Position numbers and translations under genes: made by a program
NCBI GenBank assembly: GCA_963769935.1
Contig: CAVYNY010000009.1
Location: 32,001-96,000, forward strand
Source: an uncultured delta proteobacterium
GTDB lineage: Bacteria > Desulfobacterota > Desulfobacteria > Desulfobacterales > JAFDCJ01
Reading direction: 5' to 3'
Length of the DNA: 64,000 nt
Shown: piece after piece, positions 1 to 64,000 of the stretch
Position numbering within the stretch: the first letter of the stretch is position 1
Layout: every line of letters starts with the position of its first letter
The notes under the pieces: model-generated
Told to the model about the DNA's origin: nothing
Database searches by the model: none
What the model saw: only the letters and a program-made list of their open reading frames with translations

Positions 1-2075
1 TGGTAGGTCTCCTGGCATTTGGTGCATAATCTTCGAACCAGCCGTTGCGCCAGTACGCCGAGAAAGGAATCCGAAATGTTCAACGCATTCATTCCCATAT
101 CCATTAGTCGGGTCAGTGTTTCAGGAGCATTGTTGGTATGCAGGGTCGACAATACCAGATGGCCGGTGAGCGAGGCTTCGATGGCAGTGGCAGCCGTTTC
201 TCGGTCCCGCATTTCACCGATCATGATGATATCCGGGTCAAGTCTTAAAAAACCGCGCATGATTCTGGCAAAATCGAGTCCGATCTTGGGGCTCACCTGC
301 ACCTGGCGCAGTCCGGCCTGGGTGATTTCCACCGGATCTTCAGCCGTCCATATTTTGACGCCGGACTGGTTGAGGTGGCCCAGAAAAGCATGCAGGGTGG
401 TGGTCTTGCCCGAACCGGTGGGACCGACGCACAAAACCAGTCCATAGGGTTTGGCTATGATTCTTTTCATGACTTTCAGGTTGCGCTCATTCAATCCGAT
501 TTCTTCAATTTTAAATGCGGAGGATCTTGTCAAAATTCGCAAAACCACGTCCTCAAATCTTCCGGCGGTCGGCATGGTGGACATTCGTAGCTCAAATTCG
601 GGGATGCCTTTGCGTCTCAATTTTATTTTTCCGTCCTGCGGACGCCGCTTTTCCGCAATGTCCAGATCGGCCATAATTTTAAGCCGCGATACAATGGCCG
701 GGGCCATAGCGTTGGGCACCTGGATATATTCATGGCAGACACCGTCCGTACGAAAACGGATGATGGTTTTGCGGGTTATCGGAGACGGTTCGACATGAAC
801 GTCCGATGCGCCATTGCGGAAGGCCGTAACCAAAACCTGATCGACGAATTTGACGACCTGACTGGATGATTCATCCAGGCCGGCGATGTCTTCAGCGATT
901 TCTTCCTCTTCTTCGAAAGTGACATCGGGTATGATCTCATCCAGATCGTTAAAGTTGCTGTCGACCATCACATCGGCACGGGGATCAAAGAAGTGAGTGA
1001 TATACTTTTCAATGTCCTCCTTAAAGCCGACGCTGAAGTGGATTTTCTGATTGGTCATCAAAGCTCTGATGTGGTCTGTTTTGCGCAGGTCTTTCGGATC
1101 ATCAACGAGAATCTCCACGCCCGTTTTGTCCCAGCCCAGCGGAACCCAGACATAATAAAGCAGGAATGACTTTTTAAGCTTGCCGATCAGCTCGTAAGGA
1201 ATCGGAAGCTCAATCTCATAATCCCGATATCGGCATCCGAAAAACAGCGACAGCGATTTGCCGACTTCATCTTTATTTACACTGAAACGATCAACAAGCA
1301 CAAATTCAACACTTTTGTTTATTTTTTTGGCAATGGCCAAAGATTCCTGCAGTTGATTGGTGGTGACAATTTTATTTCTGACCAGGTAATCGTAACGCGA
1401 ACTGGATGAAATTTTTGCCTTTAATGAATTCAGTCGATCAAAAATTTCCTTATTGGAGGGATCGATTTCGGCTGCGGTCTCATAGAGCTCATAGGCCAGA
1501 TCGTTTTGGTCTTTCTTTTCCAGCTGCAATCCAAGCCAGTATTTTAATTCGGCGGTTTCTTTTTCCTTTAAATTGTGCTTGTAGATAACTTTATAGGCTT
1601 CTTTGACGGCCTTCTGAGGTTGTTTGATATCCAGCAAACAGCATAGATAGTCACGTATGATTTTAACCAGTGAGTAATCTATTTTGGAATAATCAAATTT
1701 AGTGTAATCAAACTCCAGCAGCTTTTCATATTCTGCAATAGCCTCATCCATCAAGCCCAGTTCTTTTAGCGCGGCAGCTCCGTCAAGCAAGGTGGGAACA
1801 TCGTCATGAACAGACAGGGTCTTTTTGAAGATAGAGATATCCTCTTTGCTAAATCCTTTATTGTCCGCTTCTTCCCGAACCTGGATGTCCTTTTTTATTT
1901 TTTTTATTTTTGATCGAACCGTCTCACGAATTTGGCCGTCCTTGCCTGGTAATCCACTCAGAATCTGCTCATAGATAGTCAGAGATTCGTTCATCATTCC
2001 CATGGAATAACACGTTTCAGCTTCCTTTATTCTCATCTCCATCTCAGACTGGGTGATCGGTTGAATGTCATTCAT
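1..2075 (-). CDS. PilB/GspE-family secretion or pilus ATPase with N-terminal TPR-like extension (3' end outside window)
   Basis: Manual translation (absent from ORF track): starts MNDIQPITQ at 2075. Contains ASDVHVEP, RFRTDG, LDIAEKRRPQDG, Walker A GPTGSGKTTT, AEDPVE, DPDIIMIGEMRD, TGHLVLSTLHTN and CTKC. Confidence 0.9.
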   Translation of the reverse strand, partial: MNDIQPITQSEMEMRIKEAETCYSMGMMNESLTIYEQILSGLPGKDGQIRETVRSKIKKIKKDIQVREEADNKGFSKEDISIFKKTLSVHDDVPTLLDGAAALKELGLMDEAIAEYEKLLEFDYTKFDYSKIDYSLVKIIRDYLCCLLDIKQPQKAVKEAYKVIYKHNLKEKETAELKYWLGLQLEKKDQNDLAYELYETAAEIDPSNKEIFDRLNSLKAKISSSSRYDYLVRNKIVTTNQLQESLAIAKKINKSVEFVLVDRFSVNKDEVGKSLSLFFGCRYRDYEIELPIPYELIGKLKKSFLLYYVWVPLGWDKTGVEILVDDPKDLRKTDHIRALMTNQKIHFSVGFKEDIEKYITHFFDPRADVMVDSNFNDLDEIIPDVTFEEEEEIAEDIAGLDESSSQVVKFVDQVLVTAFRNGASDVHVEPSPITRKTIIRFRTDGVCHEYIQVPNAMAPAIVSRLKIMADLDIAEKRRPQDGKIKLRRKGIPEFELRMSTMPTAGRFEDVVLRILTRSSAFKIEEIGLNERNLKVMKRIIAKPYGLVLCVGPTGSGKTTTLHAFLGHLNQSGVKIWTAEDPVEITQAGLRQVQVSPKIGLDFARIMRGFLRLDPDIIMIGEMRDRETAATAIEASLTGHLVLSTLHTNNAPETLTRLMDMGMNALNISDSFLGVLAQRLVRRLCTKCQETY

Positions 2076-2216
2076 ATGTTTGAGTTCCGATTCAGATTAT
2101 GCGTTTATTCCTAATTCATCCGCCCTGAAAAATACATAGTAGCTATCGGCTGATTCCAGGCAAACTTTAGCGGGGTGCAGGTGATTTATGAACGGTAATT
2201 TCAGTTGATTGGCACA

Positions 2217-2244
2217 TTGACAGGAAGGATTTCCAATTTATACT
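2217..2244 (+). promoter_or_regulatory. sigma70-type promoter
   Basis: TTGACA-16 bp-TATACT upstream of the zinc-ribbon gene. Confidence 0.5.
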
Positions 2245-2395
2245 TTTTCTGGTATAATTTTTTTGAGTGAGCCCTTCGTGGTGGGGTTGGCGCAGGCAAG
2301 CTGCCAAAAACATGTTAATTGGAAGTTGGTGCTGCTAAAACTCCGCTCCCGGCGGAATTAAAATTAATCCTGACTGAAATAGATGAGGAACTAAA

Positions 2396-2710
2396 ATGCC
2401 CGTTTATGAATATGAACACGAGGGAGCACCCTGCTCACTGGGAAAGGTATTTGATGTGAAACAATCCATCGAAGACAAACCGCTCGCCAGGTGCCCCCAA
2501 TGCTGCGGTAAGGTTCAAAAAATTGTATCCCGCATCAACATCAGCTGTCCCAAAACAAACACCGAATTGCGTGATCTCGGGTTTACCAAGCTGGTAAAGC
2601 GCGACGACGGCGTCTATGAGAATGTTACGGCCCGTGGAAAGGACAGTCGCTACATGATTAAAGGCAAAAACGAGACGATCCCGGATTTGAGCAAGACCAT
2701 AAGCGATTAG
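2396..2710 (+). CDS. FmdB-family zinc-ribbon protein
   Basis: MPVYEY start, CPQC motif, GAGGA RBS. Confidence 0.8.
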   Translation: MPVYEYEHEGAPCSLGKVFDVKQSIEDKPLARCPQCCGKVQKIVSRINISCPKTNTELRDLGFTKLVKRDDGVYENVTARGKDSRYMIKGKNETIPDLSKTISD

Positions 2711-2865
2711 CAAACAATTCTCGCAATGAAAAAAGGGGGTTGTCTGAAATGAATTCAATAGAAGGGAAAGGCTAAGCGTTACTTGCCGGTAGTCCGTTGT
2801 CTATTGTATGTCTATTGTAAAAAAAGAATCCAACATATAATGACAACAGACCACTGACAAATCAA

Positions 2866-4335
2866 TTATTTCGTCAATTTAGCCACTAAAAATCCGGCGT
2901 TCCTGCGCCAGATGAATAAATGGGCGGCTTCGCCGTCTTTTAACTTTTGCACGGCGGCCTTGTATTCGTTCACGCTCCCGATGACCCGGTGATTGATTTC
3001 CTTGATGATATCTCCCATCTGGACACCGCCCTGATCGCCCTGGCTGCCGGACTGCACGTTAACGACCACGACACCGGTCATATCTTCGATGTTAAACTGC
3101 TGGGCCAACTCAGAGGTTAACTCCGCTACCCGAATACCAAGCTCTTCCTCCTCCTCGGGTTTCGGGGGCGTACTGCGGGAGGCAAGTTTTTCATCATCCC
3201 GTTTGGCAAGTGCGATGTAAAAGGTTTGTGGTTTTCCGTTGCGAAAAACGTCTACTTTGGCCTTCTCGCCGACTTTGAGACCGGCGATCATCGTCGTCAG
3301 CTGTCGGCTGGTTTCAATTTTCCGGTCATTGACCTTCAAGATTATGTCCTTGGCCTCTATACCGGCCTGGTCGGCCGGATCTCCCTCGAACACATCGGCC
3401 ACCAGCACACCTTTGCGATCCTTGAGACCGTAATAATCCGCCATATCAGGGGTAAGATCCTGAATAGCGACCCCCAACCAGGCGCGGGTGACCTCGCCTT
3501 CTGATTTAAGCTGGGCGATGACGCCTTTGGCCAGATTGGCAGGAATTGCAAACCCGATTCCCGTTCCGCTGGCAATAATGGCTGTGTTGATTCCGATGAC
3601 CTCTCCATTCATGTTAAGCAGCGGTCCACCGCTGTTGCCGGGATTGATGGAGGCGTCGGTTTGAATAAAATCATCGTAGGGGCCGGAGCCTATGACCCTT
3701 CCCTTGGCGCTGACGATGCCGGCGGTCACCGTGCGTTCCAGGCCGAAGGGGCTGCCGATGGCAACGACCCATTGGCCGATTTTCAGCTGGTCGGAATCGC
3801 CCATTTGGATAGTCGGCAGATCTTTTTTCGAGTTTATCTTGAGCAGCGCCAGGTCCGTATTGGGATCCCGACCCACGACTTCGGCATCGAACTCGTTGTC
3901 ATCGTCGAGCTTGACCCTAATCTGATCGGCATCTTCGATCACATGGTTATTGGTAACTACATGACCCTGCTTGTCGATGATGAAACCCGAGCCGACACTG
4001 GGCTGTTTGAATTCTCTTGGCATTTCTTCACCGAAAAACCGCTCAAAAAAATCCTTGAAAGGACTTTCATGCCCATAGGGGTCCTGTTGAAAATGCCTGA
4101 AAACCGGACCACCGCCCTTGATCGTTTTAACGATTCGAATATTCACCACGGCCGGACCCGCCATTTCCACCAGATCACTGAAACTTTTAGGAGCGTCAAA
4201 GGTAGGCGTCGATTTTGCATATAGCAGCGGACTGAGTCCAAAATCTGTTGCAACAAGCAGTCCACCGAGCAGGATGAGAAAAATGGTAAAGGTTTTTAAT
4301 TTTGTTTTGTTCCTTGATACTTCCATCGCGCCCAT
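2866..4335 (-). CDS. degQ: DegQ/HtrA periplasmic serine protease with two PDZ domains
   Basis: GSGFII, TNNHV, DLALL, IQTDASINPGNSGGPL. Start uncertain (4326-4359). Confidence 0.92.
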   Translation of the reverse strand: MGAMEVSRNKTKLKTFTIFLILLGGLLVATDFGLSPLLYAKSTPTFDAPKSFSDLVEMAGPAVVNIRIVKTIKGGGPVFRHFQQDPYGHESPFKDFFERFFGEEMPREFKQPSVGSGFIIDKQGHVVTNNHVIEDADQIRVKLDDDNEFDAEVVGRDPNTDLALLKINSKKDLPTIQMGDSDQLKIGQWVVAIGSPFGLERTVTAGIVSAKGRVIGSGPYDDFIQTDASINPGNSGGPLLNMNGEVIGINTAIIASGTGIGFAIPANLAKGVIAQLKSEGEVTRAWLGVAIQDLTPDMADYYGLKDRKGVLVADVFEGDPADQAGIEAKDIILKVNDRKIETSRQLTTMIAGLKVGEKAKVDVFRNGKPQTFYIALAKRDDEKLASRSTPPKPEEEEELGIRVAELTSELAQQFNIEDMTGVVVVNVQSGSQGDQGGVQMGDIIKEINHRVIGSVNEYKAAVQKLKDGEAAHLFIWRRNAGFLVAKLTK

Positions 4336-4468
4336 AATTGTATGGATCTCCTTTCTCAAGTTAATTGAGGGTAAAGGGCGTGCGCCGGCCCCGGAGAGAC
4401 CGGCTTTTCCTGATAAAACGATAATTGTGCCGCACTGGAAAATTTAGATTTACTCTTTAATTAAGGCC

Positions 4469-4496
4469 TTGACAAGGCAAAATGTGTTGATAGAAT
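4469..4496 (+). promoter_or_regulatory. sigma70-type promoter of Gld-like operon
   Basis: TTGACA-16 bp-TAGAAT. Confidence 0.5.
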
Positions 4497-4607
4497 TGTT
4501 GCAAAATCGCATTCGAAACCGATGCTGCGGGCAACTGCCACCCGCAAACACCATAATAATAAGACAGTTTTCCGGCATTGCCACCCCGATTCAAACAGGA
4601 GATGGGT

Positions 4608-5546
4608 ATGATCCAGGTTGAAAATTTAACCAAATATTTTCATGACTTTTGTGCGGTGGACGCAATCAGCGTTGACATTCAGAATGGGGAGATTCTCGGA
4701 TTGCTGGGCCCCAACGGCGCCGGTAAAACCACCACCTTGCGCATGCTCACGGGATTTTTACAGCCCACCGCCGGCAGTATTCGGGTTAAAGACTACAGCA
4801 TTGATGAACATCCGCTGGAAATCAAAAAGATTCTGGGTTATCTGCCGGAATCCGCACCCCTGTACCATGACATGCTGGTCTACGACTATTTGAATTATGT
4901 GGCCGACATCCGGGAAATCGACAAACGACGCAAACCGGACCGCATCCGTCAACTGGGCGATTTGTGCGGCATCAACAATGTCATGCACCAGCCGATCGGC
5001 GAACTTTCCAAGGGCTACAAACAGCGGGTAGGATTGGCCCATGCCATGATGAACGACCCGGAAATTCTTATCCTGGATGAGCCGACCTCCGGTCTGGACC
5101 CCAATCAGATCGTCGAAATCCGGCAAATTATCAAACGAATCGGCAAAGAGAAGACCATCATTCTGTCCACCCACATATTGAGCGAAGCCGAGGCTACCTG
5201 CGACCGGGTGGTGATCATTAACAAGGGGAAGATCGTCGCCGACGACAGCACCGAAAACCTGAAGGAATCGGCCGGAGATAGAAAATATGTTCAACTGAGC
5301 CTGCAGAATGCCGACTTTAAATCCGTCGACATGGCCTTGGCCGCCATCGATGGCATCACGGGGGTCACGCGCATCGATGAGACGGACCACCAGCTGGATG
5401 TGCGCATCGACTGCCGCTCAGCCGCTGATCCCCGGGCGGAAATCTACCAAAAAATCAAACAGACTGACTGGGTTGTGTTGGAATTTCACCAGAAAACCCA
5501 AACCCTTGAAACCATATTTCGCGAGCTTACCATCAATGGAGAGTGA
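4608..5546 (+). CDS. ABC transporter ATP-binding protein (GldA-like)
   Basis: GPNGAGKTT, LSKGYKQRVG, ILDEPTSGLD. AGGAG RBS before ATG 4608. Confidence 0.9.
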   Translation: MIQVENLTKYFHDFCAVDAISVDIQNGEILGLLGPNGAGKTTTLRMLTGFLQPTAGSIRVKDYSIDEHPLEIKKILGYLPESAPLYHDMLVYDYLNYVADIREIDKRRKPDRIRQLGDLCGINNVMHQPIGELSKGYKQRVGLAHAMMNDPEILILDEPTSGLDPNQIVEIRQIIKRIGKEKTIILSTHILSEAEATCDRVVIINKGKIVADDSTENLKESAGDRKYVQLSLQNADFKSVDMALAAIDGITGVTRIDETDHQLDVRIDCRSAADPRAEIYQKIKQTDWVVLEFHQKTQTLETIFRELTINGE

Positions 5547-5549
5547 ATA

Positions 5550-6254
5550 ATGCGGCAGGCCATTCAGATTTTCAGAAAAGAATTCAGGTCCTATTTTGTC
5601 ACGCCGATTGCCTACATCGTCATTGCAATTTTCCTGCTGGTGACAGGCTGGTTCTTTTTTGCCACCTTCTTTTTATTCGGCCAGGCAACCTTGAGAAACT
5701 TTTTCTCACTGCTGCCGATCATCTTTTCATTTGTCATACCGGCCGTCACGATGCGGCTGGTTTCCGAAGAATTAAACATCGGTTCCTATGAAATTCTGAT
5801 GACCATGCCGGTCACCTTCACCGACGTGGTCATCGGAAAATTTCTGGCAGCGCTCGCCTTTGTGGTTGCCATGCTGATACCGACCCTGGCCTACCCGATT
5901 ACGGTCTCGACCATGGGACAGCTCGATTGGGGGCCCGTGGTCGGCGGCTACATCGGCGCCGTTCTGCTGGGTGCCGCCTTTTGCGCGATCGGACTGTTCG
6001 CATCCACCTTGACCCGCAACCAGATCATCGCATTTATTATCGGCATGGCGATTTGCTTCATCCTGACGCTGATCGACAAAATGGTTTTTTTTCTGCCGCG
6101 GTCCCTGCTGGGGGTTATGGCCTATCTGGGGGCGGATTATCACTTTCAGAATATATCAAAAGGAATTATCGATTCCCGCGATATCATCTACTTTTTAAGC
6201 GTGTGCTTTATCGGGCTGTATGCGGCTTATCTGGTCTTAAGGGAGAAATACTAA
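5550..6254 (+). CDS. ABC-2 permease (GldF-like)
   Basis: About 6 TM helices, TMRLVSEE..GS.E.L, NQIIAF, GIIDSRD. Confidence 0.85.
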   Translation: MRQAIQIFRKEFRSYFVTPIAYIVIAIFLLVTGWFFFATFFLFGQATLRNFFSLLPIIFSFVIPAVTMRLVSEELNIGSYEILMTMPVTFTDVVIGKFLAALAFVVAMLIPTLAYPITVSTMGQLDWGPVVGGYIGAVLLGAAFCAIGLFASTLTRNQIIAFIIGMAICFILTLIDKMVFFLPRSLLGVMAYLGADYHFQNISKGIIDSRDIIYFLSVCFIGLYAAYLVLREKY

Positions 6255-6264
6255 GGAGAGCACC

Positions 6265-8481
6265 ATGGCAGATATAAAAAAATCGGGAAAATATATCAAG
6301 TTTATTATTTACCTGATTGTCGTCGTACTGGTTAATGTGGCCGGGATCACGCTGTTTGTAAGATCGGACCTGACGGCCAGCAAAATTTACTCGATTTCCA
6401 AAGCCAGCCGAGCGGTCGTAGAATCCCTGTCCGAACCATTGACCATCAAGGTCTTCTTCACCAAGGACCTGCCCGCCCCCTATAACAATACCGAGCGCTA
6501 CCTCCAGGACCTTTTGCAGGAGTATACATTATATGCCAACAAATTCTTCAATTACGAGTTTTATAATGTCAGCGCTGAAGAAGGCGAAATCACCGCCAAT
6601 GCCCGTGAAAACCAGAACCTGGCCAACAACTACGGTATTCATCCCATTCAGATCCAGGTTGTCGAAAATGACGAGGTCAAATTTCAAAAAGCTTACATGG
6701 GACTTGTTATGATTTATGGCGATTTGATCGAGACCGTTCCGACGATAACCACCACCGAAGGACTGGAATATACGCTGACCACCACCATCCAGAAGATGAA
6801 CAATAAAATTGGTGCCCTGTTGGGCCTGCCCGAAAAGATCGACATCAAGCTCTATTTGTCTTCTTCCCTCGATGCCGTTGCACCGCACATGGGTATCCGC
6901 GATCTGGCGGGCATGCCGGAGGAGATACGAACGGTTGTAGATAAATTGAATCAGAAACTTTACCATAAACTGCAATACCAGTATATAGATCCCACCCGGG
7001 AGCAGGAGCTGGAAACCCTTGCCGGTCGATACAATGTCATGACGCTATCCTGGCCGGCCCTTGGCAAGGGCAAGGTCCCGCCCGGCAAGGGCGCCATCGG
7101 ACTGGTCATGGAATACGATGGTAAATCATTGACCGTGCCTTTGCTGCAGGTGATCCGGCTGCCCCTTATCGGAACCCAGTATCGCCTGACCGAAATGGAG
7201 CAAATGGAGGATACGATCAACAGCAATGTCGAACGGCTCATCGACATCAATGAAGATATCGGGTATCTGGCTGATCACGGCACCCTGGATCTGAACGGAG
7301 CTGCTCCCAATCTTCCCGGCCGCCCGCCGAACCAGGAATCGGCCACCAACTTTCGCACCCTGATCTCCCGGAACTACACCATCAAGGATGTCAAATTAAA
7401 GGACGAGGGCATTCCCGAAGGCCTGAATTGCCTGGTAATAGCAGGTCCGACAGAAAAATTTACCGATTTTGAGCTGTTCCAGATCGATCAGTTCCTCATG
7501 CAGGGCAAGAACCTGGCCCTCGTACTGGATCGTTTTAACGAAGTCATGCCGTCCGGACAGCAGGGCATGAATTTCGGACAGCAACCCATTTTTGTCCCGC
7601 TGGACACCGGGCTTGAAAAGCTGCTGGAGCATTATGGAGTCCGCATCCAGCAGTCCTATGTAATGGATGAAAACTGCTACCGCCAGGAAATGCCCGAACA
7701 GTTAGGCGGCGGTGAACGCAAAATTTACTATGCGCCTCTGATTAAAAATCGCAATATCAATCAGGACCTGGACTTCATGAAAAATATCAAGGTGCTGGTG
7801 GCCCTGAAAATATCGCCGCTGGAGTTGATTGCCGAGCGCATCACGCAAAATAAATTAAAAACCTACCGCCTCTTTGCGTCGTCGGAAAAATCCTGGCAGA
7901 TGCGCGGTCGCATCAATTTAAATCCGTTGTTTATCAAACCGCCGGCTGCATCGGACGATATGCAGAGCTACCCCCTGGCGTATCTGCTTGAAGGCGAATT
8001 CCCCAGTTATTTTGCCGGCAAACCCATGCCGGTAAAAGAAACAGCCGCCAAGGAAGGTTCGGAGAAAAAAGACCCCGAGCCGAAGACCGGTTCGGAAAGT
8101 TCCGACCAGAAATCGGACATCGATTTATCCCGCATCGAAAGCAAGGGGCAGTTTCTGACTGTCGGCAAGCCCGGCAAAATATTTTTAATGGCCTCCGCCG
8201 ATATGCTGAAAAACAACGTATTGGACGCCGACGGAAAAGGTTCCAACGCCGTCTTGATTCAAAACGTTGTCGATTACCTGAACGGCCGTGAAGACATTGC
8301 CGTTATGCGCGGCAAGGAGCAGAAGTTAAATCCGCTGGAGGAAACTCCGTCGGCGGTCAAAACATTTGTCAAAACCTTTAATATCGCCGGCCTTCCGGTC
8401 TTGGTCGTTATATTCGGCCTGGGCGTGTGGTTCCGCCGCCACTCCCGCAAAAAATATATTCAAATGATGTTCAGCAAATAG
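6265..8481 (+). CDS. GldG-family ABC auxiliary component
   Basis: N-terminal TM, DLT..KIYSIS, LVIAGP, IDQFLMQG, C-terminal TM. Confidence 0.85.
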   Translation: MADIKKSGKYIKFIIYLIVVVLVNVAGITLFVRSDLTASKIYSISKASRAVVESLSEPLTIKVFFTKDLPAPYNNTERYLQDLLQEYTLYANKFFNYEFYNVSAEEGEITANARENQNLANNYGIHPIQIQVVENDEVKFQKAYMGLVMIYGDLIETVPTITTTEGLEYTLTTTIQKMNNKIGALLGLPEKIDIKLYLSSSLDAVAPHMGIRDLAGMPEEIRTVVDKLNQKLYHKLQYQYIDPTREQELETLAGRYNVMTLSWPALGKGKVPPGKGAIGLVMEYDGKSLTVPLLQVIRLPLIGTQYRLTEMEQMEDTINSNVERLIDINEDIGYLADHGTLDLNGAAPNLPGRPPNQESATNFRTLISRNYTIKDVKLKDEGIPEGLNCLVIAGPTEKFTDFELFQIDQFLMQGKNLALVLDRFNEVMPSGQQGMNFGQQPIFVPLDTGLEKLLEHYGVRIQQSYVMDENCYRQEMPEQLGGGERKIYYAPLIKNRNINQDLDFMKNIKVLVALKISPLELIAERITQNKLKTYRLFASSEKSWQMRGRINLNPLFIKPPAASDDMQSYPLAYLLEGEFPSYFAGKPMPVKETAAKEGSEKKDPEPKTGSESSDQKSDIDLSRIESKGQFLTVGKPGKIFLMASADMLKNNVLDADGKGSNAVLIQNVVDYLNGREDIAVMRGKEQKLNPLEETPSAVKTFVKTFNIAGLPVLVVIFGLGVWFRRHSRKKYIQMMFSK

Positions 8482-8498
8482 AAAAATAGGACAATAAA

Positions 8499-9545
8499 AT
8501 GAGGTTAAAAAAAGAATACATCATTCTGGCTGTTATCATCATTGCACTATCTGTTTATCTTTACAAACGCAGCTCAGACCGCACCCTTTACGAGCTGCCG
8601 AAGATTCCCAAAATTACCCAGAAGGATATCACCAAACTGCAGATCACGAAGGGCAAAACCGCCATCGTCCTCAGTAAGAAGGATGATAAGTGGTATATCG
8701 AGCCGGCCGGGTATCCGGCCGATGCCAACAAAGTCAAGGATATGCTCAACGCGCTTGAAAACTTCACCTTAACCGCGCTGGTCTCCGAATCCAAAGATTA
8801 TAACCGCTACGAACTCGACCCGGAGCAAAAGATTAATGTCAAAGCCTGGCAGGGCGACGACCTCAAGCTGGACTTTGATTTAGGCAAGACCGCCTCCTCT
8901 TATCGCCACACGTTTGTGAAGCCTTCCGGGGAGGAGCGGGTTTTTCATGCCCGCGGCAATCTCAAAAACAGCTTTGACCTGAGCGTGGACCAACTCCGGG
9001 AGAAAGCAGTTTTAGCCTTCAATCCAACCGACATTCAACAGGTCCAGATCAGCAAGGATCAGCAGTCCCTGGCCTTCACCCGAACTCCGGTGCCCGTGGA
9101 GGTAAAAAATCCGCAAACAGAGAAAAAAGAAAGCTCATCCGAGGTAAAAACCCCGGACACGGAGAAAAAAGAAAGTTCATCACCGCCGGCCCAACGCCTC
9201 GTCTGGCAGGCTGCAAACGGAAAGCCGGCCAATGAAACCGCCTTAAACCAATTGCTCAGCACCCTCAGCAATTTGCGTTGCGAGAAATTCATCGACGATC
9301 GCAAAAAGGAGGATTACACCTCACCGTTGTTTACGCTCCAGCTGAAAGGCCCTAAAGAATACAGCCTTGCCATATTTGCCAAAGCCGATGATAAAGATAC
9401 CGCCTTCCCGGCCGTTTCTTCGGGCAGCGGCTACCCGTTCCAGCTATCAGACAGTCAGGTGAACCGCATCATGAAAGCACCCGACGACTTTCTGCAAAAA
9501 TCTGAAGCGGACCAGAATAAAGCCGAACCTCAAAAGCAGAAGTAA
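8499..9545 (+). CDS. DUF4340-type exported protein
   Basis: N-terminal anchor, W.I..P.GYPAD..KV motif, typical fourth gene of Gld-like operons. Confidence 0.7.
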   Translation: MRLKKEYIILAVIIIALSVYLYKRSSDRTLYELPKIPKITQKDITKLQITKGKTAIVLSKKDDKWYIEPAGYPADANKVKDMLNALENFTLTALVSESKDYNRYELDPEQKINVKAWQGDDLKLDFDLGKTASSYRHTFVKPSGEERVFHARGNLKNSFDLSVDQLREKAVLAFNPTDIQQVQISKDQQSLAFTRTPVPVEVKNPQTEKKESSSEVKTPDTEKKESSSPPAQRLVWQAANGKPANETALNQLLSTLSNLRCEKFIDDRKKEDYTSPLFTLQLKGPKEYSLAIFAKADDKDTAFPAVSSGSGYPFQLSDSQVNRIMKAPDDFLQKSEADQNKAEPQKQK

Positions 9546-9578
9546 AGAATCCTGGCCCAGACGACCAGGTTTTCAATG
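9543..9578. repeat. dispersed 36-bp repeat R1, copy 1
   Basis: TAAAGAATCCTGGCCCAGACGACCAGGTTTTCAATG, near-identical to 13881 and 43380. Confidence 0.85.
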
Positions 9579-9590
9579 GTAGAATATACC

Positions 9591-10325
9591 CTAGTGGGTC
9601 AGTATCTTGCTGATGAATTGGGCCGCCCGGTCGGTTTGGGGATTGTCGAAAAACTGATCCGGCTTGCCCGTTTCCACCAGCAGCCCGTCATCCATGAATA
9701 TAACGCGATGCGCAACCTGCCGGGCAAAGCCCATTTCGTGGGTTACCACGCACATGGTGATTCCCTCTTTGGCCAGCTGGACCATAACATCGAGCACCTC
9801 CCCGATCATCTCCGGATCCAGCGCGCTGGTGGGCTCGTCAAAGAGCATTATTTTGGGATTCATGGCCAGTCCCCGGGCTATGGCCACTCGCTGCTGCTGG
9901 CCGCCCGACAACTGGGCCGGATAGGAATCCACCTTTTCTGCCAGGCCGACTCTGGCCAGGGTTTTGCGGCCCAACTTTTCAGCTTCCTTTTTGTTTATCT
10001 TGCGGACGTGGACCGGCGCCAGGGTGACGTTTTGCAGAGCCGTCATGTGGGGATAGAGATGAAATTGCTGGAAGACAAAGCCGATATCGGCCCGTAACTT
10101 GGTCAGGTTGATGCCGTAATCGTGCAGCGCGGTTCCATCCACGATCAGCTTGCCTTCCTGAAACTTTTCCAGGCGGTTGATGCACCGAATCAGTGTGGAT
10201 TTGCCCGATCCGCTCGGTCCGCAGATAACCAAAACTTCGCCGGGTTCGACCTGCAAATTAATGTCTTTGAGAACATGCAGTTTGCCGAACCATTTATTGA
10301 CATTTTCAAATTCGATCATGGTCAT
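9591..10325 (-). CDS. polar amino-acid ABC transporter ATPase (GlnQ-like)
   Basis: GPSGSGKST, LSGGQQQRVAIAR, FDEPTSALDPE. Start overlaps the upstream stop codon (ATGA). Confidence 0.92.
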   Translation of the reverse strand: MTMIEFENVNKWFGKLHVLKDINLQVEPGEVLVICGPSGSGKSTLIRCINRLEKFQEGKLIVDGTALHDYGINLTKLRADIGFVFQQFHLYPHMTALQNVTLAPVHVRKINKKEAEKLGRKTLARVGLAEKVDSYPAQLSGGQQQRVAIARGLAMNPKIMLFDEPTSALDPEMIGEVLDVMVQLAKEGITMCVVTHEMGFARQVAHRVIFMDDGLLVETGKPDQFFDNPQTDRAAQFISKILTH

Positions 10326-10990
10326 AACCTGACCTCCTGCACAGCCATTCTTCGTTCCAGGCTGTTGGAAACACGGATCAGCGGATAGGAAATAACGAAA
10401 TACAGAATTCCGACCAGACTGAACACCATCAATCCCTCCGGTATTCTGACCACCGTCATCCAGCCCACCCGGGTCAGCTCGACCACCCCGATAACTGAAA
10501 CCACCGAAGAATCCTTGATTAATAGAACATATTGGCCGACCAGCGGCGGTAAAATCGTCTGCATGGCCTGGGGTACGATCACGAAGCGCAGTTGCTGAAT
10601 GACGGACAGACCCGAAGCCGTAGCCGCCTCCCGCTGCCCCTGGTCTACGGCCTTTATTCCGCCGGCAACAATTTCGCATATAAAAGCCGCCCCCATGATG
10701 CTCAGCGCCAAGACGGCCGCCGGAAAGGCATCCAACTGGATGCCCCACTCCGGCAAAATAAAAAAAATGATAAATATCTGCACTACAAACGGTGTGCCCC
10801 GGATGACGAACACAAAGACTCCAATCGGCCAGGTCAACAGTTTTCTTTTGCTGGATCGCATGATGCCCAGCAAAAATCCAGAGATGGTGGCAAACGATAA
10901 ACCCAGCCCGGCGACGACGACGGTCATCCACAACCCCTTGAGGAAGAAAGGAAAAATTTCCACCAACCGCTGCAAATTGAATGCGATCAT
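10322..10990 (-). CDS. polar amino-acid ABC permease
   Basis: RGTP..VQ, GQ.EAA, LIKDSS. Confidence 0.9.
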   Translation of the reverse strand: MIAFNLQRLVEIFPFFLKGLWMTVVVAGLGLSFATISGFLLGIMRSSKRKLLTWPIGVFVFVIRGTPFVVQIFIIFFILPEWGIQLDAFPAAVLALSIMGAAFICEIVAGGIKAVDQGQREAATASGLSVIQQLRFVIVPQAMQTILPPLVGQYVLLIKDSSVVSVIGVVELTRVGWMTVVRIPEGLMVFSLVGILYFVISYPLIRVSNSLERRMAVQEVRL

Positions 10991-10993
10991 GGG

Positions 10994-11662
10994 TTAGTAG
11001 GCCTCGCGATAAATCAGCTTCTTCTGTGACCAGTCGGCTAAAGTCTTCAGGAAGAAGTAAATGCACAAATAAAAGAAAGCGACGGTAAAAAAAGCTTCGG
11101 TCGGCATGAAACGCTCCGAGGTCAGCACCTGTCCGCAGCGGGTCAACTCCAGAACCGAAATCAGCGAGAGCAGCGCCGAGTCTTTGACCAGCACAATGGC
11201 CTGGCCCAAGAGGGGTGGGACGGTCACCCCCAGGGCCTGGGGCAAAACGATAAAGCGCATTCTCTGAAAATAGCTCAGGCCGGAAGAAATCCCCGCCTCT
11301 ATCTGACCGATCGAAACCGACGTGATCCCGGCCCTGATGATCTCAGCCATGTAGGCACCGCTGTTGAGCATCAAGGCCAGGATACCGGTTTGAAGTTCGG
11401 GAACGCGCAGGCCGAGGGTTGGAAGGCCGAAGTAAAAAAAGTATATCTGAACCAAAAGGGGGGTTGATCGGATCGATTCGATGTAAGCGATGGATACGCC
11501 GCGCAACAGCTTCCAGCGCGAAAGACGGCAGGCACAGGCGATGGTTCCGACAATCAGCGCCAGAAAGATGGATACGATCGAAATCAGGAAGGTGTTTCTC
11601 AGGCCCTCCAGGAAAAAAGGCAAGTACTCCCAGATGATTCTGAAGTTGAACCCTTCAAGCAT
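10994..11662 (-). CDS. polar amino-acid ABC permease
   Basis: RSTPLLVQ, AYMAEIIRAG, VKDSAL. Confidence 0.9.
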   Translation of the reverse strand: MLEGFNFRIIWEYLPFFLEGLRNTFLISIVSIFLALIVGTIACACRLSRWKLLRGVSIAYIESIRSTPLLVQIYFFYFGLPTLGLRVPELQTGILALMLNSGAYMAEIIRAGITSVSIGQIEAGISSGLSYFQRMRFIVLPQALGVTVPPLLGQAIVLVKDSALLSLISVLELTRCGQVLTSERFMPTEAFFTVAFFYLCIYFFLKTLADWSQKKLIYREAY

Positions 11663-11803
11663 TATACAATCATTTCCCTCCCGAGTGAGGCGCCCATTGC
11701 CGAGCGGGCGGCTTCAGCGTATTCCCCCCCCGCAAGGGTGAGGCCGGCCTCCCGTGGGCATGAATCCGAAGCCATCCGCTCTCTATATGAATGTAGTCAC
11801 CCA

Positions 11804-12610
11804 TTACTGGTGGTCTTTTTTCCAATCCGTAGACTCCATCCAGTACTTTACATTCGCATCGTAGGTCCCGTCGGCATGGATGGTGGCAAAGAACAGGTTA
11901 ACCCACTGCCAGAGGTTCACCGATTCCTGGCGAACCGCGAATGCCAGGGGGTCTTTGCCTGTGCCCAGGCGTTGATCCAGCAACCGGACCGAATTGGGTG
12001 GAAAGTCGGGCAGCGCGGTCAAAACGGCTAAATCGTCATTCACACCGGCGTCTACATGTCCGGCTAAAAGAGCTTGAACGATCATGCGTCCGCTGCCTTT
12101 GTAAGTCTTAATCTGAGCCTTGGGAAGATACTTCTTGGCGATATTCTCGCCCGTCGAGCCCAGCAACACTCCCACCGTGATGTCGGGCTTGTTGACGTCT
12201 TCCGGGACCTGGTAGGAAGCGCCCGTCTTGGTAAATACACAAGCTTGGACATAATACCAGGGATCGCAGAAAGTTATCTTGAGCGCCCGCTTGAGGGTCG
12301 GCGTCATGTCGGCGGCCAGAATATCGGCTTTGCCCGAAAGCAGCGCCGGAATGAGGCCGTCCCAGTCAAAATCCAAAATCTTCAGCTTAACATCCATACG
12401 TTTGGCCATCTCTCGCGCAAAGTCGACCATCGAACCGGTATAATCGCCGTTTTTGTCGACAAACGCATAGGGCGCGGCCCCGGATTGCACTGCGACCCTT
12501 AATTCTCCTCTTTTGACTATGTCAGCCAGAGTCCCCGCCGAAGCCGTCCCGGCAGTTGCCGCCGTAAGTGCCAAAACACAACAAACAGCAACTAATCCTT
12601 TAATTTTCAT
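11804..12610 (-). CDS. polar amino-acid ABC substrate-binding protein
   Basis: Signal peptide, WDGLIPAL.SGKAD, T.T..R. Confidence 0.9.
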   Translation of the reverse strand: MKIKGLVAVCCVLALTAATAGTASAGTLADIVKRGELRVAVQSGAAPYAFVDKNGDYTGSMVDFAREMAKRMDVKLKILDFDWDGLIPALLSGKADILAADMTPTLKRALKITFCDPWYYVQACVFTKTGASYQVPEDVNKPDITVGVLLGSTGENIAKKYLPKAQIKTYKGSGRMIVQALLAGHVDAGVNDDLAVLTALPDFPPNSVRLLDQRLGTGKDPLAFAVRQESVNLWQWVNLFFATIHADGTYDANVKYWMESTDWKKDHQ

Positions 12611-12651
12611 AGTTTCCTCCTCTCAAGTTTTGATTGTTATTTCTTTGCATA

Positions 12652-13824
12652 TTACGCCAAGACTTCCTGCTCTTCTTCGACTACAATGCCCCGCTCGGCC
12701 ATTCGATCCATAAACAACTGATATGGTATATGGACTGCAGGTGCCAGAATGCCTTTTTCAGAGATTTCGTTGCCGGCGATCATCTGGGCCACGATACTGG
12801 CCGTAAACCCCACCCCCTTGCTCATGGCCATCAAACCGGTCTCCAGATCGCGCTCGATTAACAGGCGCAAGGTAAGACGGATTTTCTTTCCACCCGCCAG
12901 CCCCTCAAAAATGTTCAACATGACGACCAGGTCTTTTTCGTCATCCCGGTATTGAAGTCGGGGCCCCATTAATTTGTCCAGAAACTGAATCGGTGAGACA
13001 TCGCAGGGCAGACCGGCAACGGGTTTATCATCCAAAAATCCCATTTGCTTCAAGGGGTGCCAGAAAGCGCTCCATCCGGGCCAGCGCAAAGAATACCGCC
13101 CGCTCTCTTTGATGCCGGCGGTCACGCCCAGCAAATCGGTGTATTTGACGGCATCACCGTTGGGGATGGCCTCCAGCCGACCTAACTCCGGAAAATCGAT
13201 GTAATGGATAAATTGGGGATCATGCTGGCGGGCAGCCGGGATATCCACTTCGCGGCCGTTTTTTATGGCTCGCGAATCCCGCCGGGTGGAGCTCAACACC
13301 CCCTCCCAGATCCAGGATATCTTATAGTTGATCGGATTGTCGCAAGCGGATTTTTCCGGAAATCCCCCACAGTAGGATTGGATCACCTGCAGTTCATCAA
13401 ACCGCCGGCGGCCCTCACCATAAATAATCAGATCAATGCCTGGATCAAGGCCGCATTCGGGCATGATGGCTACCCCCGCGCTGCGGGCCTGATCGGCCAG
13501 ATTTAAAATAGTGCCGGCATAATTGGTATAGACCACCCCTACGCCGGTTGTGATGGCGGCCTGACATACCTGCGGCGTGAATTGGCGGGGCAAAAGATCG
13601 ATAGCCGCATCCGCACGGCTGAAAAGTTTTACGAGATTTTCCGGATCAGCCGCGTCCAGCAGCACCGGCTGTACTTTGGACATGCCGGGATAATCCTTGA
13701 TCCGATCAAATGCTGCCAATCTAGCGTCGGCGCAGATGATTTCAGCGACATTTTCGCTGCGGGCCAGGTCGTAAACAGCGGTGCGCCCCTGAAACCCGCA
13801 TCCTCCCAGTACCAGTATCTTCAA
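12652..13824 (-). CDS. saccharopine dehydrogenase / lysine 6-dehydrogenase family protein
   Basis: Rossmann VLGGCGFQG, CGLDPG, SYCGG, YSLRWPG. GGGAGG RBS before TTG 13824. Confidence 0.8.
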   Translation of the reverse strand: MKILVLGGCGFQGRTAVYDLARSENVAEIICADARLAAFDRIKDYPGMSKVQPVLLDAADPENLVKLFSRADAAIDLLPRQFTPQVCQAAITTGVGVVYTNYAGTILNLADQARSAGVAIMPECGLDPGIDLIIYGEGRRRFDELQVIQSYCGGFPEKSACDNPINYKISWIWEGVLSSTRRDSRAIKNGREVDIPAARQHDPQFIHYIDFPELGRLEAIPNGDAVKYTDLLGVTAGIKESGRYSLRWPGWSAFWHPLKQMGFLDDKPVAGLPCDVSPIQFLDKLMGPRLQYRDDEKDLVVMLNIFEGLAGGKKIRLTLRLLIERDLETGLMAMSKGVGFTASIVAQMIAGNEISEKGILAPAVHIPYQLFMDRMAERGIVVEEEQEVLA

Positions 13825-13880
13825 GGTCGAGTCCCTCCCGTGTTTATAGCGCGAATAGGAAGACGCGCAGATAGGTTGAG

Positions 13881-13916
13881 TAAAGAATCCTGGCCCCGAG
13901 GACCAGGTTTTCAATG
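13881..13916. repeat. dispersed 36-bp repeat R1, copy 2
   Basis: TAAAGAATCCTGGCCCCGAGGACCAGGTTTTCAATG. Confidence 0.85.
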
Positions 13917-14000
13917 TTGGACGTTCGATGTTTCAAACCAACCTCCTACAGCATGAACACAACCTGGGAATGTTTACAAAATAGTTCAGCGCGTGAGGGC

Positions 14001-14714
14001 TCAGCCCCCCAGATAAGCTTTTTTGACCTCGGGATCATCAAGCAGTTCGGCCGATGATCCCTGCAAAACCAGGTTGCCGTTTTCCAGCACATAGCCCCGG
14101 CTGGCAAACTGCAGCGCCAGACGGGCATTTTGCTCCACCAGCAGAATGGTGGTGCCTTCCCGGTTGATTTCTTTCAGCGCATCAAACATGCTCATCATCA
14201 ACAGGGGAGCCAATCCCATGGACGGTTCATCCAGCAGCATGACTTTCCGCCCGCTCATATAGGCTCTCCCCACCGCCAGCATCTGCTGTTCGCCACCGCT
14301 CAACGTGCCCGATTTCTGGTGTTGTCGTTCCTCCAGGCGCGGGAATATGGAAAATACACGTTTGAAGTCCTGTTGAATCTCATCCCGGTCTTTGCGGGCA
14401 AAAGTCGCCAGCATCAGATTTTCGGTAACCGTCAGGTTTTCGAACAAACGCCGGCCTTCCGGGACGTGGGAAATGCCCAGTTGGCTGACGACTTTATCGG
14501 CAGGGTAATGCAGCAGGTCATTGCCGGCAAATGACATTCGGGTGCCTTCTTCGACCGGGACCATGCGTGATATGGCCTTGAGTGTGGTACTCTTGCCGGC
14601 GCCGTTGGCCCCGATGATGCAAACAATCTCCCCTTCATCGATTTGAAAGTTCAGCCCGTGCAAGGCCTTGATGTTGCCGTATGATACGCGCAAATCCTCA
14701 ACCGATAACAGCAT
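14001..14714 (-). CDS. livF: branched-chain amino-acid ABC ATPase (LivF-like)
   Basis: GANGAGKST, VPEGRR.F, LSGGEQQML, DEPSMGLAP. Confidence 0.9.
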   Translation of the reverse strand: MLLSVEDLRVSYGNIKALHGLNFQIDEGEIVCIIGANGAGKSTTLKAISRMVPVEEGTRMSFAGNDLLHYPADKVVSQLGISHVPEGRRLFENLTVTENLMLATFARKDRDEIQQDFKRVFSIFPRLEERQHQKSGTLSGGEQQMLAVGRAYMSGRKVMLLDEPSMGLAPLLMMSMFDALKEINREGTTILLVEQNARLALQFASRGYVLENGNLVLQGSSAELLDDPEVKKAYLGG

Positions 14715-15484
14715 TATTCAACTACCTCCTTGCCCAGATAGGCATCGATCACTTTGGAGTTGTTTTGGATTTCTTCCGGCGTGCCCTCGGCAATCACCTC
14801 ACCGAAGACCAGGGTCTGAATTCTCTCGCAAAGCTCCATGACCACCTTCATACGATGTTCGATCAGAAAAATGGCCAAGCCAAATTCCCTGTGGACCTGA
14901 CGGATAATATCCATCATCTGCACAAGTTCCTCGGGATTCATGCCGGCCGTCGGTTCGTCCAAAAACAGAACTTTGGGTTCCATTGCCAGCGCCCGGGCCA
15001 TTTCCACCCGCCGCTGGGCGCCATAAGGCAGGTTAAGGACATTTTGATCGGCGAACTGAGCAACCCGCATCATCTTCAAAAGTTGAGATGCGATCTCTGC
15101 GCTTTCGGCCTCCTCCCGGCGTCTGCGGGGGGTGCCGAAAAATGCACCGACCAGTCCATAAGTCAGTTTGGAATAGCGGGCCATGGTGACATGTTCCAAC
15201 ACCGTCATGTGACGCCACAGAAGCATGTTTTGAAAGGTTCGCCCGATACCCAGTGAAGCGATCTCATGGGGAGCGCGGCCGTTTAATTTTTGACCCTCCA
15301 ACAGTATTTTCCCCTCAGTGGGCTGGTAGATGCCGGTGATGAGGTTGAAAATGGTGGTTTTGCCGGCGCCGTTGGGACCGATCAACCCTCGGATTTGGCC
15401 GGGTTCGATATCGAGTCCATAGTTGTAAACAGCCCGCAGGCCGCCGAAATAGTGCGACATTTTTTGGATTTGAAGCAGCGCCAT
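14714..15484 (-). CDS. livG: branched-chain amino-acid ABC ATPase (LivG-like)
   Basis: FGGL.A, GPNGAGKTT, LPYG.QRRVE, AYLG. Confidence 0.9.
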   Translation of the reverse strand: MALLQIQKMSHYFGGLRAVYNYGLDIEPGQIRGLIGPNGAGKTTIFNLITGIYQPTEGKILLEGQKLNGRAPHEIASLGIGRTFQNMLLWRHMTVLEHVTMARYSKLTYGLVGAFFGTPRRRREEAESAEIASQLLKMMRVAQFADQNVLNLPYGAQRRVEMARALAMEPKVLFLDEPTAGMNPEELVQMMDIIRQVHREFGLAIFLIEHRMKVVMELCERIQTLVFGEVIAEGTPEEIQNNSKVIDAYLGKEVVE

Positions 15485-15637
15485 GCGTTATTTACCTCAA
15501 AACGAAGCCAAACAAGTTAAAATAATTTGTCTGCTTTTAAATATGATCTCGGCTAATATAAGAAATGACTAAAATGCCTAAAATTAAGGATGTAAATCAT
15601 TTTATCTTCCATCAACTATAAACGATCAACTATCAAC

Positions 15638-16933
15638 TCAATCAACTTTTTTCGGCTGGACCAATTTTTTAACGTCGAATTCCTTGAATGCAATCAGGCC
15701 GGTCGGGCGAAAAATCATTACCAGTATCAGGAGCAGGGGAATGATAATCCACTTAAATAGTTCCAGCGGCCGCAGCATCTCGCCGAGCAAGCTGATGCTG
15801 CAGGCACCGACGATAGAACCGTATACGGAGTTCAGCCCGCCGAAATAGACCATTGCCAGAACTTCGGCCAGCTTCTGGATGCCGAAGCTGCTTGGATTCA
15901 CGTATCGCAAGGCATGGGCGTATAACCCTCCGGCTACACCGGCCCAAAAGGCACCAAACAAAAAGGCGGTGATTTTGGTTTGACGGGTGTTGACGGTCAT
16001 GGCATCTGCAGCCATTTCATTGTCGCGCACGGCATTTAAAGCCTTGCCCAGAGTGGAGCGCACAAAATTGTTGATAACCCATATGCCGATCACAACGGTG
16101 GCAAAGACCACCGGCCGATTGGCCCAATCGGGCTGGTCGCCCAAGCCGCGGGGGCCCCCCACAACCTCAAGATTCTCGATCAGACTTTTTACGATGAACA
16201 TAAATGCCAGTGAAATAATTGCAAGGTAGTCCCCCCGTGTCCTGAAGGAAGGTATGGCCACTGCCAGCGCACCGAAGGCCGCTACCAGTCCGCCCAGGAT
16301 TAGCGCAATGGGGAAAAAAAAGGGACCGAGCCAATGCGGCAGCAGTGCAGCTCCTAAAAGTCGGTCATCGGCAAACAGGCCGAGGGTGAAAACCGAGGAG
16401 GCATAAGCCCCCAGGGCCATAAAGCCGGGGTGCGAACATGAGAATTCGCCCATATAGCCGTTGATCACATTCAAGCTCAATGTCAGCAAAACGGCAATCA
16501 AAGAGAATCTGAGCACATCCGCCCGATAGAGGCTCATGTCCGACCACCAGTGCAGGATTACGTAAAACATGCCAAGATGAATGAGCGCTGAAAGCATCAG
16601 CGGATAATCAAGCAGTTTGGCCGCCAGCCGGTTCATGCCGGCCGCACTCAAACGCGCAACCACGAGGATCGGCAAAACATAAATCAGCACCAGATAAATT
16701 AAAGCACTGTGGATCAGCAGCGGCTGTTTGAGCATGATGGCAAAGCCGAAAAGCATCGGTGCCTTGCGCAGTCCCAGCGTTCGTGCGAAGGGCGTTCCGA
16801 TGAAATATTCCAGCCCTACTGCAATCAGTGCGCCCAGCAGCCAGCTGAGCAGAGGAACCCGAGCCACAAATGTCCGGATATGGCTCATGATTGCGCTCCT
16901 GTTCGTCGACACCCCTTCGCCTATTGCTTCCAT
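15638..16933 (-). CDS. livM: branched-chain amino-acid ABC permease (LivM-like)
   Basis: RGDYLAI, AVRDNE.AA, GGL.S, FRP.G. Confidence 0.88.
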   Translation of the reverse strand: MEAIGEGVSTNRSAIMSHIRTFVARVPLLSWLLGALIAVGLEYFIGTPFARTLGLRKAPMLFGFAIMLKQPLLIHSALIYLVLIYVLPILVVARLSAAGMNRLAAKLLDYPLMLSALIHLGMFYVILHWWSDMSLYRADVLRFSLIAVLLTLSLNVINGYMGEFSCSHPGFMALGAYASSVFTLGLFADDRLLGAALLPHWLGPFFFPIALILGGLVAAFGALAVAIPSFRTRGDYLAIISLAFMFIVKSLIENLEVVGGPRGLGDQPDWANRPVVFATVVIGIWVINNFVRSTLGKALNAVRDNEMAADAMTVNTRQTKITAFLFGAFWAGVAGGLYAHALRYVNPSSFGIQKLAEVLAMVYFGGLNSVYGSIVGACSISLLGEMLRPLELFKWIIIPLLLILVMIFRPTGLIAFKEFDVKKLVQPKKVD

Positions 16934-16950
16934 ATCAGGTCCTCAATGTT

Positions 16951-16986
16951 ATTGAATATTGAAAATTGAATATTCAATTTTCAATT
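16951..16986. repeat. palindrome of two inverted TTGAATA/TTGAAAA heptamer arms
   Basis: ATTGAATATTGAAAATTGAATATTCAATTTTCAATT, same arms as 27782-27950. Confidence 0.7.
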
Positions 16987-16988
16987 TG

Positions 16989-17909
16989 TCATAGCCTCAG
17001 TTGCGCACTATACGGTTCACCGAAGAATCCATGGGGCCGGAACACCAGAATAAGTAGAATGATCGAATAGGCGATCAAGTCTCGAAAAGTTGACGGAAAG
17101 ATCATCGGCACAAACATCTCAATAAAACCCAGTAAAAAACCCGCCAGCGTGGCTCCAACTACCGAGCCTCGGCCTCCTAAAATGGCAGCCACAAAGGCCT
17201 TCCAGCCGATCAGAACACCCATGTAGGGATCCAAGACCGGATAAGCAACTCCGAAAAGGATGCCGGCCGCGGCAGCCAACCCCGATCCGATGGCAAAGGT
17301 TAGCGCAGCGATCCTGTTGATCGGCACTCCCATCAACGGTACGACCACATAATCAAAGGCCATGGCGCGCATCGCCATTCCCCAGCGCGTGCGGCGGATG
17401 AACTGGTGCAGCGCAAACGACAAGGCGATAGACACCAGCACGATCATAATCTTTTTGTTGGTCACCACTACCCCGCCGAATCGATAGGTGGTTGTTTCAA
17501 TCAATGATGGAAAGCTGTATCGTTGCGCTCCTAACAGAATCAGATTGCCCGTTTCCAGGATGATGCCGATCATAAGCCCGGTGATGGCGGCCGAAGCCCG
17601 CGGCGCATCACGCAAAGGCCTGTAGCAGACACGTTCGACAAACATACCCACAAAAGAGGTCAGAAACATGGAGATAAGTATTGTCAAAACCAAGATCAAC
17701 CAGCCGGGCAGCGCGAAAGCCCCCATGGCGGTAAGCGCCACAATAGCCGTGGCAACGCCTAAACCGATATAGGCACCGACCATAAAAATATCGCCGTGCG
17801 CAAAGTTAAAGAGCATCAGAATACTGTACACCATGGAATATCCCAACGCGATAAGGGCATAAAAACTTCCCCACTGCAAGGCGTTGATCAGGTTTTGAAA
17901 AAATACCAT
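16989..17909 (-). CDS. livH: branched-chain amino-acid ABC permease (LivH-like)
   Basis: YALIALGY, NFAHG, G.AMRA, KAFVAAILGG. Confidence 0.9.
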   Translation of the reverse strand: MVFFQNLINALQWGSFYALIALGYSMVYSILMLFNFAHGDIFMVGAYIGLGVATAIVALTAMGAFALPGWLILVLTILISMFLTSFVGMFVERVCYRPLRDAPRASAAITGLMIGIILETGNLILLGAQRYSFPSLIETTTYRFGGVVVTNKKIMIVLVSIALSFALHQFIRRTRWGMAMRAMAFDYVVVPLMGVPINRIAALTFAIGSGLAAAAGILFGVAYPVLDPYMGVLIGWKAFVAAILGGRGSVVGATLAGFLLGFIEMFVPMIFPSTFRDLIAYSIILLILVFRPHGFFGEPYSAQLRL

Positions 17910-17950
17910 CAGTGTTCTCCCCGGTTCCTTACAAAAAAGCGGAAAAGACA

Positions 17951-17985
17951 GTTGGGTTTCCCCGGCTCAACCGGGGAAACCCAAC
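17951..17985. terminator. strong hairpin after the binding-protein gene (attenuator or mRNA stabiliser)
   Basis: GTTGGGTTTCCCCGG-CTCAA-CCGGGGAAACCCAAC, 15-bp perfect stem. Confidence 0.6.
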
Positions 17986-18020
17986 CACATTACCATGTAC
18001 TCCATTGGGTTTGCCTGCCG

Positions 18021-19199
18021 CTAGGGGCAAACAGATTTATAAAATTCAAACTCGCCGGTATCACTGATGCGAACGATAACGGCACACTTGATCGGATCGC
18101 CGTCCTCGGTAAAGGTCATCTTACCGGTGATCCCGTCAAATTCCTTGATCTTGGCCATCGCATCCCGCACGCACTGGCGGTCGACCTTGAGGTTGCCCGT
18201 CAGCTTGCCGCAATCCTGAATGGCCTGCTGCACAATGCGGATCGAATCCCAGGTCAGTGCCGCCACATCATCCGGAACATAACCGTACTCTTTTTGATAG
18301 CGATCAATAAATTCCTTGGTTGCGCCTTTGGCGCCTGCGGCCGCATAGTGGGTGCTGAAGAACGAACCATAGCAGTCTTTACCGCATAGTTTGACCGTTT
18401 CAGCCGACCCCCAGCTGTCACTGCCCACGATGGGCTTGTTCCACCCCAGCTGATGGGCCTGCTGAACGATCAGCGCCACTTCGTTGTAGTACTGCGGGGT
18501 GAACAGGAATTGGGCGCCGGAGTTGATGATCTTCGTCAGCTGAGAGCTGAAATCGGTGTCTTTGGTGGTAAAACTTTCGTAGGCCACCACCGAGCCGGGA
18601 CCATTGAGCCCCTCCCAGGCCTTTTTAAAGAATTCAGCCAGTCCTTTGGGGTAATCACTGGCCACGTCGTAAAGCACGGCAGCTTTGGTGAAGCCGAATT
18701 CACTTTTGACAAAGTTGGCAACCACCGGCCCTTGAAACGGATCCAGGAAGCAGCCGCGAAACACGAAAGGACGATCTTTGGTGGTGTCGGGGTTGGTCGA
18801 CCAGGGGCTGATCATCGGCGTACCCAGCTCGTTGGCTTTTGCGCCGGCGGGAATCGCCTGCTTCGAGGACTGGGGGCCCACAATCGCCAGAACATCATCC
18901 TCGGTGATCAGCTTGGTGTTGGCTTTGACGGCAGATTCGGCTTTGGATTCGTTGTCTTCGATGACCAGCTCAACTTTATACTTCTTTCCGCCGACGTCAA
19001 TGCCGCCGGCGGCATTAACGTCTTCCAGCCACATCTGGGCCGCATATTTCGTGCCCTCGCCCACTTTGGGGATATCGCCTGTCAGGGGGGCGTTCACCCC
19101 TATTCTGATGGTGTCGGGCCCGGCCGAATAGGCACAAACCCCCAGACCCGCTACCATAAATGAAATGACTGCTGCCACAAATACAATTCTTTTCATCAT
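18021..19199 (-). CDS. branched-chain amino-acid ABC substrate-binding protein (LivJ/K-like)
   Basis: Signal peptide, IG..APLTG, DFSSQLTKI, GITG..TF. Confidence 0.88.
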   Translation of the reverse strand: MMKRIVFVAAVISFMVAGLGVCAYSAGPDTIRIGVNAPLTGDIPKVGEGTKYAAQMWLEDVNAAGGIDVGGKKYKVELVIEDNESKAESAVKANTKLITEDDVLAIVGPQSSKQAIPAGAKANELGTPMISPWSTNPDTTKDRPFVFRGCFLDPFQGPVVANFVKSEFGFTKAAVLYDVASDYPKGLAEFFKKAWEGLNGPGSVVAYESFTTKDTDFSSQLTKIINSGAQFLFTPQYYNEVALIVQQAHQLGWNKPIVGSDSWGSAETVKLCGKDCYGSFFSTHYAAAGAKGATKEFIDRYQKEYGYVPDDVAALTWDSIRIVQQAIQDCGKLTGNLKVDRQCVRDAMAKIKEFDGITGKMTFTEDGDPIKCAVIVRISDTGEFEFYKSVCP

Positions 19200-19581
19200 A
19201 AGGCTCCTTTCCTACGCTTTTGGTTAGTTGTTTCCCGCCCGGGCGGAAATCGACCTTCCGGATTGAAGAACCAACAGCCTAAAATCCATACAGGTAGTAG
19301 GGTGCATATCACATGAATTTTGGATTTTCAATGCCAATCATTGCTAATCCTTCACAGTTTCAGAGTTTCCGCTAAGTGGATTTCAGAGGTCGCAATGATT
19401 TTCCCGACCTTGACTTCAGGCAAGCGCGGGTTCGGATCATCGGCGTTTGGAATTTCGATATACAATGATTCTTGGTAAATTTTTTGATGATATCATAAAA
19501 AAATAAATTAATTATTGACAGAATCCCCAATATTATTTAGAGCATTAACGATCCTCAAGCCCCCTAAACGCGACTGAGCCC

Positions 19582-20025
19582 ATGAACATCGATCAAATAA
19601 ATCTCTCCATCATCAAGCATCTGCGGGACGGTCGCAAGTCCTATAAAAAAATTGCGGAAGAGTTATCTCTTTCCGAAAACACCGTTCGGACCCGTGTCAA
19701 TAAACTGATTGATGAAGGCGTGCTGGAAATTGCCGGTCTGGTGGATGCGGAGGCTGTCACCGATCACCGCACTGTCATTGTGGGCGTTAAGCTGTCCACC
19801 ATGGAACTGGTTAAAAAAGGGGAAGAATTCAGCCGGTTGAAAGGGGTTATTTCAGTCAGTGTCGTCACCGGACGCTTTGATCTGATTCTGGTTGTTCTGC
19901 TGAAGCCTGGATTCGGACTGTTGGAATTTTACACCGAAGAAGTATCCAGGCTAAAGGATGTCCAATCGGTCGAAACATTTGTGGTTTACAAAAGCTACAA
20001 TTTCAAGGTACCGTATGTATTATAG
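19582..20025 (+). CDS. Lrp/AsnC-family transcriptional regulator
   Basis: DGR.SY..IA..L.LSE.TV..R HTH, VTGRFDL. Confidence 0.9.
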   Translation: MNIDQINLSIIKHLRDGRKSYKKIAEELSLSENTVRTRVNKLIDEGVLEIAGLVDAEAVTDHRTVIVGVKLSTMELVKKGEEFSRLKGVISVSVVTGRFDLILVVLLKPGFGLLEFYTEEVSRLKDVQSVETFVVYKSYNFKVPYVL

Positions 20026-20079
20026 AAGTAAAAATTCTGAAATTCAATTGGCCATTCATCGGAAAGAAAAGGAGGCAGC

Positions 20080-20481
20080 ATGAAAGAACTGAGTGAATTG
20101 AGTTTTCCGGATGATTTTCGCTACTCAGAAAGTCATGAGTGGGTTAAAGCGGAAGGAGGCAAGGTCAAAATCGGCATCACGGACTATGCTCAGGATCAGC
20201 TGGGCGACATTGTCTTTGTGGAAATGCCCGAGGTCGGAGCAACTTTTGAAAAAGGGGCGGAATTCGGTACGGTGGAATCGGTCAAGGCCGTTTCGGAGCT
20301 CTACATCCCCATCGCCGGAGAAGTTGTCGCCGTCAATGCCGCCCTGGAAGACGCTCCCGAACTGATCAACAACTCGCCCTATACCGATGGGTGGATGATT
20401 CAGGTCAAACCCGACGACCCATCTGAAATAGAAAGCCTGATGACCAAAGATGCGTATTTGGATTCATTGCAGGGATCCTAA
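20080..20481 (+). CDS. gcvH: glycine cleavage system H protein
   Basis: [20 protein letters not shown], lipoyl motif VESVKA. Confidence 0.97.
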
Positions 20482-20536
20482 GCGCTGAATGGGGGAACGA
20501 TCGCCAACCAAAAAATAATCACAAAGGACAACCGCC

Positions 20537-21868
20537 ATGCGATATTTACCGCATACTCCTGAAGACATAGCAGCCATGCTGGCAGTGGTCGGTACGGACT
20601 CCCTGGAGGACCTGTTTGCCACGATACCCGGCGAGTGCCGCCGTGAAAAAGACTTAAACCTGCCGGAGCGTTTGAGTGAATGGGAGTTAAACCGCCATAT
20701 CGATGCCCTGTCCGGTACGATGGCCGTATCCCCTGAATACAGGATATTTCTAGGTGCCGGCAGCTACGAGCATTATATTCCGGCGGCGGTAACTCACCTG
20801 CTGGGCCGTTCGGAGTTTGTCACTTCCTACACGCCGTATCAACCTGAGGTGAGCCAGGGAACGCTGCAGGCAATTTTTGAATACCAAACACTCACCGCCC
20901 GGCTGCTGGGAATGGAAATCGCCAACGCATCGCAATACGACGGCGCTTCTTCTCTGGCCGAAGCGGCACTCATGGCCGTTCGTGTCACACGGAAAAAGAA
21001 AATCGCAGTGTCCCGCCTCGTCCATCCCCACTACCGCAGCGTGTTGCGGACATATCTAGGCCCAACCGATATTGAAATCGTCGAATTGCCTTATCTGGCG
21101 AACGGAACAACCGATGCGGAACAGCTGGAAGGGCTGGACGATCTTGCTGCCGTGGCCGTGCAGTCACCCAACTTTTTTGGCTGTATTGAAAACCTCGGCC
21201 AAATCGGCGAGCAGGCCCGCGCCAAAGAGGCTCTGTTGATTGCAGGCTTCACGGAGCCGCTGGCCTATGGCTTGTTCAAAAATCCGGGCAGCCAGGGGGC
21301 TGATATCGCCTGCGGCGAAGGACAGAGTCTGGGAGTGCCCCGCACGTTCGGCGGTCCGGCGCTGGGCATGTTTGCCGCCCGGATGAAGCATGTCCGCAAC
21401 ATGCCCGGGCGGCTGGTCGGACAAACCCAGGACATCGAGGGGCGCCGGGGTTTTGTGCTGACGCTGGCCACCCGGGAGCAGCACATCCGCCGGGAAAAAG
21501 CCACCTCCAACATCTGCACCAATCACAGTTTGTGCGCCCTGGCGGCCGCAATGTATATGGCGACTCTCGGCCATACGGGCATGAAAGCGCTGGCCCGCTT
21601 GAATTATGACAAATGTGAATACCTGAAAAAGAAGCTGCGCCATGCCGGGTTCAAAATCCCTTTCGAGCAGTCCACTTTCAATGAATTTGTGGTCGAATTC
21701 CCGGAAGGCTTTGACAAAACCTATGCGCGTCTGGTCGACGCTAAAATTATCGCGGGTCTGCCCCTGGAATGTCACTATCGTGAGTTGAAAAATCATTATC
21801 TGCTTTGTGTTACCGAAACCATCGGCAGGGAAGATATGGACAGGTTGGTCGATGCCATTAAAAGATAA
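20537..21868 (+). CDS. gcvPA: glycine dehydrogenase subunit 1
   Basis: MRYLPHT, YTPYQPEVSQG, REQHIRREKATSNICTN. Confidence 0.96.
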   Translation: MRYLPHTPEDIAAMLAVVGTDSLEDLFATIPGECRREKDLNLPERLSEWELNRHIDALSGTMAVSPEYRIFLGAGSYEHYIPAAVTHLLGRSEFVTSYTPYQPEVSQGTLQAIFEYQTLTARLLGMEIANASQYDGASSLAEAALMAVRVTRKKKIAVSRLVHPHYRSVLRTYLGPTDIEIVELPYLANGTTDAEQLEGLDDLAAVAVQSPNFFGCIENLGQIGEQARAKEALLIAGFTEPLAYGLFKNPGSQGADIACGEGQSLGVPRTFGGPALGMFAARMKHVRNMPGRLVGQTQDIEGRRGFVLTLATREQHIRREKATSNICTNHSLCALAAAMYMATLGHTGMKALARLNYDKCEYLKKKLRHAGFKIPFEQSTFNEFVVEFPEGFDKTYARLVDAKIIAGLPLECHYRELKNHYLLCVTETIGREDMDRLVDAIKR

Positions 21869-21905
21869 ATTTATTTTGCGATAACGGGGAAATGGAGATT
21901 TAGCC

Positions 21906-23363
21906 ATGCAAGAATATCCAGGAGCAACCGGCCTGATACTAAACGAACCCCTGCTCTGGGAAAAAGGCAAGAAGGGAAGATCCGGGTTTTCCGCGCCGCG
22001 CCGCGATGTCGAATCCTGCGATCCGGATCCGGACCTGCTCGGTGAAGGGCCGGATTTTCCGGATCTCAGCGAAGTGGATGTCGTTCGCCACTATACCCGT
22101 CTCTCCCAGTGGAATTTTGCCGTCGATACCGGAATGTATCCACTTGGATCGTGTACCATGAAGTATAATCCCAAAACCAATGAAAGACAGGCCGCGCAGC
22201 CCGGATTTTCCGCCGCCCATCCCCTGCTGCCGCCGCATCTCTCCCAGGGCATCCTCAAACTGTTGTACGATCTCGAACGCTTCCTGTTGGAAATTACCGG
22301 CATGGACGCCGTCAGCCTGCAGCCGGCCGCCGGTGCCCATGGTGAGCTTACGGGCATGCTGCTTTTTTACGCCTACCACCGGAGCAAAGGCGCCCGCCGA
22401 TCAAAAATCCTCGTGCCGGACACGGCCCACGGTACGAATCCGGCCAGTGCGGCCCTGTGCGGCTACAGACCGGTATCGATAAAATCCAGCGCAAAAGGGA
22501 TCCTGGCACCGGATGATGTTGCCGGGCTGATGGACGAGGAAACCGCCGGGATCATGGTTACCAATCCCAATACCCTGGGGTTGTTTGAAGAAAACATCAA
22601 AAAAATAGCCGATATCGTCCATGCGAAAGGGGGCCTGGTGTACGGGGACGGGGCCAATATGAATGCAATTATGGGAATCGCCGATATTGGAAGAATCGGG
22701 ATCGATGTTTTACATTTAAACCTTCACAAGACTTTTTCGACGCCTCATGGCGGCGGAGGACCGGGGTCCGGACCGGTCTGCGTGCTGAAGCATCTGGAAC
22801 CGTTTCTGCCGGTGCCCCGAGTCACACTAAAGGACGGACAATATCTGCTCAAAGAGGATTACCCGGAGTCCATCGGCCGGCTGCATGCCTTTTACGGCAA
22901 TGTGGGTGTTCTCATCCGGGCCTACAGCTATATTCTGAGCATGGGCGGAGAATATTTAAAAAAAGCCAGTCAGTTGGCGGTGCTGAATGCCAACTACATC
23001 AAAGAGCAATTGAAGGGAACCTTTCATCTGGCCTATAATCGTCCCTGCATGCATGAGTGCGTTTTCTCGGACAAATTGCAGCAGGCGCACAGGGTAACCA
23101 CTCTGGATATGGTTAAGCGCCTGATGGATTATGGATTTCACCCACCCACCATTTACTTCCCCCTGGTTGTTCCCGGGGCCATCATGATTGAGCCCACCGA
23201 AACGGAATGCAAAGAGGACATCGATCTTTTCATCGATGCCCTGAAGGCCATCGCCGCTGAAGCTATCGAAAATCCGGATGTTTTGCATGCAGCGCCCCGC
23301 AACTGCCGCCGCAGAAGACTGGATGAAACCACAGCGGCCCGCAGACCCTGCTTGACGGGATGA
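21906..23363 (+). CDS. gcvPB: glycine dehydrogenase subunit 2
   Basis: YPLGSCTMKYNP, HGTNPASA, PLP-lysine motif LHKTFSTPHGGGGPG. Confidence 0.96.
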   Translation: MQEYPGATGLILNEPLLWEKGKKGRSGFSAPRRDVESCDPDPDLLGEGPDFPDLSEVDVVRHYTRLSQWNFAVDTGMYPLGSCTMKYNPKTNERQAAQPGFSAAHPLLPPHLSQGILKLLYDLERFLLEITGMDAVSLQPAAGAHGELTGMLLFYAYHRSKGARRSKILVPDTAHGTNPASAALCGYRPVSIKSSAKGILAPDDVAGLMDEETAGIMVTNPNTLGLFEENIKKIADIVHAKGGLVYGDGANMNAIMGIADIGRIGIDVLHLNLHKTFSTPHGGGGPGSGPVCVLKHLEPFLPVPRVTLKDGQYLLKEDYPESIGRLHAFYGNVGVLIRAYSYILSMGGEYLKKASQLAVLNANYIKEQLKGTFHLAYNRPCMHECVFSDKLQQAHRVTTLDMVKRLMDYGFHPPTIYFPLVVPGAIMIEPTETECKEDIDLFIDALKAIAAEAIENPDVLHAAPRNCRRRRLDETTAARRPCLTG

Positions 23364-23451
23364 TTTGTCAGTGGTGTGTTGTAAGTGGTCTGTTGCAAAT
23401 CTAAGCTTGAAGTATTAGTTTTCAGGATAGATAACTTCACAGTCAATAGAC

Positions 23452-24228
23452 ATGCTTGGTGCAAACAAAGAGACAGAAACCAGTATAGGCGTGCTAAATC
23501 CAACCAACAACATACAACATACCACTGACAACAAACTTTGCTTCGCCCTCGACCTGGGTCTGATTGACTATCGTGAGGCCTGGGCGCTGCAGGAGAAGCT
23601 GGTGGCCGCGCGACTCGCTAAGCGCTTGAACCGGGACGTTTTCCTTTTTTTGGAGCATCCGGCCGTGTTTACTCTCGGCCGCCGGGGTGGGCTGGAGAAT
23701 CTGCTGGTCTCGGAAGAATTTTTGAAAAATGCCGGCGTGCCGGTTGTCCAGGTTGAACGCGGCGGCTTCATAACATATCATGGCCCCGGCCAAATCGTGG
23801 TTTATCCCATTATAAACCTGCATACAAGAAGAATCGGCGTAAAGGATTTTGTTGCGGCTATGGAAGAAGCCATGCTTCGCACGGCCGCAGCCTGGGACAT
23901 TGCCGCAGCGCGCAATCCCGTCAACAGCGGCATCTGGGCCGGAGACAATAAAATGGGCAGCATCGGAATCGCCCTGCGCAAAGGCGTCAGCTTCCACGGC
24001 CTGGCCTTAAACGTCAATCTTGACTTAACACCGTTTTCCTGGATTCAACCCTGCGGCCTGCCGGGCGTGGGGATGACATCCATGGCAAATGAGCTCGACC
24101 GGGAAGTATCCCTGGCCGATGCCGGCAACGTCCTGAAGAATCACCTTGCAGCAGTCTTAGGGATATCATTTGAAGCGCGCCGGCTGTCGGATCTCGGATG
24201 CGTGTTGGGCCATTCGGACGGGCTTTAA
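23452..24228 (+). CDS. lipB: octanoyltransferase
   Basis: LEHPAVFTLGR, RGG.ITYHGPGQ, HGLALNV, PCG. Start uncertain. Confidence 0.93.
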   Translation: MLGANKETETSIGVLNPTNNIQHTTDNKLCFALDLGLIDYREAWALQEKLVAARLAKRLNRDVFLFLEHPAVFTLGRRGGLENLLVSEEFLKNAGVPVVQVERGGFITYHGPGQIVVYPIINLHTRRIGVKDFVAAMEEAMLRTAAAWDIAAARNPVNSGIWAGDNKMGSIGIALRKGVSFHGLALNVNLDLTPFSWIQPCGLPGVGMTSMANELDREVSLADAGNVLKNHLAAVLGISFEARRLSDLGCVLGHSDGL

Positions 24229-24314
24229 AGAGGGTCGGTGGTAAGGCACTTAGGCCTTTTTTTAACGACATATGATTTCGAGCTAAACACCAAACCCTAA
24301 AAAACAATAAAGTA

Positions 24315-25199
24315 ATGAACCAGCAATCAAACTCCACCGTACTCGTCCAAAAACCCAGCTGGCTGCGGCGGCAGCTGCCAACGGGTTCCGCCTATGAAAA
24401 AGTCAAAAAAATGATCAAGGCAGAACAGCTGCACACGGTATGCCAGGAAGCCAAATGCCCCAACATGTGGGAGTGCTTTTCACAAAAGACGGCGACGTTT
24501 CTAATCATGGGCTCGCGGTGCACCCGCAACTGCCGCTTCTGTTCGGTGCGCCCAGGTCCGCTGGAACCGCCGGATCCCGGGGAACCCGCCAGAGTAGCCG
24601 ATGTCGCACACCGGATGGGCTTAAAATATGTGGTGGTCACATCTGTCACCCGAGACGACCTGCCCGACGGCGGTGCTGCCTTGTTTGCCGAAACGGTTGA
24701 AGAAATCCGCCGCAAGATGCCTGAGGCCTGCGTGGAAGTCTTAATTCCGGATTTTCAGGGGAACCGGGAAGCGCTCCACAAGGTTTTACAGGCCCGGCCG
24801 GATGTCTTAAATCACAATATTGAAACCGTGGCGCGCCTCTACCCGCGGGTACGGCCCCAGGCTTCATATGAGCGCTCCCTGAGGCTCATTCATCGGGCTC
24901 ACGAATACGACTCGTTGCTGCCGACCAAATCCGGACTGATGCTCGGTTTAGGGGAAAAAAAAGCTGAAGTTGAGAAGACACTCGAAGATCTTTTAACTGC
25001 CGGCTGCCGCCTGCTGACGCTGGGCCAATATTTGCAGCCTTCCAAAAACCATCTGCCGGTAGAGCGCTTTATCCCACCGCAAGAATTCGAAGCGTGGCGC
25101 AAAAAGGCTGTCCAATTAGGCTTTGCCGAAGTCGCCAGCGGACCGTTCGTAAGAAGCTCGTATCACGCCAAGGAGTTGTTTCAGGAAGTAAAAGCTTGA
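24315..25199 (+). CDS. lipA: lipoyl synthase
   Basis: CQEAKCPNMWEC, CTRNCRFC, RSSY. Confidence 0.96.
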   Translation: MNQQSNSTVLVQKPSWLRRQLPTGSAYEKVKKMIKAEQLHTVCQEAKCPNMWECFSQKTATFLIMGSRCTRNCRFCSVRPGPLEPPDPGEPARVADVAHRMGLKYVVVTSVTRDDLPDGGAALFAETVEEIRRKMPEACVEVLIPDFQGNREALHKVLQARPDVLNHNIETVARLYPRVRPQASYERSLRLIHRAHEYDSLLPTKSGLMLGLGEKKAEVEKTLEDLLTAGCRLLTLGQYLQPSKNHLPVERFIPPQEFEAWRKKAVQLGFAEVASGPFVRSSYHAKELFQEVKA

Positions 25200-25278
25200 A
25201 GGGGTGTTAATTGTGAGTTGGAAAATCAATATATCTGAGAGCGCATAAGATTCTGCAATAAAGCAGGGCAACTTTTTT

Positions 25279-25562
25279 AAAATATCAAATTACAAATTCC
25301 AAATTACAAACAAATCTCAAATCCCAATACTCAATGACCAAAACCTTTACTTTGAGAATCTTTATCGTTTCTCTTTTTAGTATTGGTAGGAGGATCTTTT
25401 TCAACCCATGAATGTCCTGCAACAAGCTTTGGAATTTTCACAGTATTAATCCCGGCGCGTGGTTAGATGTTCGTTTTTCTGGTTAGTATATAAGTTTTGA
25501 ATTTTGAATTTTTGTCATTGTGATTTGTTTGATATTTGGTATTTGTGATTTGTAATTTTTTT
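25279..25562. repeat. inverted heptamer-arm element (CAAAT-type arms)
   Basis: Left arm AAATATCAAATTACAAATTCCAAATTACAAACAAATCTCAA, right arm its approximate reverse complement (TTGTGATTTGTTTGATATTTGGTATTTGTGATTTGTAATTT). A related arm lies at about 60690-60750. Confidence 0.75.
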
Positions 25563-25616
25563 TTGCGACGGAGTAAAATGTGATAGATAAAAAATGAATA
25601 CTTCTGGGGTACGATT

Positions 25617-26779
25617 TTGGAAAAACAACTGATCTGGGCTGAAATCGACCTGAACGCGTATGCGCACAACATCAGGGAGTTGAGGCGCATTACCAATCCC
25701 GCCGCACGTCTGATGGCCGTGGTCAAAGCCAACGGCTACGGTCATGGAGCCGTCGAGACGGCGCGCACAGCCCTGCAAAACGGTGCGGCGGCCCTGGGGG
25801 TGGCTCGCATTCCAGGAGGCGGTTCAACTTAGAGAGGCCGGACTTGAGGCACCCATTCTAATTTTTGGCTACAGTCCCCTCGAGTCCGCCGAAACGCTCA
25901 TTGATTATGAGCTTACCCAGACCGTTTATTCCACCCGGACGGCCGCGGCTTTATCCCACCAGGCGGGACGCAGAGGAAAAAAGATTAAGATTCATATCAA
26001 GATGGACAGCGGCATGGGAAGGCTGGGTTTGCTGCTGGACAACGGGGCCGATTCCATTCCTGATAAAAACCCCGCCGCGATCAGCCTGCGTGAAGTCGAG
26101 GCCATCAGCCGTCTGGCCGATCTGGAGGTGGAGGGAATTTTCACCCACTTTGCGACGGCCGACAGCGCCGACAAATCATATGCGAACAGGCAGCTGGAAC
26201 GTTTTATTATTTTTTTGGAAACCCTGCGTCGTGAAGGTCTGAATATTCCGATAGCTCATGCCGCCAACAGCGGGGCCCTGATCGATATGCCGGATTCTCA
26301 TCTGGACATGGTGCGGCCGGGAATCGCGACCTATGGGTTGTATCCCTCCGATGAGGTCAATAAAAACAGCATCGAGCTGATTCCGGTCATGACGCTGAAA
26401 AGCAGAATCATTCACCTGAAAAAGGTGCCGGCCGGCTTCAGCATCAGCTACGGCAGCACCTTCAAGCACAAAAGGGAATACCACCATTGCCACCGTTCCG
26501 GTCGGATATGCCGACGGGCTCAACCGTCTGTTGTCATCGGCCGGTCACATGCTGGTTCACGGACAAAAAGTGCCTATCGTCGGTCGGGTCTGCATGGACC
26601 TGACAATGATAGATGTGGGTGCAGTGACCGGCATCGGAATGGAAGATGAAGTCGTAGTTTTCGGGCAACAGGGAAATCAGGCGATCACGGCCGATGAAAT
26701 TGCAGCCAATTTAGATACAATCAATTATGAAGTCGTCACCTCGATTACAGCGAGGGTGCCTAGAGTCTATTTGGAATGA
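25617..26779 (+). pseudogene. alr: alanine racemase, two +1 frameshifts (probably assembly errors)
   Basis: [29 protein letters not shown], then VPVGYADG and GRVCMD, spread over three frames. Shifts near 25812 and 26467. Confidence 0.85.
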
Positions 26780-26962
26780 CGATTGTCGAATGAAGAATAC
26801 AGTGAACAGATTGAACGTTCGATGTTCGATGTTCATTATTGGGTACTTGTCCGCCTTTGTGGATTCGCTGTTATTAGAGTTTCTTTCCCGATCAAACTGG
26901 CCGCTTCAGCGGCCTGCGGCTGACCAAAACCTCGAACCCTAAACCTCCAACAGGAACCCATC

Positions 26963-27794
26963 GTGCCTTATTTCACGACCCGCGACGACTGCAAAATTTT
27001 CTATCGGACCTATCGAGTTGACACGTCCAATTCCGTCGTTATTTTTCTGAACGGCACCACCCAGACCACATTGTATTGGGGCAGCCAAGTGCCGGCGTTT
27101 TCAAAACGTTATGGGCTGCTTTGCTACGATGCCAGATGCCAGGGGCAAAGTGACCCCGGCGCCGCGCCGATCTCTCTGCAACTGCATGTTTCAGATCTTT
27201 ATCAGTTATTGACCCATTTGGCTATTGACAAAGCTCACCTGGTGGGCATAAGTCATGGCGCCCGGGTGGCGCTGGAGTTTGCAGCTAAGTTTCCGCAGAT
27301 GGTCGAAAAACTGGTCCTGTGCAGCATCGGTGCCGGCACCAGCGACCGTTGCCGGGCCTTTGTTCGATCGTGGCTGGAAATACTGAAGATGTCTGATTTA
27401 AGGGCCATGGCCTGGGCTGCCGTGCCGACGGTGTTCGGCAACCGGTTTTTAAAACACCATCAGAAAACGCTCGATACGATCGTCAATGCCGTAGTTTTGC
27501 GCAACAGCAAAAAAGCATTGGCTGTTCAGCTTGAGGCGGCGTTAAGTTATCCTGAGCCGGACAGCCTACCGGCGGATTTCAATGTACCGACGCTCATTGT
27601 CTCAGGCTCGGAGGATCCGCTGGTGGAATCCGAGGATGTCCGGCAACTCGCGGATCTTTGCAAAGCACGACCACGCGGAGCTGCCCGGCATCGGTCACAG
27701 TATACCGGCCGAAGCCCCGGAATTATTCGAACAAATGGTGCTTGAATTTTTGAGTTCAAGCGTAAGGCCCGGACAAGCCGGAATTGAATATTGA
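26963..27794 (+). CDS. alpha/beta hydrolase (enol-lactonase-like), +1 frameshift near 27670
   Basis: GISHG nucleophile elbow, GSED. Catalytic His (GIGHSIP.EAP) lies in the shifted frame. Confidence 0.75.
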
Positions 27795-27950
27795 AAATTG
27801 CAAATTGAATATATGTGGATGTCGCTCGCGCAGCGCAAACGTCGCGCGAGCGCTTGACGCTGGGAGGCACTTGCGCCGGGTGTCGCTCCGTCTTTTTTTT
27901 AAATGGATAGAATTCCTTAAATATTCAATATTCAATCGAAAATATTCAAT
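27782..27950. repeat. inverted heptamer-arm element with nested insert
   Basis: TTGAATA-type left arm, TATTCAA-type right arm. TGTCGCTC directly repeated at 27820 and 27881 around a 53-bp GC-rich insert. Confidence 0.75.
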
Positions 27951-28035
27951 CGTTACAAGATAATGAAGATATCTCTATACAATATTTCGCCACAAAATGC
28001 ACATTACTAACAACTAACGTGTCAGGACGTTGCTA

Positions 28036-29253
28036 ATGCGAGAAATCATACTGATTAATATCACCGGCAAGGATAAACCGGGCCTGACATCCAGCTTGAC
28101 GAACATCCTGGCACAGTATGAAGCAACGATTCTGGATATCGGCCAGGCGGTTATCCATGACTACCTGTCGCTGGGCATCCTGATCGAAATACCGACCGCG
28201 CATTCATCGTCTTCGATTCTCAAAGATCTTCTGTTCAAGGCGCATGAGCTTGGCATTCAAATCCGTTTTTCCGCCATCGACAGCGCGGGCTATGAAAGCT
28301 GGGCTTCGGAGACCGGCCGACAGCGCCGGTTTATAACGCTCCTCGGCCGCAGGTTAACCGCTGAACAGCTGGCCAAAGTAACCACGGCCATTGCAGCCAA
28401 CAATTTAAATATCGATGTGATTACCCGGCTTTCCGGCAGGATACCATATGACGATACCGAATCGCTGCCCAAGGCCTGCGTGCAGTTTACCGTATCCGGC
28501 ATGCATCCTGAATCCGGTCGTTTACGCGGCCAGTTGCTGAAAATTTCCGAAGAAACCGGAATCGATATTTCCTTTCATGCGGACGATATTTATCGGCATG
28601 CCCGCCGGCTGGTGGTATTTGACATGGATTCTACATTGATCCAGGGTGAAATGATCAATATCCTGGCCCAGCATGCCGGCGCCGGCGAGCAGGTCGCCGC
28701 AATCACTTCAGCTGCCATGGGCGGCGAGATGGATTTCAAAGAAAGTCTCACCCGCAGGGTGGCCCTGCTCAAAGGCCTTGATGAAGCGGTGCTGGCCGAT
28801 GTTGTTCAGAATCTCGAGCTCACCGAAGGTGCGGAACGGCTCGTCAACACGCTGAAAAGGTTGGGCTTCAAGATCGGAATCATATCCGGCGGCTTTGACT
28901 ATTTCGGCGAATATCTGCAAAAAATGCTGGGCCTGGATTATGTTTTTGCCAACGTGCTCGAGATCGAAAACGGCAAAGTCACCGGAAAAGTTACGGGCGA
29001 CATTATCGACGGACCCAAAAAGGCTGAAATTCTTAAAACCATCGCCAGGGTTGAAAACATCAGTCTGCAGCAGACCGTCGCCGTGGGAGACGGTGCCAAT
29101 GATCTTCCCATGATCAGTGCCGCCGGTCTGGGAATCGCATTTCATGCCAAACCCTTTGTAAAAAGGAATGCCGCCAAGTCCATCTCCAGCGTTGGGCTGG
29201 ACGGGCTGTTATATCTGATGGGTATCAGTGAAAGAGAAATCCAGCAGGAGTAG
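28036..29253 (+). CDS. serB: phosphoserine phosphatase with ACT domains
   Basis: TGKDKPG ACT domain, HAD motifs FDMDSTLI, SGGF, GDGANDL. Confidence 0.93.
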   Translation: MREIILINITGKDKPGLTSSLTNILAQYEATILDIGQAVIHDYLSLGILIEIPTAHSSSSILKDLLFKAHELGIQIRFSAIDSAGYESWASETGRQRRFITLLGRRLTAEQLAKVTTAIAANNLNIDVITRLSGRIPYDDTESLPKACVQFTVSGMHPESGRLRGQLLKISEETGIDISFHADDIYRHARRLVVFDMDSTLIQGEMINILAQHAGAGEQVAAITSAAMGGEMDFKESLTRRVALLKGLDEAVLADVVQNLELTEGAERLVNTLKRLGFKIGIISGGFDYFGEYLQKMLGLDYVFANVLEIENGKVTGKVTGDIIDGPKKAEILKTIARVENISLQQTVAVGDGANDLPMISAAGLGIAFHAKPFVKRNAAKSISSVGLDGLLYLMGISEREIQQE

Positions 29254-29372
29254 GATTCGCCGTTCAGAGCCGGTGTCATGTCAAATCTCAGGAGGCAGAA
29301 AACATTTGTGACTTTGATTTACGCCGGCCCTGAGAACTGATCCATGTACGATTTGGCAAACCGGCCATATAA

Positions 29373-29414
29373 AAACAAAAAGGCAGGACCTTTCATAGCC
29401 CTGCCTTTTTGTTT
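29373..29414. terminator. bidirectional intrinsic terminator
   Basis: AAACAAAAAGGCAGGAC-loop-GCCCTGCCTTTTTGTTT. Confidence 0.8.
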
Positions 29415-29830
29415 CTGGCCTCTATTCTCGCCACATTTTAATGTTTGAAGCAGAAGCCAGGAGTTTAATTTTGCTCTCTTGAATGCCGTTGTTTTCTCGC
29501 TCGGATATCTTCTCGTTAAGTTGGAAGTTCGGCAGAAAAGATGCACGCGCATTCGAGAACTCAATTGGCAATAACAATATTCAAAAATAATGCCAAACTT
29601 AAAAATTTTTATTTTAAATAAAATCAATATATTATATAATCACCTAAAATCAGGCTGTCACCCGAAAGCGTCAATTTTCCGACACTGCGCCCTCCTGTGA
29701 ATTCTGACGCTTATACCGGTCAAAGGCTCAAGTAGGGTAAAATCAAAACCATCTCTGAGAAACAAAATTGGGGTTGCCAGGTAGTTCCAGGTGGCATAGC
29801 CCCCAAAAAGGATAGCAAGAGAGCTTTTAT

Positions 29831-31831
29831 ATGTTCAATATCGGTTTGGGAATCGATGCCGGTGGTACTTACACGGATGCGGTCATTTTCGATATGCCGT
29901 CGAAAAGGGTGGTGTCCAAAAACAAAGCCCTGAGTACCAAATGGAATTTTACGCTCGGCATCGCTGAAACATTAACCGGCCTGGACCAGGCCCTCCTGTC
30001 GCAGGTGCAACTGGTCGCCCTCTCCACCACCCTGGCCACCAATGCCATTGTCGAAGGCCGGGGACAGAAAGTGGGGCTATTGATCATGCCGCCGGCCGGC
30101 CGGTTGGATCGACAGGACATCCCGTATGAACCCAAGGCCCTGCTTGCCGGGCAGATGTCCATCACCGGCCGGGAAATCAGCTCCATCGATGAAGAGCAAG
30201 TGCATCGTGTTTCCCGGACCATGGTTGCAAATGATGGCGTGCAGGTATTTGCGGTTTCCGGCTATGGCGGGTGCATCAATCCGGCGCATGAGACCGCTGT
30301 CAAAAGAATTGTGCAGAAAGCCACCGGACTTCTGGTTACCTGCGGCCATGAGCTTTCGGATATCCTGAACTTCCGCACCCGCGCCCAGACCGCTGTCCTC
30401 AATGCCCGGATCATTCCTTTGCTCGACAGGCTACTGAAAGACCTGGAAAATGTATTGATCGGGCGCGGAATAGAAGCCCCCGTTGTCGTTGTGAGAGGCG
30501 ACGGAACCCTGATGAGCAGCCGCGTGGCCCGGCAGCGTCCTGTGGAAACCATCCTGTCCGGCCCTGCCGCCAGTGTTGCCGGGGCCCAATTTTTAACCGA
30601 TCTGAATAATGCCGTCATCGTGGATATGGGCGGAACCACAACCGATAGTGCCGTCATCGAAGATGGGGTTGCGGAAATCTGCGACGGCGGGGCCGCCGTC
30701 GGGGGTTTCCAAACCCATGTCAAGGCCATGCATATTCGCACGGAGGGCCTCGGCGGCGACAGCCTGATTCAGTGGGACAAAGGCGCTTTTACGGTCGGCC
30801 CCGCGCGGGTGGCGCCGATCTCATGGCTGGCAGCGCATACCTCCGGGACAAATCAGGCCCTGGAATTCCTGCAGCGCAATCTCAACCGCTATGGTTCGTC
30901 ATCGGGCAGCATGCAGCTGTTGACGCTGCTGGCACATCCAACCCGGCGCGGGCTGACGCCATCGGAAGAAAAAATTGTCGACCTGCTGACCATGCGCCCC
31001 CGGGCGATTGATGAACTGGTCCAGCAAACGGGCGCCCATTTTGCCGGCGCACTGGGACTGGAACGCCTCGAGCAGACATTCATCGTTCAGCGCTGCGGCT
31101 TTACCCCGACCGACCTGCTGCACATCGAAAATCAATTTACCCGCTGGAATCGTGAGGCTGCAATAACCATGGGACAGCTGTTTGCCCAAATCTGCCGGCG
31201 TGATTTACATGCCATGACAGCCGATCTGCTGACCGGCGTCACCGAAAAACTGACCCTTGAAATTTTAAAAACCCAGCTGGATGAAGAAGCAGATCCGGTG
31301 GGTCTGGAGCAAATCCCGGCCGGCCGGACCCTGCTCGAAAACCTGCTCAAGGGGGGCAACCGCCGGTTTACCGTCAGCGTCCGTCTGCACCACCCGGTGA
31401 TCGGAATCGGAGCGCCCGTTCATTTTTTCCTGCCGCAGGCGGCCGCAACACTTGGCGCCCAAGTCGTCATCCCGGAGAATGCCGACGTGGCCAATGCCAT
31501 CGGCGCCATAACCGGCCGCATTGCCCTCCGCCGCAAAATCGACATTATCGCACCGCAGCCCGGACGCTATCAGGTCGTGGGACTGGCCGGTGTTAAAAAT
31601 TTCAGCGACCTTGCTGAGGCGGATGCCTACGCCGAAGAACTCCTGACGAATCGGATCCGGGAGTTGGCGCAGGCGGCCGGCACCAGTGCGACCCGGGTCT
31701 CTATCCGGCGGGAGGACCGCACGCCGACGGCCGCCGGCGGCAGCAGCATCTTTCTGGGACGCACCATTTTCGGCCAGCTGATCGGCCAGCCGGATCTGGT
31801 GCTGGAGGAATACGGGAAACGGGTGAATTAA
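29831..31831 (+). CDS. hydantoinase/oxoprolinase A-family (ASKHA-fold) protein
   Basis: GIDAGGTYTD, STTLATNA, SGPAAS, DMGGTTTD, GLGGDS, ANAIGA. Confidence 0.85.
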   Translation: MFNIGLGIDAGGTYTDAVIFDMPSKRVVSKNKALSTKWNFTLGIAETLTGLDQALLSQVQLVALSTTLATNAIVEGRGQKVGLLIMPPAGRLDRQDIPYEPKALLAGQMSITGREISSIDEEQVHRVSRTMVANDGVQVFAVSGYGGCINPAHETAVKRIVQKATGLLVTCGHELSDILNFRTRAQTAVLNARIIPLLDRLLKDLENVLIGRGIEAPVVVVRGDGTLMSSRVARQRPVETILSGPAASVAGAQFLTDLNNAVIVDMGGTTTDSAVIEDGVAEICDGGAAVGGFQTHVKAMHIRTEGLGGDSLIQWDKGAFTVGPARVAPISWLAAHTSGTNQALEFLQRNLNRYGSSSGSMQLLTLLAHPTRRGLTPSEEKIVDLLTMRPRAIDELVQQTGAHFAGALGLERLEQTFIVQRCGFTPTDLLHIENQFTRWNREAAITMGQLFAQICRRDLHAMTADLLTGVTEKLTLEILKTQLDEEADPVGLEQIPAGRTLLENLLKGGNRRFTVSVRLHHPVIGIGAPVHFFLPQAAATLGAQVVIPENADVANAIGAITGRIALRRKIDIIAPQPGRYQVVGLAGVKNFSDLAEADAYAEELLTNRIRELAQAAGTSATRVSIRREDRTPTAAGGSSIFLGRTIFGQLIGQPDLVLEEYGKRVN

Positions 31832-31926
31832 TCGTCTCGGAAATTTTACAATTTAATGAAAATGCGGAGAACTTTATCTAATTATAAGCCATGCGCCGGG
31901 CTAACTGGGCAAAGTTTTGTGCTTCA

Positions 31927-33825
31927 TCATACCACCAATACCGGGATCCCCACCCTGTGACGCACCGGATCAACCGTTTGTCCCCAAAGCAGGTCGCCGA
32001 TCAACCGGTGTCCGTGCGATCCCATGACCAGCATATCGACTCCGTGCGACTCTGCAAAGCTGATCAATTCCCTGGAGGGATCACCTTGGGGGAGCGCAAT
32101 TTCCACCGCAACCCCGGCCGCCCGCACCTCTACTGCGATTTCCAGCAGATATTGTTCATCGTCACGCGTATGCTCATCATACGCATCGCTGCTGTAAAAT
32201 TGCGCCGGAGCGGAATCGGTCACATGAATCAGGGTGAGCAGTGCTCCCGCCGCCTTTGCCAAGGATAGGGCCCGGCCGACAATCGCAGTGTCGCTGTCGT
32301 CCCGTCCCAGTGCCGCCGCAATATGCTTCGAGCGATGAGATTTGATCCCCTCGATGACCACCGAAGCCCCGGTGGGCTTCTCTGCCCTCCAGCTTTTTTC
32401 CCCGCGAATCAACGGCAGCAAAATAATGTACACGAGAAAAAATGAGATTGCTGCCGCAATGCCGATCGTCAGAATCGAGACCAGCAGAGGAGCGCCACCC
32501 TCTGTCCATTCCATGATCTGGTCATACACCAGTTTACCGTTCAGCACGATGATGACGACGGAAGTGGTCCATGCCAACACCTTTACCCACAATTTGCTGG
32601 CGAAGGAGCCCATTTTCAGCTTATCGCTTGTGAAATGCACCAGCGGAACGATGGCAAACGGCAATTGCAGACTGAGAATCACCTGGCTTAAAATCAGCAG
32701 CTTGTACGTTCCCTCATCCCCCGAGATCCAAATTACCACCACCGCCGGCAGCAGCGCGATGGAACGCGTGATCAGGCGTCGCAGGTAGGGTCTCAGCCGA
32801 ATCCTGACAAACCCTTCCATCACGATTTGTCCTGCCAGTGTGCCCGTCAAAGTCGAGCTTTGCCCTGATGCGAGCAGCGCCAGTCCGAAGGCGATGGGAG
32901 CGGCCTGCGTCCCCAGAAGTTGTTCCAGCAACTTGTATGCCTGCTGAATCTCGGTTACGACGATCCCGTTACGATAAAACACTGCCGCCGCCAGGACAAG
33001 GATCGCTGCGTTCACAAAAAAGGCCGCATTCAAGGCGATCATGGAATCGAGGAAGTTATACTTGCAAGCCTGTGACTTCGAATCTATTGTCCGCGATACC
33101 CGGCGTGTCTGCACCAGCGAGGAATGCAGGTATAGGTTGTGCGGCATCACGGTCGCGCCGATGATCCCCAGAATGATGTACAGCGACCCCACGGGCAGGG
33201 AAGGGGCAAGCCCGGCCGCAGCCGCGCCCCAATCCGGTTTCGCCAGAAACAGGTTGACAACGAAACCACCGGCAATGACGCTTATCAGGGACAGGATGAA
33301 CGCTTCCATCTTGCGAATCCCTAATTTCTGGATCGCAAGCAGCACGAAGGTATCTAACAAGGTCACCAGCGCTCCCCAGAGCAGGGGTAGTCCGAAGAGA
33401 AGATTCAACCCGAGTATAGTGCCCAGCAATTCCGCGAGGTCGGTGGCAGCAATGGCAATCTCGCATAGAATCCAAAGTGCGAAGGAGGCTGTTTTAGAAT
33501 ATTCCGATCGGCAGGCCTGTGCCAAATCCTTTCCGGTGACAATCCCGAGGCGCGCAGCCAATGTCTGCAAGAGCACCGCCATCAGGTTCGACATCAGGAT
33601 CACCCAGATCAGCGCGTAGCCGAAGCGTGATCCCCCTTCCAGGTCGGTCGCCCAGTTGCCCGGATCCATGTAGCCCACACTGACCAAGTAGGCCGGTCCT
33701 GCAAAAGCAAATATGCGCTTCCATAATTTGGGATGCCGGGTCTCGACGCTGCTATGAACCTCTTCAAGGGATTTGTCGTTGAAATTCGGCCTGGATTGTG
33801 CTTTATGGGTTTGTTTTGTCTCCAT
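31927..33825 (-). CDS. mntH: Nramp Mn/Fe transporter with C-terminal USP domain
   Basis: YMDPGNWATD, GATVMPHNLYLHS, C-terminal VMGSHGH USP motif. Confidence 0.92.
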   Translation of the reverse strand: METKQTHKAQSRPNFNDKSLEEVHSSVETRHPKLWKRIFAFAGPAYLVSVGYMDPGNWATDLEGGSRFGYALIWVILMSNLMAVLLQTLAARLGIVTGKDLAQACRSEYSKTASFALWILCEIAIAATDLAELLGTILGLNLLFGLPLLWGALVTLLDTFVLLAIQKLGIRKMEAFILSLISVIAGGFVVNLFLAKPDWGAAAAGLAPSLPVGSLYIILGIIGATVMPHNLYLHSSLVQTRRVSRTIDSKSQACKYNFLDSMIALNAAFFVNAAILVLAAAVFYRNGIVVTEIQQAYKLLEQLLGTQAAPIAFGLALLASGQSSTLTGTLAGQIVMEGFVRIRLRPYLRRLITRSIALLPAVVVIWISGDEGTYKLLILSQVILSLQLPFAIVPLVHFTSDKLKMGSFASKLWVKVLAWTTSVVIIVLNGKLVYDQIMEWTEGGAPLLVSILTIGIAAAISFFLVYIILLPLIRGEKSWRAEKPTGASVVIEGIKSHRSKHIAAALGRDDSDTAIVGRALSLAKAAGALLTLIHVTDSAPAQFYSSDAYDEHTRDDEQYLLEIAVEVRAAGVAVEIALPQGDPSRELISFAESHGVDMLVMGSHGHRLIGDLLWGQTVDPVRHRVGIPVLVV

Positions 33826-33928
33826 ATATCTATACCGGATCTCCGAATGCTTTTGCGAGAGAGATTATCACTTATGATAGAAGATCAACCTTAATAAATT
33901 ATTAAGAAATTATATGGATGGCTTTTCC

Positions 33929-34030
33929 TCATGCCGGTCGCGGCCGCTCCCATCTTTGATAGGCCTTTAAGAAGAGGTCCCGGCGCATGTTCGCGTGCCT
34001 AAGGTAAGAAGATTTGGCTTTAAATTGCAT
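33929..34030 (-). CDS. putative 33-aa small protein or leader peptide
   Basis: AGGAGG RBS 4 nt before ATG, MQFKAKSSYLRHANMRRDLFLKAYQRWERPRPA*. Confidence 0.4.
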   Translation of the reverse strand: MQFKAKSSYLRHANMRRDLFLKAYQRWERPRPA

Positions 34031-34392
34031 AAAACCTCCTGTATGTCAATCCCCGCTGGTGACACTGCTGGTCGTTTCTTCCGCGGAATCAGAACCCGCC
34101 CTGCACTCCCCGCAGGAGAATTCGGAGTTCTGATTCCACCCGCAATAAGAAACGGCAGTTCCTGATGCCATCTCGCAATTTTTTCTATTTAAAATCAAAC
34201 TGTTACATTTAGAATCCTCAACCCCTGCCGTCCCCGACGCTCGATTGAGGGAATTGGCGCTTCCAGACGGGCAATTCTCAAAATAAATATTTTGTATAAT
34301 TACAAATACATATATTATTGGCCTCTGTTTTGCTTATTTATTTGAGACCCGCAAAAAACAACTTCCAACGTTCATAAAGAAAGGAATCCAAT

Positions 34393-34692
34393 ATGGAACC
34401 GGTAAGCAAAAGTGAAATTCTGAAACGTTTGGAAACTCTCCAACCCGGAGAAAAATTGAAGATGCGCACGAGTCCGACCTTCGGTGAAATGACGGTTATC
34501 TTCGAGCTGAACCCTGCCTGGCCGAAAAAAGGCCAAAAGAAATTTTTGTTGTGGGTAGGAAAAACCGAGGCCGCTGCCCGCAAGGACAGACCTTTCAACC
34601 AATCGGATAAGCCCCAGAAGCTGGCTGCCTGGGCCGCCGAGCGCTGGACCCAGTGGCTGCGGGAGGAAACAATCACAGACAAAGCGGCTTAA
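34393..34692 (+). CDS. hypothetical protein (99 aa)
   Basis: AAGGA RBS, plausible composition, followed by a terminator. Confidence 0.65.
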   Translation: MEPVSKSEILKRLETLQPGEKLKMRTSPTFGEMTVIFELNPAWPKKGQKKFLLWVGKTEAAARKDRPFNQSDKPQKLAAWAAERWTQWLREETITDKAA

Positions 34693-34815
34693 GCCCCGCC
34701 TTTGACCCTGGCCCGTTTCCTCACCCAACTCAAGATATTCGTACATTCATTGGGCAGCGGTAGGCCCTAATTTTCCGATCAATAAAGACAGCGGCGCACA
34801 GCGATAATAACCAAA

Positions 34816-34842
34816 GAAGCCGATCCGAAACGGATCGGCTTC
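34816..34842. terminator. intrinsic terminator between convergent genes
   Basis: GAAGCCGATCCG-AAA-CGGATCGGCTTC, 12-bp stem. Confidence 0.7.
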
Positions 34843-34941
34843 CCCATCCCCGATACCATTGAAAAATCTCGATCGCTTGTCCAGGACACCCTCTCGACTT
34901 TCCCCTCGGACTCTCAGCGAGATAAACTTCTTCAAAGTCTT

Positions 34942-35673
34942 TTATCGCATGAAAAGCCCCCCATTGACGTCGATCGTTTCGCCGTGCAGAAAGTTGTTAT
35001 CCATAATAAACTTTATCGTGCGGGCGATGTGAATAGGATCACCGTTTATTTGCAGCGGACATGCTTTGCGCCAGGCTTCCAGCTGCTCGGGGGTGGAAAC
35101 TTTATCATGAAACGGGGTAACGATCACCCCCGGCGCCACAGCGTTTACCCGAATGCGAGGCGCCAATTCTTTGGCAAGGCCCCGGGTAAAGGAATCCAGG
35201 GCCGCTTTTGAGGCGGCATAAATGGTGGCGGTCGGTCCGCCATGTCGTATGGCAACTGAACTTATGTTGATGATATTCGGATCTTCCCCTTTCTCGAGCA
35301 TCGGTATGAACAGGGAGGTGACCATCATCGCTGAAAATGTGTTTAAAGCAAAAATCTCCTCCATCAGACGCCACTCGTAATCCCGGGCCGGCTGCCTTTT
35401 TATCAGTCCGCCCGCATTGTTGACGAGTGCATCCAGTTTATCCGCTTTTGCCGCAACGGCCTTGAACAGCGCCCGGCAGCCCTCTTCTTTGGACAAATCC
35501 GCCTGCACAGGCTGAGGTCTCCCCCCTTTCGCTTCGACGTCGGCGGCCACTTTTTCCGCTGCCTCTTTGGATGCATTATAGTGAATGAAGACTTGATTGC
35601 CGGCCGCCAGATGGCGGGCCGTCTCAGCCCCTAAGCCGGTGCTGGCTCCTGTAATAAGTATAACTTTAGACAT
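34942..35673 (-). CDS. SDR-family oxidoreductase
   Basis: TGASTGLG, NNAG, YAASK, VNAVAPG. Confidence 0.9.
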   Translation of the reverse strand: MSKVILITGASTGLGAETARHLAAGNQVFIHYNASKEAAEKVAADVEAKGGRPQPVQADLSKEEGCRALFKAVAAKADKLDALVNNAGGLIKRQPARDYEWRLMEEIFALNTFSAMMVTSLFIPMLEKGEDPNIINISSVAIRHGGPTATIYAASKAALDSFTRGLAKELAPRIRVNAVAPGVIVTPFHDKVSTPEQLEAWRKACPLQINGDPIHIARTIKFIMDNNFLHGETIDVNGGLFMR

Positions 35674-35814
35674 AATTACTCCTCCCGGATAATATGAATA
35701 GGTAAATTCAGTTGGTTGTGTTTATTGTGTTTATTGAGTTTCTTCTTGATGCACCCAATTTCAACCGGTTGCAGCCTTTGAACCCTGAACCGTGAACCCT
35801 GAACCGGCTTGTGG

Positions 35815-36642
35815 TTACTTCAAATTGGGCAACGCAACCGCGTCCATATCGCTGAAGGTCTGATTGTCACCCAGCATACCCCAGATAAAGGAATAATTCG
35901 AAGTCCCGGCCCCGGCGTGGATCGACCAGCTGGGGGAAATGACCGCTTCTTCATTGCGCATGACAAGATGGCGGGTTTCATCCGGTTGGCCCATCAGGTG
36001 CAGCATTATTGCAGCCGGCGCTAAATCAAAATAAAAATACACTTCCATGCGTCGCTCATGCGTATGGCAGGGCATGCTGTTCCACACACTGCCGGACTCA
36101 AGAACCGTCATCCCCATTACCAGCTGGCAGCTTGGCACACCGTCCGGATGAATATACTTGTAGATCACGCGGACGTTGGCCTCCCGGGGCGAACCTAAAC
36201 TGGTGATTTCAGTTTCGGCGCTCGTGACCCTAACCGACGGATACTGCTTATGGGCCGGGCCGCTAAGCATGTAAAAGCGCGCCGGGTTCTCCGGTTCAAC
36301 GCTTGTGAATACGACCTCTTTTGTATTCCGGCCGATGTAAAGGCCGTCGGTTTTATTGAGTTCAAAATCCCGGCCGTCGACCTTGACCTTGCCCGGGGGG
36401 CCGACATTGATAATGCCCATCTCCCGGCGTTCCAAAAAGTACGCCGTGCCCAGTTCCTTGCCGGCCTCCAGTGCCAGCGGGCCGGCCGGGCATATACCGC
36501 CGATGATCATACGGTCAAAATGGCTGTAGGTCAAGGTCATCCTGCCGCGGGTAAAGAGTGACTGCAGCAGAAACTCCGAGCGGATGCGGTCGGTACTGTA
36601 CCCTTGAAAATCAGTTGGGTGTGATGGATATCTTATCTCCAT
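35815..36642 (-). CDS. kduI: 5-dehydro-4-deoxy-D-glucuronate isomerase
   Basis: YSH.DRMI.GG, YFLERREMG, SCQL.MG, WN.MPCHTHERRMEVY.YF, SPSWSIH. Confidence 0.93.
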   Translation of the reverse strand: MEIRYPSHPTDFQGYSTDRIRSEFLLQSLFTRGRMTLTYSHFDRMIIGGICPAGPLALEAGKELGTAYFLERREMGIINVGPPGKVKVDGRDFELNKTDGLYIGRNTKEVVFTSVEPENPARFYMLSGPAHKQYPSVRVTSAETEITSLGSPREANVRVIYKYIHPDGVPSCQLVMGMTVLESGSVWNSMPCHTHERRMEVYFYFDLAPAAIMLHLMGQPDETRHLVMRNEEAVISPSWSIHAGAGTSNYSFIWGMLGDNQTFSDMDAVALPNLK

Positions 36643-36671
36643 AATGCGCAATCCTTTCCAGTTAAAAAAAT

Positions 36672-36812
36672 TAAGGTTTCGGATGTCAGCTCGGCCGCCG
36701 GCCAAAACAACGGCCGGTCTGATCGAAAAAGAAACATAATAGTTCACCGCAGAGCCCGCAGCCTCCGGCCCATAGGGCCTACGCCCCGGTGGGAGAACGC
36801 CGAGAAAGAAAA
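36672..36812. repeat. composite repeat R2, copy 1
   Basis: About 60 bp nearly identical to 55410-55469 (CCGCCGGCCAAAACA.....CTGATCGAAAAAGAAACATAAT.GTTCACCGC). Confidence 0.85.
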
Positions 36813-36833
36813 GTTAAATTAATCTTAAGGCGC

Positions 36834-37601
36834 TTACATCGCCAAATAGCCGCCGTCGACAAAAATCACCTGGCCGGTGATGTAGTCGGAAGCGGCGGAA
36901 GCCAGAAAAACAGCGGTTCCGGCCAGGTCCTGCGGGTCCGCCCAGCGCCCAAGGGGAATTCGTGCGGTTATCGCATTATAGCGCTCCTCGTTTTTCTGCA
37001 AGGCCTGGGTCAAGTCAGTCTTGACCCAGCCGGGCCCAATCGCATTCACGTTGATGCCGTATTGCCCGAAATCGTTGCACATGGCCTTGGTCAGCTGGGT
37101 CAGGCCGCCTTTGCTGGCCGCATAGGAGGGTACCGTTTTACCGCCGAAAACCGCAATCAGTGAAGATGTATTTATGATCTTGCCCTTAATTTTTTTAGAT
37201 ATCATGATCCGCGCCGCAGCCTGAGCCAGCAGAAATGGTCCGGTCAGGTTGACCTGCAATACCTCCTCCCAGGCCTCGCTGGAATGTTCTTCGGATGCCT
37301 GCCGGTGGATAGTACCGGCATTGTTAAATAAAAAATCTATTTTGCCGAATTCAGTTACGGTCCGGTCTACCAGTGATTGGATACTTTCGTGGTTTTTCAT
37401 GTCGACCGCCAGCGGCACCAGTCGGCCGCCGGTGCCGGCGAATTCTCTGACAGTATTTTCCAGCTTTGCAAGAGTGCGGCCTGCGACCGCTACATCAGCG
37501 CCGGCTTCGGCCAGGCCCGCGGCTATCGCCTTGCCGATCCCGGAACCGGCACCGGTGACGATGCCGCTTTTTCCACTCAGGCTGAATTTATCCAAAATCA
37601 T
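36834..37601 (-). CDS. kduD: 2-keto-3-deoxygluconate dehydrogenase-like SDR
   Basis: TGAGSGIG, NNAG, VPSYAASKGG, RIP.GRW, adjacent to kduI. Confidence 0.8.
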   Translation of the reverse strand: MILDKFSLSGKSGIVTGAGSGIGKAIAAGLAEAGADVAVAGRTLAKLENTVREFAGTGGRLVPLAVDMKNHESIQSLVDRTVTEFGKIDFLFNNAGTIHRQASEEHSSEAWEEVLQVNLTGPFLLAQAAARIMISKKIKGKIINTSSLIAVFGGKTVPSYAASKGGLTQLTKAMCNDFGQYGINVNAIGPGWVKTDLTQALQKNEERYNAITARIPLGRWADPQDLAGTAVFLASAASDYITGQVIFVDGGYLAM

Positions 37602-37625
37602 CTTGGCCTCCAGTTATCTTATCGG

Positions 37626-38381
37626 TCAGCGCTGCCCCCGATGGTTTGGGCCGGATATGGCTTCCGCGTGGGCTTTGATCGCACGAATTTCCCTGTCGAT
37701 CCCCCTGTCACTGTAAATGTAGGATGGAAACGCCATACTGATGGCACAGGTGACTTCACCGGCAATACCGAAAACCGGCGCCGCCACACACATAACACCG
37801 CGGGTAATTTCTTCCCAATCAACCGCGTATCCGCTATTTTTTACTTTTTCCAGTTCTTTCAGCAGCATCTTTTTCCCGGTAATGGTATTATCGGTGTAGG
37901 CTGGCAACGGTTGCGACAAAATTTTTCCCGTCTCCTCCCCGGCGGCATAAGCCAACAGGACCTTACCCATCGCCGTACAATGCAGCGGGAAACTTTTTCC
38001 TATCTCGGAAAAAAGTTTGATCCCAAAATCGCGCGATTCGATCTTATCAACAAAAATTCCGGCCTCCCCGCTTTTAATTCCCATATTACAGGTATGTTCG
38101 GTTTCCTGGTGCAGCTTAATAAGCTGGGGGTGGACTTGTTGACGCAGGTCGAAATTGGACATCACTTCGGCACCAAGGCCGGCCAGTTTGAGCGTGCCGC
38201 GGTACATTTTGGTATCCGTACCGTAGGACAAGTACCCGATACCGGTTAAGTATTTTAAGATACGATGAGCCGTGGATTTGGGCAGTCCGGTTTTAGCAAC
38301 AACCCCGGCAAAGTTCAGCCCTGTGCTCTGATGGGAAACGATCGTCTCGATAACCGTAAATACTTTCTCTAGTGAGCTCAA
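37626..38381 (-). CDS. IclR/KdgR-family regulator
   Basis: LPKSTAHRIL HTH, HCTAMGK.LLA, CVAAPV. Confidence 0.9.
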   Translation of the reverse strand: MSSLEKVFTVIETIVSHQSTGLNFAGVVAKTGLPKSTAHRILKYLTGIGYLSYGTDTKMYRGTLKLAGLGAEVMSNFDLRQQVHPQLIKLHQETEHTCNMGIKSGEAGIFVDKIESRDFGIKLFSEIGKSFPLHCTAMGKVLLAYAAGEETGKILSQPLPAYTDNTITGKKMLLKELEKVKNSGYAVDWEEITRGVMCVAAPVFGIAGEVTCAISMAFPSYIYSDRGIDREIRAIKAHAEAISGPNHRGQR

Positions 38382-38932
38382 ATATATTTATTCCCAGGTT
38401 GGGAGGCGGAAACCGGTTCGCCGGGTAAAGGCTTCTGCCGGACCCTCCCCGGTGCAGCAATTTCCAAAATAATTTTAATAACACTTTGGACGCAATAGCC
38501 CGTCATGATGGCACCTGCAATGGGCATGCTCGCATACCACAGCGGCCGCGGCCATTCCAGGATAGGCGATCGATCATTGGCCGCTGCAGTGAGCAGATAT
38601 GCATAATAAGTAAAAATAACAAAAAAGCAAAGCGAGAGCAGTCCGACCAGCAGGCTATGGAACAGACCGCAGCGCAGTTGTCCCAGTTTGCCGGAAAGCG
38701 CATCAACGCAAAAATGTTCATTGCGGCGCCAGAGGGCGGCCGCGCCCATAAAAACCAGCCAGGCAAAAGCCCATTCGATTGCTTCGTCCGACCAGCTTAA
38801 TTTGGCGATCGGGACGAAGCGCACGAATACCACGCCGCTCAATACCACCGCCAGCATTACAAAACACCCAATGCTGAACCATCGCAGGGTTCGCTCTATC
38901 CAGCCGTCTAATTTTATTAAGAATTGCAGCAT
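38378..38932 (-). CDS. TRAP small permease (DctQ)
   Basis: 4 TM helices, WSDE, W.VF.GA, EHF.VD. AAGGAG RBS. Confidence 0.85.
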   Translation of the reverse strand: MLQFLIKLDGWIERTLRWFSIGCFVMLAVVLSGVVFVRFVPIAKLSWSDEAIEWAFAWLVFMGAAALWRRNEHFCVDALSGKLGQLRCGLFHSLLVGLLSLCFFVIFTYYAYLLTAAANDRSPILEWPRPLWYASMPIAGAIMTGYCVQSVIKIILEIAAPGRVRQKPLPGEPVSASQPGNKYI

Positions 38933-38976
38933 GGCTCCTTCTCGTGAGACTGTCCCGCCGGAACGGATAACTTCTC

Positions 38977-40263
38977 CTAACGCGGCATCAGCAGATCGGG
39001 TATTCCCAGCGAAAATACCGGCACATAGGTAATCAGGATCAGAACGAAGAATATGCCGAGCAGATAGGGCCAGAGTTCTTTTGACAAAGCGCCTACCGGA
39101 ACATTGCTGATGCTTGCCACGGCATAGAGCGACATTCCCACCGGTGGTGTGAGCAATCCCAGCATCGAGCACAGAATCATGATCACCCCGAATTGAATCG
39201 GATCCACCCCGAATTGTTCGATCAGCGGCATAAAAACCGGTATGGTTATAACCAGCACGGCGATGCCTTCCAGAAAGCAGCCTAAAATGAGCAGTATGGC
39301 AATAATGATCAAAAGGAGCACCCACCGGGTGCTGCTCAATGAGGTCAGACCGCTAATTACCTGCTGCGGTATCCGCTGGTGGATCAGCAGCCATCCGAGG
39401 AAGCCCGCCGCAGCAATTATAAATAAAACTTTAACGCTTTGAACAATGGTTTCCCACAGGATGTCCGCCAAATCTTTGATTCTGATCTCGCGGTATACGA
39501 AAAGGCCCAGCAGCAGGGCATAAATCGAGGCTACCACGGCAGCTTCCGTAGGGGTAAAAATACCGCCCAGGATGCCGCCGATAATCAGGACCGGCATAAA
39601 CAATGCAAAAGATGACCCCCAGGCACTGATCAGTAATTCCTTTAGAGATGCCCTCTGGCCCCTGGGAAAACCGCGTCGTTTGGAAACAAAATAAACGGCG
39701 ATCATCATAGCCAGACCCATCATCACCCCCGGCAGACATCCGGCGAGAAAAAGACGGCCGACCGACTCGCCGGTCATGCTGCCGTAAATTACAAAAGGAA
39801 TGCTGGGAGGGACCACCGGGCCGATCGTAGACGATGCCGCCGTAATGGCGGCACTGAATCGAAGGCCGTAACCGGCTTTTTTCATGGCTTCCAATTCGAC
39901 GAGACCCAGGCCGGCCGCATCGGCCACCGCGGCGCCGGACATGCCTGAAAAAATCATGCTCGAAACCACATTGACGTGCCCGAGTCCACCCTGCAAGTGG
40001 CCGACCAAGGCCTGGGCAAAGCGAAAGATCCGGTGGGTGATCCCACCCCTGTTCATCAAATTACCGGCCAGAATGAAGAAGGGTATTGCCAGCAGCGTAA
40101 AGCCGGTGGTCGCCGAATACATGCGTTGCGCCAGCATCGGCAAAACAAAAGCCTCACCCAGAAAAATAAAGGTTCCCACAGCCGTCAGACCCATGGCCAC
40201 GGCAATCGGGACTCCCAGAAAGATGAGCGCTACCAGCACGCCGAATATCGCCAACGTCAGCAT
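38977..40263 (-). CDS. TRAP large permease (DctM)
   Basis: LLAIPFFILAG, SG.AVAD, PPSI, FTPTEA, TPPVG. Confidence 0.93.
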   Translation of the reverse strand: MLTLAIFGVLVALIFLGVPIAVAMGLTAVGTFIFLGEAFVLPMLAQRMYSATTGFTLLAIPFFILAGNLMNRGGITHRIFRFAQALVGHLQGGLGHVNVVSSMIFSGMSGAAVADAAGLGLVELEAMKKAGYGLRFSAAITAASSTIGPVVPPSIPFVIYGSMTGESVGRLFLAGCLPGVMMGLAMMIAVYFVSKRRGFPRGQRASLKELLISAWGSSFALFMPVLIIGGILGGIFTPTEAAVVASIYALLLGLFVYREIRIKDLADILWETIVQSVKVLFIIAAAGFLGWLLIHQRIPQQVISGLTSLSSTRWVLLLIIIAILLILGCFLEGIAVLVITIPVFMPLIEQFGVDPIQFGVIMILCSMLGLLTPPVGMSLYAVASISNVPVGALSKELWPYLLGIFFVLILITYVPVFSLGIPDLLMPR

Positions 40264-40300
40264 GACCTGCGTCCCTTCCGACCGGTTTTATCCGGTGCTG

Positions 40301-41287
40301 TTAACGTGCGTCATTAACCATCTTGAGAAATTTGGCGACATTTTCCTTCCCGGCGTAATCGGCGATGCGGTCGTAAGCAGGCTGCATGGCGTCGCGGAAT
40401 TTTGCAATGTCCGGCTCGGTTACCTGCATGCCTTTGTCCTTGAGTTTCTGAATCAATTCGCCTTCTTCCTCCACCATGCGGTCACGGAACCACTGGCCGG
40501 CCTTTTTGCTCTCCTCTTTAATAATTAACTGCTGTTCGGGGGTTAGCTTGTCCCAGGTTGTTTTATTCATTACATGAACCATGGAATTGTAGACATGGCG
40601 GGTGAGGGCCAGGTTTTTTTGAACTTCATAGAGTTTAAAGTGGTAGATGACGGCCAGGGGATTCTCCTGTCCATCGACCACGCCCTGTTTCAGGGCATTG
40701 TAAAGTTCGGGGAAGGCAATTTTGGTGACCACGGCCCCGCAGGCTTCCATGGCGGCCTGAAGCTGCAATTCAGGCGGAGTGCGCATTTTAAGGCCTTTCA
40801 TGTCGGCGGGTGTCATCACGGGCCTGACATTGTTGGTGACATTGCGAAAGCCCCATTCCCAGTTGGAGAGAAGCACGAGATTCTGCGCTGCGAGCTTGGG
40901 CGCCACCCAATCCATGAACGGGCCATCCAGCACCCGCCAGCAATGTTCATAACTGTCATAGACAAACGGCAGCATGACGACGGAAAACTCGCGGACATAC
41001 TTATCCAGGGCCCCCTGGGTGGGCAGATTCATATCGATGGCGCCGAGTTTGGTCTGTTCCAGCTCTTCCGGGGGAGATCCCAGAGCATTGGCCGGGTAGA
41101 TCTTGACGGTGATTGCGCCCTGAGTGCGTTTTTCTACGGCTTCGGCAAACATCAGCGTTGCCTTATGGCCCGGATGGGTTTCGGCCGCGTAATGTCCGAA
41201 TTTTAACTCCAGCGCCATGGCCGGGGTACTCACCAATCCTGCAATCAAAAATACACCAAGTAAGACGATGAAATTTCTTGTCTTCAT
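40301..41287 (-). CDS. TRAP substrate-binding protein (DctP)
   Basis: Signal peptide, GFR, GLKMR, ELYNALKQGVVDGQENP. Confidence 0.92.
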   Translation of the reverse strand: MKTRNFIVLLGVFLIAGLVSTPAMALELKFGHYAAETHPGHKATLMFAEAVEKRTQGAITVKIYPANALGSPPEELEQTKLGAIDMNLPTQGALDKYVREFSVVMLPFVYDSYEHCWRVLDGPFMDWVAPKLAAQNLVLLSNWEWGFRNVTNNVRPVMTPADMKGLKMRTPPELQLQAAMEACGAVVTKIAFPELYNALKQGVVDGQENPLAVIYHFKLYEVQKNLALTRHVYNSMVHVMNKTTWDKLTPEQQLIIKEESKKAGQWFRDRMVEEEGELIQKLKDKGMQVTEPDIAKFRDAMQPAYDRIADYAGKENVAKFLKMVNDAR

Positions 41288-41521
41288 TTTGCTCCTCCTT
41301 TCCTGAGTAGAATTGGTTTTGTGAAAATAAATCGGCGACCGCCTGCAGAGCTGGGGCTATGGGGAAGGCACCTGGAACGGGCCGGGGTCACGCTCTGCTT
41401 ACGATCGCTGACTTAAGTAAAGAATTTTGGCTGCATGACACTTATTCCCCCGGTCGGAGCCTGCCCTGGTAATTTTTCGAAACATATTTTGATTCATTCA
41501 CCAGTGGTCACCGGACCAGAA

Positions 41522-41557
41522 AGTTCCAAATACGGAACTCATTTTCATATTGTGAAA
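41522..41557. promoter_or_regulatory. two palindromes, candidate IclR operator
   Basis: AGTTCC-N6-GGAACT and TTTCATATTGTGAAA, just downstream of a minus-strand TTGACA (41584-41589). Confidence 0.5.
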
Positions 41558-41830
41558 TATAACCTATTTTTTCCAATCTGGTTTGTCAAGAAAAAAGTGG
41601 AGAATTCCGGTTCGGCGGGCAGGCGCAGGCTTCACCCCGGCTCCCAGCTCGCAGAGCCTACAGCTCGGAGAGAGGGGCGGTTTTGGACATCCGATAATTT
41701 ATGGAAAGATGCAATGATGGATCCTGGGGAATCTCAAGCGGAGGATGGTCTGATTTTAATCGCCTTCGCCCGAATACCCTGTCCCGCTTGCAGCGGGACG
41801 GCAAGAATGAAGGGCCGGGTAAACCGGGGG

Positions 41831-43351
41831 CTATGTGTCATAATCATCACGACGCAGATTGTACTTTTTTATTTTATAATGCAGCAGCTGGCGGGAGATG
41901 TTCAGCTTGCGCGCGGCCCGTGAAACTTTGCCGGCCGATTCCACCAGCGCATTTTGGATCAGTTCTTTTTCACGGGCTTGCTGGAGCCGGATTAAACTCT
42001 GCGGGGAAACCTGCGGCAGGGGATCGTCAGCCGGCGGCACACTGTCTTGCAGGCTTATGACTTCCGGCGGTTGGGCCGGATCCGGCAGGCTGGTTCCGGT
42101 CGAGCCGGTGACCTCTTCTGTCAGCCGATTGAAATCGGGGGGCAAAAAATGGCGGGGAAGATGATGCATCCGGATAATATCGTCGGATTGGATCACATTC
42201 AAGGTGCCTTCGATCATATGCTCCAGCTCGCGAACATTTCCCGGCCATTGATAGCGTCTGAATAAATCGATGACGTCTTCGGCAACGCCGAGGACACTCT
42301 TGCCCAGGACGAGGTTGTATTTGTAGATGAAATGGCGGGTGAGGTTTTCCACGCCGTTTTTCAACTGCCTGAGCGGCGGGATGGCGATAAACACAACCGC
42401 CAGCCGATAAAACAGGTCCATTCGAATTTGTCCGTCCTGAAGGGCTTGCTGAGGGTTGTTGCTGACAGAGCTGATGATTTTAACATCAATTCCAATGTCC
42501 GTGGACCCACCGATGCGTCTTATTTTGCGTTCCTGCAGGAAACGCAGCAGCTTGGTCTGTAGATTGAGGGGCATGGAATCGACCTCATCGAAAAATAGCG
42601 TGCCGCCGTGAGCCTGCTCGAATATACCGGGTTTATTCACGGCCCCGGTGAACGCCCCTTTGGTGGTGCCGAAAAGCAGACCTTCCAGAAGATTTTCAGG
42701 AATGGCTGCACAGTTGATCCCGATAAACCGTTCGGGACGGCGTGGACCATGATTGTGGATGGATTGAGCAAACATCTCCTTGCCGGTGCCGGTTTCACCG
42801 AAAAGCATAACCGGTGAGGGCGAATCCGCCGCCAGCCGGGCCATTTTGACGGATTGCAGGAATTTTTCATCATCACCGATGATATCGCTGAAAGTGAACC
42901 GGGTGCCGTTGCCGTATCCGTGACCTTCATAGGGGCTGCAGGCGGATGTAGCGGAGATTTTCCTATCCAGCAGGTTATAATCCTTAATGAAGCAAATTGC
43001 CCCGGTTACCCGGCCGTGCTGCATCAGCGGAAAGACGCTGGTAACCGTGTTGACGAGCTTACCGCGGCAGGTACGGTAAAAGAACAACTCACCCACGATC
43101 GGCTGTCCGCTTTTAATGCAGCGCAAAATCATACTGCTGTTATGGTCAAGGTTGTAGACTTCCGGCACGGACTTGCCGATAACCCACTCAGGCTCAAGCC
43201 CGTCGATCTGAGACTGGGTGTGGTTGTAAAAAACGATGCGGCCGGAGTTGTCCGCAATGACTACCCCCTCATCAAACGCGGATAAAACAGACATAATGTC
43301 GACCTCATCCAGAAGCAGCGATTGATCCAATTCGATGTCCATATCAAGCAA
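41831..43351 (-). CDS. PAS-domain sigma54 enhancer-binding protein (RocR-like)
   Basis: PAS, GETGTGKE, GAFTGA, WPGNVREL, Fis-type HTH. Confidence 0.93.
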   Translation of the reverse strand: MLDMDIELDQSLLLDEVDIMSVLSAFDEGVVIADNSGRIVFYNHTQSQIDGLEPEWVIGKSVPEVYNLDHNSSMILRCIKSGQPIVGELFFYRTCRGKLVNTVTSVFPLMQHGRVTGAICFIKDYNLLDRKISATSACSPYEGHGYGNGTRFTFSDIIGDDEKFLQSVKMARLAADSPSPVMLFGETGTGKEMFAQSIHNHGPRRPERFIGINCAAIPENLLEGLLFGTTKGAFTGAVNKPGIFEQAHGGTLFFDEVDSMPLNLQTKLLRFLQERKIRRIGGSTDIGIDVKIISSVSNNPQQALQDGQIRMDLFYRLAVVFIAIPPLRQLKNGVENLTRHFIYKYNLVLGKSVLGVAEDVIDLFRRYQWPGNVRELEHMIEGTLNVIQSDDIIRMHHLPRHFLPPDFNRLTEEVTGSTGTSLPDPAQPPEVISLQDSVPPADDPLPQVSPQSLIRLQQAREKELIQNALVESAGKVSRAARKLNISRQLLHYKIKKYNLRRDDYDT

Positions 43352-43379
43352 TCCCCCGACTGTGGTTGATTCGGTTTAT

Positions 43380-43415
43380 TAAAGAATCCTGGCCCTCAGG
43401 ACCAAGTTTACAATG
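43380..43415. repeat. dispersed 36-bp repeat R1, copy 3
   Basis: TAAAGAATCCTGGCCCTCAGGACCAAGTTTACAATG. Confidence 0.8.
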
Positions 43416-43451
43416 TTGCAACATACCACCTTAGGTTAACCGGTTCGGTTT

Positions 43452-43518
43452 GTCAAAATTATTTGCCCTTTGCAAAATAATTTTTACACACCCACCCGGA
43501 TAGTAAAATTATTTTTGC
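43452..43518. promoter_or_regulatory. three candidate enhancer (UAS) sites
   Basis: GTCAAAATTATTTGCC, TGCAAAATAATTTTTAC, GTAAAATTATTTTTGC, 150-220 bp upstream of a sigma54 promoter. Confidence 0.6.
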
Positions 43519-43669
43519 CTTTTACTGGAATTTTCTTTAAGTGATCGCCTTATATTCATCAATACATCATGGGGGACTATTTTTTTATTTGCATTATCTA
43601 TAATAATTTCGAAAACCTCTTGACTTTGCCGCTTACAGAATTCAAATGTTTATATCGTGATTACTTGAA

Positions 43670-43685
43670 TGGCACATGATGTGCA
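43670..43685 (+). promoter_or_regulatory. sigma54 -24/-12 promoter
   Basis: TGGCACATGATGTGCA (GG-N10-GC). Confidence 0.8.
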
Positions 43686-43741
43686 GACGCGCAGACAAAC
43701 TATAAATCGAATATTTTCAGAGAAACAGGGAGGAATTGACC

Positions 43742-44368
43742 ATGGCAATCAAAGACATTTATGAAGGCGTGCTGGCTTTTCAGGTAGACAAGGTTAAAGA
43801 GTTGACCCAAGCGGAGCTTGAGGCCGGCACGGATGTGCAGCGGATTCTCAACGACGGACTGATCGGAGCGATGGATGAGGTGGGCCGGAAATTCAGCGAA
43901 GGCATTCTTTTTGTGCCGGAGATGCTTATGTCCGCCCAGGCGATGAAAGCCGGACTCGAAATTCTGAAACCCCATTTGACGGAAGAAGTCAGTCACGCCC
44001 GGGGAACGGTAGTGATCGGAACCGTCAAGGGCGACCTGCATGATATCGGCAAAAACCTGGTGGCGATGATGCTGGAAGGCGCCGGGCTCACGGTGGTGGA
44101 CCTAGGTGTCGATGTTGACGCGGAAAAATTTGTTGCGGCGGCCAGGGACAACAAGGCCGATGTTATCGCAATGTCCGCTTTGCTGACCACCACCATGCCC
44201 GGCATGGAAACCACCATCAAAGCGGTCAGAGAAGCCGGTCTGACGATCAAATGCATAATCGGGGGCGCCCCGGTAACAGAGGCTTTTGCCAACCAGATCG
44301 GCGCGGACGGTCACGGCGATGACGCGCCGGGCGCCGTAGGACTTGTTCGCCGTCTGGTTGGGGCGTAG
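43742..44368 (+). CDS. methyltransferase corrinoid protein
   Basis: FVPEML.SA, B12-binding GDLHDIGKNLV, SALLTTT, GGAP. Confidence 0.93.
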   Translation: MAIKDIYEGVLAFQVDKVKELTQAELEAGTDVQRILNDGLIGAMDEVGRKFSEGILFVPEMLMSAQAMKAGLEILKPHLTEEVSHARGTVVIGTVKGDLHDIGKNLVAMMLEGAGLTVVDLGVDVDAEKFVAAARDNKADVIAMSALLTTTMPGMETTIKAVREAGLTIKCIIGGAPVTEAFANQIGADGHGDDAPGAVGLVRRLVGA

Positions 44369-44420
44369 TCGTCAACCGTATTCGCCGGGTGCACGGTTAT
44401 TTCTATTGAAAAGAAAGAGA

Positions 44421-44577
44421 GGAATGGATTCTTATTTTAAAGAAAATAATTGGACAGGATCAACAGAATCGTTAGGATAATACGGACTTCGGCCGAAAGG
44501 CCCCTCGCCGCAGGCGAAAAAATTCCTGATAATCCTGTTAATCCCGTCTAAAAAAAAATAAAAACCGAATCCATTCC
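44421..44577. repeat. MITE-like inverted element with 9-mer arms
   Basis: GGAATGGATTC...GAATCCATTCC outer IR, GACAGGATCAACAGAAT / ATCCTGTTAATCCCGTC inner arms, followed by CTGACAC/CTGAAAC heptamers (44621-44650). Confidence 0.7.
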
Positions 44578-44727
44578 ACATACCTTGGCTGAAGTTTCAC
44601 ACGTATAGGCAACCAGTAATCTGACACCTGACACCCGAAACCTGAAACCTCGAATAGCACTTTTTATTAGCTCAATGTCCGACAAACAAATTTCAGGAAC
44701 TGAAAGAGCATCGCAAGGAGCATCACT

Positions 44728-45525
44728 ATGATCATCATCGGAGAATTGATCAACGCCAGCCGCAAGGCAATCGGGGCCGCCATCGAGGCCGGGGACGCTG
44801 CCGCAATTCAGCGGGTAGCTCAAGACCAGCACGCCGCGGGTGCCGATTTTATCGATGTCAATGCCGGGATATTCGTGGGCAAGGAGCCGGATTACCTGAC
44901 CTGGCTGGTCAAAACAGTTCAGGAAGCGGTCGAAAGTCCCTGCGCTATCGACAGCCCCAATCCCAAAGCCATCGAGGCGGCCCTGGCCGCTCACCGCGGT
45001 GCGCCCATGATCAACTCAATTTCCCTGGAGAAAGAACGTTATGAAAATCTGATGCCGATCATCGCCGGGACGGACATGAAAGTGATCGCGCTGTGCATGA
45101 GCGACAAAGGTATGCCTGAAACCGTTGACGACCGGATAAAAATCGCCGACAAACTGGTTAACGGCTTGCTGCAAAACAACGTAAAGATTGAAAACATATT
45201 CGTAGATCCGCTGGTGCAGCCCATGTCGGTGAACAATCACTTCGGGATGGAATTTCTCAACGCGGTGGAACAAATCATGCAAAAATTTGAAGGGATCCAC
45301 ACCGCCTGCGGTCTGTCCAACATTTCTTATGGTTTGCCGGTCCGCCCATTTTTAAACCAGACGTTTATGGTAATGGCCATCAGCAAGGGTTTGGACGGCG
45401 CAATCGTCAATCCGCTGGATAAAAAGATGATGGCCAATATCATCGCCGCCGAAGCCCTGGCCGGAAAAGATAACTATTGCATGAAATATCTGAAGGCCTA
45501 TCGCGCCGGCAAGTTTGAAAATTAA
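44728..45525 (+). CDS. methyltetrahydrofolate:corrinoid methyltransferase (AcsE/MetH pterin-binding type)
   Basis: IIGELIN, DVNAG, IDS, INSIS, DPLV, GLSNISYGLP. Confidence 0.9.
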   Translation: MIIIGELINASRKAIGAAIEAGDAAAIQRVAQDQHAAGADFIDVNAGIFVGKEPDYLTWLVKTVQEAVESPCAIDSPNPKAIEAALAAHRGAPMINSISLEKERYENLMPIIAGTDMKVIALCMSDKGMPETVDDRIKIADKLVNGLLQNNVKIENIFVDPLVQPMSVNNHFGMEFLNAVEQIMQKFEGIHTACGLSNISYGLPVRPFLNQTFMVMAISKGLDGAIVNPLDKKMMANIIAAEALAGKDNYCMKYLKAYRAGKFEN

Positions 45526-45637
45526 AAACTCCCCATGCTTAAAATTGCATTGGAATAATGGAAATGGCGGCGGGCAACTGTTCGTTCTTTCACGGCAATT
45601 ACTACTGTACCCGGGTCAACCTGAGAAGTATCGAAAT

Positions 45638-47041
45638 CTACAGGCAGCTTGAGTTGAAAATAACTTCGATTATCGTGAAATCATCTTCAAATGAGTCGTA
45701 TTGGTTTATTTTTTTGGCATATTGATAGATACGTTCTATATCCGACTGTTTTTCAGTGCTCGGCTTCTTTACAAATTCTGAAAACTCTTTAAACCGCCAC
45801 ATGCTTCCATCCGTCTTCGCAATTTCATAAACGCCGTCCGAAAAAATATACATGCAGCTCGGGTTGTTGATTTTTTGCATCCCTTTTTTATATGCGATAT
45901 CCGGCATTCCGCCGATCACATTGTTTTTGGTTCTGAGCAGGAACATCTCGGATTTTTCGGATGGCATTCCGCCGAACAGAAGTGCCGGCGGATGCCCCCC
46001 GGTGGCAAAGGTCAGGCTCTGAGATGATTTATTGTAAACACCGTACCAGATGGTAAAAAACATATCATTGTTTTGCTCACTCGGAAACGCCTCATTCAAG
46101 GCTTCCAACACCTTCTTCGGATCACAAAAATCGGTATCCAACAGCGTTTCGGAGCGCAGGGCATTCATGACCGAAACCGATAAAAGCGCCGCTCCGACGC
46201 CGTGCCCGCTGACGTCAAGCAAATAAACAGCGAAGTTTTCATCATCCAGCCAATGGTATCCGAAAGCATCGCCGCCCAGAGAAGTTGAGGGGATAAATTT
46301 CCAGTCGATGCACACCGGGCCTTCTTTTATAGGTTGAGGGAGCATGGTCCTGACATAGTCTACCGCTTCCGCCAATTCTTTATTGAGCCTTATTAACACT
46401 TTGTTGCGTTCCTCCAGCGCGGCATTTGCTTTCCGGTGTGCCCGTTCGTGTTTTTCCTCGGCCTGCCTGGCGGATAGGGAATAATAGTAAGCTACATAGG
46501 ATAAAACAAAGCAGAAAGTGAAAATATTGGCGATGTGGAGCACTGAAAATAAAGCAGCATCCAAGGTTCTCAGCGGGATTAAGGACTGAGAGGTGTGGCT
46601 CAGCATCGCGTATATGACGGTTGTGACGCCGGCAGATACCGCTTTAATTCGGACGGTAAGCGGCGCCAGAAAGACGACGATCGGAAATATCAAAAGGAAA
46701 TAATGAAAGTTTGAAGCCCATCCAATGATGACCGTACACAGCACCGAATGAATTAAGACCTCTGTGTAGGCAAGGACCAGCGCCGTCTTCCAGTAGCCTT
46801 TCAGATTTATGTGAATCATCAGGCCCCAGAAACATGCGCTGGCAATATTATATATCGCCAGAGATTTTATGCCGATCCCAAAGAATAAAAAGATCAGGAG
46901 AAAATGAATAATTCCGCTGGAGAGATAGCCGTAGTTGGCGGTCACCAGATAGCGATAGTAACTGGATTCAGAGTATCGGTCCGGTAAATTCTCAGGCAGT
47001 GTGGTGAATTTATTGTGGAGTGTTTTAAAAATAGAAGCCAT
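45638..47041 (-). CDS. membrane-bound SpoIIE/PP2C phosphatase
   Basis: N-terminal TM helices, LGGD, DVSGHG, GGHPP, SDGVYE, DDFT. Confidence 0.88.
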   Translation of the reverse strand: MASIFKTLHNKFTTLPENLPDRYSESSYYRYLVTANYGYLSSGIIHFLLIFLFFGIGIKSLAIYNIASACFWGLMIHINLKGYWKTALVLAYTEVLIHSVLCTVIIGWASNFHYFLLIFPIVVFLAPLTVRIKAVSAGVTTVIYAMLSHTSQSLIPLRTLDAALFSVLHIANIFTFCFVLSYVAYYYSLSARQAEEKHERAHRKANAALEERNKVLIRLNKELAEAVDYVRTMLPQPIKEGPVCIDWKFIPSTSLGGDAFGYHWLDDENFAVYLLDVSGHGVGAALLSVSVMNALRSETLLDTDFCDPKKVLEALNEAFPSEQNNDMFFTIWYGVYNKSSQSLTFATGGHPPALLFGGMPSEKSEMFLLRTKNNVIGGMPDIAYKKGMQKINNPSCMYIFSDGVYEIAKTDGSMWRFKEFSEFVKKPSTEKQSDIERIYQYAKKINQYDSFEDDFTIIEVIFNSSCL

Positions 47042-47148
47042 CTTGCTCCCTCGGGGTTTTAAGTTTCCTATATTTCGAGCCTTCGATATCCACTGTTTTA
47101 ATTCTCACTGAATCGGAAAGAGAGTGGTACGCCAACTGCTCAACCAAT

Positions 47149-47985
47149 TCAGGTCAACTGCCATTGAACTTCATAGATTTTTTGCGGTTGGTCGAATCCT
47201 TTCAATCTCGTTTCGCCTTGGTCGGCGAAAACAAACTTTTTCCCAAGGCAAAGATCCCGGATTACGGAGGCCACTAAAATCTGATCGGGTTCAGCCTGGT
47301 CGCAAATGCGGGAAGTTAACTGGATGGTGGAACCAAACAGACGATGGTCTTCTTCAACCGGCTCACCGGCGCAAATTCCGATGCGCACATTAATCGGGGT
47401 ATCGGGATGAGATTCGTTGTGCACGGCGAAGGATTGCTGGATGCCGATGGCACACGCCACTGCATTGGAGGCGGAATTAAAGGATATCAAGAAGCCGTCG
47501 CCGGTGTGCTGAATTTCTCTTCCATGATGTTGGCTAAGTGCATCGCGCGTCAAGGAATTATGGGTGCGGAACAATTCCAGGGCCCGGGCGTCGCCGAGAC
47601 GGGTTGTGATCGCAGTGGAATCTTTCATGTCTGTGAACATTATTGTACGAAATGCGGAATCGATCAATGTCTCTTTGGCAGGCACAGGAGAGACTACCGT
47701 TGGCTGGGGATCTGCAATTCTGCCTAAAAATGTCTCGACTGCTTGCGTATCGACTTCGATGATCTTGTGCGGAATTGCGCCATGGGCTTCTGCATGCAGC
47801 TTGGTAACCCTTTCCTTGTCGGGGGAATCAACTAGACAAAAGCCGGCCCCCCGCTTTTGATCGAACCAGTAGGTCAGCACTTTAATATCATATTTTTCCT
47901 GAAGATCCAGATCCTTCAGGTGCGCTTCCGCCACTTCCTTGGCAGTCAAACCTTCCAGATTGTGGCGATCCATGTATATGGGCAT
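47149..47985 (-). CDS. DUF4242 (putative metal-binding) domain fused to class III nucleotide cyclase
   Basis: MP.YMDRH, AH..D, FCL, H..AHG, then FTDMKDST, TGDG, RIGI.AGE. Confidence 0.8.
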   Translation of the reverse strand: MPIYMDRHNLEGLTAKEVAEAHLKDLDLQEKYDIKVLTYWFDQKRGAGFCLVDSPDKERVTKLHAEAHGAIPHKIIEVDTQAVETFLGRIADPQPTVVSPVPAKETLIDSAFRTIMFTDMKDSTAITTRLGDARALELFRTHNSLTRDALSQHHGREIQHTGDGFLISFNSASNAVACAIGIQQSFAVHNESHPDTPINVRIGICAGEPVEEDHRLFGSTIQLTSRICDQAEPDQILVASVIRDLCLGKKFVFADQGETRLKGFDQPQKIYEVQWQLT

Positions 47986-48343
47986 TGCGTGTTCTCCTTT
48001 TAGTACGCTTCCGGGCGTTCGGCAAGAGGTCTGGGCAAACAGGGATACATGTTCCTGTAGAATTTGGATTCAAATGAATATTTGTAACAATGCCTAAAAT
48101 GTCAAGGAGGAATCGATTTGGTAAGTCCGTCAATTAAGAAGGGCAACGGCGGGAATTCTGTCGATATCGGTCGCACCCTACCCGGCAACTCGCATCCAAA
48201 TCAACTTACTCAACTCTATCAACTCAATCAACCGAATCAACGCAACCAGCTCAATCAACATAAAATCTGCTATTCACAAAATAGACTTAAAACTTACTGT
48301 AGCTTCCGGCGTATTTCATGCTATAAGTCCCGTTCACAAGTAA

Positions 48344-49285
48344 ATGAAAAGCAAGCTGCAACATATTAACACAACGGCCATTACCGGTTATGCGGCTGAA
48401 ATCACGGCTGCCGCTTTCTGGGGTGCTTCCGGGGTGTTTATAAAATTGATCGCCGATAACGGGGCGGTGTCGGCCACGGCACTTGCATTCTGGCGCGATA
48501 CCGCGACCTTCATTTGCCTGCTGACAGCGGGACTGATGGCATTTCCAGGCAAAATCCGGATTAAACGGTCGGATTGGTGCCTGATGGCCGGTATGGGCGC
48601 AAGCCTGGGAATATTTCATATTTTCTATAATGTCGGCATCATGCTCAACGGGGCGGCAGTCACAACCGTCCAGCAGGCGGTTATGCCGGCGATTGTGACG
48701 ATCGCGGCCCGCTATCTGTGGCAGGAGCCATTAACCGGGCGCAAGACACTGGCGCTGCTGATGGCATTTGCCGGAACCGTCCTGGCAGCCGGTCTGGCTG
48801 ATTTTAAGACCGGCGGTTTTTCACTTTACGGGCTGCTGATCGGATTCTGCGTCCCTTGCCTGTATGCCGCCTGGACCCTTTTCAGCAAAAAATCACGCAT
48901 GCAGTATGGGGCCCTGGTGGTCCTGATCTTTGCCTTCGGCATCGCCTCGTCCCTGCTTTTGCCCTTGCAGTTTTTCATAACCCAACCCTGGCCGATTCAA
49001 CCGCGGACCTGGCTCTGGTTTGCCGGTCTGATCGGCGTATCCTCGCTGGCTGCCTTTTATTTATTTGCGGTCGGAATCGGCCGATTACAGGCCAGCATTG
49101 CCAGCATCCTGCTGATGTCGGAAATTGCTTTTGCGGTTTTTTATGCCTATCTTTTTTTGGGAGAACGGCTGACAATGAGCCAGATCGCCGGGGCGATCCT
49201 CGTGGTCGGCGGAGTTCTGCAGCTGTTAAGACGACCCCAAATACCACCCCTAAAGCGGGATGACCTATCGAATCATAATTTATAG
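48344..49285 (+). CDS. DMT/EamA-family transporter
   Basis: About 10 TM helices in two repeats, FWG, LGERL. Confidence 0.85.
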   Translation: MKSKLQHINTTAITGYAAEITAAAFWGASGVFIKLIADNGAVSATALAFWRDTATFICLLTAGLMAFPGKIRIKRSDWCLMAGMGASLGIFHIFYNVGIMLNGAAVTTVQQAVMPAIVTIAARYLWQEPLTGRKTLALLMAFAGTVLAAGLADFKTGGFSLYGLLIGFCVPCLYAAWTLFSKKSRMQYGALVVLIFAFGIASSLLLPLQFFITQPWPIQPRTWLWFAGLIGVSSLAAFYLFAVGIGRLQASIASILLMSEIAFAVFYAYLFLGERLTMSQIAGAILVVGGVLQLLRRPQIPPLKRDDLSNHNL

Positions 49286-49434
49286 GGGTAGGTCTCCGGC
49301 AAAGGAAAGGAATTAACGCCCTCAGAGCTCTCTGTGTCTCGATCGACCTGTCCCGTCGTAGCTCGAAGAGCGAAGTCGGAAGCGGGTGGTGAAATCATTT
49401 TTGCTGTATAACGAGTTTGCAAAGGAGGATAATC

Positions 49435-49914
49435 ATGAGCACTAGAGCTGAAAATCTCGCCAAACGTTTCATGGACTTTAATAACAAATTAACCGCATTT
49501 GTTGAAAGCTGTCCGGAAGAAGATTGGACCCGGGTGTGTCCGGGTGAAAACTGGCCGGTCGGGGTGGTCGCCCGGCATGTTGCAGCCGGGCACTACCGCG
49601 CGCTCTCATTGGCCATAATGATTGTGGAGGGCAAGCAGCTGCCGGAGCTCAGCCACGAGGCAATCGACGAGGCCAATGCCCAGCATGCTGAAAAACATGC
49701 CGGTTGCACAAGAGATGAAGTGCTCGGGTTGCTGCGAAAAAACGGTACCGCCATATCCGATTATATCGCCGGGCTGGATGATGCCGATTTAGACCGATCC
49801 GGAAACTTCGCACTTGCCGGCGGCGCAATCAGCACCCGACAGGTTATCGATAACATCATCATTCAATCGGCATCCGAACACCTCGCCAGCCTGAAGGCGG
49901 CAACGGGCAAATGA
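49435..49914 (+). CDS. DinB-like four-helix protein
   Basis: W.VG.V..H and C-terminal EH motifs, AGGAGG RBS. Confidence 0.6.
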   Translation: MSTRAENLAKRFMDFNNKLTAFVESCPEEDWTRVCPGENWPVGVVARHVAAGHYRALSLAIMIVEGKQLPELSHEAIDEANAQHAEKHAGCTRDEVLGLLRKNGTAISDYIAGLDDADLDRSGNFALAGGAISTRQVIDNIIIQSASEHLASLKAATGK

Positions 49915-50459
49915 CAGGGCTCTATTTTATTGATCTAATTGTGATACGCCTTGAATATCTTCAAGTAATCTTGATCATCGCCATTGAAGATAGCAGTATA
50001 GCAAGCTCGGTGTTTTGTATGATATATTTCGAATACATTAACGTTCATGATTACCTTCTGGTGTGAAGCGCCAGCGAAACACCAGTCTGAGTACAACATG
50101 TTGTTATACAACAAACACAGAGGACAGAGATTAGGGGCTGGGATGCCTGGAAGCTTGGAGGCTATAAAGCGAGATTTTGAATTCGTATCTATACTCTGAT
50201 CTTCGTTGCAGCGACCTTTCACTATTATCCTTTCCCCCTTGGCTTCGGGTGAAGTTCAAGACGCAATCAACAGGGTTTTTTTCAAAGAACCAGAATTTAT
50301 CACCAAGCCGGCTACCCTCAAGGTTGCCCTCAGCTTATTGAGGTTCCTCCAAATGTTGAGGGCTAACCAATCGTTCCAACCTTACCTGCTGTTCTCTCCT
50401 GTTAATGTAATCCATTGTTATTAAATGTTAATTGCAGCTTTATGCTTTTTCCGTGTTTT

Positions 50460-50475
50460 TGGCAGGATAGTTGCT
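50460..50475 (+). promoter_or_regulatory. sigma54 -24/-12 promoter
   Basis: TGGCAGGATAGTTGCT, near-consensus. Confidence 0.65.
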
Positions 50476-50535
50476 ATTAACCATTTCCATGTTCACGATT
50501 ACCCAGTCAAACCAAGTTCCGGCAGGAGGAATACC

Positions 50536-50601
50536 ATGAAACCCGGCACGAAGGAGCAAGCGGAGAGCATGTTTCCTGAAATGAAGGTAAAATCAAGGTA
50601 A
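50536..50601 (+). pseudogene. CsbD-family stress protein remnant
   Basis: AGGAGG RBS, MKPGTKEQAESMFPEMK followed by a frameshifted (G)KIK, resembling CsbD N-termini. Confidence 0.5.
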
Positions 50602-51054
50602 TAATTTGGTAATATTTGTCGAATCAGGATAAGTGCAATGAAAAAATATATTTCTGGTAAAATGTGCTCCTCATGCCAATCGCCGACAAGGATGCGGATT
50701 CGGCGCAAACACGCAAACAATGGATGCGAGACATACCTTTTAGCAAGCATTATTATTGTCTTAACTGTGGAGGCACCTATATCATTCTTGGTGGGCGCTT
50801 GTCATACCTCTCGATTGGTTAGAAAAAGATGACACTTAAATTTGCTTAAACCACATGTATCATCGTGTTTGAATAACTACCTAAAATTTATTTAAGAAAA
50901 GCAGTTCTCACTTCTCCAAACTGCCCTGAAAGTGAACAGTTTAAAAACTTTATTGAAAATGATTGGGGAAAGGTTTCTGAAGAGGATATCAGAAGCCTAA
51001 ATTTGCTGAGCATCACTAAGTATCGCTTACTACAAATTTAAAAGGAGGTTGAAG

Positions 51055-51354
51055 ATGAAGGGTTCTAAGTTAAAAATTCTATTTTGTCTAGCGCTAAGCC
51101 TCACCTTTTTATTGGCACCCTTTGCACTTGATTTTACTCCGACTGGAAATGCCTATGCTTTATCAGGAGGCGGTGGTGCTGGAAGTAATCATCCCGCGCC
51201 AAAAGCGACTATCCAAAGGGCTGGAAACGGTTATACCATGTCTGGCGGAGAGACTGTCCAGCCAATCTCTGTCCCAGAACCCGGAACCCTTCTTCTAGTG
51301 GGTCTCGGCATTGCTGGCCTCGCAATTTTTCGTAGAAAGAAATTTTTAAAGTAA
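51055..51354 (+). CDS. small PEP-CTERM sorting-domain protein
   Basis: Signal peptide ending AYA, VPEPGTLLLVGLGIAGLAIFRRKK. Confidence 0.88.
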   Translation: MKGSKLKILFCLALSLTFLLAPFALDFTPTGNAYALSGGGGAGSNHPAPKATIQRAGNGYTMSGGETVQPISVPEPGTLLLVGLGIAGLAIFRRKKFLK

Positions 51355-51739
51355 CATTTTAGGATAGTACGATTTCTTTTTATGCCGCGAAATATACAAG
51401 GATGATCTCTATGTTTCGTGGCATTTTGGTTTTTGTTCGTGTACTGCATAGCTAAGCCGCCAATCCCAAAATTTCATATGTACAAAACACCAAGAATTTT
51501 GAAGCGCCGAAAAACTTGAGATTTTAACAAAACCTCCACTGAATATTGAAGTGCGCTTTTCTGGTATTATCACGGAATTTTGCTGCACCGGTCTTCAAGC
51601 AACCGACGATAGGAAGCTTATGTCACGTTTAATATACTGCAAAAAAAGGTTTGATTATTCAGAAGATTCTAATATTATGGTGGATATATTAGGGTGGGTT
51701 TTGAAGAGCGCATCGGACCCCTTATAAGTAAGAGCAGAA

Positions 51740-53780
51740 ATGTATCTTTCGTTCTACAAAATAAAGGAAAAGCCTTTCAGCATCAACACCGATCCCCGGT
51801 TTCTTTGGTATGGGGAAAAACATGGGGAAGCCCTGGCCAATCTTAAATATGGTCTTATGGAGGAAAACGGCTATGTGGTTATGACAGGTGACGCTGGGAC
51901 GGGTAAAACTACGTTGGTGAATGCGCTCATAGAAACATTGGACGATAATGTACTCGTTGCCAAGATTAGCCATCCCACTTTCGGCGCTGACGAATTTCTT
52001 TACTTAGTGGCTAAAACGTACGACTCGACGGTCGAAGTCGCTGGCAAGGCCGATTGTTGGTTCTTTTTCAAATCTTTTCTACAACAGGCGCATGCCGAAG
52101 GCAAAACCACCACTCTCATTATCGACGAGGCTCATCGCTTACCTAAGGCGTCCCTTGAAGAAATACGTCTGCTATCCAACATCGAACAGGCGTACAATAA
52201 ACTTATCAACATCTTCTTAGTCGGACAGAAAGAATTAAAGCTGACACTGTCGTCTCCGGAGTGCAGCGCGCTGCGGCAGAGGATCACGCTTTTTTATGAC
52301 ATTCAACCGCTGTCCGAAGATGAGACCCGGGACTATGTGGTTCACCGTTTGAAAGTTGCCGGCACTGAGGAACAGTTGTTTACCTTCGAGGCGATCCATC
52401 AGATTCAGAATTTTACGCGGGGATATCCGCGCCTCATCAATATAATTTGCGATCGTGCGATGTTGACGGGCTATTTGAAAGAGCAAAAAATGATCGATGC
52501 AGGTATTGTCTCTGAGTGCGCCCGTGAAATCAGCTTTCTTGATACTACGGCATCTGATACCGAAACCATTAAGATTGACAAATTTTCAACGCAGACCCCC
52601 CCGCCGTTGCCGGGTCGTGGATTCATAAGGAGGATCACAAGAACAGCGCCCGAGGAGAATCGAATTCCATGCGGACACGCGTCCGCACAAAAAATGTCAA
52701 AAATGCCACTTATCAAAAGGCCACCACTTCATTGGTGAAAAAGAACCAACGGAAATTGACAGCGATCGGACTCCTTGCAGCCACCGTTCTTGTGGCCTTT
52801 GTGGGGGGCATTGGCCTCAAGATGGGATCGAAGGTTAAAACAGCTGCATCGAGACATGTCGATCGAATTACACTTGCAGAAAAAGCAAGCTTTCCTGCTC
52901 GCCGTGATGCTCTTGCCGAGCTTCAGCAACCAACTGACAACGCTGAATCAGTCTCCGAAATACTTGTGCAGGACGCCCCAAAAGCGGCAACAAAATTGCA
53001 GAAACAGCAACCAGCCGAAGAAATCATCGTCTATAATAAGGAACATGCACCGGCAAGCCCGAAGCCCACAATTGCCGCAATCCCGTCGCTCAAAGAATCT
53101 CGCTCTCGTGAGGCTAAATCAAATGAGCTAAAAAAACCCGCGACGGCAGGGTCAGCTGAATTTACGCCCAAAAAATCACTAAGGAATTTAGACCGACGAC
53201 CCTGGAATTGGCAACCGCAGCGCTGAAACAACAAAACTTTAGGACGGCAATCGAACTGCTCGAAGCTGACCGGAGCCTCGATGCCCAGAAAAGTTCAAAA
53301 GCCAGGGAGCTATATTCAGAAGCACTGACTGGTCGAGCTGGCCAGATTATGGAGAGATCACCACTCGAAGCTGAAACCATGATGCGCAAAGCCGTAGAAG
53401 CGGATCCTAAAAATATCAGAGCCCACTTTGAGCTGGGCAAAATTTACACTCAAACCAAAAAATACGCCCAAGCCATCGACGCCTATCAAAATGCCGTTGC
53501 CCTGAATCCTAATTTTTCCGACGCTTTTTTCAACCTTGGTTTCATCTATGCTACAACCGGTAACTACAAAGAAGCAGAAATTGTTTTTACAAGAGTTGTC
53601 CACTTGAAGCCTACTTATCTTGACAAGGCGCTCTTTAACCTCGCTCTGGTGCAGGAAAGGCTCGGGGAAAAGCAGGAGAGCTTGGCAAATCTGAAAAAGG
53701 CGGTCACTGTCAGGCCGGAGGATAAAAGAATTCAAGCCTATTTAAAACAAGTTGAAATTAGCGCAAAGGAGAGCCCATGA
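51740..53780 (+). CDS. ExeA/GspA-family AAA ATPase-TM-TPR protein, split by two frameshifts
   Basis: MY..F...EKPF...DP.F, GDAGTGKTT, IIDEAH, LVGQ.EL, LRQRI, GYPRLIN..CD. Frame changes near C7 (about 52600) and A6 (about 53172). TPR repeats at the C-terminus. Confidence 0.75.
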
Positions 53781-54328
53781 TGGATGTGACGAAAGTATCA
53801 ACCGTCCGTTGCATTATGGTGATGGTCATTTTATGGTCGTTCGGCTGTAGCATATTTCAACCGGCCGGGCAAGAAAAAGTACCGCCTGAGACTCCTGTAC
53901 CACTTGCGACCAAACAGGCTCTGGATTCCCCTAAGGATGCACGCCCACTGCCACCACCCAAAGTAAAATATCTTAACCACAAAATCAAATGGCCGGGTGA
54001 GAATCTCAGTTTGATTGCTCGTTGGTATACCGGATCAGCCAAAAACTGGATGCGCTTGGTAGAGGCCAATCCGGGAATCGAACCGAGACGGATCAAAATA
54101 GGGGATTCAATTTTAATTCCAGAAGACCTCTTGAAAACCCGGCAACCCATGCCGATTGAGTTCCTGTCTTCTGCGACCTCCCCCCAAAAAGCGCCTCCGT
54201 CACCATCGGCAAAAAAGGCAGGTAATTCCGATAAAATCGATCTTTTTGGGCCGATCGATACCGAGGCCCAAACAAGCGACGCTGATGATATCGACTCCCC
54301 CTTGCCCTTGGAGACCATTGAGGAATAA
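53777..54328 (+). CDS. LysM-domain lipoprotein
   Basis: Lipobox-like FGC, H....GENLSLIA.WYTG...W..L..ANP......IKIGD.I.IP. Confidence 0.75.
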   Translation: MMDVTKVSTVRCIMVMVILWSFGCSIFQPAGQEKVPPETPVPLATKQALDSPKDARPLPPPKVKYLNHKIKWPGENLSLIARWYTGSAKNWMRLVEANPGIEPRRIKIGDSILIPEDLLKTRQPMPIEFLSSATSPQKAPPSPSAKKAGNSDKIDLFGPIDTEAQTSDADDIDSPLPLETIEE

Positions 54329-54588
54329 TTCGCACATCAGGCCCTGTGCTCCCTGCCAAGCTAATTGGGAATTTCAGTGGAAAATTTCGGCAAAATTATC
54401 GATTCAAATCTTAACATAATGAGACCGCTTTCTTTCATAAATTTTACCACCCAACCCGTAATTATAAGCTTACCCAAAGTTCGCGATTGAGGCTATAATG
54501 CAAATCTTTTCAAACTGGCAAAAAATTATGGACAATTCCAATGCCTTTTTAAAGCGATGGAGAACATTTGAAACTTTCACTATACTTC

Positions 54589-55215
54589 TTATGATGTTAC
54601 AAAGTGCGCTTCCAGCCGACCGGATCTCAACTCCACAATTCCCTGGAACTCCGCTGATCTGTTTTCTGAATGCATCGGCCGGAAGCGCACGCAAGGTTTA
54701 CTTATTAAACCTTTGTGCTGCAGCAATTGAGCCTGCTCCGCGGTAATGGTACCGTCCGCAAGCCCTTTTTCAATCAGCTGGTTCATAAGCTCGCGACGCT
54801 CGGACCGGAGTTGGGATTTACGCTCAATTCTATCACTATACTCCTTCGCCTGATCCGGCGTGATATATCCGCCGGCCGCCAGATATTGAACCAGGGTATT
54901 CATCTTTGCCTGCATCGCCGTGTGGAATGCCTGACGATCGATGTTGTATTCTGTCATAAATTCGCGCAGGTGATGCTCTTCCAGCTTTTGCCGGACGGTT
55001 TCGGCAGGTTGGCCGCTCAATTCGGCGAGCACTGAAACTGCCATGGTTTGTTTGGCGTAATAGGCCATGGGCCCGAGTCCGTCTTTTCCATACGCGCCGC
55101 GATGCCGAAATCCCCGACCGGCATCATCCCCCATGCCGGCGGCCACAGCAGCTCCAATGAATACCAGGCCGATTAAAAGCACACCTATGACAATGATGGT
55201 TTGATTCTTTTTCAT
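54589..55215 (-). CDS. exported helical protein, probable target of the adjacent two-component system
   Basis: Signal peptide, two G.IT..QA repeats. 3' end may be frameshifted (alternative stop near 54700). Confidence 0.65.
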   Translation of the reverse strand: MKKNQTIIVIGVLLIGLVFIGAAVAAGMGDDAGRGFRHRGAYGKDGLGPMAYYAKQTMAVSVLAELSGQPAETVRQKLEEHHLREFMTEYNIDRQAFHTAMQAKMNTLVQYLAAGGYITPDQAKEYSDRIERKSQLRSERRELMNQLIEKGLADGTITAEQAQLLQHKGLISKPCVRFRPMHSENRSAEFQGIVELRSGRLEAHFVTS

Positions 55216-55298
55216 GAGTACCTCCCTTGGTTTAGTTGGTGAATTTGAGATAACAAAAGACTTTGTTTCCCAGTGTTAATTGCACTATAACAATCGAC

Positions 55299-55331
55299 TG
55301 TGGAGAAAATATGGAGAAATTATGTGAAGTT
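55299..55331. promoter_or_regulatory. OmpR/BaeR-type direct repeats
   Basis: TGTGGAGAAAA/TATGGAGAAAT/TATGTGAAGTT with 11-bp period, minus-strand -10 TATAGT at 55284-55289. Confidence 0.6.
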
Positions 55332-55379
55332 CGTAGGGATCTCTGGAATTGTTTGATCTATGAAGTTAATTGTATTAAA

Positions 55380-55627
55380 TAAGGTTTCAGGTGTTCCGCC
55401 GAAGGCGGACCGCCGGCCAAAACAAAGGCCGATCTGATCGAAAAAGAAACATAATGGTTCACCGCCGAGACCGCCGAGACCGCCGAGAAAGAAATTTCTA
55501 ATTTGTCTCCGCGCTCTCTGCGCTCTCAGCGGTGAGACACTTCATAAAAATGACCTCGAATTTAATGAAGTTTCATACGAGCGCCGCCGCTGGCCGCAAG
55601 CGTCCAGTCTGATCGTAGAAGAAACTT
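55380..55627. repeat. composite repeat R2, copy 2, plus 9-mer inverted arms and a further partial copy
   Basis: Matches 36672-36812. CACCGCCGAGACCGCCGAG / CTCTGCGCTCTCAGCGGTG arms. GCCGCTGGCC..CCAGTCTGATCG.AGAAGAAAC at 55584-55627. Confidence 0.8.
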
Positions 55628-55713
55628 AATGTAGTTTCATATATGGTGTTAGCTCAGACGCCGTCAGCCGAAGTTTATATGGCAGGGTGGACAGTTTGAT
55701 CGGAAGAAAATTA

Positions 55714-57171
55714 ATGAAGACAAAGCTTTTCTATAAAATTTTCGCCACGTTTTTATTGACGTCTTTTATGATCGTGGCCCTGATGGTCGGCTTCATACGA
55801 TTTTATGTGACCCGCAATTTTACGGACTATGTCAACAACGCCGCCTTGGAGAGGCTCGATGACCTAAAGGACGAATTGGCTGCGGTCTATCGGCAGCATG
55901 GGGATTGGAGCTCTCTGGAAGACAATCAGCCGCGCTGGGAAGAAGTTTTGCGCTCCCAAATTCCGCGCCAAGATTTTAGCTTACGGCGGCACCCGTCCGT
56001 ATTTTCTGATTCTGAGAGTAAAACCGGTTTGCGATCTTCTCAGAGCAGCGCGTCGTCGACATCGCGCGAACGTCTTCATCGACTTGCCCGGGGGCTTGCC
56101 CTTTTTGATGCTCAGCAGCAAAAGGTCGTCGGGAGCCGGCCGGGTCTATCCGCTGAGAGTTTTACGCTGTCGGAAATCAGCGTTGACGGCAAAATCGTCG
56201 GCTGGCTGGGGCTTTATAAAAGGGAGCACCTGTCGAACCAGCGGGTGGCTGCATTTTTAGCTCAGCAATCCCGGGCATTATATCTGATCGGCGGCCCGAT
56301 TCTGCTGCTGGCAGCGATCGTTGCGTTTCTTTTGTCCAGACACTTTCTGGCACCCATCCGGCAGCTCACGGCCGGAACCCGGGCCTTGAGTTCGCGGCGA
56401 TTCGACACCCGAATCGAGGTGCATTCACAGGATGAGCTGGGACAGCTCGCCCGTGATTTCAACATGATGGCCCAAACCCTGGCAAAATACGAAAAAATGC
56501 GCCAACAATGGATCTCCGATATCTCGCATGAGCTGCGCACGCCCCTGTCTGTTTTGCGCGGCGAACTGGAAGCAATTCAAGACGGCGTGCGGGAGATGAA
56601 CCGGGAAACACTGGATTCCCTGCATGCCGAAGTGCTGCATGTAGCCAAGATCGTAAATGATCTGCATGAGCTGTCATTGGCCGATGCCGGTTCGCTTTCT
56701 TTCAACAAGGAACCGATCGACCCGCTGCTGGTTCTGGCCGACACCCTGAAAGCCTTTAGAACCCGGTTCGAGAGGCAGGCCATCGATTTGCAGGCAGATC
56801 TGGCTTCTGATGCGCGGGTCCGCATTCTGGGAGATGCAGATCGACTCACCCAGCTCTTTTCCAATCTGCTGGAAAACACCCTGCGCTATGCAGATGCGCC
56901 CGGGACTTTAAAATTGGGGTACAATCGTACGGCAAACCAAATCACGCTGTATTTTGAGGATTCCGGCCCCGGCGTGCCGCAGGCATCATTGGAGCACCTT
57001 TTTGACAGGCTCTACCGTGTGGATAAATCAAGAAGCCGCGCGCTGGGAGGCAGCGGTCTGGGCTTGAGTATTTGCAAAAGTATCGTGGATACTCTCGGGG
57101 GACAAATCAGGGCCGTCAACGCTCCATCAGGCGGTCTGCGCATTGAAATTGTGCTGCCGCTGGAAAGCTGA
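55714..57171 (+). CDS. HAMP sensor histidine kinase (BaeS-like)
   Basis: 2 TM helices, DELG.LA..FN, ISHELRTP, NLLEN..RY, DSGPG, GGSGLGL. Confidence 0.92.
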   Translation: MKTKLFYKIFATFLLTSFMIVALMVGFIRFYVTRNFTDYVNNAALERLDDLKDELAAVYRQHGDWSSLEDNQPRWEEVLRSQIPRQDFSLRRHPSVFSDSESKTGLRSSQSSASSTSRERLHRLARGLALFDAQQQKVVGSRPGLSAESFTLSEISVDGKIVGWLGLYKREHLSNQRVAAFLAQQSRALYLIGGPILLLAAIVAFLLSRHFLAPIRQLTAGTRALSSRRFDTRIEVHSQDELGQLARDFNMMAQTLAKYEKMRQQWISDISHELRTPLSVLRGELEAIQDGVREMNRETLDSLHAEVLHVAKIVNDLHELSLADAGSLSFNKEPIDPLLVLADTLKAFRTRFERQAIDLQADLASDARVRILGDADRLTQLFSNLLENTLRYADAPGTLKLGYNRTANQITLYFEDSGPGVPQASLEHLFDRLYRVDKSRSRALGGSGLGLSICKSIVDTLGGQIRAVNAPSGGLRIEIVLPLES

Positions 57172-57311
57172 GAAGATGAGAAGTTGAGAAGTTGGGAAAT
57201 AAACCGGCATTTCTTCCTTTCTCCTTGATCATCTTCAACTCAATCAATTCAATCTACTTATTCAACTCTATGAACTATGATCTATCAACTATGAACTTTC
57301 AACTATCAACC
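57170..57311. repeat. short tandem 7-8-mer tracts
   Basis: GAGAAGAT/GAGAAGTT repeats and CTATGAA/CTATCAA repeats between the kinase and regulator genes. Confidence 0.6.
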
Positions 57312-57351
57312 CATAAAGCATGTAGCTGACAAAATTGGAAAGCGAGCGTTC

Positions 57352-58047
57352 ATGGCAACCGAACATATACTTGTCGTTGAAGACGAGCAGAAAATAGCGC
57401 GGCTCATCTGCGATTATCTGGCAAAATCAGGGTATAAAACCGATCACCTGGACCGCGGCGACAAGGTCATTCCCTGCATCAAAAAAGATATGCCGGATCT
57501 GATTCTGCTGGATCTGATGCTGCCCGGCATGGAGGGTACCGACGTTTGCCGGGAGATTCGAAAATTTTCCGACGTACCGGTTATCATGATCACGGCCCGC
57601 GTCGAAGAAATCGACCGGCTGCTGGGCCTTGAGCTGGGAGCCGATGACTATATCTGCAAGCCGTTCAGCCCCCGCGAGGTGGTGGCCCGCGTCAAAGCGG
57701 TGCTGCGCCGCGCTTTGCCGAAACAGGATGTCAAGCAAATGAAAGCCGGCCCCATATTGCTGGAAGAAGACACCCACCAGGTCAGGATCGGCGATTGGAA
57801 TTTGATTTTAACTCCCAGTGAATTCGGATTGCTGAAAGTTTTTATGTCCCACCCCAACCGCGTATTTTCCCGCAGCGAATTGCTCGACCGGGTGCAGGGC
57901 TACCAGTTCGAGGGCTATGACCGCACCATCGACAGCCACGTCAAAAATCTGCGCAAAAAAATTGCCGCCGTACTCCCCGATCAGGAAATCATCAGCACGG
58001 TCTATGGCGTGGGATACAAGTTCAGCGAGCTGTCTGAAGAATCTTGA
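57352..58047 (+). CDS. OmpR-family response regulator (BaeR-like)
   Basis: VEDE, LDLMLP, GADDY.CKPFSPRE, RTIDSHVKNLR, TVYGVGY. Confidence 0.93.
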   Translation: MATEHILVVEDEQKIARLICDYLAKSGYKTDHLDRGDKVIPCIKKDMPDLILLDLMLPGMEGTDVCREIRKFSDVPVIMITARVEEIDRLLGLELGADDYICKPFSPREVVARVKAVLRRALPKQDVKQMKAGPILLEEDTHQVRIGDWNLILTPSEFGLLKVFMSHPNRVFSRSELLDRVQGYQFEGYDRTIDSHVKNLRKKIAAVLPDQEIISTVYGVGYKFSELSEES

Positions 58048-58115
58048 CACCTTGATATATCTAAATAATCCCGATTGACGGCAAACAAAATGGCAACCCG
58101 CCAGGGAGATGAACA

Positions 58116-58505
58116 ATGAACTCCAAAGAAGATAAAAGGACATCATTGGCAGCGGCTGAAAATATGATGCAGGATGAAATGGAGACACCAGCGACCGTAA
58201 TTGCCCAAGGGGCGCACGTTAAGGGGGTCATAAGCTGCCCGGATCAGCTTTCCGTTTTGGGAAGTATGGAAGGAGACATCGATTGCGGCGGGATGGTCAA
58301 AATAGGCCCTAAAGGCGTCGTGCAGGGGAATATATTTGCCCGCAAGGTCATCCTGGAAGGCGCGGTTCATGGCCATATACAATCGGCCGAATACGTTGAA
58401 ATCAAGCCCACCGGACGACTGATCGGTAATCTCAACGCCGCTAAAATCAGGCTGTTTGGGGGTTGCATTTTTGAAGGTAAGTCCATCATGCAAAGAGAAG
58501 CATAA
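58116..58505 (+). CDS. bactofilin (polymer-forming cytoskeletal protein)
   Basis: TVI..G..V.G, G.V.GNI, G..F.G beta-helix pattern. Confidence 0.8.
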   Translation: MNSKEDKRTSLAAAENMMQDEMETPATVIAQGAHVKGVISCPDQLSVLGSMEGDIDCGGMVKIGPKGVVQGNIFARKVILEGAVHGHIQSAEYVEIKPTGRLIGNLNAAKIRLFGGCIFEGKSIMQREA

Positions 58506-58515
58506 AACCGGGACT

Positions 58516-60513
58516 TTACTTCAAGACCTGATCAACCACTTCGTTTAATTCATCGATCGTGATAATTTCGAGGTCTTTTCGGATCTCTTCCGGAATTTCT
58601 CTGAGATTGGCTTCATTTTTAACCGGAAACACAACGGTTTTGATCCCGGCCCGGTGAGCGGCCAGCAACTTTTCTTTAACGCCGCCGACCGGGAGTATCC
58701 GGCCGGTTAATGTCAGTTCCCCGCTCAAGGCCGTATCCCGGCGGCAGGGTCGTCCGGTGATAAGAGACAGCAGGGCGACGGCGATCGTTAATCCTGCCGA
58801 AGGCCCGTCTTTGGGAATCGCGCCGGCGGGCACATGGATGTGAATATCATGCAGTTCGAAAAAATCCTCCGGTATGAGATATTCGCCGGTATGACTTCGG
58901 ATGTAGCTCATGGCAGCCTGGGCCGATTCCTTCATCACATTGCCGAGGGAGCCCGTCAGGATCAGCTGGCTTTTGCCTTTCATCTTGGTTGCCTCGATAA
59001 AAATAATCTCTCCTCCGCTGTCCGTCCATGCCAGGCCGGTCGCCACGCCGATTCTGTCTTTAGCCTGAGTGACCTCAAAATAAAATTTCCTGGGCCCCAG
59101 CAGGGTCTCTACGATTTCCGGAGTAACATAATCCGGCGCCTGTCTGAAATCACGGCTTAATTGATCGCGGGCGATTTTACGGCACAGGGATGCGATTTGC
59201 CGCTGAAGGTTGCGCAGACCCGCCTCCCGGGTATATTCCCTGATAATTTTGCGGACCGCCTCTTTCGCAAACCGGACGGAATCCGCGATCAGCCCGGCGG
59301 CTTGGATTTCTTTCGGAATCAGATATCTGAACGCGATCTGCTCTTTTTCCAGTTCCGTATATCCGGAAAGGTACAGGACTTCGAATCGGTCCAGCAGCGG
59401 TTCGGGTATGGGATCGATGGTATTGGCGGTGGCAATAAACATGGTCTTTGAGAGGTCAAAGGGAACATCGAGATAGTGATCCATAAATTGATTGTTCTGC
59501 TCCGGATCCAGGACTTCCAGCAGGGCTGAGGCCGGATCTCCTTTGAATTCCTGACCGATTTTGTCTATTTCATCCAGCATAAATACCGGATTCTTAGCTT
59601 CACAGCGCCTGATTTCCTGGATAATGCGTCCGGGCAGCGCCCCCACATAGCTGCGGCGGTGTCCCCTGATCTGGGCCTCGTCCTTCATACCGCCCAGGGA
59701 GATGCGAATAAATTTGCGTTCCAGGCTGCGGGCGATGGACATTCCCAGCGACGTTTTTCCGGTGCCCGGCGGTCCCACAAAACACAAAAGCGGGCCCCGG
59801 GACTCCAGCTGGGCTCTTTTTTTTGACAACGCCGCTTTGACGGTGGACCGAATCTCATCCAGCTTGAAAGGCTTGGAAAGGTAATAATAAGATCCTTTTT
59901 TCATGGCTTCTACGGCTGTCGGTACCGTCGCGTAACCGCTGATCATGATGACCTCGACGGTAGGATCCTTTTTCTTGGCCGATTCCAGCACCCCCATACC
60001 GTCGACATTTTCCATTTTAAGATCGGTAATGATGACCTCAAAACTTTGCTTTTCCAAAAGATTCAGGGCCTCTGCACCGCCGGCGGCCGTCATCACCTCG
60101 CAGCCCTCGCGAGTCAGCACATGATCCAGGTTTTTGCGGGTAATTTCCTCATCATCAACCACCAAAATGCGGTGTTTGCGCGACAGCTTCAATATCCGCA
60201 CCGCCAGGTGTTCCAAAATGCGGTCCTTAACCTCCGCCAGACCGTAATGGGCTTCGTCTAAGATGGCCTCCGCGCGCCGGATGTCCAGGTTGTCCTCGGT
60301 CGATTTGTTCCAGGGCAGACTTGCCAAATACTCGATATGGTTGGTGCCGATGGTGTATTCCGGCGCGGAAGGGCTGGTTCTATTAAGCTTTTCCAGTTCT
60401 TTGAGGGCAATTTTTTCAACCTGGGGCGGCATCCGGGCTTCCCGCACCAGTTCCACAAACCCGTCGATCTCGGTGGGTTCCTGATTGTCTTCGGCTTTTT
60501 TAAATATTCCCAT
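58516..60513 (-). CDS. lon: Lon (endopeptidase La) lacking the N-domain, with an inserted receiver domain
   Basis: LPW, HYGL..VKDRILE.LAV, then REC, then [34 protein letters not shown] (Ser), GGVKEK (Lys). Confidence 0.92.
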
Positions 60514-60535
60514 AAACTGATATACCGTAATAAAG

Positions 60536-60750
60536 GAATGCCAAAAGTGATCTAAATTGCCAAAAGTGACAAAAATTAAGGAAACGCTGCGCTGTCTTTT
60601 TATGAAATTGACAGAATAGCAAAATTTTAGCTCACTTTTCTTCAGTTTTCAAAGATCAATATAATAGAATCCTCGAGGCAAGTCAAAACTTGTTTGGGTC
60701 ATTGGAATTTGCATATTGTTTGTTATTGGTAATTTGGTGCTTATAATTTT
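60536..60750. repeat. 9-mer and 7-mer arm elements between usp and lon
   Basis: AAAGTG..C-type tandem arm, core CGCTGCGCTGTCTTTTT..AAATTGACAGAAT similar to 27881-27913, and a TTGT/TTGG heptamer arm. Confidence 0.6.
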
Positions 60751-60829
60751 TTATATACACAGAGGCACCAAAAACCAAACAACCAGCTGGTTTTTTTTTG
60801 TGCAATTCTGGGATTTAACCCTGGACATC

Positions 60830-61723
60830 TCACCTCAGAATTAGCACCGACGACTCGCCGGCCCGGATGAGTCGATCCACTGTCTTGCGGGAAAACGCCT
60901 TTTGCAGGATGGATTTTTCTCCCATCCAGAGCGCCATCAGGCCCCAGCGCCCTTCCTGGCTGACAAAGGTTTCCAGGGAGGAAATCTTCACCAGCTCTAT
61001 CCGCGGCCAGATTTTTTTGGCGGTATAGTATTTCAGAATCGCGTCCAATTTTCGTTCGACATTTTTGGGTAAACTCTCACCTTCCGTCAACCCCACAACT
61101 TCCAGCTCAGCCCCGTGAAGGGTTACCATCTGACTGATCATCTCAAGGGATTCCTGGCTGACACGGTCATGGTCCAGGCAGCAGAGAATTTTCTTAATTT
61201 CCTTCTCTTTTTTTATTACCCACACCGAGCAGTTGGCCGAGGAGGCTACTTTCTGCGGGATGTTGCCCCATTCTTCCCAGAAACACGCCTGGCCCCGTTC
61301 ACAGCCGAGAACAATAAGATCACTGCCGTCCTGCCGGGCTTCCGCCAGAATCTCCTTGACAGGATTCCCCTGGCGTATCGTCACATTGAAATCTTTACGG
61401 CTGCTGCGCCCCACGTAGAATTCCTGCCAAAGGTTGGGTTCTATTCGCAGCAGTTCGTATTCGAATTTCAGCTGGGTATAAGGCGAGGCCTCGCCTTCAA
61501 AACGGCTGAGAAACGCATCACGATAGGCATGCATGGCCTTGGCAAGAGAAGGATCAATTTTGCGCCGGCCTGAATCAGATGCGGATGTGTCGACGCCGGT
61601 CCTTTTTTTGGGCTGCAGCCCTAAAAGGGTGATGTCGCCCCAGGTGTTCATTGCCAGACCGGCCACCTGGTGAACAGCGTGGGCGCTGTAAGGATTTTGA
61701 TCTACAGCAACGAGAATTCTCAT
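60830..61723 (-). CDS. universal stress protein (tandem domains)
   Basis: MRILVAVD, G.P..EIL.EA, DLIVLG, CSV.V.K, SVLILR. Confidence 0.8.
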   Translation of the reverse strand: MRILVAVDQNPYSAHAVHQVAGLAMNTWGDITLLGLQPKKRTGVDTSASDSGRRKIDPSLAKAMHAYRDAFLSRFEGEASPYTQLKFEYELLRIEPNLWQEFYVGRSSRKDFNVTIRQGNPVKEILAEARQDGSDLIVLGCERGQACFWEEWGNIPQKVASSANCSVWVIKKEKEIKKILCCLDHDRVSQESLEMISQMVTLHGAELEVVGLTEGESLPKNVERKLDAILKYYTAKKIWPRIELVKISSLETFVSQEGRWGLMALWMGEKSILQKAFSRKTVDRLIRAGESSVLILR

Positions 61724-61738
61724 AAGTACCTCTAATTT

Positions 61739-62557
61739 TTAGTGCCAGCCAATCAGAACTGGAGAAGGATTGCGACTCAACAGATCTACCATGGGCCTAT
61801 TTTCTAAATTCTCACGCGGAAGAGACGCCAGGACCATACCGTAGTCCTGTATCGATTGATCGAGTGATTCGGAAACGGCTTCAACGATCCGGCTTGCTCT
61901 GGGTTTGCGGCCCTTTGCGGCCAGCATGTTCTCGGCAGCCCGCAGAGCGGTTTCCAGGCGGAATGTTGCGTTGGGCTCGGCAGCTTCTCCCGTATTCTGA
62001 AACCGGCAGCAAACGAGGTCGAGGTCGACCTGGACCCCTTCAAATAATTTTAAAAAGACCGATACGCAAGACTGCATGTCGTTTGCTTCCCCCAATGCCA
62101 AAATACCCTTGTCCAGACTCATCAGGTTTTTGACCAGTAAAGCCGGGCACGGCAGGTTTCGATAAAGCCGCGAATGGATTTTCTTTAGAAAATTCGCCGG
62201 TTCAAAAGCGTGCAAAATACCTTCGCTGAACAGATCGTAATCTGCAACCTGCAGCTCGTGCAGAATCTCCATATCCCGCTTGCCGGCAACCATTTTCGGA
62301 TTTCCCAGCTCGGGACATGCAACCTTTTCCGCCTGGATCAGCTGGGCAATGCTGTCCCGGCCCTTCAGGACCATCGCATCCTCCCAGGTCTGCCGCACCC
62401 AGCCGGTGCCCGGCGTAGGGCCTTGTTCATCCGGTTTGGCCACATAAATCATCTGCAGCCTCAAACCGGTCAATTCTGCCAAATGACAGGCATATCGTAT
62501 GGCAATACTGGATGCCAGATCAGCCTTTACAGCAATCAATGCCTTGAGCGTGCTCAT
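61739..62557 (-). CDS. universal stress protein-like
   Basis: LIAV, GTGWV..TWE, CPALLVK, PVLI. Confidence 0.65.
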   Translation of the reverse strand: MSTLKALIAVKADLASSIAIRYACHLAELTGLRLQMIYVAKPDEQGPTPGTGWVRQTWEDAMVLKGRDSIAQLIQAEKVACPELGNPKMVAGKRDMEILHELQVADYDLFSEGILHAFEPANFLKKIHSRLYRNLPCPALLVKNLMSLDKGILALGEANDMQSCVSVFLKLFEGVQVDLDLVCCRFQNTGEAAEPNATFRLETALRAAENMLAAKGRKPRASRIVEAVSESLDQSIQDYGMVLASLPRENLENRPMVDLLSRNPSPVLIGWH

Positions 62558-62676
62558 CGTCCTATATCCTCTTTCATGTCTACTTAACTAAGTACACGGT
62601 TTCATAAATAAGGCAGCGTATAATCTACTGAAGCCCAGCCGATGATTTGACCGCCTTTACGATGAATGATTTTAAT

Positions 62677-62832
62677 TTTCACCGCAAGACGCAATGAGCG
62701 CAAAGGGTACTTTTCTTTTCATTTGCCTTCCTCCTTGCCTTGCCATAGGCCCATTCTTTAAAGGACGAAGGCAGGTCAACGGCAAATAATAAATATTTTC
62801 TCTCTGCATCCTTCGCGCCTCTGCGGTGAAAA
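62677..62832. repeat. inverted 9-mer-arm element
   Basis: TTTCACCGCAAGACGCAATGAGCGCAAAG ... CTCTGCATCCTTCGCGCCTCTGCGGTGAAA. Confidence 0.65.
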
Positions 62833-62907
62833 AATATTACTACCAATACGTCACCGTAATTACGAATCGTGAACTAAGGCTTCCTCTGGAAGCCTCCGCC
62901 GCCGAAA

Positions 62908-64000
62908 TTACGGGTGCTCGTCAGCTAAATCAGCAGAGGCAACGATTTCAGCAGGGATGGTGGTGACCGGCAACGTCACGGTAAAGGAGGATCCCGCCCC
63001 TTCCCGGCTGCTGACCCGGATGCGCCCGCCGTGCTTGCCGACGATGCCCTGAGATACGCTCAACCCCAAGCCGGTGCCTTTACCCTTGCCTTTGGTGGTA
63101 AAAAAGGGATCAAAAATAGAGCCCAGGATGTGCCGCGGTATGCCGCTGCCGAAATCGATAATTTTCACCGCCAGGTAATGAGGGTCATCCGCCGGCACAA
63201 TGATGACCTGAATCTTGCTTCCTTTGGGCGAAGCATCTATGGCGTTTAACATCAGATTGAGAAAGACCTGTTCGAGCTGCTGGCTGTCGCCGTGCACCCG
63301 GGGCAGGTTGTCGGCGGTCTGAAATTCGATTTTAATGCCCGAAAGCTTGATCTGGTTGGAAGCCAGGTTGATGGTTTCCTCGAGCAGATGCACCAGGTCC
63401 AGCGGTTCAAGCTGGGAGCCGCTTTCCCGCGCAAAATCCAGCAGGTTGCTGATAATTTTTTTGGAGCGGCCGGCTTCATTGACCACATCACCGATCATTT
63501 CTTTGCGCTCCGCATCACTCAGGGTGTCATAGTCTTCCAGCAGCATGTCGGCCGTAAGGGTAATGTTGTTCAGCGGATTATTCAGTTCGTGGGCCACCCC
63601 GGCCGTAAGGGTACCCACCGCCCGCATTTTGTGGGACTGGATGAGCACGACCTCGCGGTTTTCCAGATCCTGGATCATGCGGTTGAACGCCAGAGCCAGT
63701 TCGGTGAACTCATCCCGGTAGGCACGGGCCGGCATGATGGGCGTATAATCCCCCGAAGCGATGCGCCGGGCGTACGTTGAAAAGCGCTTGATGGATCGGA
63801 GGAGGCGCGTACCCAGGAAAAAGGCGTAGATTCCTAAAAAGATCAGCAAAATGATCAGCGAGTAGATAGTGATATAGCGCGAACGGGCGATGACGTCGGT
63901 CAGGGATTTCTTCTCCCGCCGCATCATACCCTGAGCGTAGGAAAGCAGCTGGTGGCCGTATTTTCGCAGTTCCGGTTCGATTTCATTTTTTTCCCGCTGA
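62908..64000 (-). CDS. membrane HAMP histidine kinase, NtrB-like (5' end outside window)
   Basis: TM, HAMP, AHELNNPL, QVFLNL..NA, D.G.G, FDPFFTTK, GTGLGL. Confidence 0.92.
   Translation of the reverse strand, partial: QREKNEIEPELRKYGHQLLSYAQGMMRREKKSLTDVIARSRYITIYSLIILLIFLGIYAFFLGTRLLRSIKRFSTYARRIASGDYTPIMPARAYRDEFTELALAFNRMIQDLENREVVLIQSHKMRAVGTLTAGVAHELNNPLNNITLTADMLLEDYDTLSDAERKEMIGDVVNEAGRSKKIISNLLDFARESGSQLEPLDLVHLLEETINLASNQIKLSGIKIEFQTADNLPRVHGDSQQLEQVFLNLMLNAIDASPKGSKIQVIIVPADDPHYLAVKIIDFGSGIPRHILGSIFDPFFTTKGKGKGTGLGLSVSQGIVGKHGGRIRVSSREGAGSSFTVTLPVTTIPAEIVASADLADEHP

Follow-up and report, generated by a model that had tools for sequence, protein, structure and literature searches.

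The window analysed here, a stretch of 64,000 nucleotides, contains on its minus strand the gene of a Lon protease with a receiver domain, designated REC-Lon. The features of the gene and of its upstream region are given below, with residue counts referring to 298 sequences (P0001, 240 listed homologues and 57 open reading frames from REC-Lon loci, with some overlap).

58516–60513, minus strand: REC-Lon gene (P0001), one open frame of 665 residues, orthologous by sequence to DVU3303 of Desulfovibrio (Nitratidesulfovibrio) vulgaris Hildenborough.
60496–60513, minus strand: short N-terminal motif (Met, two hydrophobic and two basic residues), with Phe4 in 292 of 298 sequences.
60181–60471, minus strand: LonA three-helix bundle and the next helix, residues 15–111 (alignment and model).
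59803–60180, minus strand: 126-residue insert, residues 112–237, comprising the receiver domain and the start of an activator-type linker helix.
60151–60156, minus strand: acidic pair D120/D121.
60022–60024, minus strand: predicted phospho-acceptor D164 (298 of 298).
59938–59940, minus strand: switch residue S192 (Ser or Thr in 298 of 298).
59872–59874, minus strand: receiver lysine K214 (298 of 298).
59368–59787, minus strand: AAA+ core with Walker A (247–254), Walker B (D314/E315), and Y289 and R376, which we take, after LonA, to be the pore loop and the arginine finger.
59155–59301, minus strand: Lon lid domain (Pfam) with R434, presumably sensor-2.
58522–59127, minus strand: S16 protease domain with the dyad S572–K615 (Pfam and alignment).
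60539–60569, no strand assigned: 12-bp perfect direct repeat, copies at 60539 and 60558, 19 bp apart, in the 316-bp gap upstream of the gene.
60830–62557, minus strand: two Usp-type genes upstream of Lon, one product (297 residues) matching Pfam Usp and the other (272 residues) clustering with tandem-Usp proteins.
62908–63999, minus strand: 3' part of the gene for histidine kinase HK1, belonging to a second module and continuing beyond the window.

The direct repeat, a pattern chosen by eye, has 2 matches in the window versus 0.03 expected and is a possible regulator site. The N-terminal motif (Met-hydrophobic-Phe-basic) of REC-Lons could be a membrane or partner anchor. One contig assembled from RNA run X4 lacks 286 bases (62586–62871) of the gap between the Usp gene and the HK1 gene, probably as a strain difference. 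On the other side of the Lon gene, positions 54589–58505 hold genes for a BaeS/BaeR-like kinase and an OmpR-type regulator, divergent from that of a DUF2680-like protein, and a bactofilin gene convergent with the Lon gene. The receiver of the OmpR-type regulator is unlike that of REC-Lon. Further away, at 51049–54328, we labelled by eye a PEP-CTERM protein, an ExeA-like AAA gene apparently split across frames (51740–52738 and 52669–53226), a TPR protein and a LysM-like lipoprotein.

Pfam assigned to REC-Lon the domains Response_reg (116–225, E value of 3e-28), AAA (243–382), Lon_lid (405–453) and Lon_C (463–664), and did not report LON_substr_bdg anywhere in the 665 residues. The protein passed the TIGR00763 lon equivalog cut-off (738 bits versus 608). 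Aligned with the two intact canonical Lons of the same genome, it lacks the first ~245 residues and displays a clean insertion; the three-helix bundle (residues 15–65) is kept, whereas the globular N-domain and the long helix are gone. The confident AlphaFold2 model (mean pLDDT of 79.8) folded the insert as a five-stranded receiver linked to the remainder of the chain by the long helices 93–111 and 218–237, the second of which enters the Walker A strand. The matches listed by Foldseek for this model were Lon structures throughout, headed by the hexameric LonA 4ypl, and no Lon with a receiver was present among the PDB matches listed. Walker A and B, pore loop, arginine finger and Ser-Lys dyad are all present. 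REC-Lon is a LonA devoid of its N-domain and containing an inserted, intact receiver, in agreement with the preliminary description, which had reported from the sequence a missing N-terminal substrate domain and a receiver placed just before Walker A. Judging from its sequence, it is derived from LonA and is not the canonical housekeeping enzyme. Since the genome contains three further LonA genes with N-domains, one of them frameshifted (L085:1520–3983, contig C21; an assembly indel is possible), REC-Lon is an extra paralogue. No separate N-domain gene lies beside REC-Lon, the sole stand-alone one in the genome being on contig C20. Longer fused forms were absent from 1112 candidates of 1165–3325 residues, an observation of little weight.

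The distance between the R-x-x-E-[HYF]-L-A helix and Walker A was 138 residues in 267 of the 269 measurable REC-Lons versus 12 residues in 39 of 42 canonical Lons, which sets the insert at 126 residues (~59803–60180). The insert displays the acidic pair, the phospho-Asp, the Ser/Thr, the Lys and the five-stranded fold of a receiver, and PF00072 was found in all 120 homologues listed. The residues that the preliminary description had read as intact proved to be near-invariant or invariant in the 298 sequences, both in the receiver (D164, K214 and S/T192 in 298, D120 in 297, D121 in 295) and in the ATPase and protease domains (K253 and E315 in 298, R376 in 296, K615 in 295, S572 in 294), each of the latter being changed in at most 4 sequences. 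The invariant phosphorylation site, the fixed length of the insert and a kinase-contact helix in common with a sigma-54 activator (see below) strongly support, at the level of sequence, a receiver that can be phosphorylated and that is still under selection. At three loci (L148, L150 and L152), REC-Lons form a subgroup whose acidic pocket is altered and which lacks a closely related activator in its vicinity; this subgroup is possibly rewired.

The preliminary description had allowed for the possibility of a chimeric assembly. One contig of 951 bases from run X3 covers positions 59682–60637, including both insert junctions, with 30 differing letters and 12 gap positions; two contigs of run X4 cover one insert junction each. 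Since both junctions are bridged by sequence assembled from a different run, REC-Lon is not chimeric. Transcription of the gene cannot be deduced from its presence in RNA libraries X3 and X4. Among 401 genomes drawn from the phylum, at least 45 also contained the full junction, and two more were identified by the receiver match only; the survey scored 8 candidates per genome and thus gives a lower bound. Apparent frameshifts near the gene and in another Lon of the assembly could speak for an artefact or for a receiver that is a mere passenger on an unregulated additional Lon. Against this stand the independent contig, the distribution of the junction and the phosphorylation site preserved in 298 of 298 sequences, and we regard either form of this explanation as highly improbable, the chimera being refuted by the X3 contig.

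The preliminary description had also guessed that similar fusions were already known, and this is correct. In the published description, DVU3303 is a response regulator that contains a Lon domain and forms a three-component system with the kinase DVU3304 and the sigma-54 activator DVU3305; phosphorylation was proposed as a possible requirement for its protease activity (Rajeev 2011, PMC3333781). The same source names orthologues in other sulfate reducers, Thermodesulfovibrio, Thioalkalivibrio and Dechloromonas, and the regulon of the system is listed in PMC4641369. A record from Desulfovibrio sp. X2 carries the name 'response regulator receiver modulated ATP dependent protease'. Neither the family nor the hypothesis of a phospho-switched REC-Lon is therefore new, the idea having been in print since 2011. 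No biochemical study of a REC-Lon was found in the literature searched, in which subscription papers were thinly covered. We took AAS97772.1 to be DVU3303, based on the name of the record and on its length of 702 residues, which fits the published coordinates; it is 48% identical to REC-Lon over 634 residues. A tree of the ATPase-protease core was constructed from 29 REC-Lons (about half of the 55 usable) and 31 canonical Lons (every second long canonical Lon and two of the present genome). In this quick, unrooted tree, REC-Lons, including DVU3303 and the present protein, were split from canonical Lons by one branch (SH-aLRT of 99). By this phylogenetic evidence, REC-Lon is an orthologue of DVU3303.

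The genes that provide candidate partners of REC-Lon are located on the same contig (G000 C9), outside the window:

C9:102561–103881 (L081:12562–12744, 12776–13306 and 13325–13882): a 60-residue protein and two Usp-like proteins carrying the FAEAGE helix described below.
C9:107089–108516: kinase HK2.
C9:108748–110106: sigma-54 activator EBP2.

To the right of the window, the Lon strand of C9 encodes HK1, two single receivers, a TauE-type transporter, a cytidylate-kinase-like protein, a Usp and the activator EBP1. The TauE gene (L081:7413–8517, equivalent to C9:97412–98516) is frameshifted in the assembly, possibly by an assembly indel; nearby TauE-type transporter and Usp genes are a mark of the DVU3303 type. 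A divergent operon encodes the 60-residue protein, the two Usp-like proteins, an SLC13-type permease, a cytidylate-kinase-like protein, HK2 and EBP2, the last two ~15–16 kb upstream from REC-Lon. Since the divergent operon is much nearer to Lon at loci L116 and L001 than in the present genome, the EBP1/HK1 block is an apparent intervening module. A survey of 57 REC-Lon loci, extending at most 10 kb on each side, ended in some cases by contig ends and including kin that are not independent, revealed a TauE/SLC13-type transporter in 55 loci, a Usp-like gene in 53, an activator in 48 and a kinase in 42. The order Lon-kinase-activator in one operon was found in 2 of the 57 loci (L017 and L154) and is not that of the present genome. 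The single operon is a local arrangement of D. vulgaris rather than a rule of the family. An aldehyde:ferredoxin oxidoreductase gene (L082:5986–7872, equivalent to C9:112985–114871) lies 3 kb from EBP2, with TrkA/TrkH in between, which is reminiscent of D. vulgaris, where links to chlorate (aor) and to potassium uptake exist. A link of the oxidoreductase to REC-Lon was not retained, as its gene formed no cluster present in at least 4 of the loci compared.

Among the 183 receiver domains of the genome, the best non-self match of the Lon receiver was that of EBP2 (56% identity, 143 bits), followed by a match at 113 bits; identity to the EBP1 receiver was 35%. Helix 1 of a receiver is the surface touching the kinase, and helix 1 of the Lon receiver is near-identical to that of EBP2. 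The resemblance of the insert to EBP2 extends past the receiver into the activator linker. The same relationship was observed across the family: the best receiver match of the Lon receiver was a sigma-54 activator in 47 of the 52 loci containing another receiver, 45 of these at 40–59% identity. Kinases and activators of the neighbourhood clusters were nearer to HK2 than to HK1 (41 of 44) and nearer to EBP2 than to EBP1 (52 of 54), respectively. A quick receiver tree grouped the Lon and activator receivers (SH-aLRT of 98), but this group also contains EBP1 and three single receivers, so that the tree alone cannot single out EBP2. HK2 is likely to be the kinase for both EBP2 and REC-Lon, since the two receivers have the kinase-contact helix in common. 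HK1, the kinase present in the window, is disfavoured as the cognate enzyme by the likeness of the Lon receiver to EBP2 and by the comparison of the kinases to HK2. What this analysis adds to the published system is the proximity of the insert to the receiver and linker of one particular sigma-54 activator and a likely kinase located ~15 kb upstream, outside the window.

The assignment of HK2 and EBP2 to the DVU3304/DVU3305 type was judged from the family loci and from the published binding motif (Tables S7 and S9 of PMC3333781) rather than from an alignment to DVU3304 and DVU3305. Of 56 REC-Lons, 33 have the DVU3305 palindrome within 500 bp upstream, versus 0.7 expected from shuffled sequences, and none of 59 canonical Lons has it; across REC-Lon loci, the palindromes are mostly paired, 86–89 bp apart. 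In the present genome, a predicted pair at C9:102328 and C9:102414, 86 bp apart, lies in the divergent promoter of the cluster, followed by a sigma-54 site that scores 12/12 and points towards the SLC13-HK2-EBP2 operon. The motif scan identified neither a DVU3305-type site nor a sigma-54 site directly upstream from the present REC-Lon. A sigma-54 promoter driving Lon was not retained for the family, since a site scoring at least 10/12 was directed towards Lon in a single locus of the 36 and in the opposite direction in 5, most loci displaying no detected site. Sigma-70-like sites upstream were also weak candidates (8 found versus 4.1 expected).

HK2 has a Glu following the phospho-His. A Gln occupies this position in 27 of the 41 cognate-type kinases matched by the pattern (at 23 loci in addition to L003, L017, L121 and L135); the pattern missed one further His-Glu kinase and four kinases that are unrelated. 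In CrdS, Gln at this position abolished kinase activity and left phosphatase activity (PMC3510030). By analogy, the His-Gln kinases are possibly natural phosphatase-only sensors or enzymes with an unusual kinase chemistry. A PEP-synthase-like protein of ~850 residues (PPDK_N and PEP-utiliser domains) is encoded at 9 of the 57 loci (L010, L015, L121, L123, L132, L135, L141, L153 and L155), and wherever a kinase of the family is in view at these loci it is of the His-Gln type. This protein is a possible alternative source of phosphate.

We consider it probable that HK2 phosphorylates D164 alongside EBP2 and that phosphorylation switches on the ATP-driven degradation of a few dedicated substrates. 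The membrane kinase HK2 would modify D164 of REC-Lon in parallel with the sigma-54 activator EBP2. Given that the last helix of the receiver enters the Walker A strand at an invariable spacing, the step affected by phosphorylation would be the assembly of the ring or the coupling of its ATPase, as in NtrC/DctD-type AAA+ activators. Receivers of sigma-54 activators govern the assembly of the AAA+ ring, negatively in NtrC1 and DctD and positively in NtrC (PMC10696123). By analogy with these proteins, gating of the REC-Lon ring is the most likely role of its activator-type receiver, which precedes Walker A at a constant spacing. The likeliest substrates of the phosphorylated protease would be products or regulators of the TauE/SLC13 transporter-Usp operon. 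Among the observations that count against the shared-kinase switch are the Gln-type kinases, the missing upstream sites and the altered pockets of the L148, L150 and L152 proteins.

The absence of the N-domain suggests that REC-Lon would not be a general protein quality-control protease. MtaLon lacking its N-domain retained ATPase, peptidase and casein degradation and lost the degradation of damaged proteins (PMC8087443), and in full-length Lon the long helices form a tethering triangle (PMC10643698). Since these activities persist and the triangle is lost, REC-Lon should, by analogy, be competent but narrow in specificity and devoid of the normal gate. The loss of the normal substrate-capture site together with the N-domain also raises a rather unlikely alternative, according to which the receiver is a targeting module replacing the N-domain: as a copy of the activator receiver, it would dock on the cognate kinase or pair with the receiver of the activator, handing either partner over to be degraded or remodelled, or would serve as a phosphate sink. 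The proximity of the insert to the receiver and linker of EBP2 fits such docking, and receivers that steer proteases exist, CpdR and RssB doing so for proteolysis by ClpXP. However, the fixed length of the insert is more suggestive of mechanical coupling than of a flexible tether, and, unless polarity intervenes, feedback destruction predicts opposite signs for the fitness effects of Lon and of its kinase and activator, whereas the signs are identical in D. vulgaris.

In the fitness data in question, the D. vulgaris genes for Lon, the kinase and the activator display a mutant cofitness above 0.9; all three genes are detrimental in 6.25 mM chlorate, their loss being helpful, and the target transporter DVU3299 is needed under this condition (fitness of −2.3), its loss being harmful (Trotter 2023, PMC10102598). 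DVU3303 is the first gene of its operon and overlaps DVU3304, so that this cofitness is possibly a polar effect. The direction of the proposed switch is a guess: activation by phosphorylation is favoured because Lon, kinase and activator have a common fitness sign, which polarity could mimic. A simple model fits poorly with a benefit from the loss of Lon, kinase or activator and a cost from the loss of DVU3299. The reverse direction, in which phosphorylation would switch the protease off and the signal would stabilise a constantly removed substrate while the activator induces its operon, appears unlikely to us. It would accommodate a Lon that is active unaided when lacking its N-domain (PMC8087443), the regulation of AAA+ rings by receivers in both directions (PMC10696123) and the apparent phosphatase bias of many cognate-type kinases, yet the loss of the kinase should then oppose the loss of Lon, and the fitness signs are identical.

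A conserved helix of ~25 residues with the core A-x-x-F-A-E-A-G, designated the FAEAGE helix, occurs at 34 of the 57 loci, in a stand-alone protein of ~60 residues and in the N-terminal parts of Usp-like proteins. The present 8-Mb genome contains three copies only, all in the REC-Lon cluster. Scanning of two small FAEAGE proteins with Pfam gave no match. The motif was detected in 65 of the 401 genomes of the phylum, often in several copies. An obligatory partnership with Lon was rejected: although 30 of the 45 genomes with REC-Lon contain the motif, so do 35 of the 356 other genomes of the sample, and none of the 18 loci in one subgroup has it. The motif model was built from REC-Lon loci, which biases it towards overlap. 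Prediction of the complex between full-length REC-Lon and the 60-residue protein returned a score of 0.00 twice, with an uncertain fold for the partner, and carries no weight on binding either way. DVU3302 (59 residues) is similar in size to the 60-residue protein. The helix is a substrate lead only. A bolder proposal, decidedly speculative in our opinion, would be that the receiver and linker of an activator were grafted into a headless Lon, that one kinase flips two AAA+ rings through an identical switch and that the FAEAGE helix is a dedicated substrate tag. If so, the cluster would amount to an autonomous circuit for phospho-gated proteolysis, equipped with a degron or adaptor of its own, one ring making the proteins of the module and the other destroying them.

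When a protease doubles as a response regulator, it offers a direct path from two-component signalling to protein destruction. REC-Lon, HK2 and EBP2 can now be named as a set, and D. vulgaris provides a genetic model with a chlorate phenotype.

REC-Lon has in common with canonical LonA (endopeptidase La, S16) the bundle, the AAA+ motifs, the lid and the Ser-Lys protease, and differs from it by the absence of the N-domain and long helix and by the additional receiver. Its N-terminus is similar in kind to the truncation point of the engineered MtaLon 242–793 (PMC8087443). As both the N-domain and the long helix are absent, REC-Lon would be unable to form the tethering triangle of helices (PMC10643698). 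NtrC/DctD sigma-54 activators (REC-AAA+-HTH) also have a receiver ahead of an AAA+ ring; that of REC-Lon lies inside the chain rather than at the N-terminus, and the output would be proteolysis rather than transcription. As proposed for REC-Lon, regulated proteolysis by ClpXP is governed by the phosphorylation state of a receiver in the adaptors CpdR and RssB; these act in trans, whereas the receiver of REC-Lon is part of the protease subunit, and its matches to NCBIfam models of the CpdR/RssB type were weak and under the cut-off. In comparison to DVU3303, the present Lon gene lies outside the kinase-activator operon and is set apart from the divergent promoter by a second module of ~10 kb (an activator, a Usp, a cytidylate-kinase-like protein, TauE, two receivers, a kinase and two Usp); the HK2/EBP2 operon includes an SLC13-type transporter. 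The two systems are nevertheless alike in protein architecture, insertion point of the receiver, types of partners and palindrome of the cluster.
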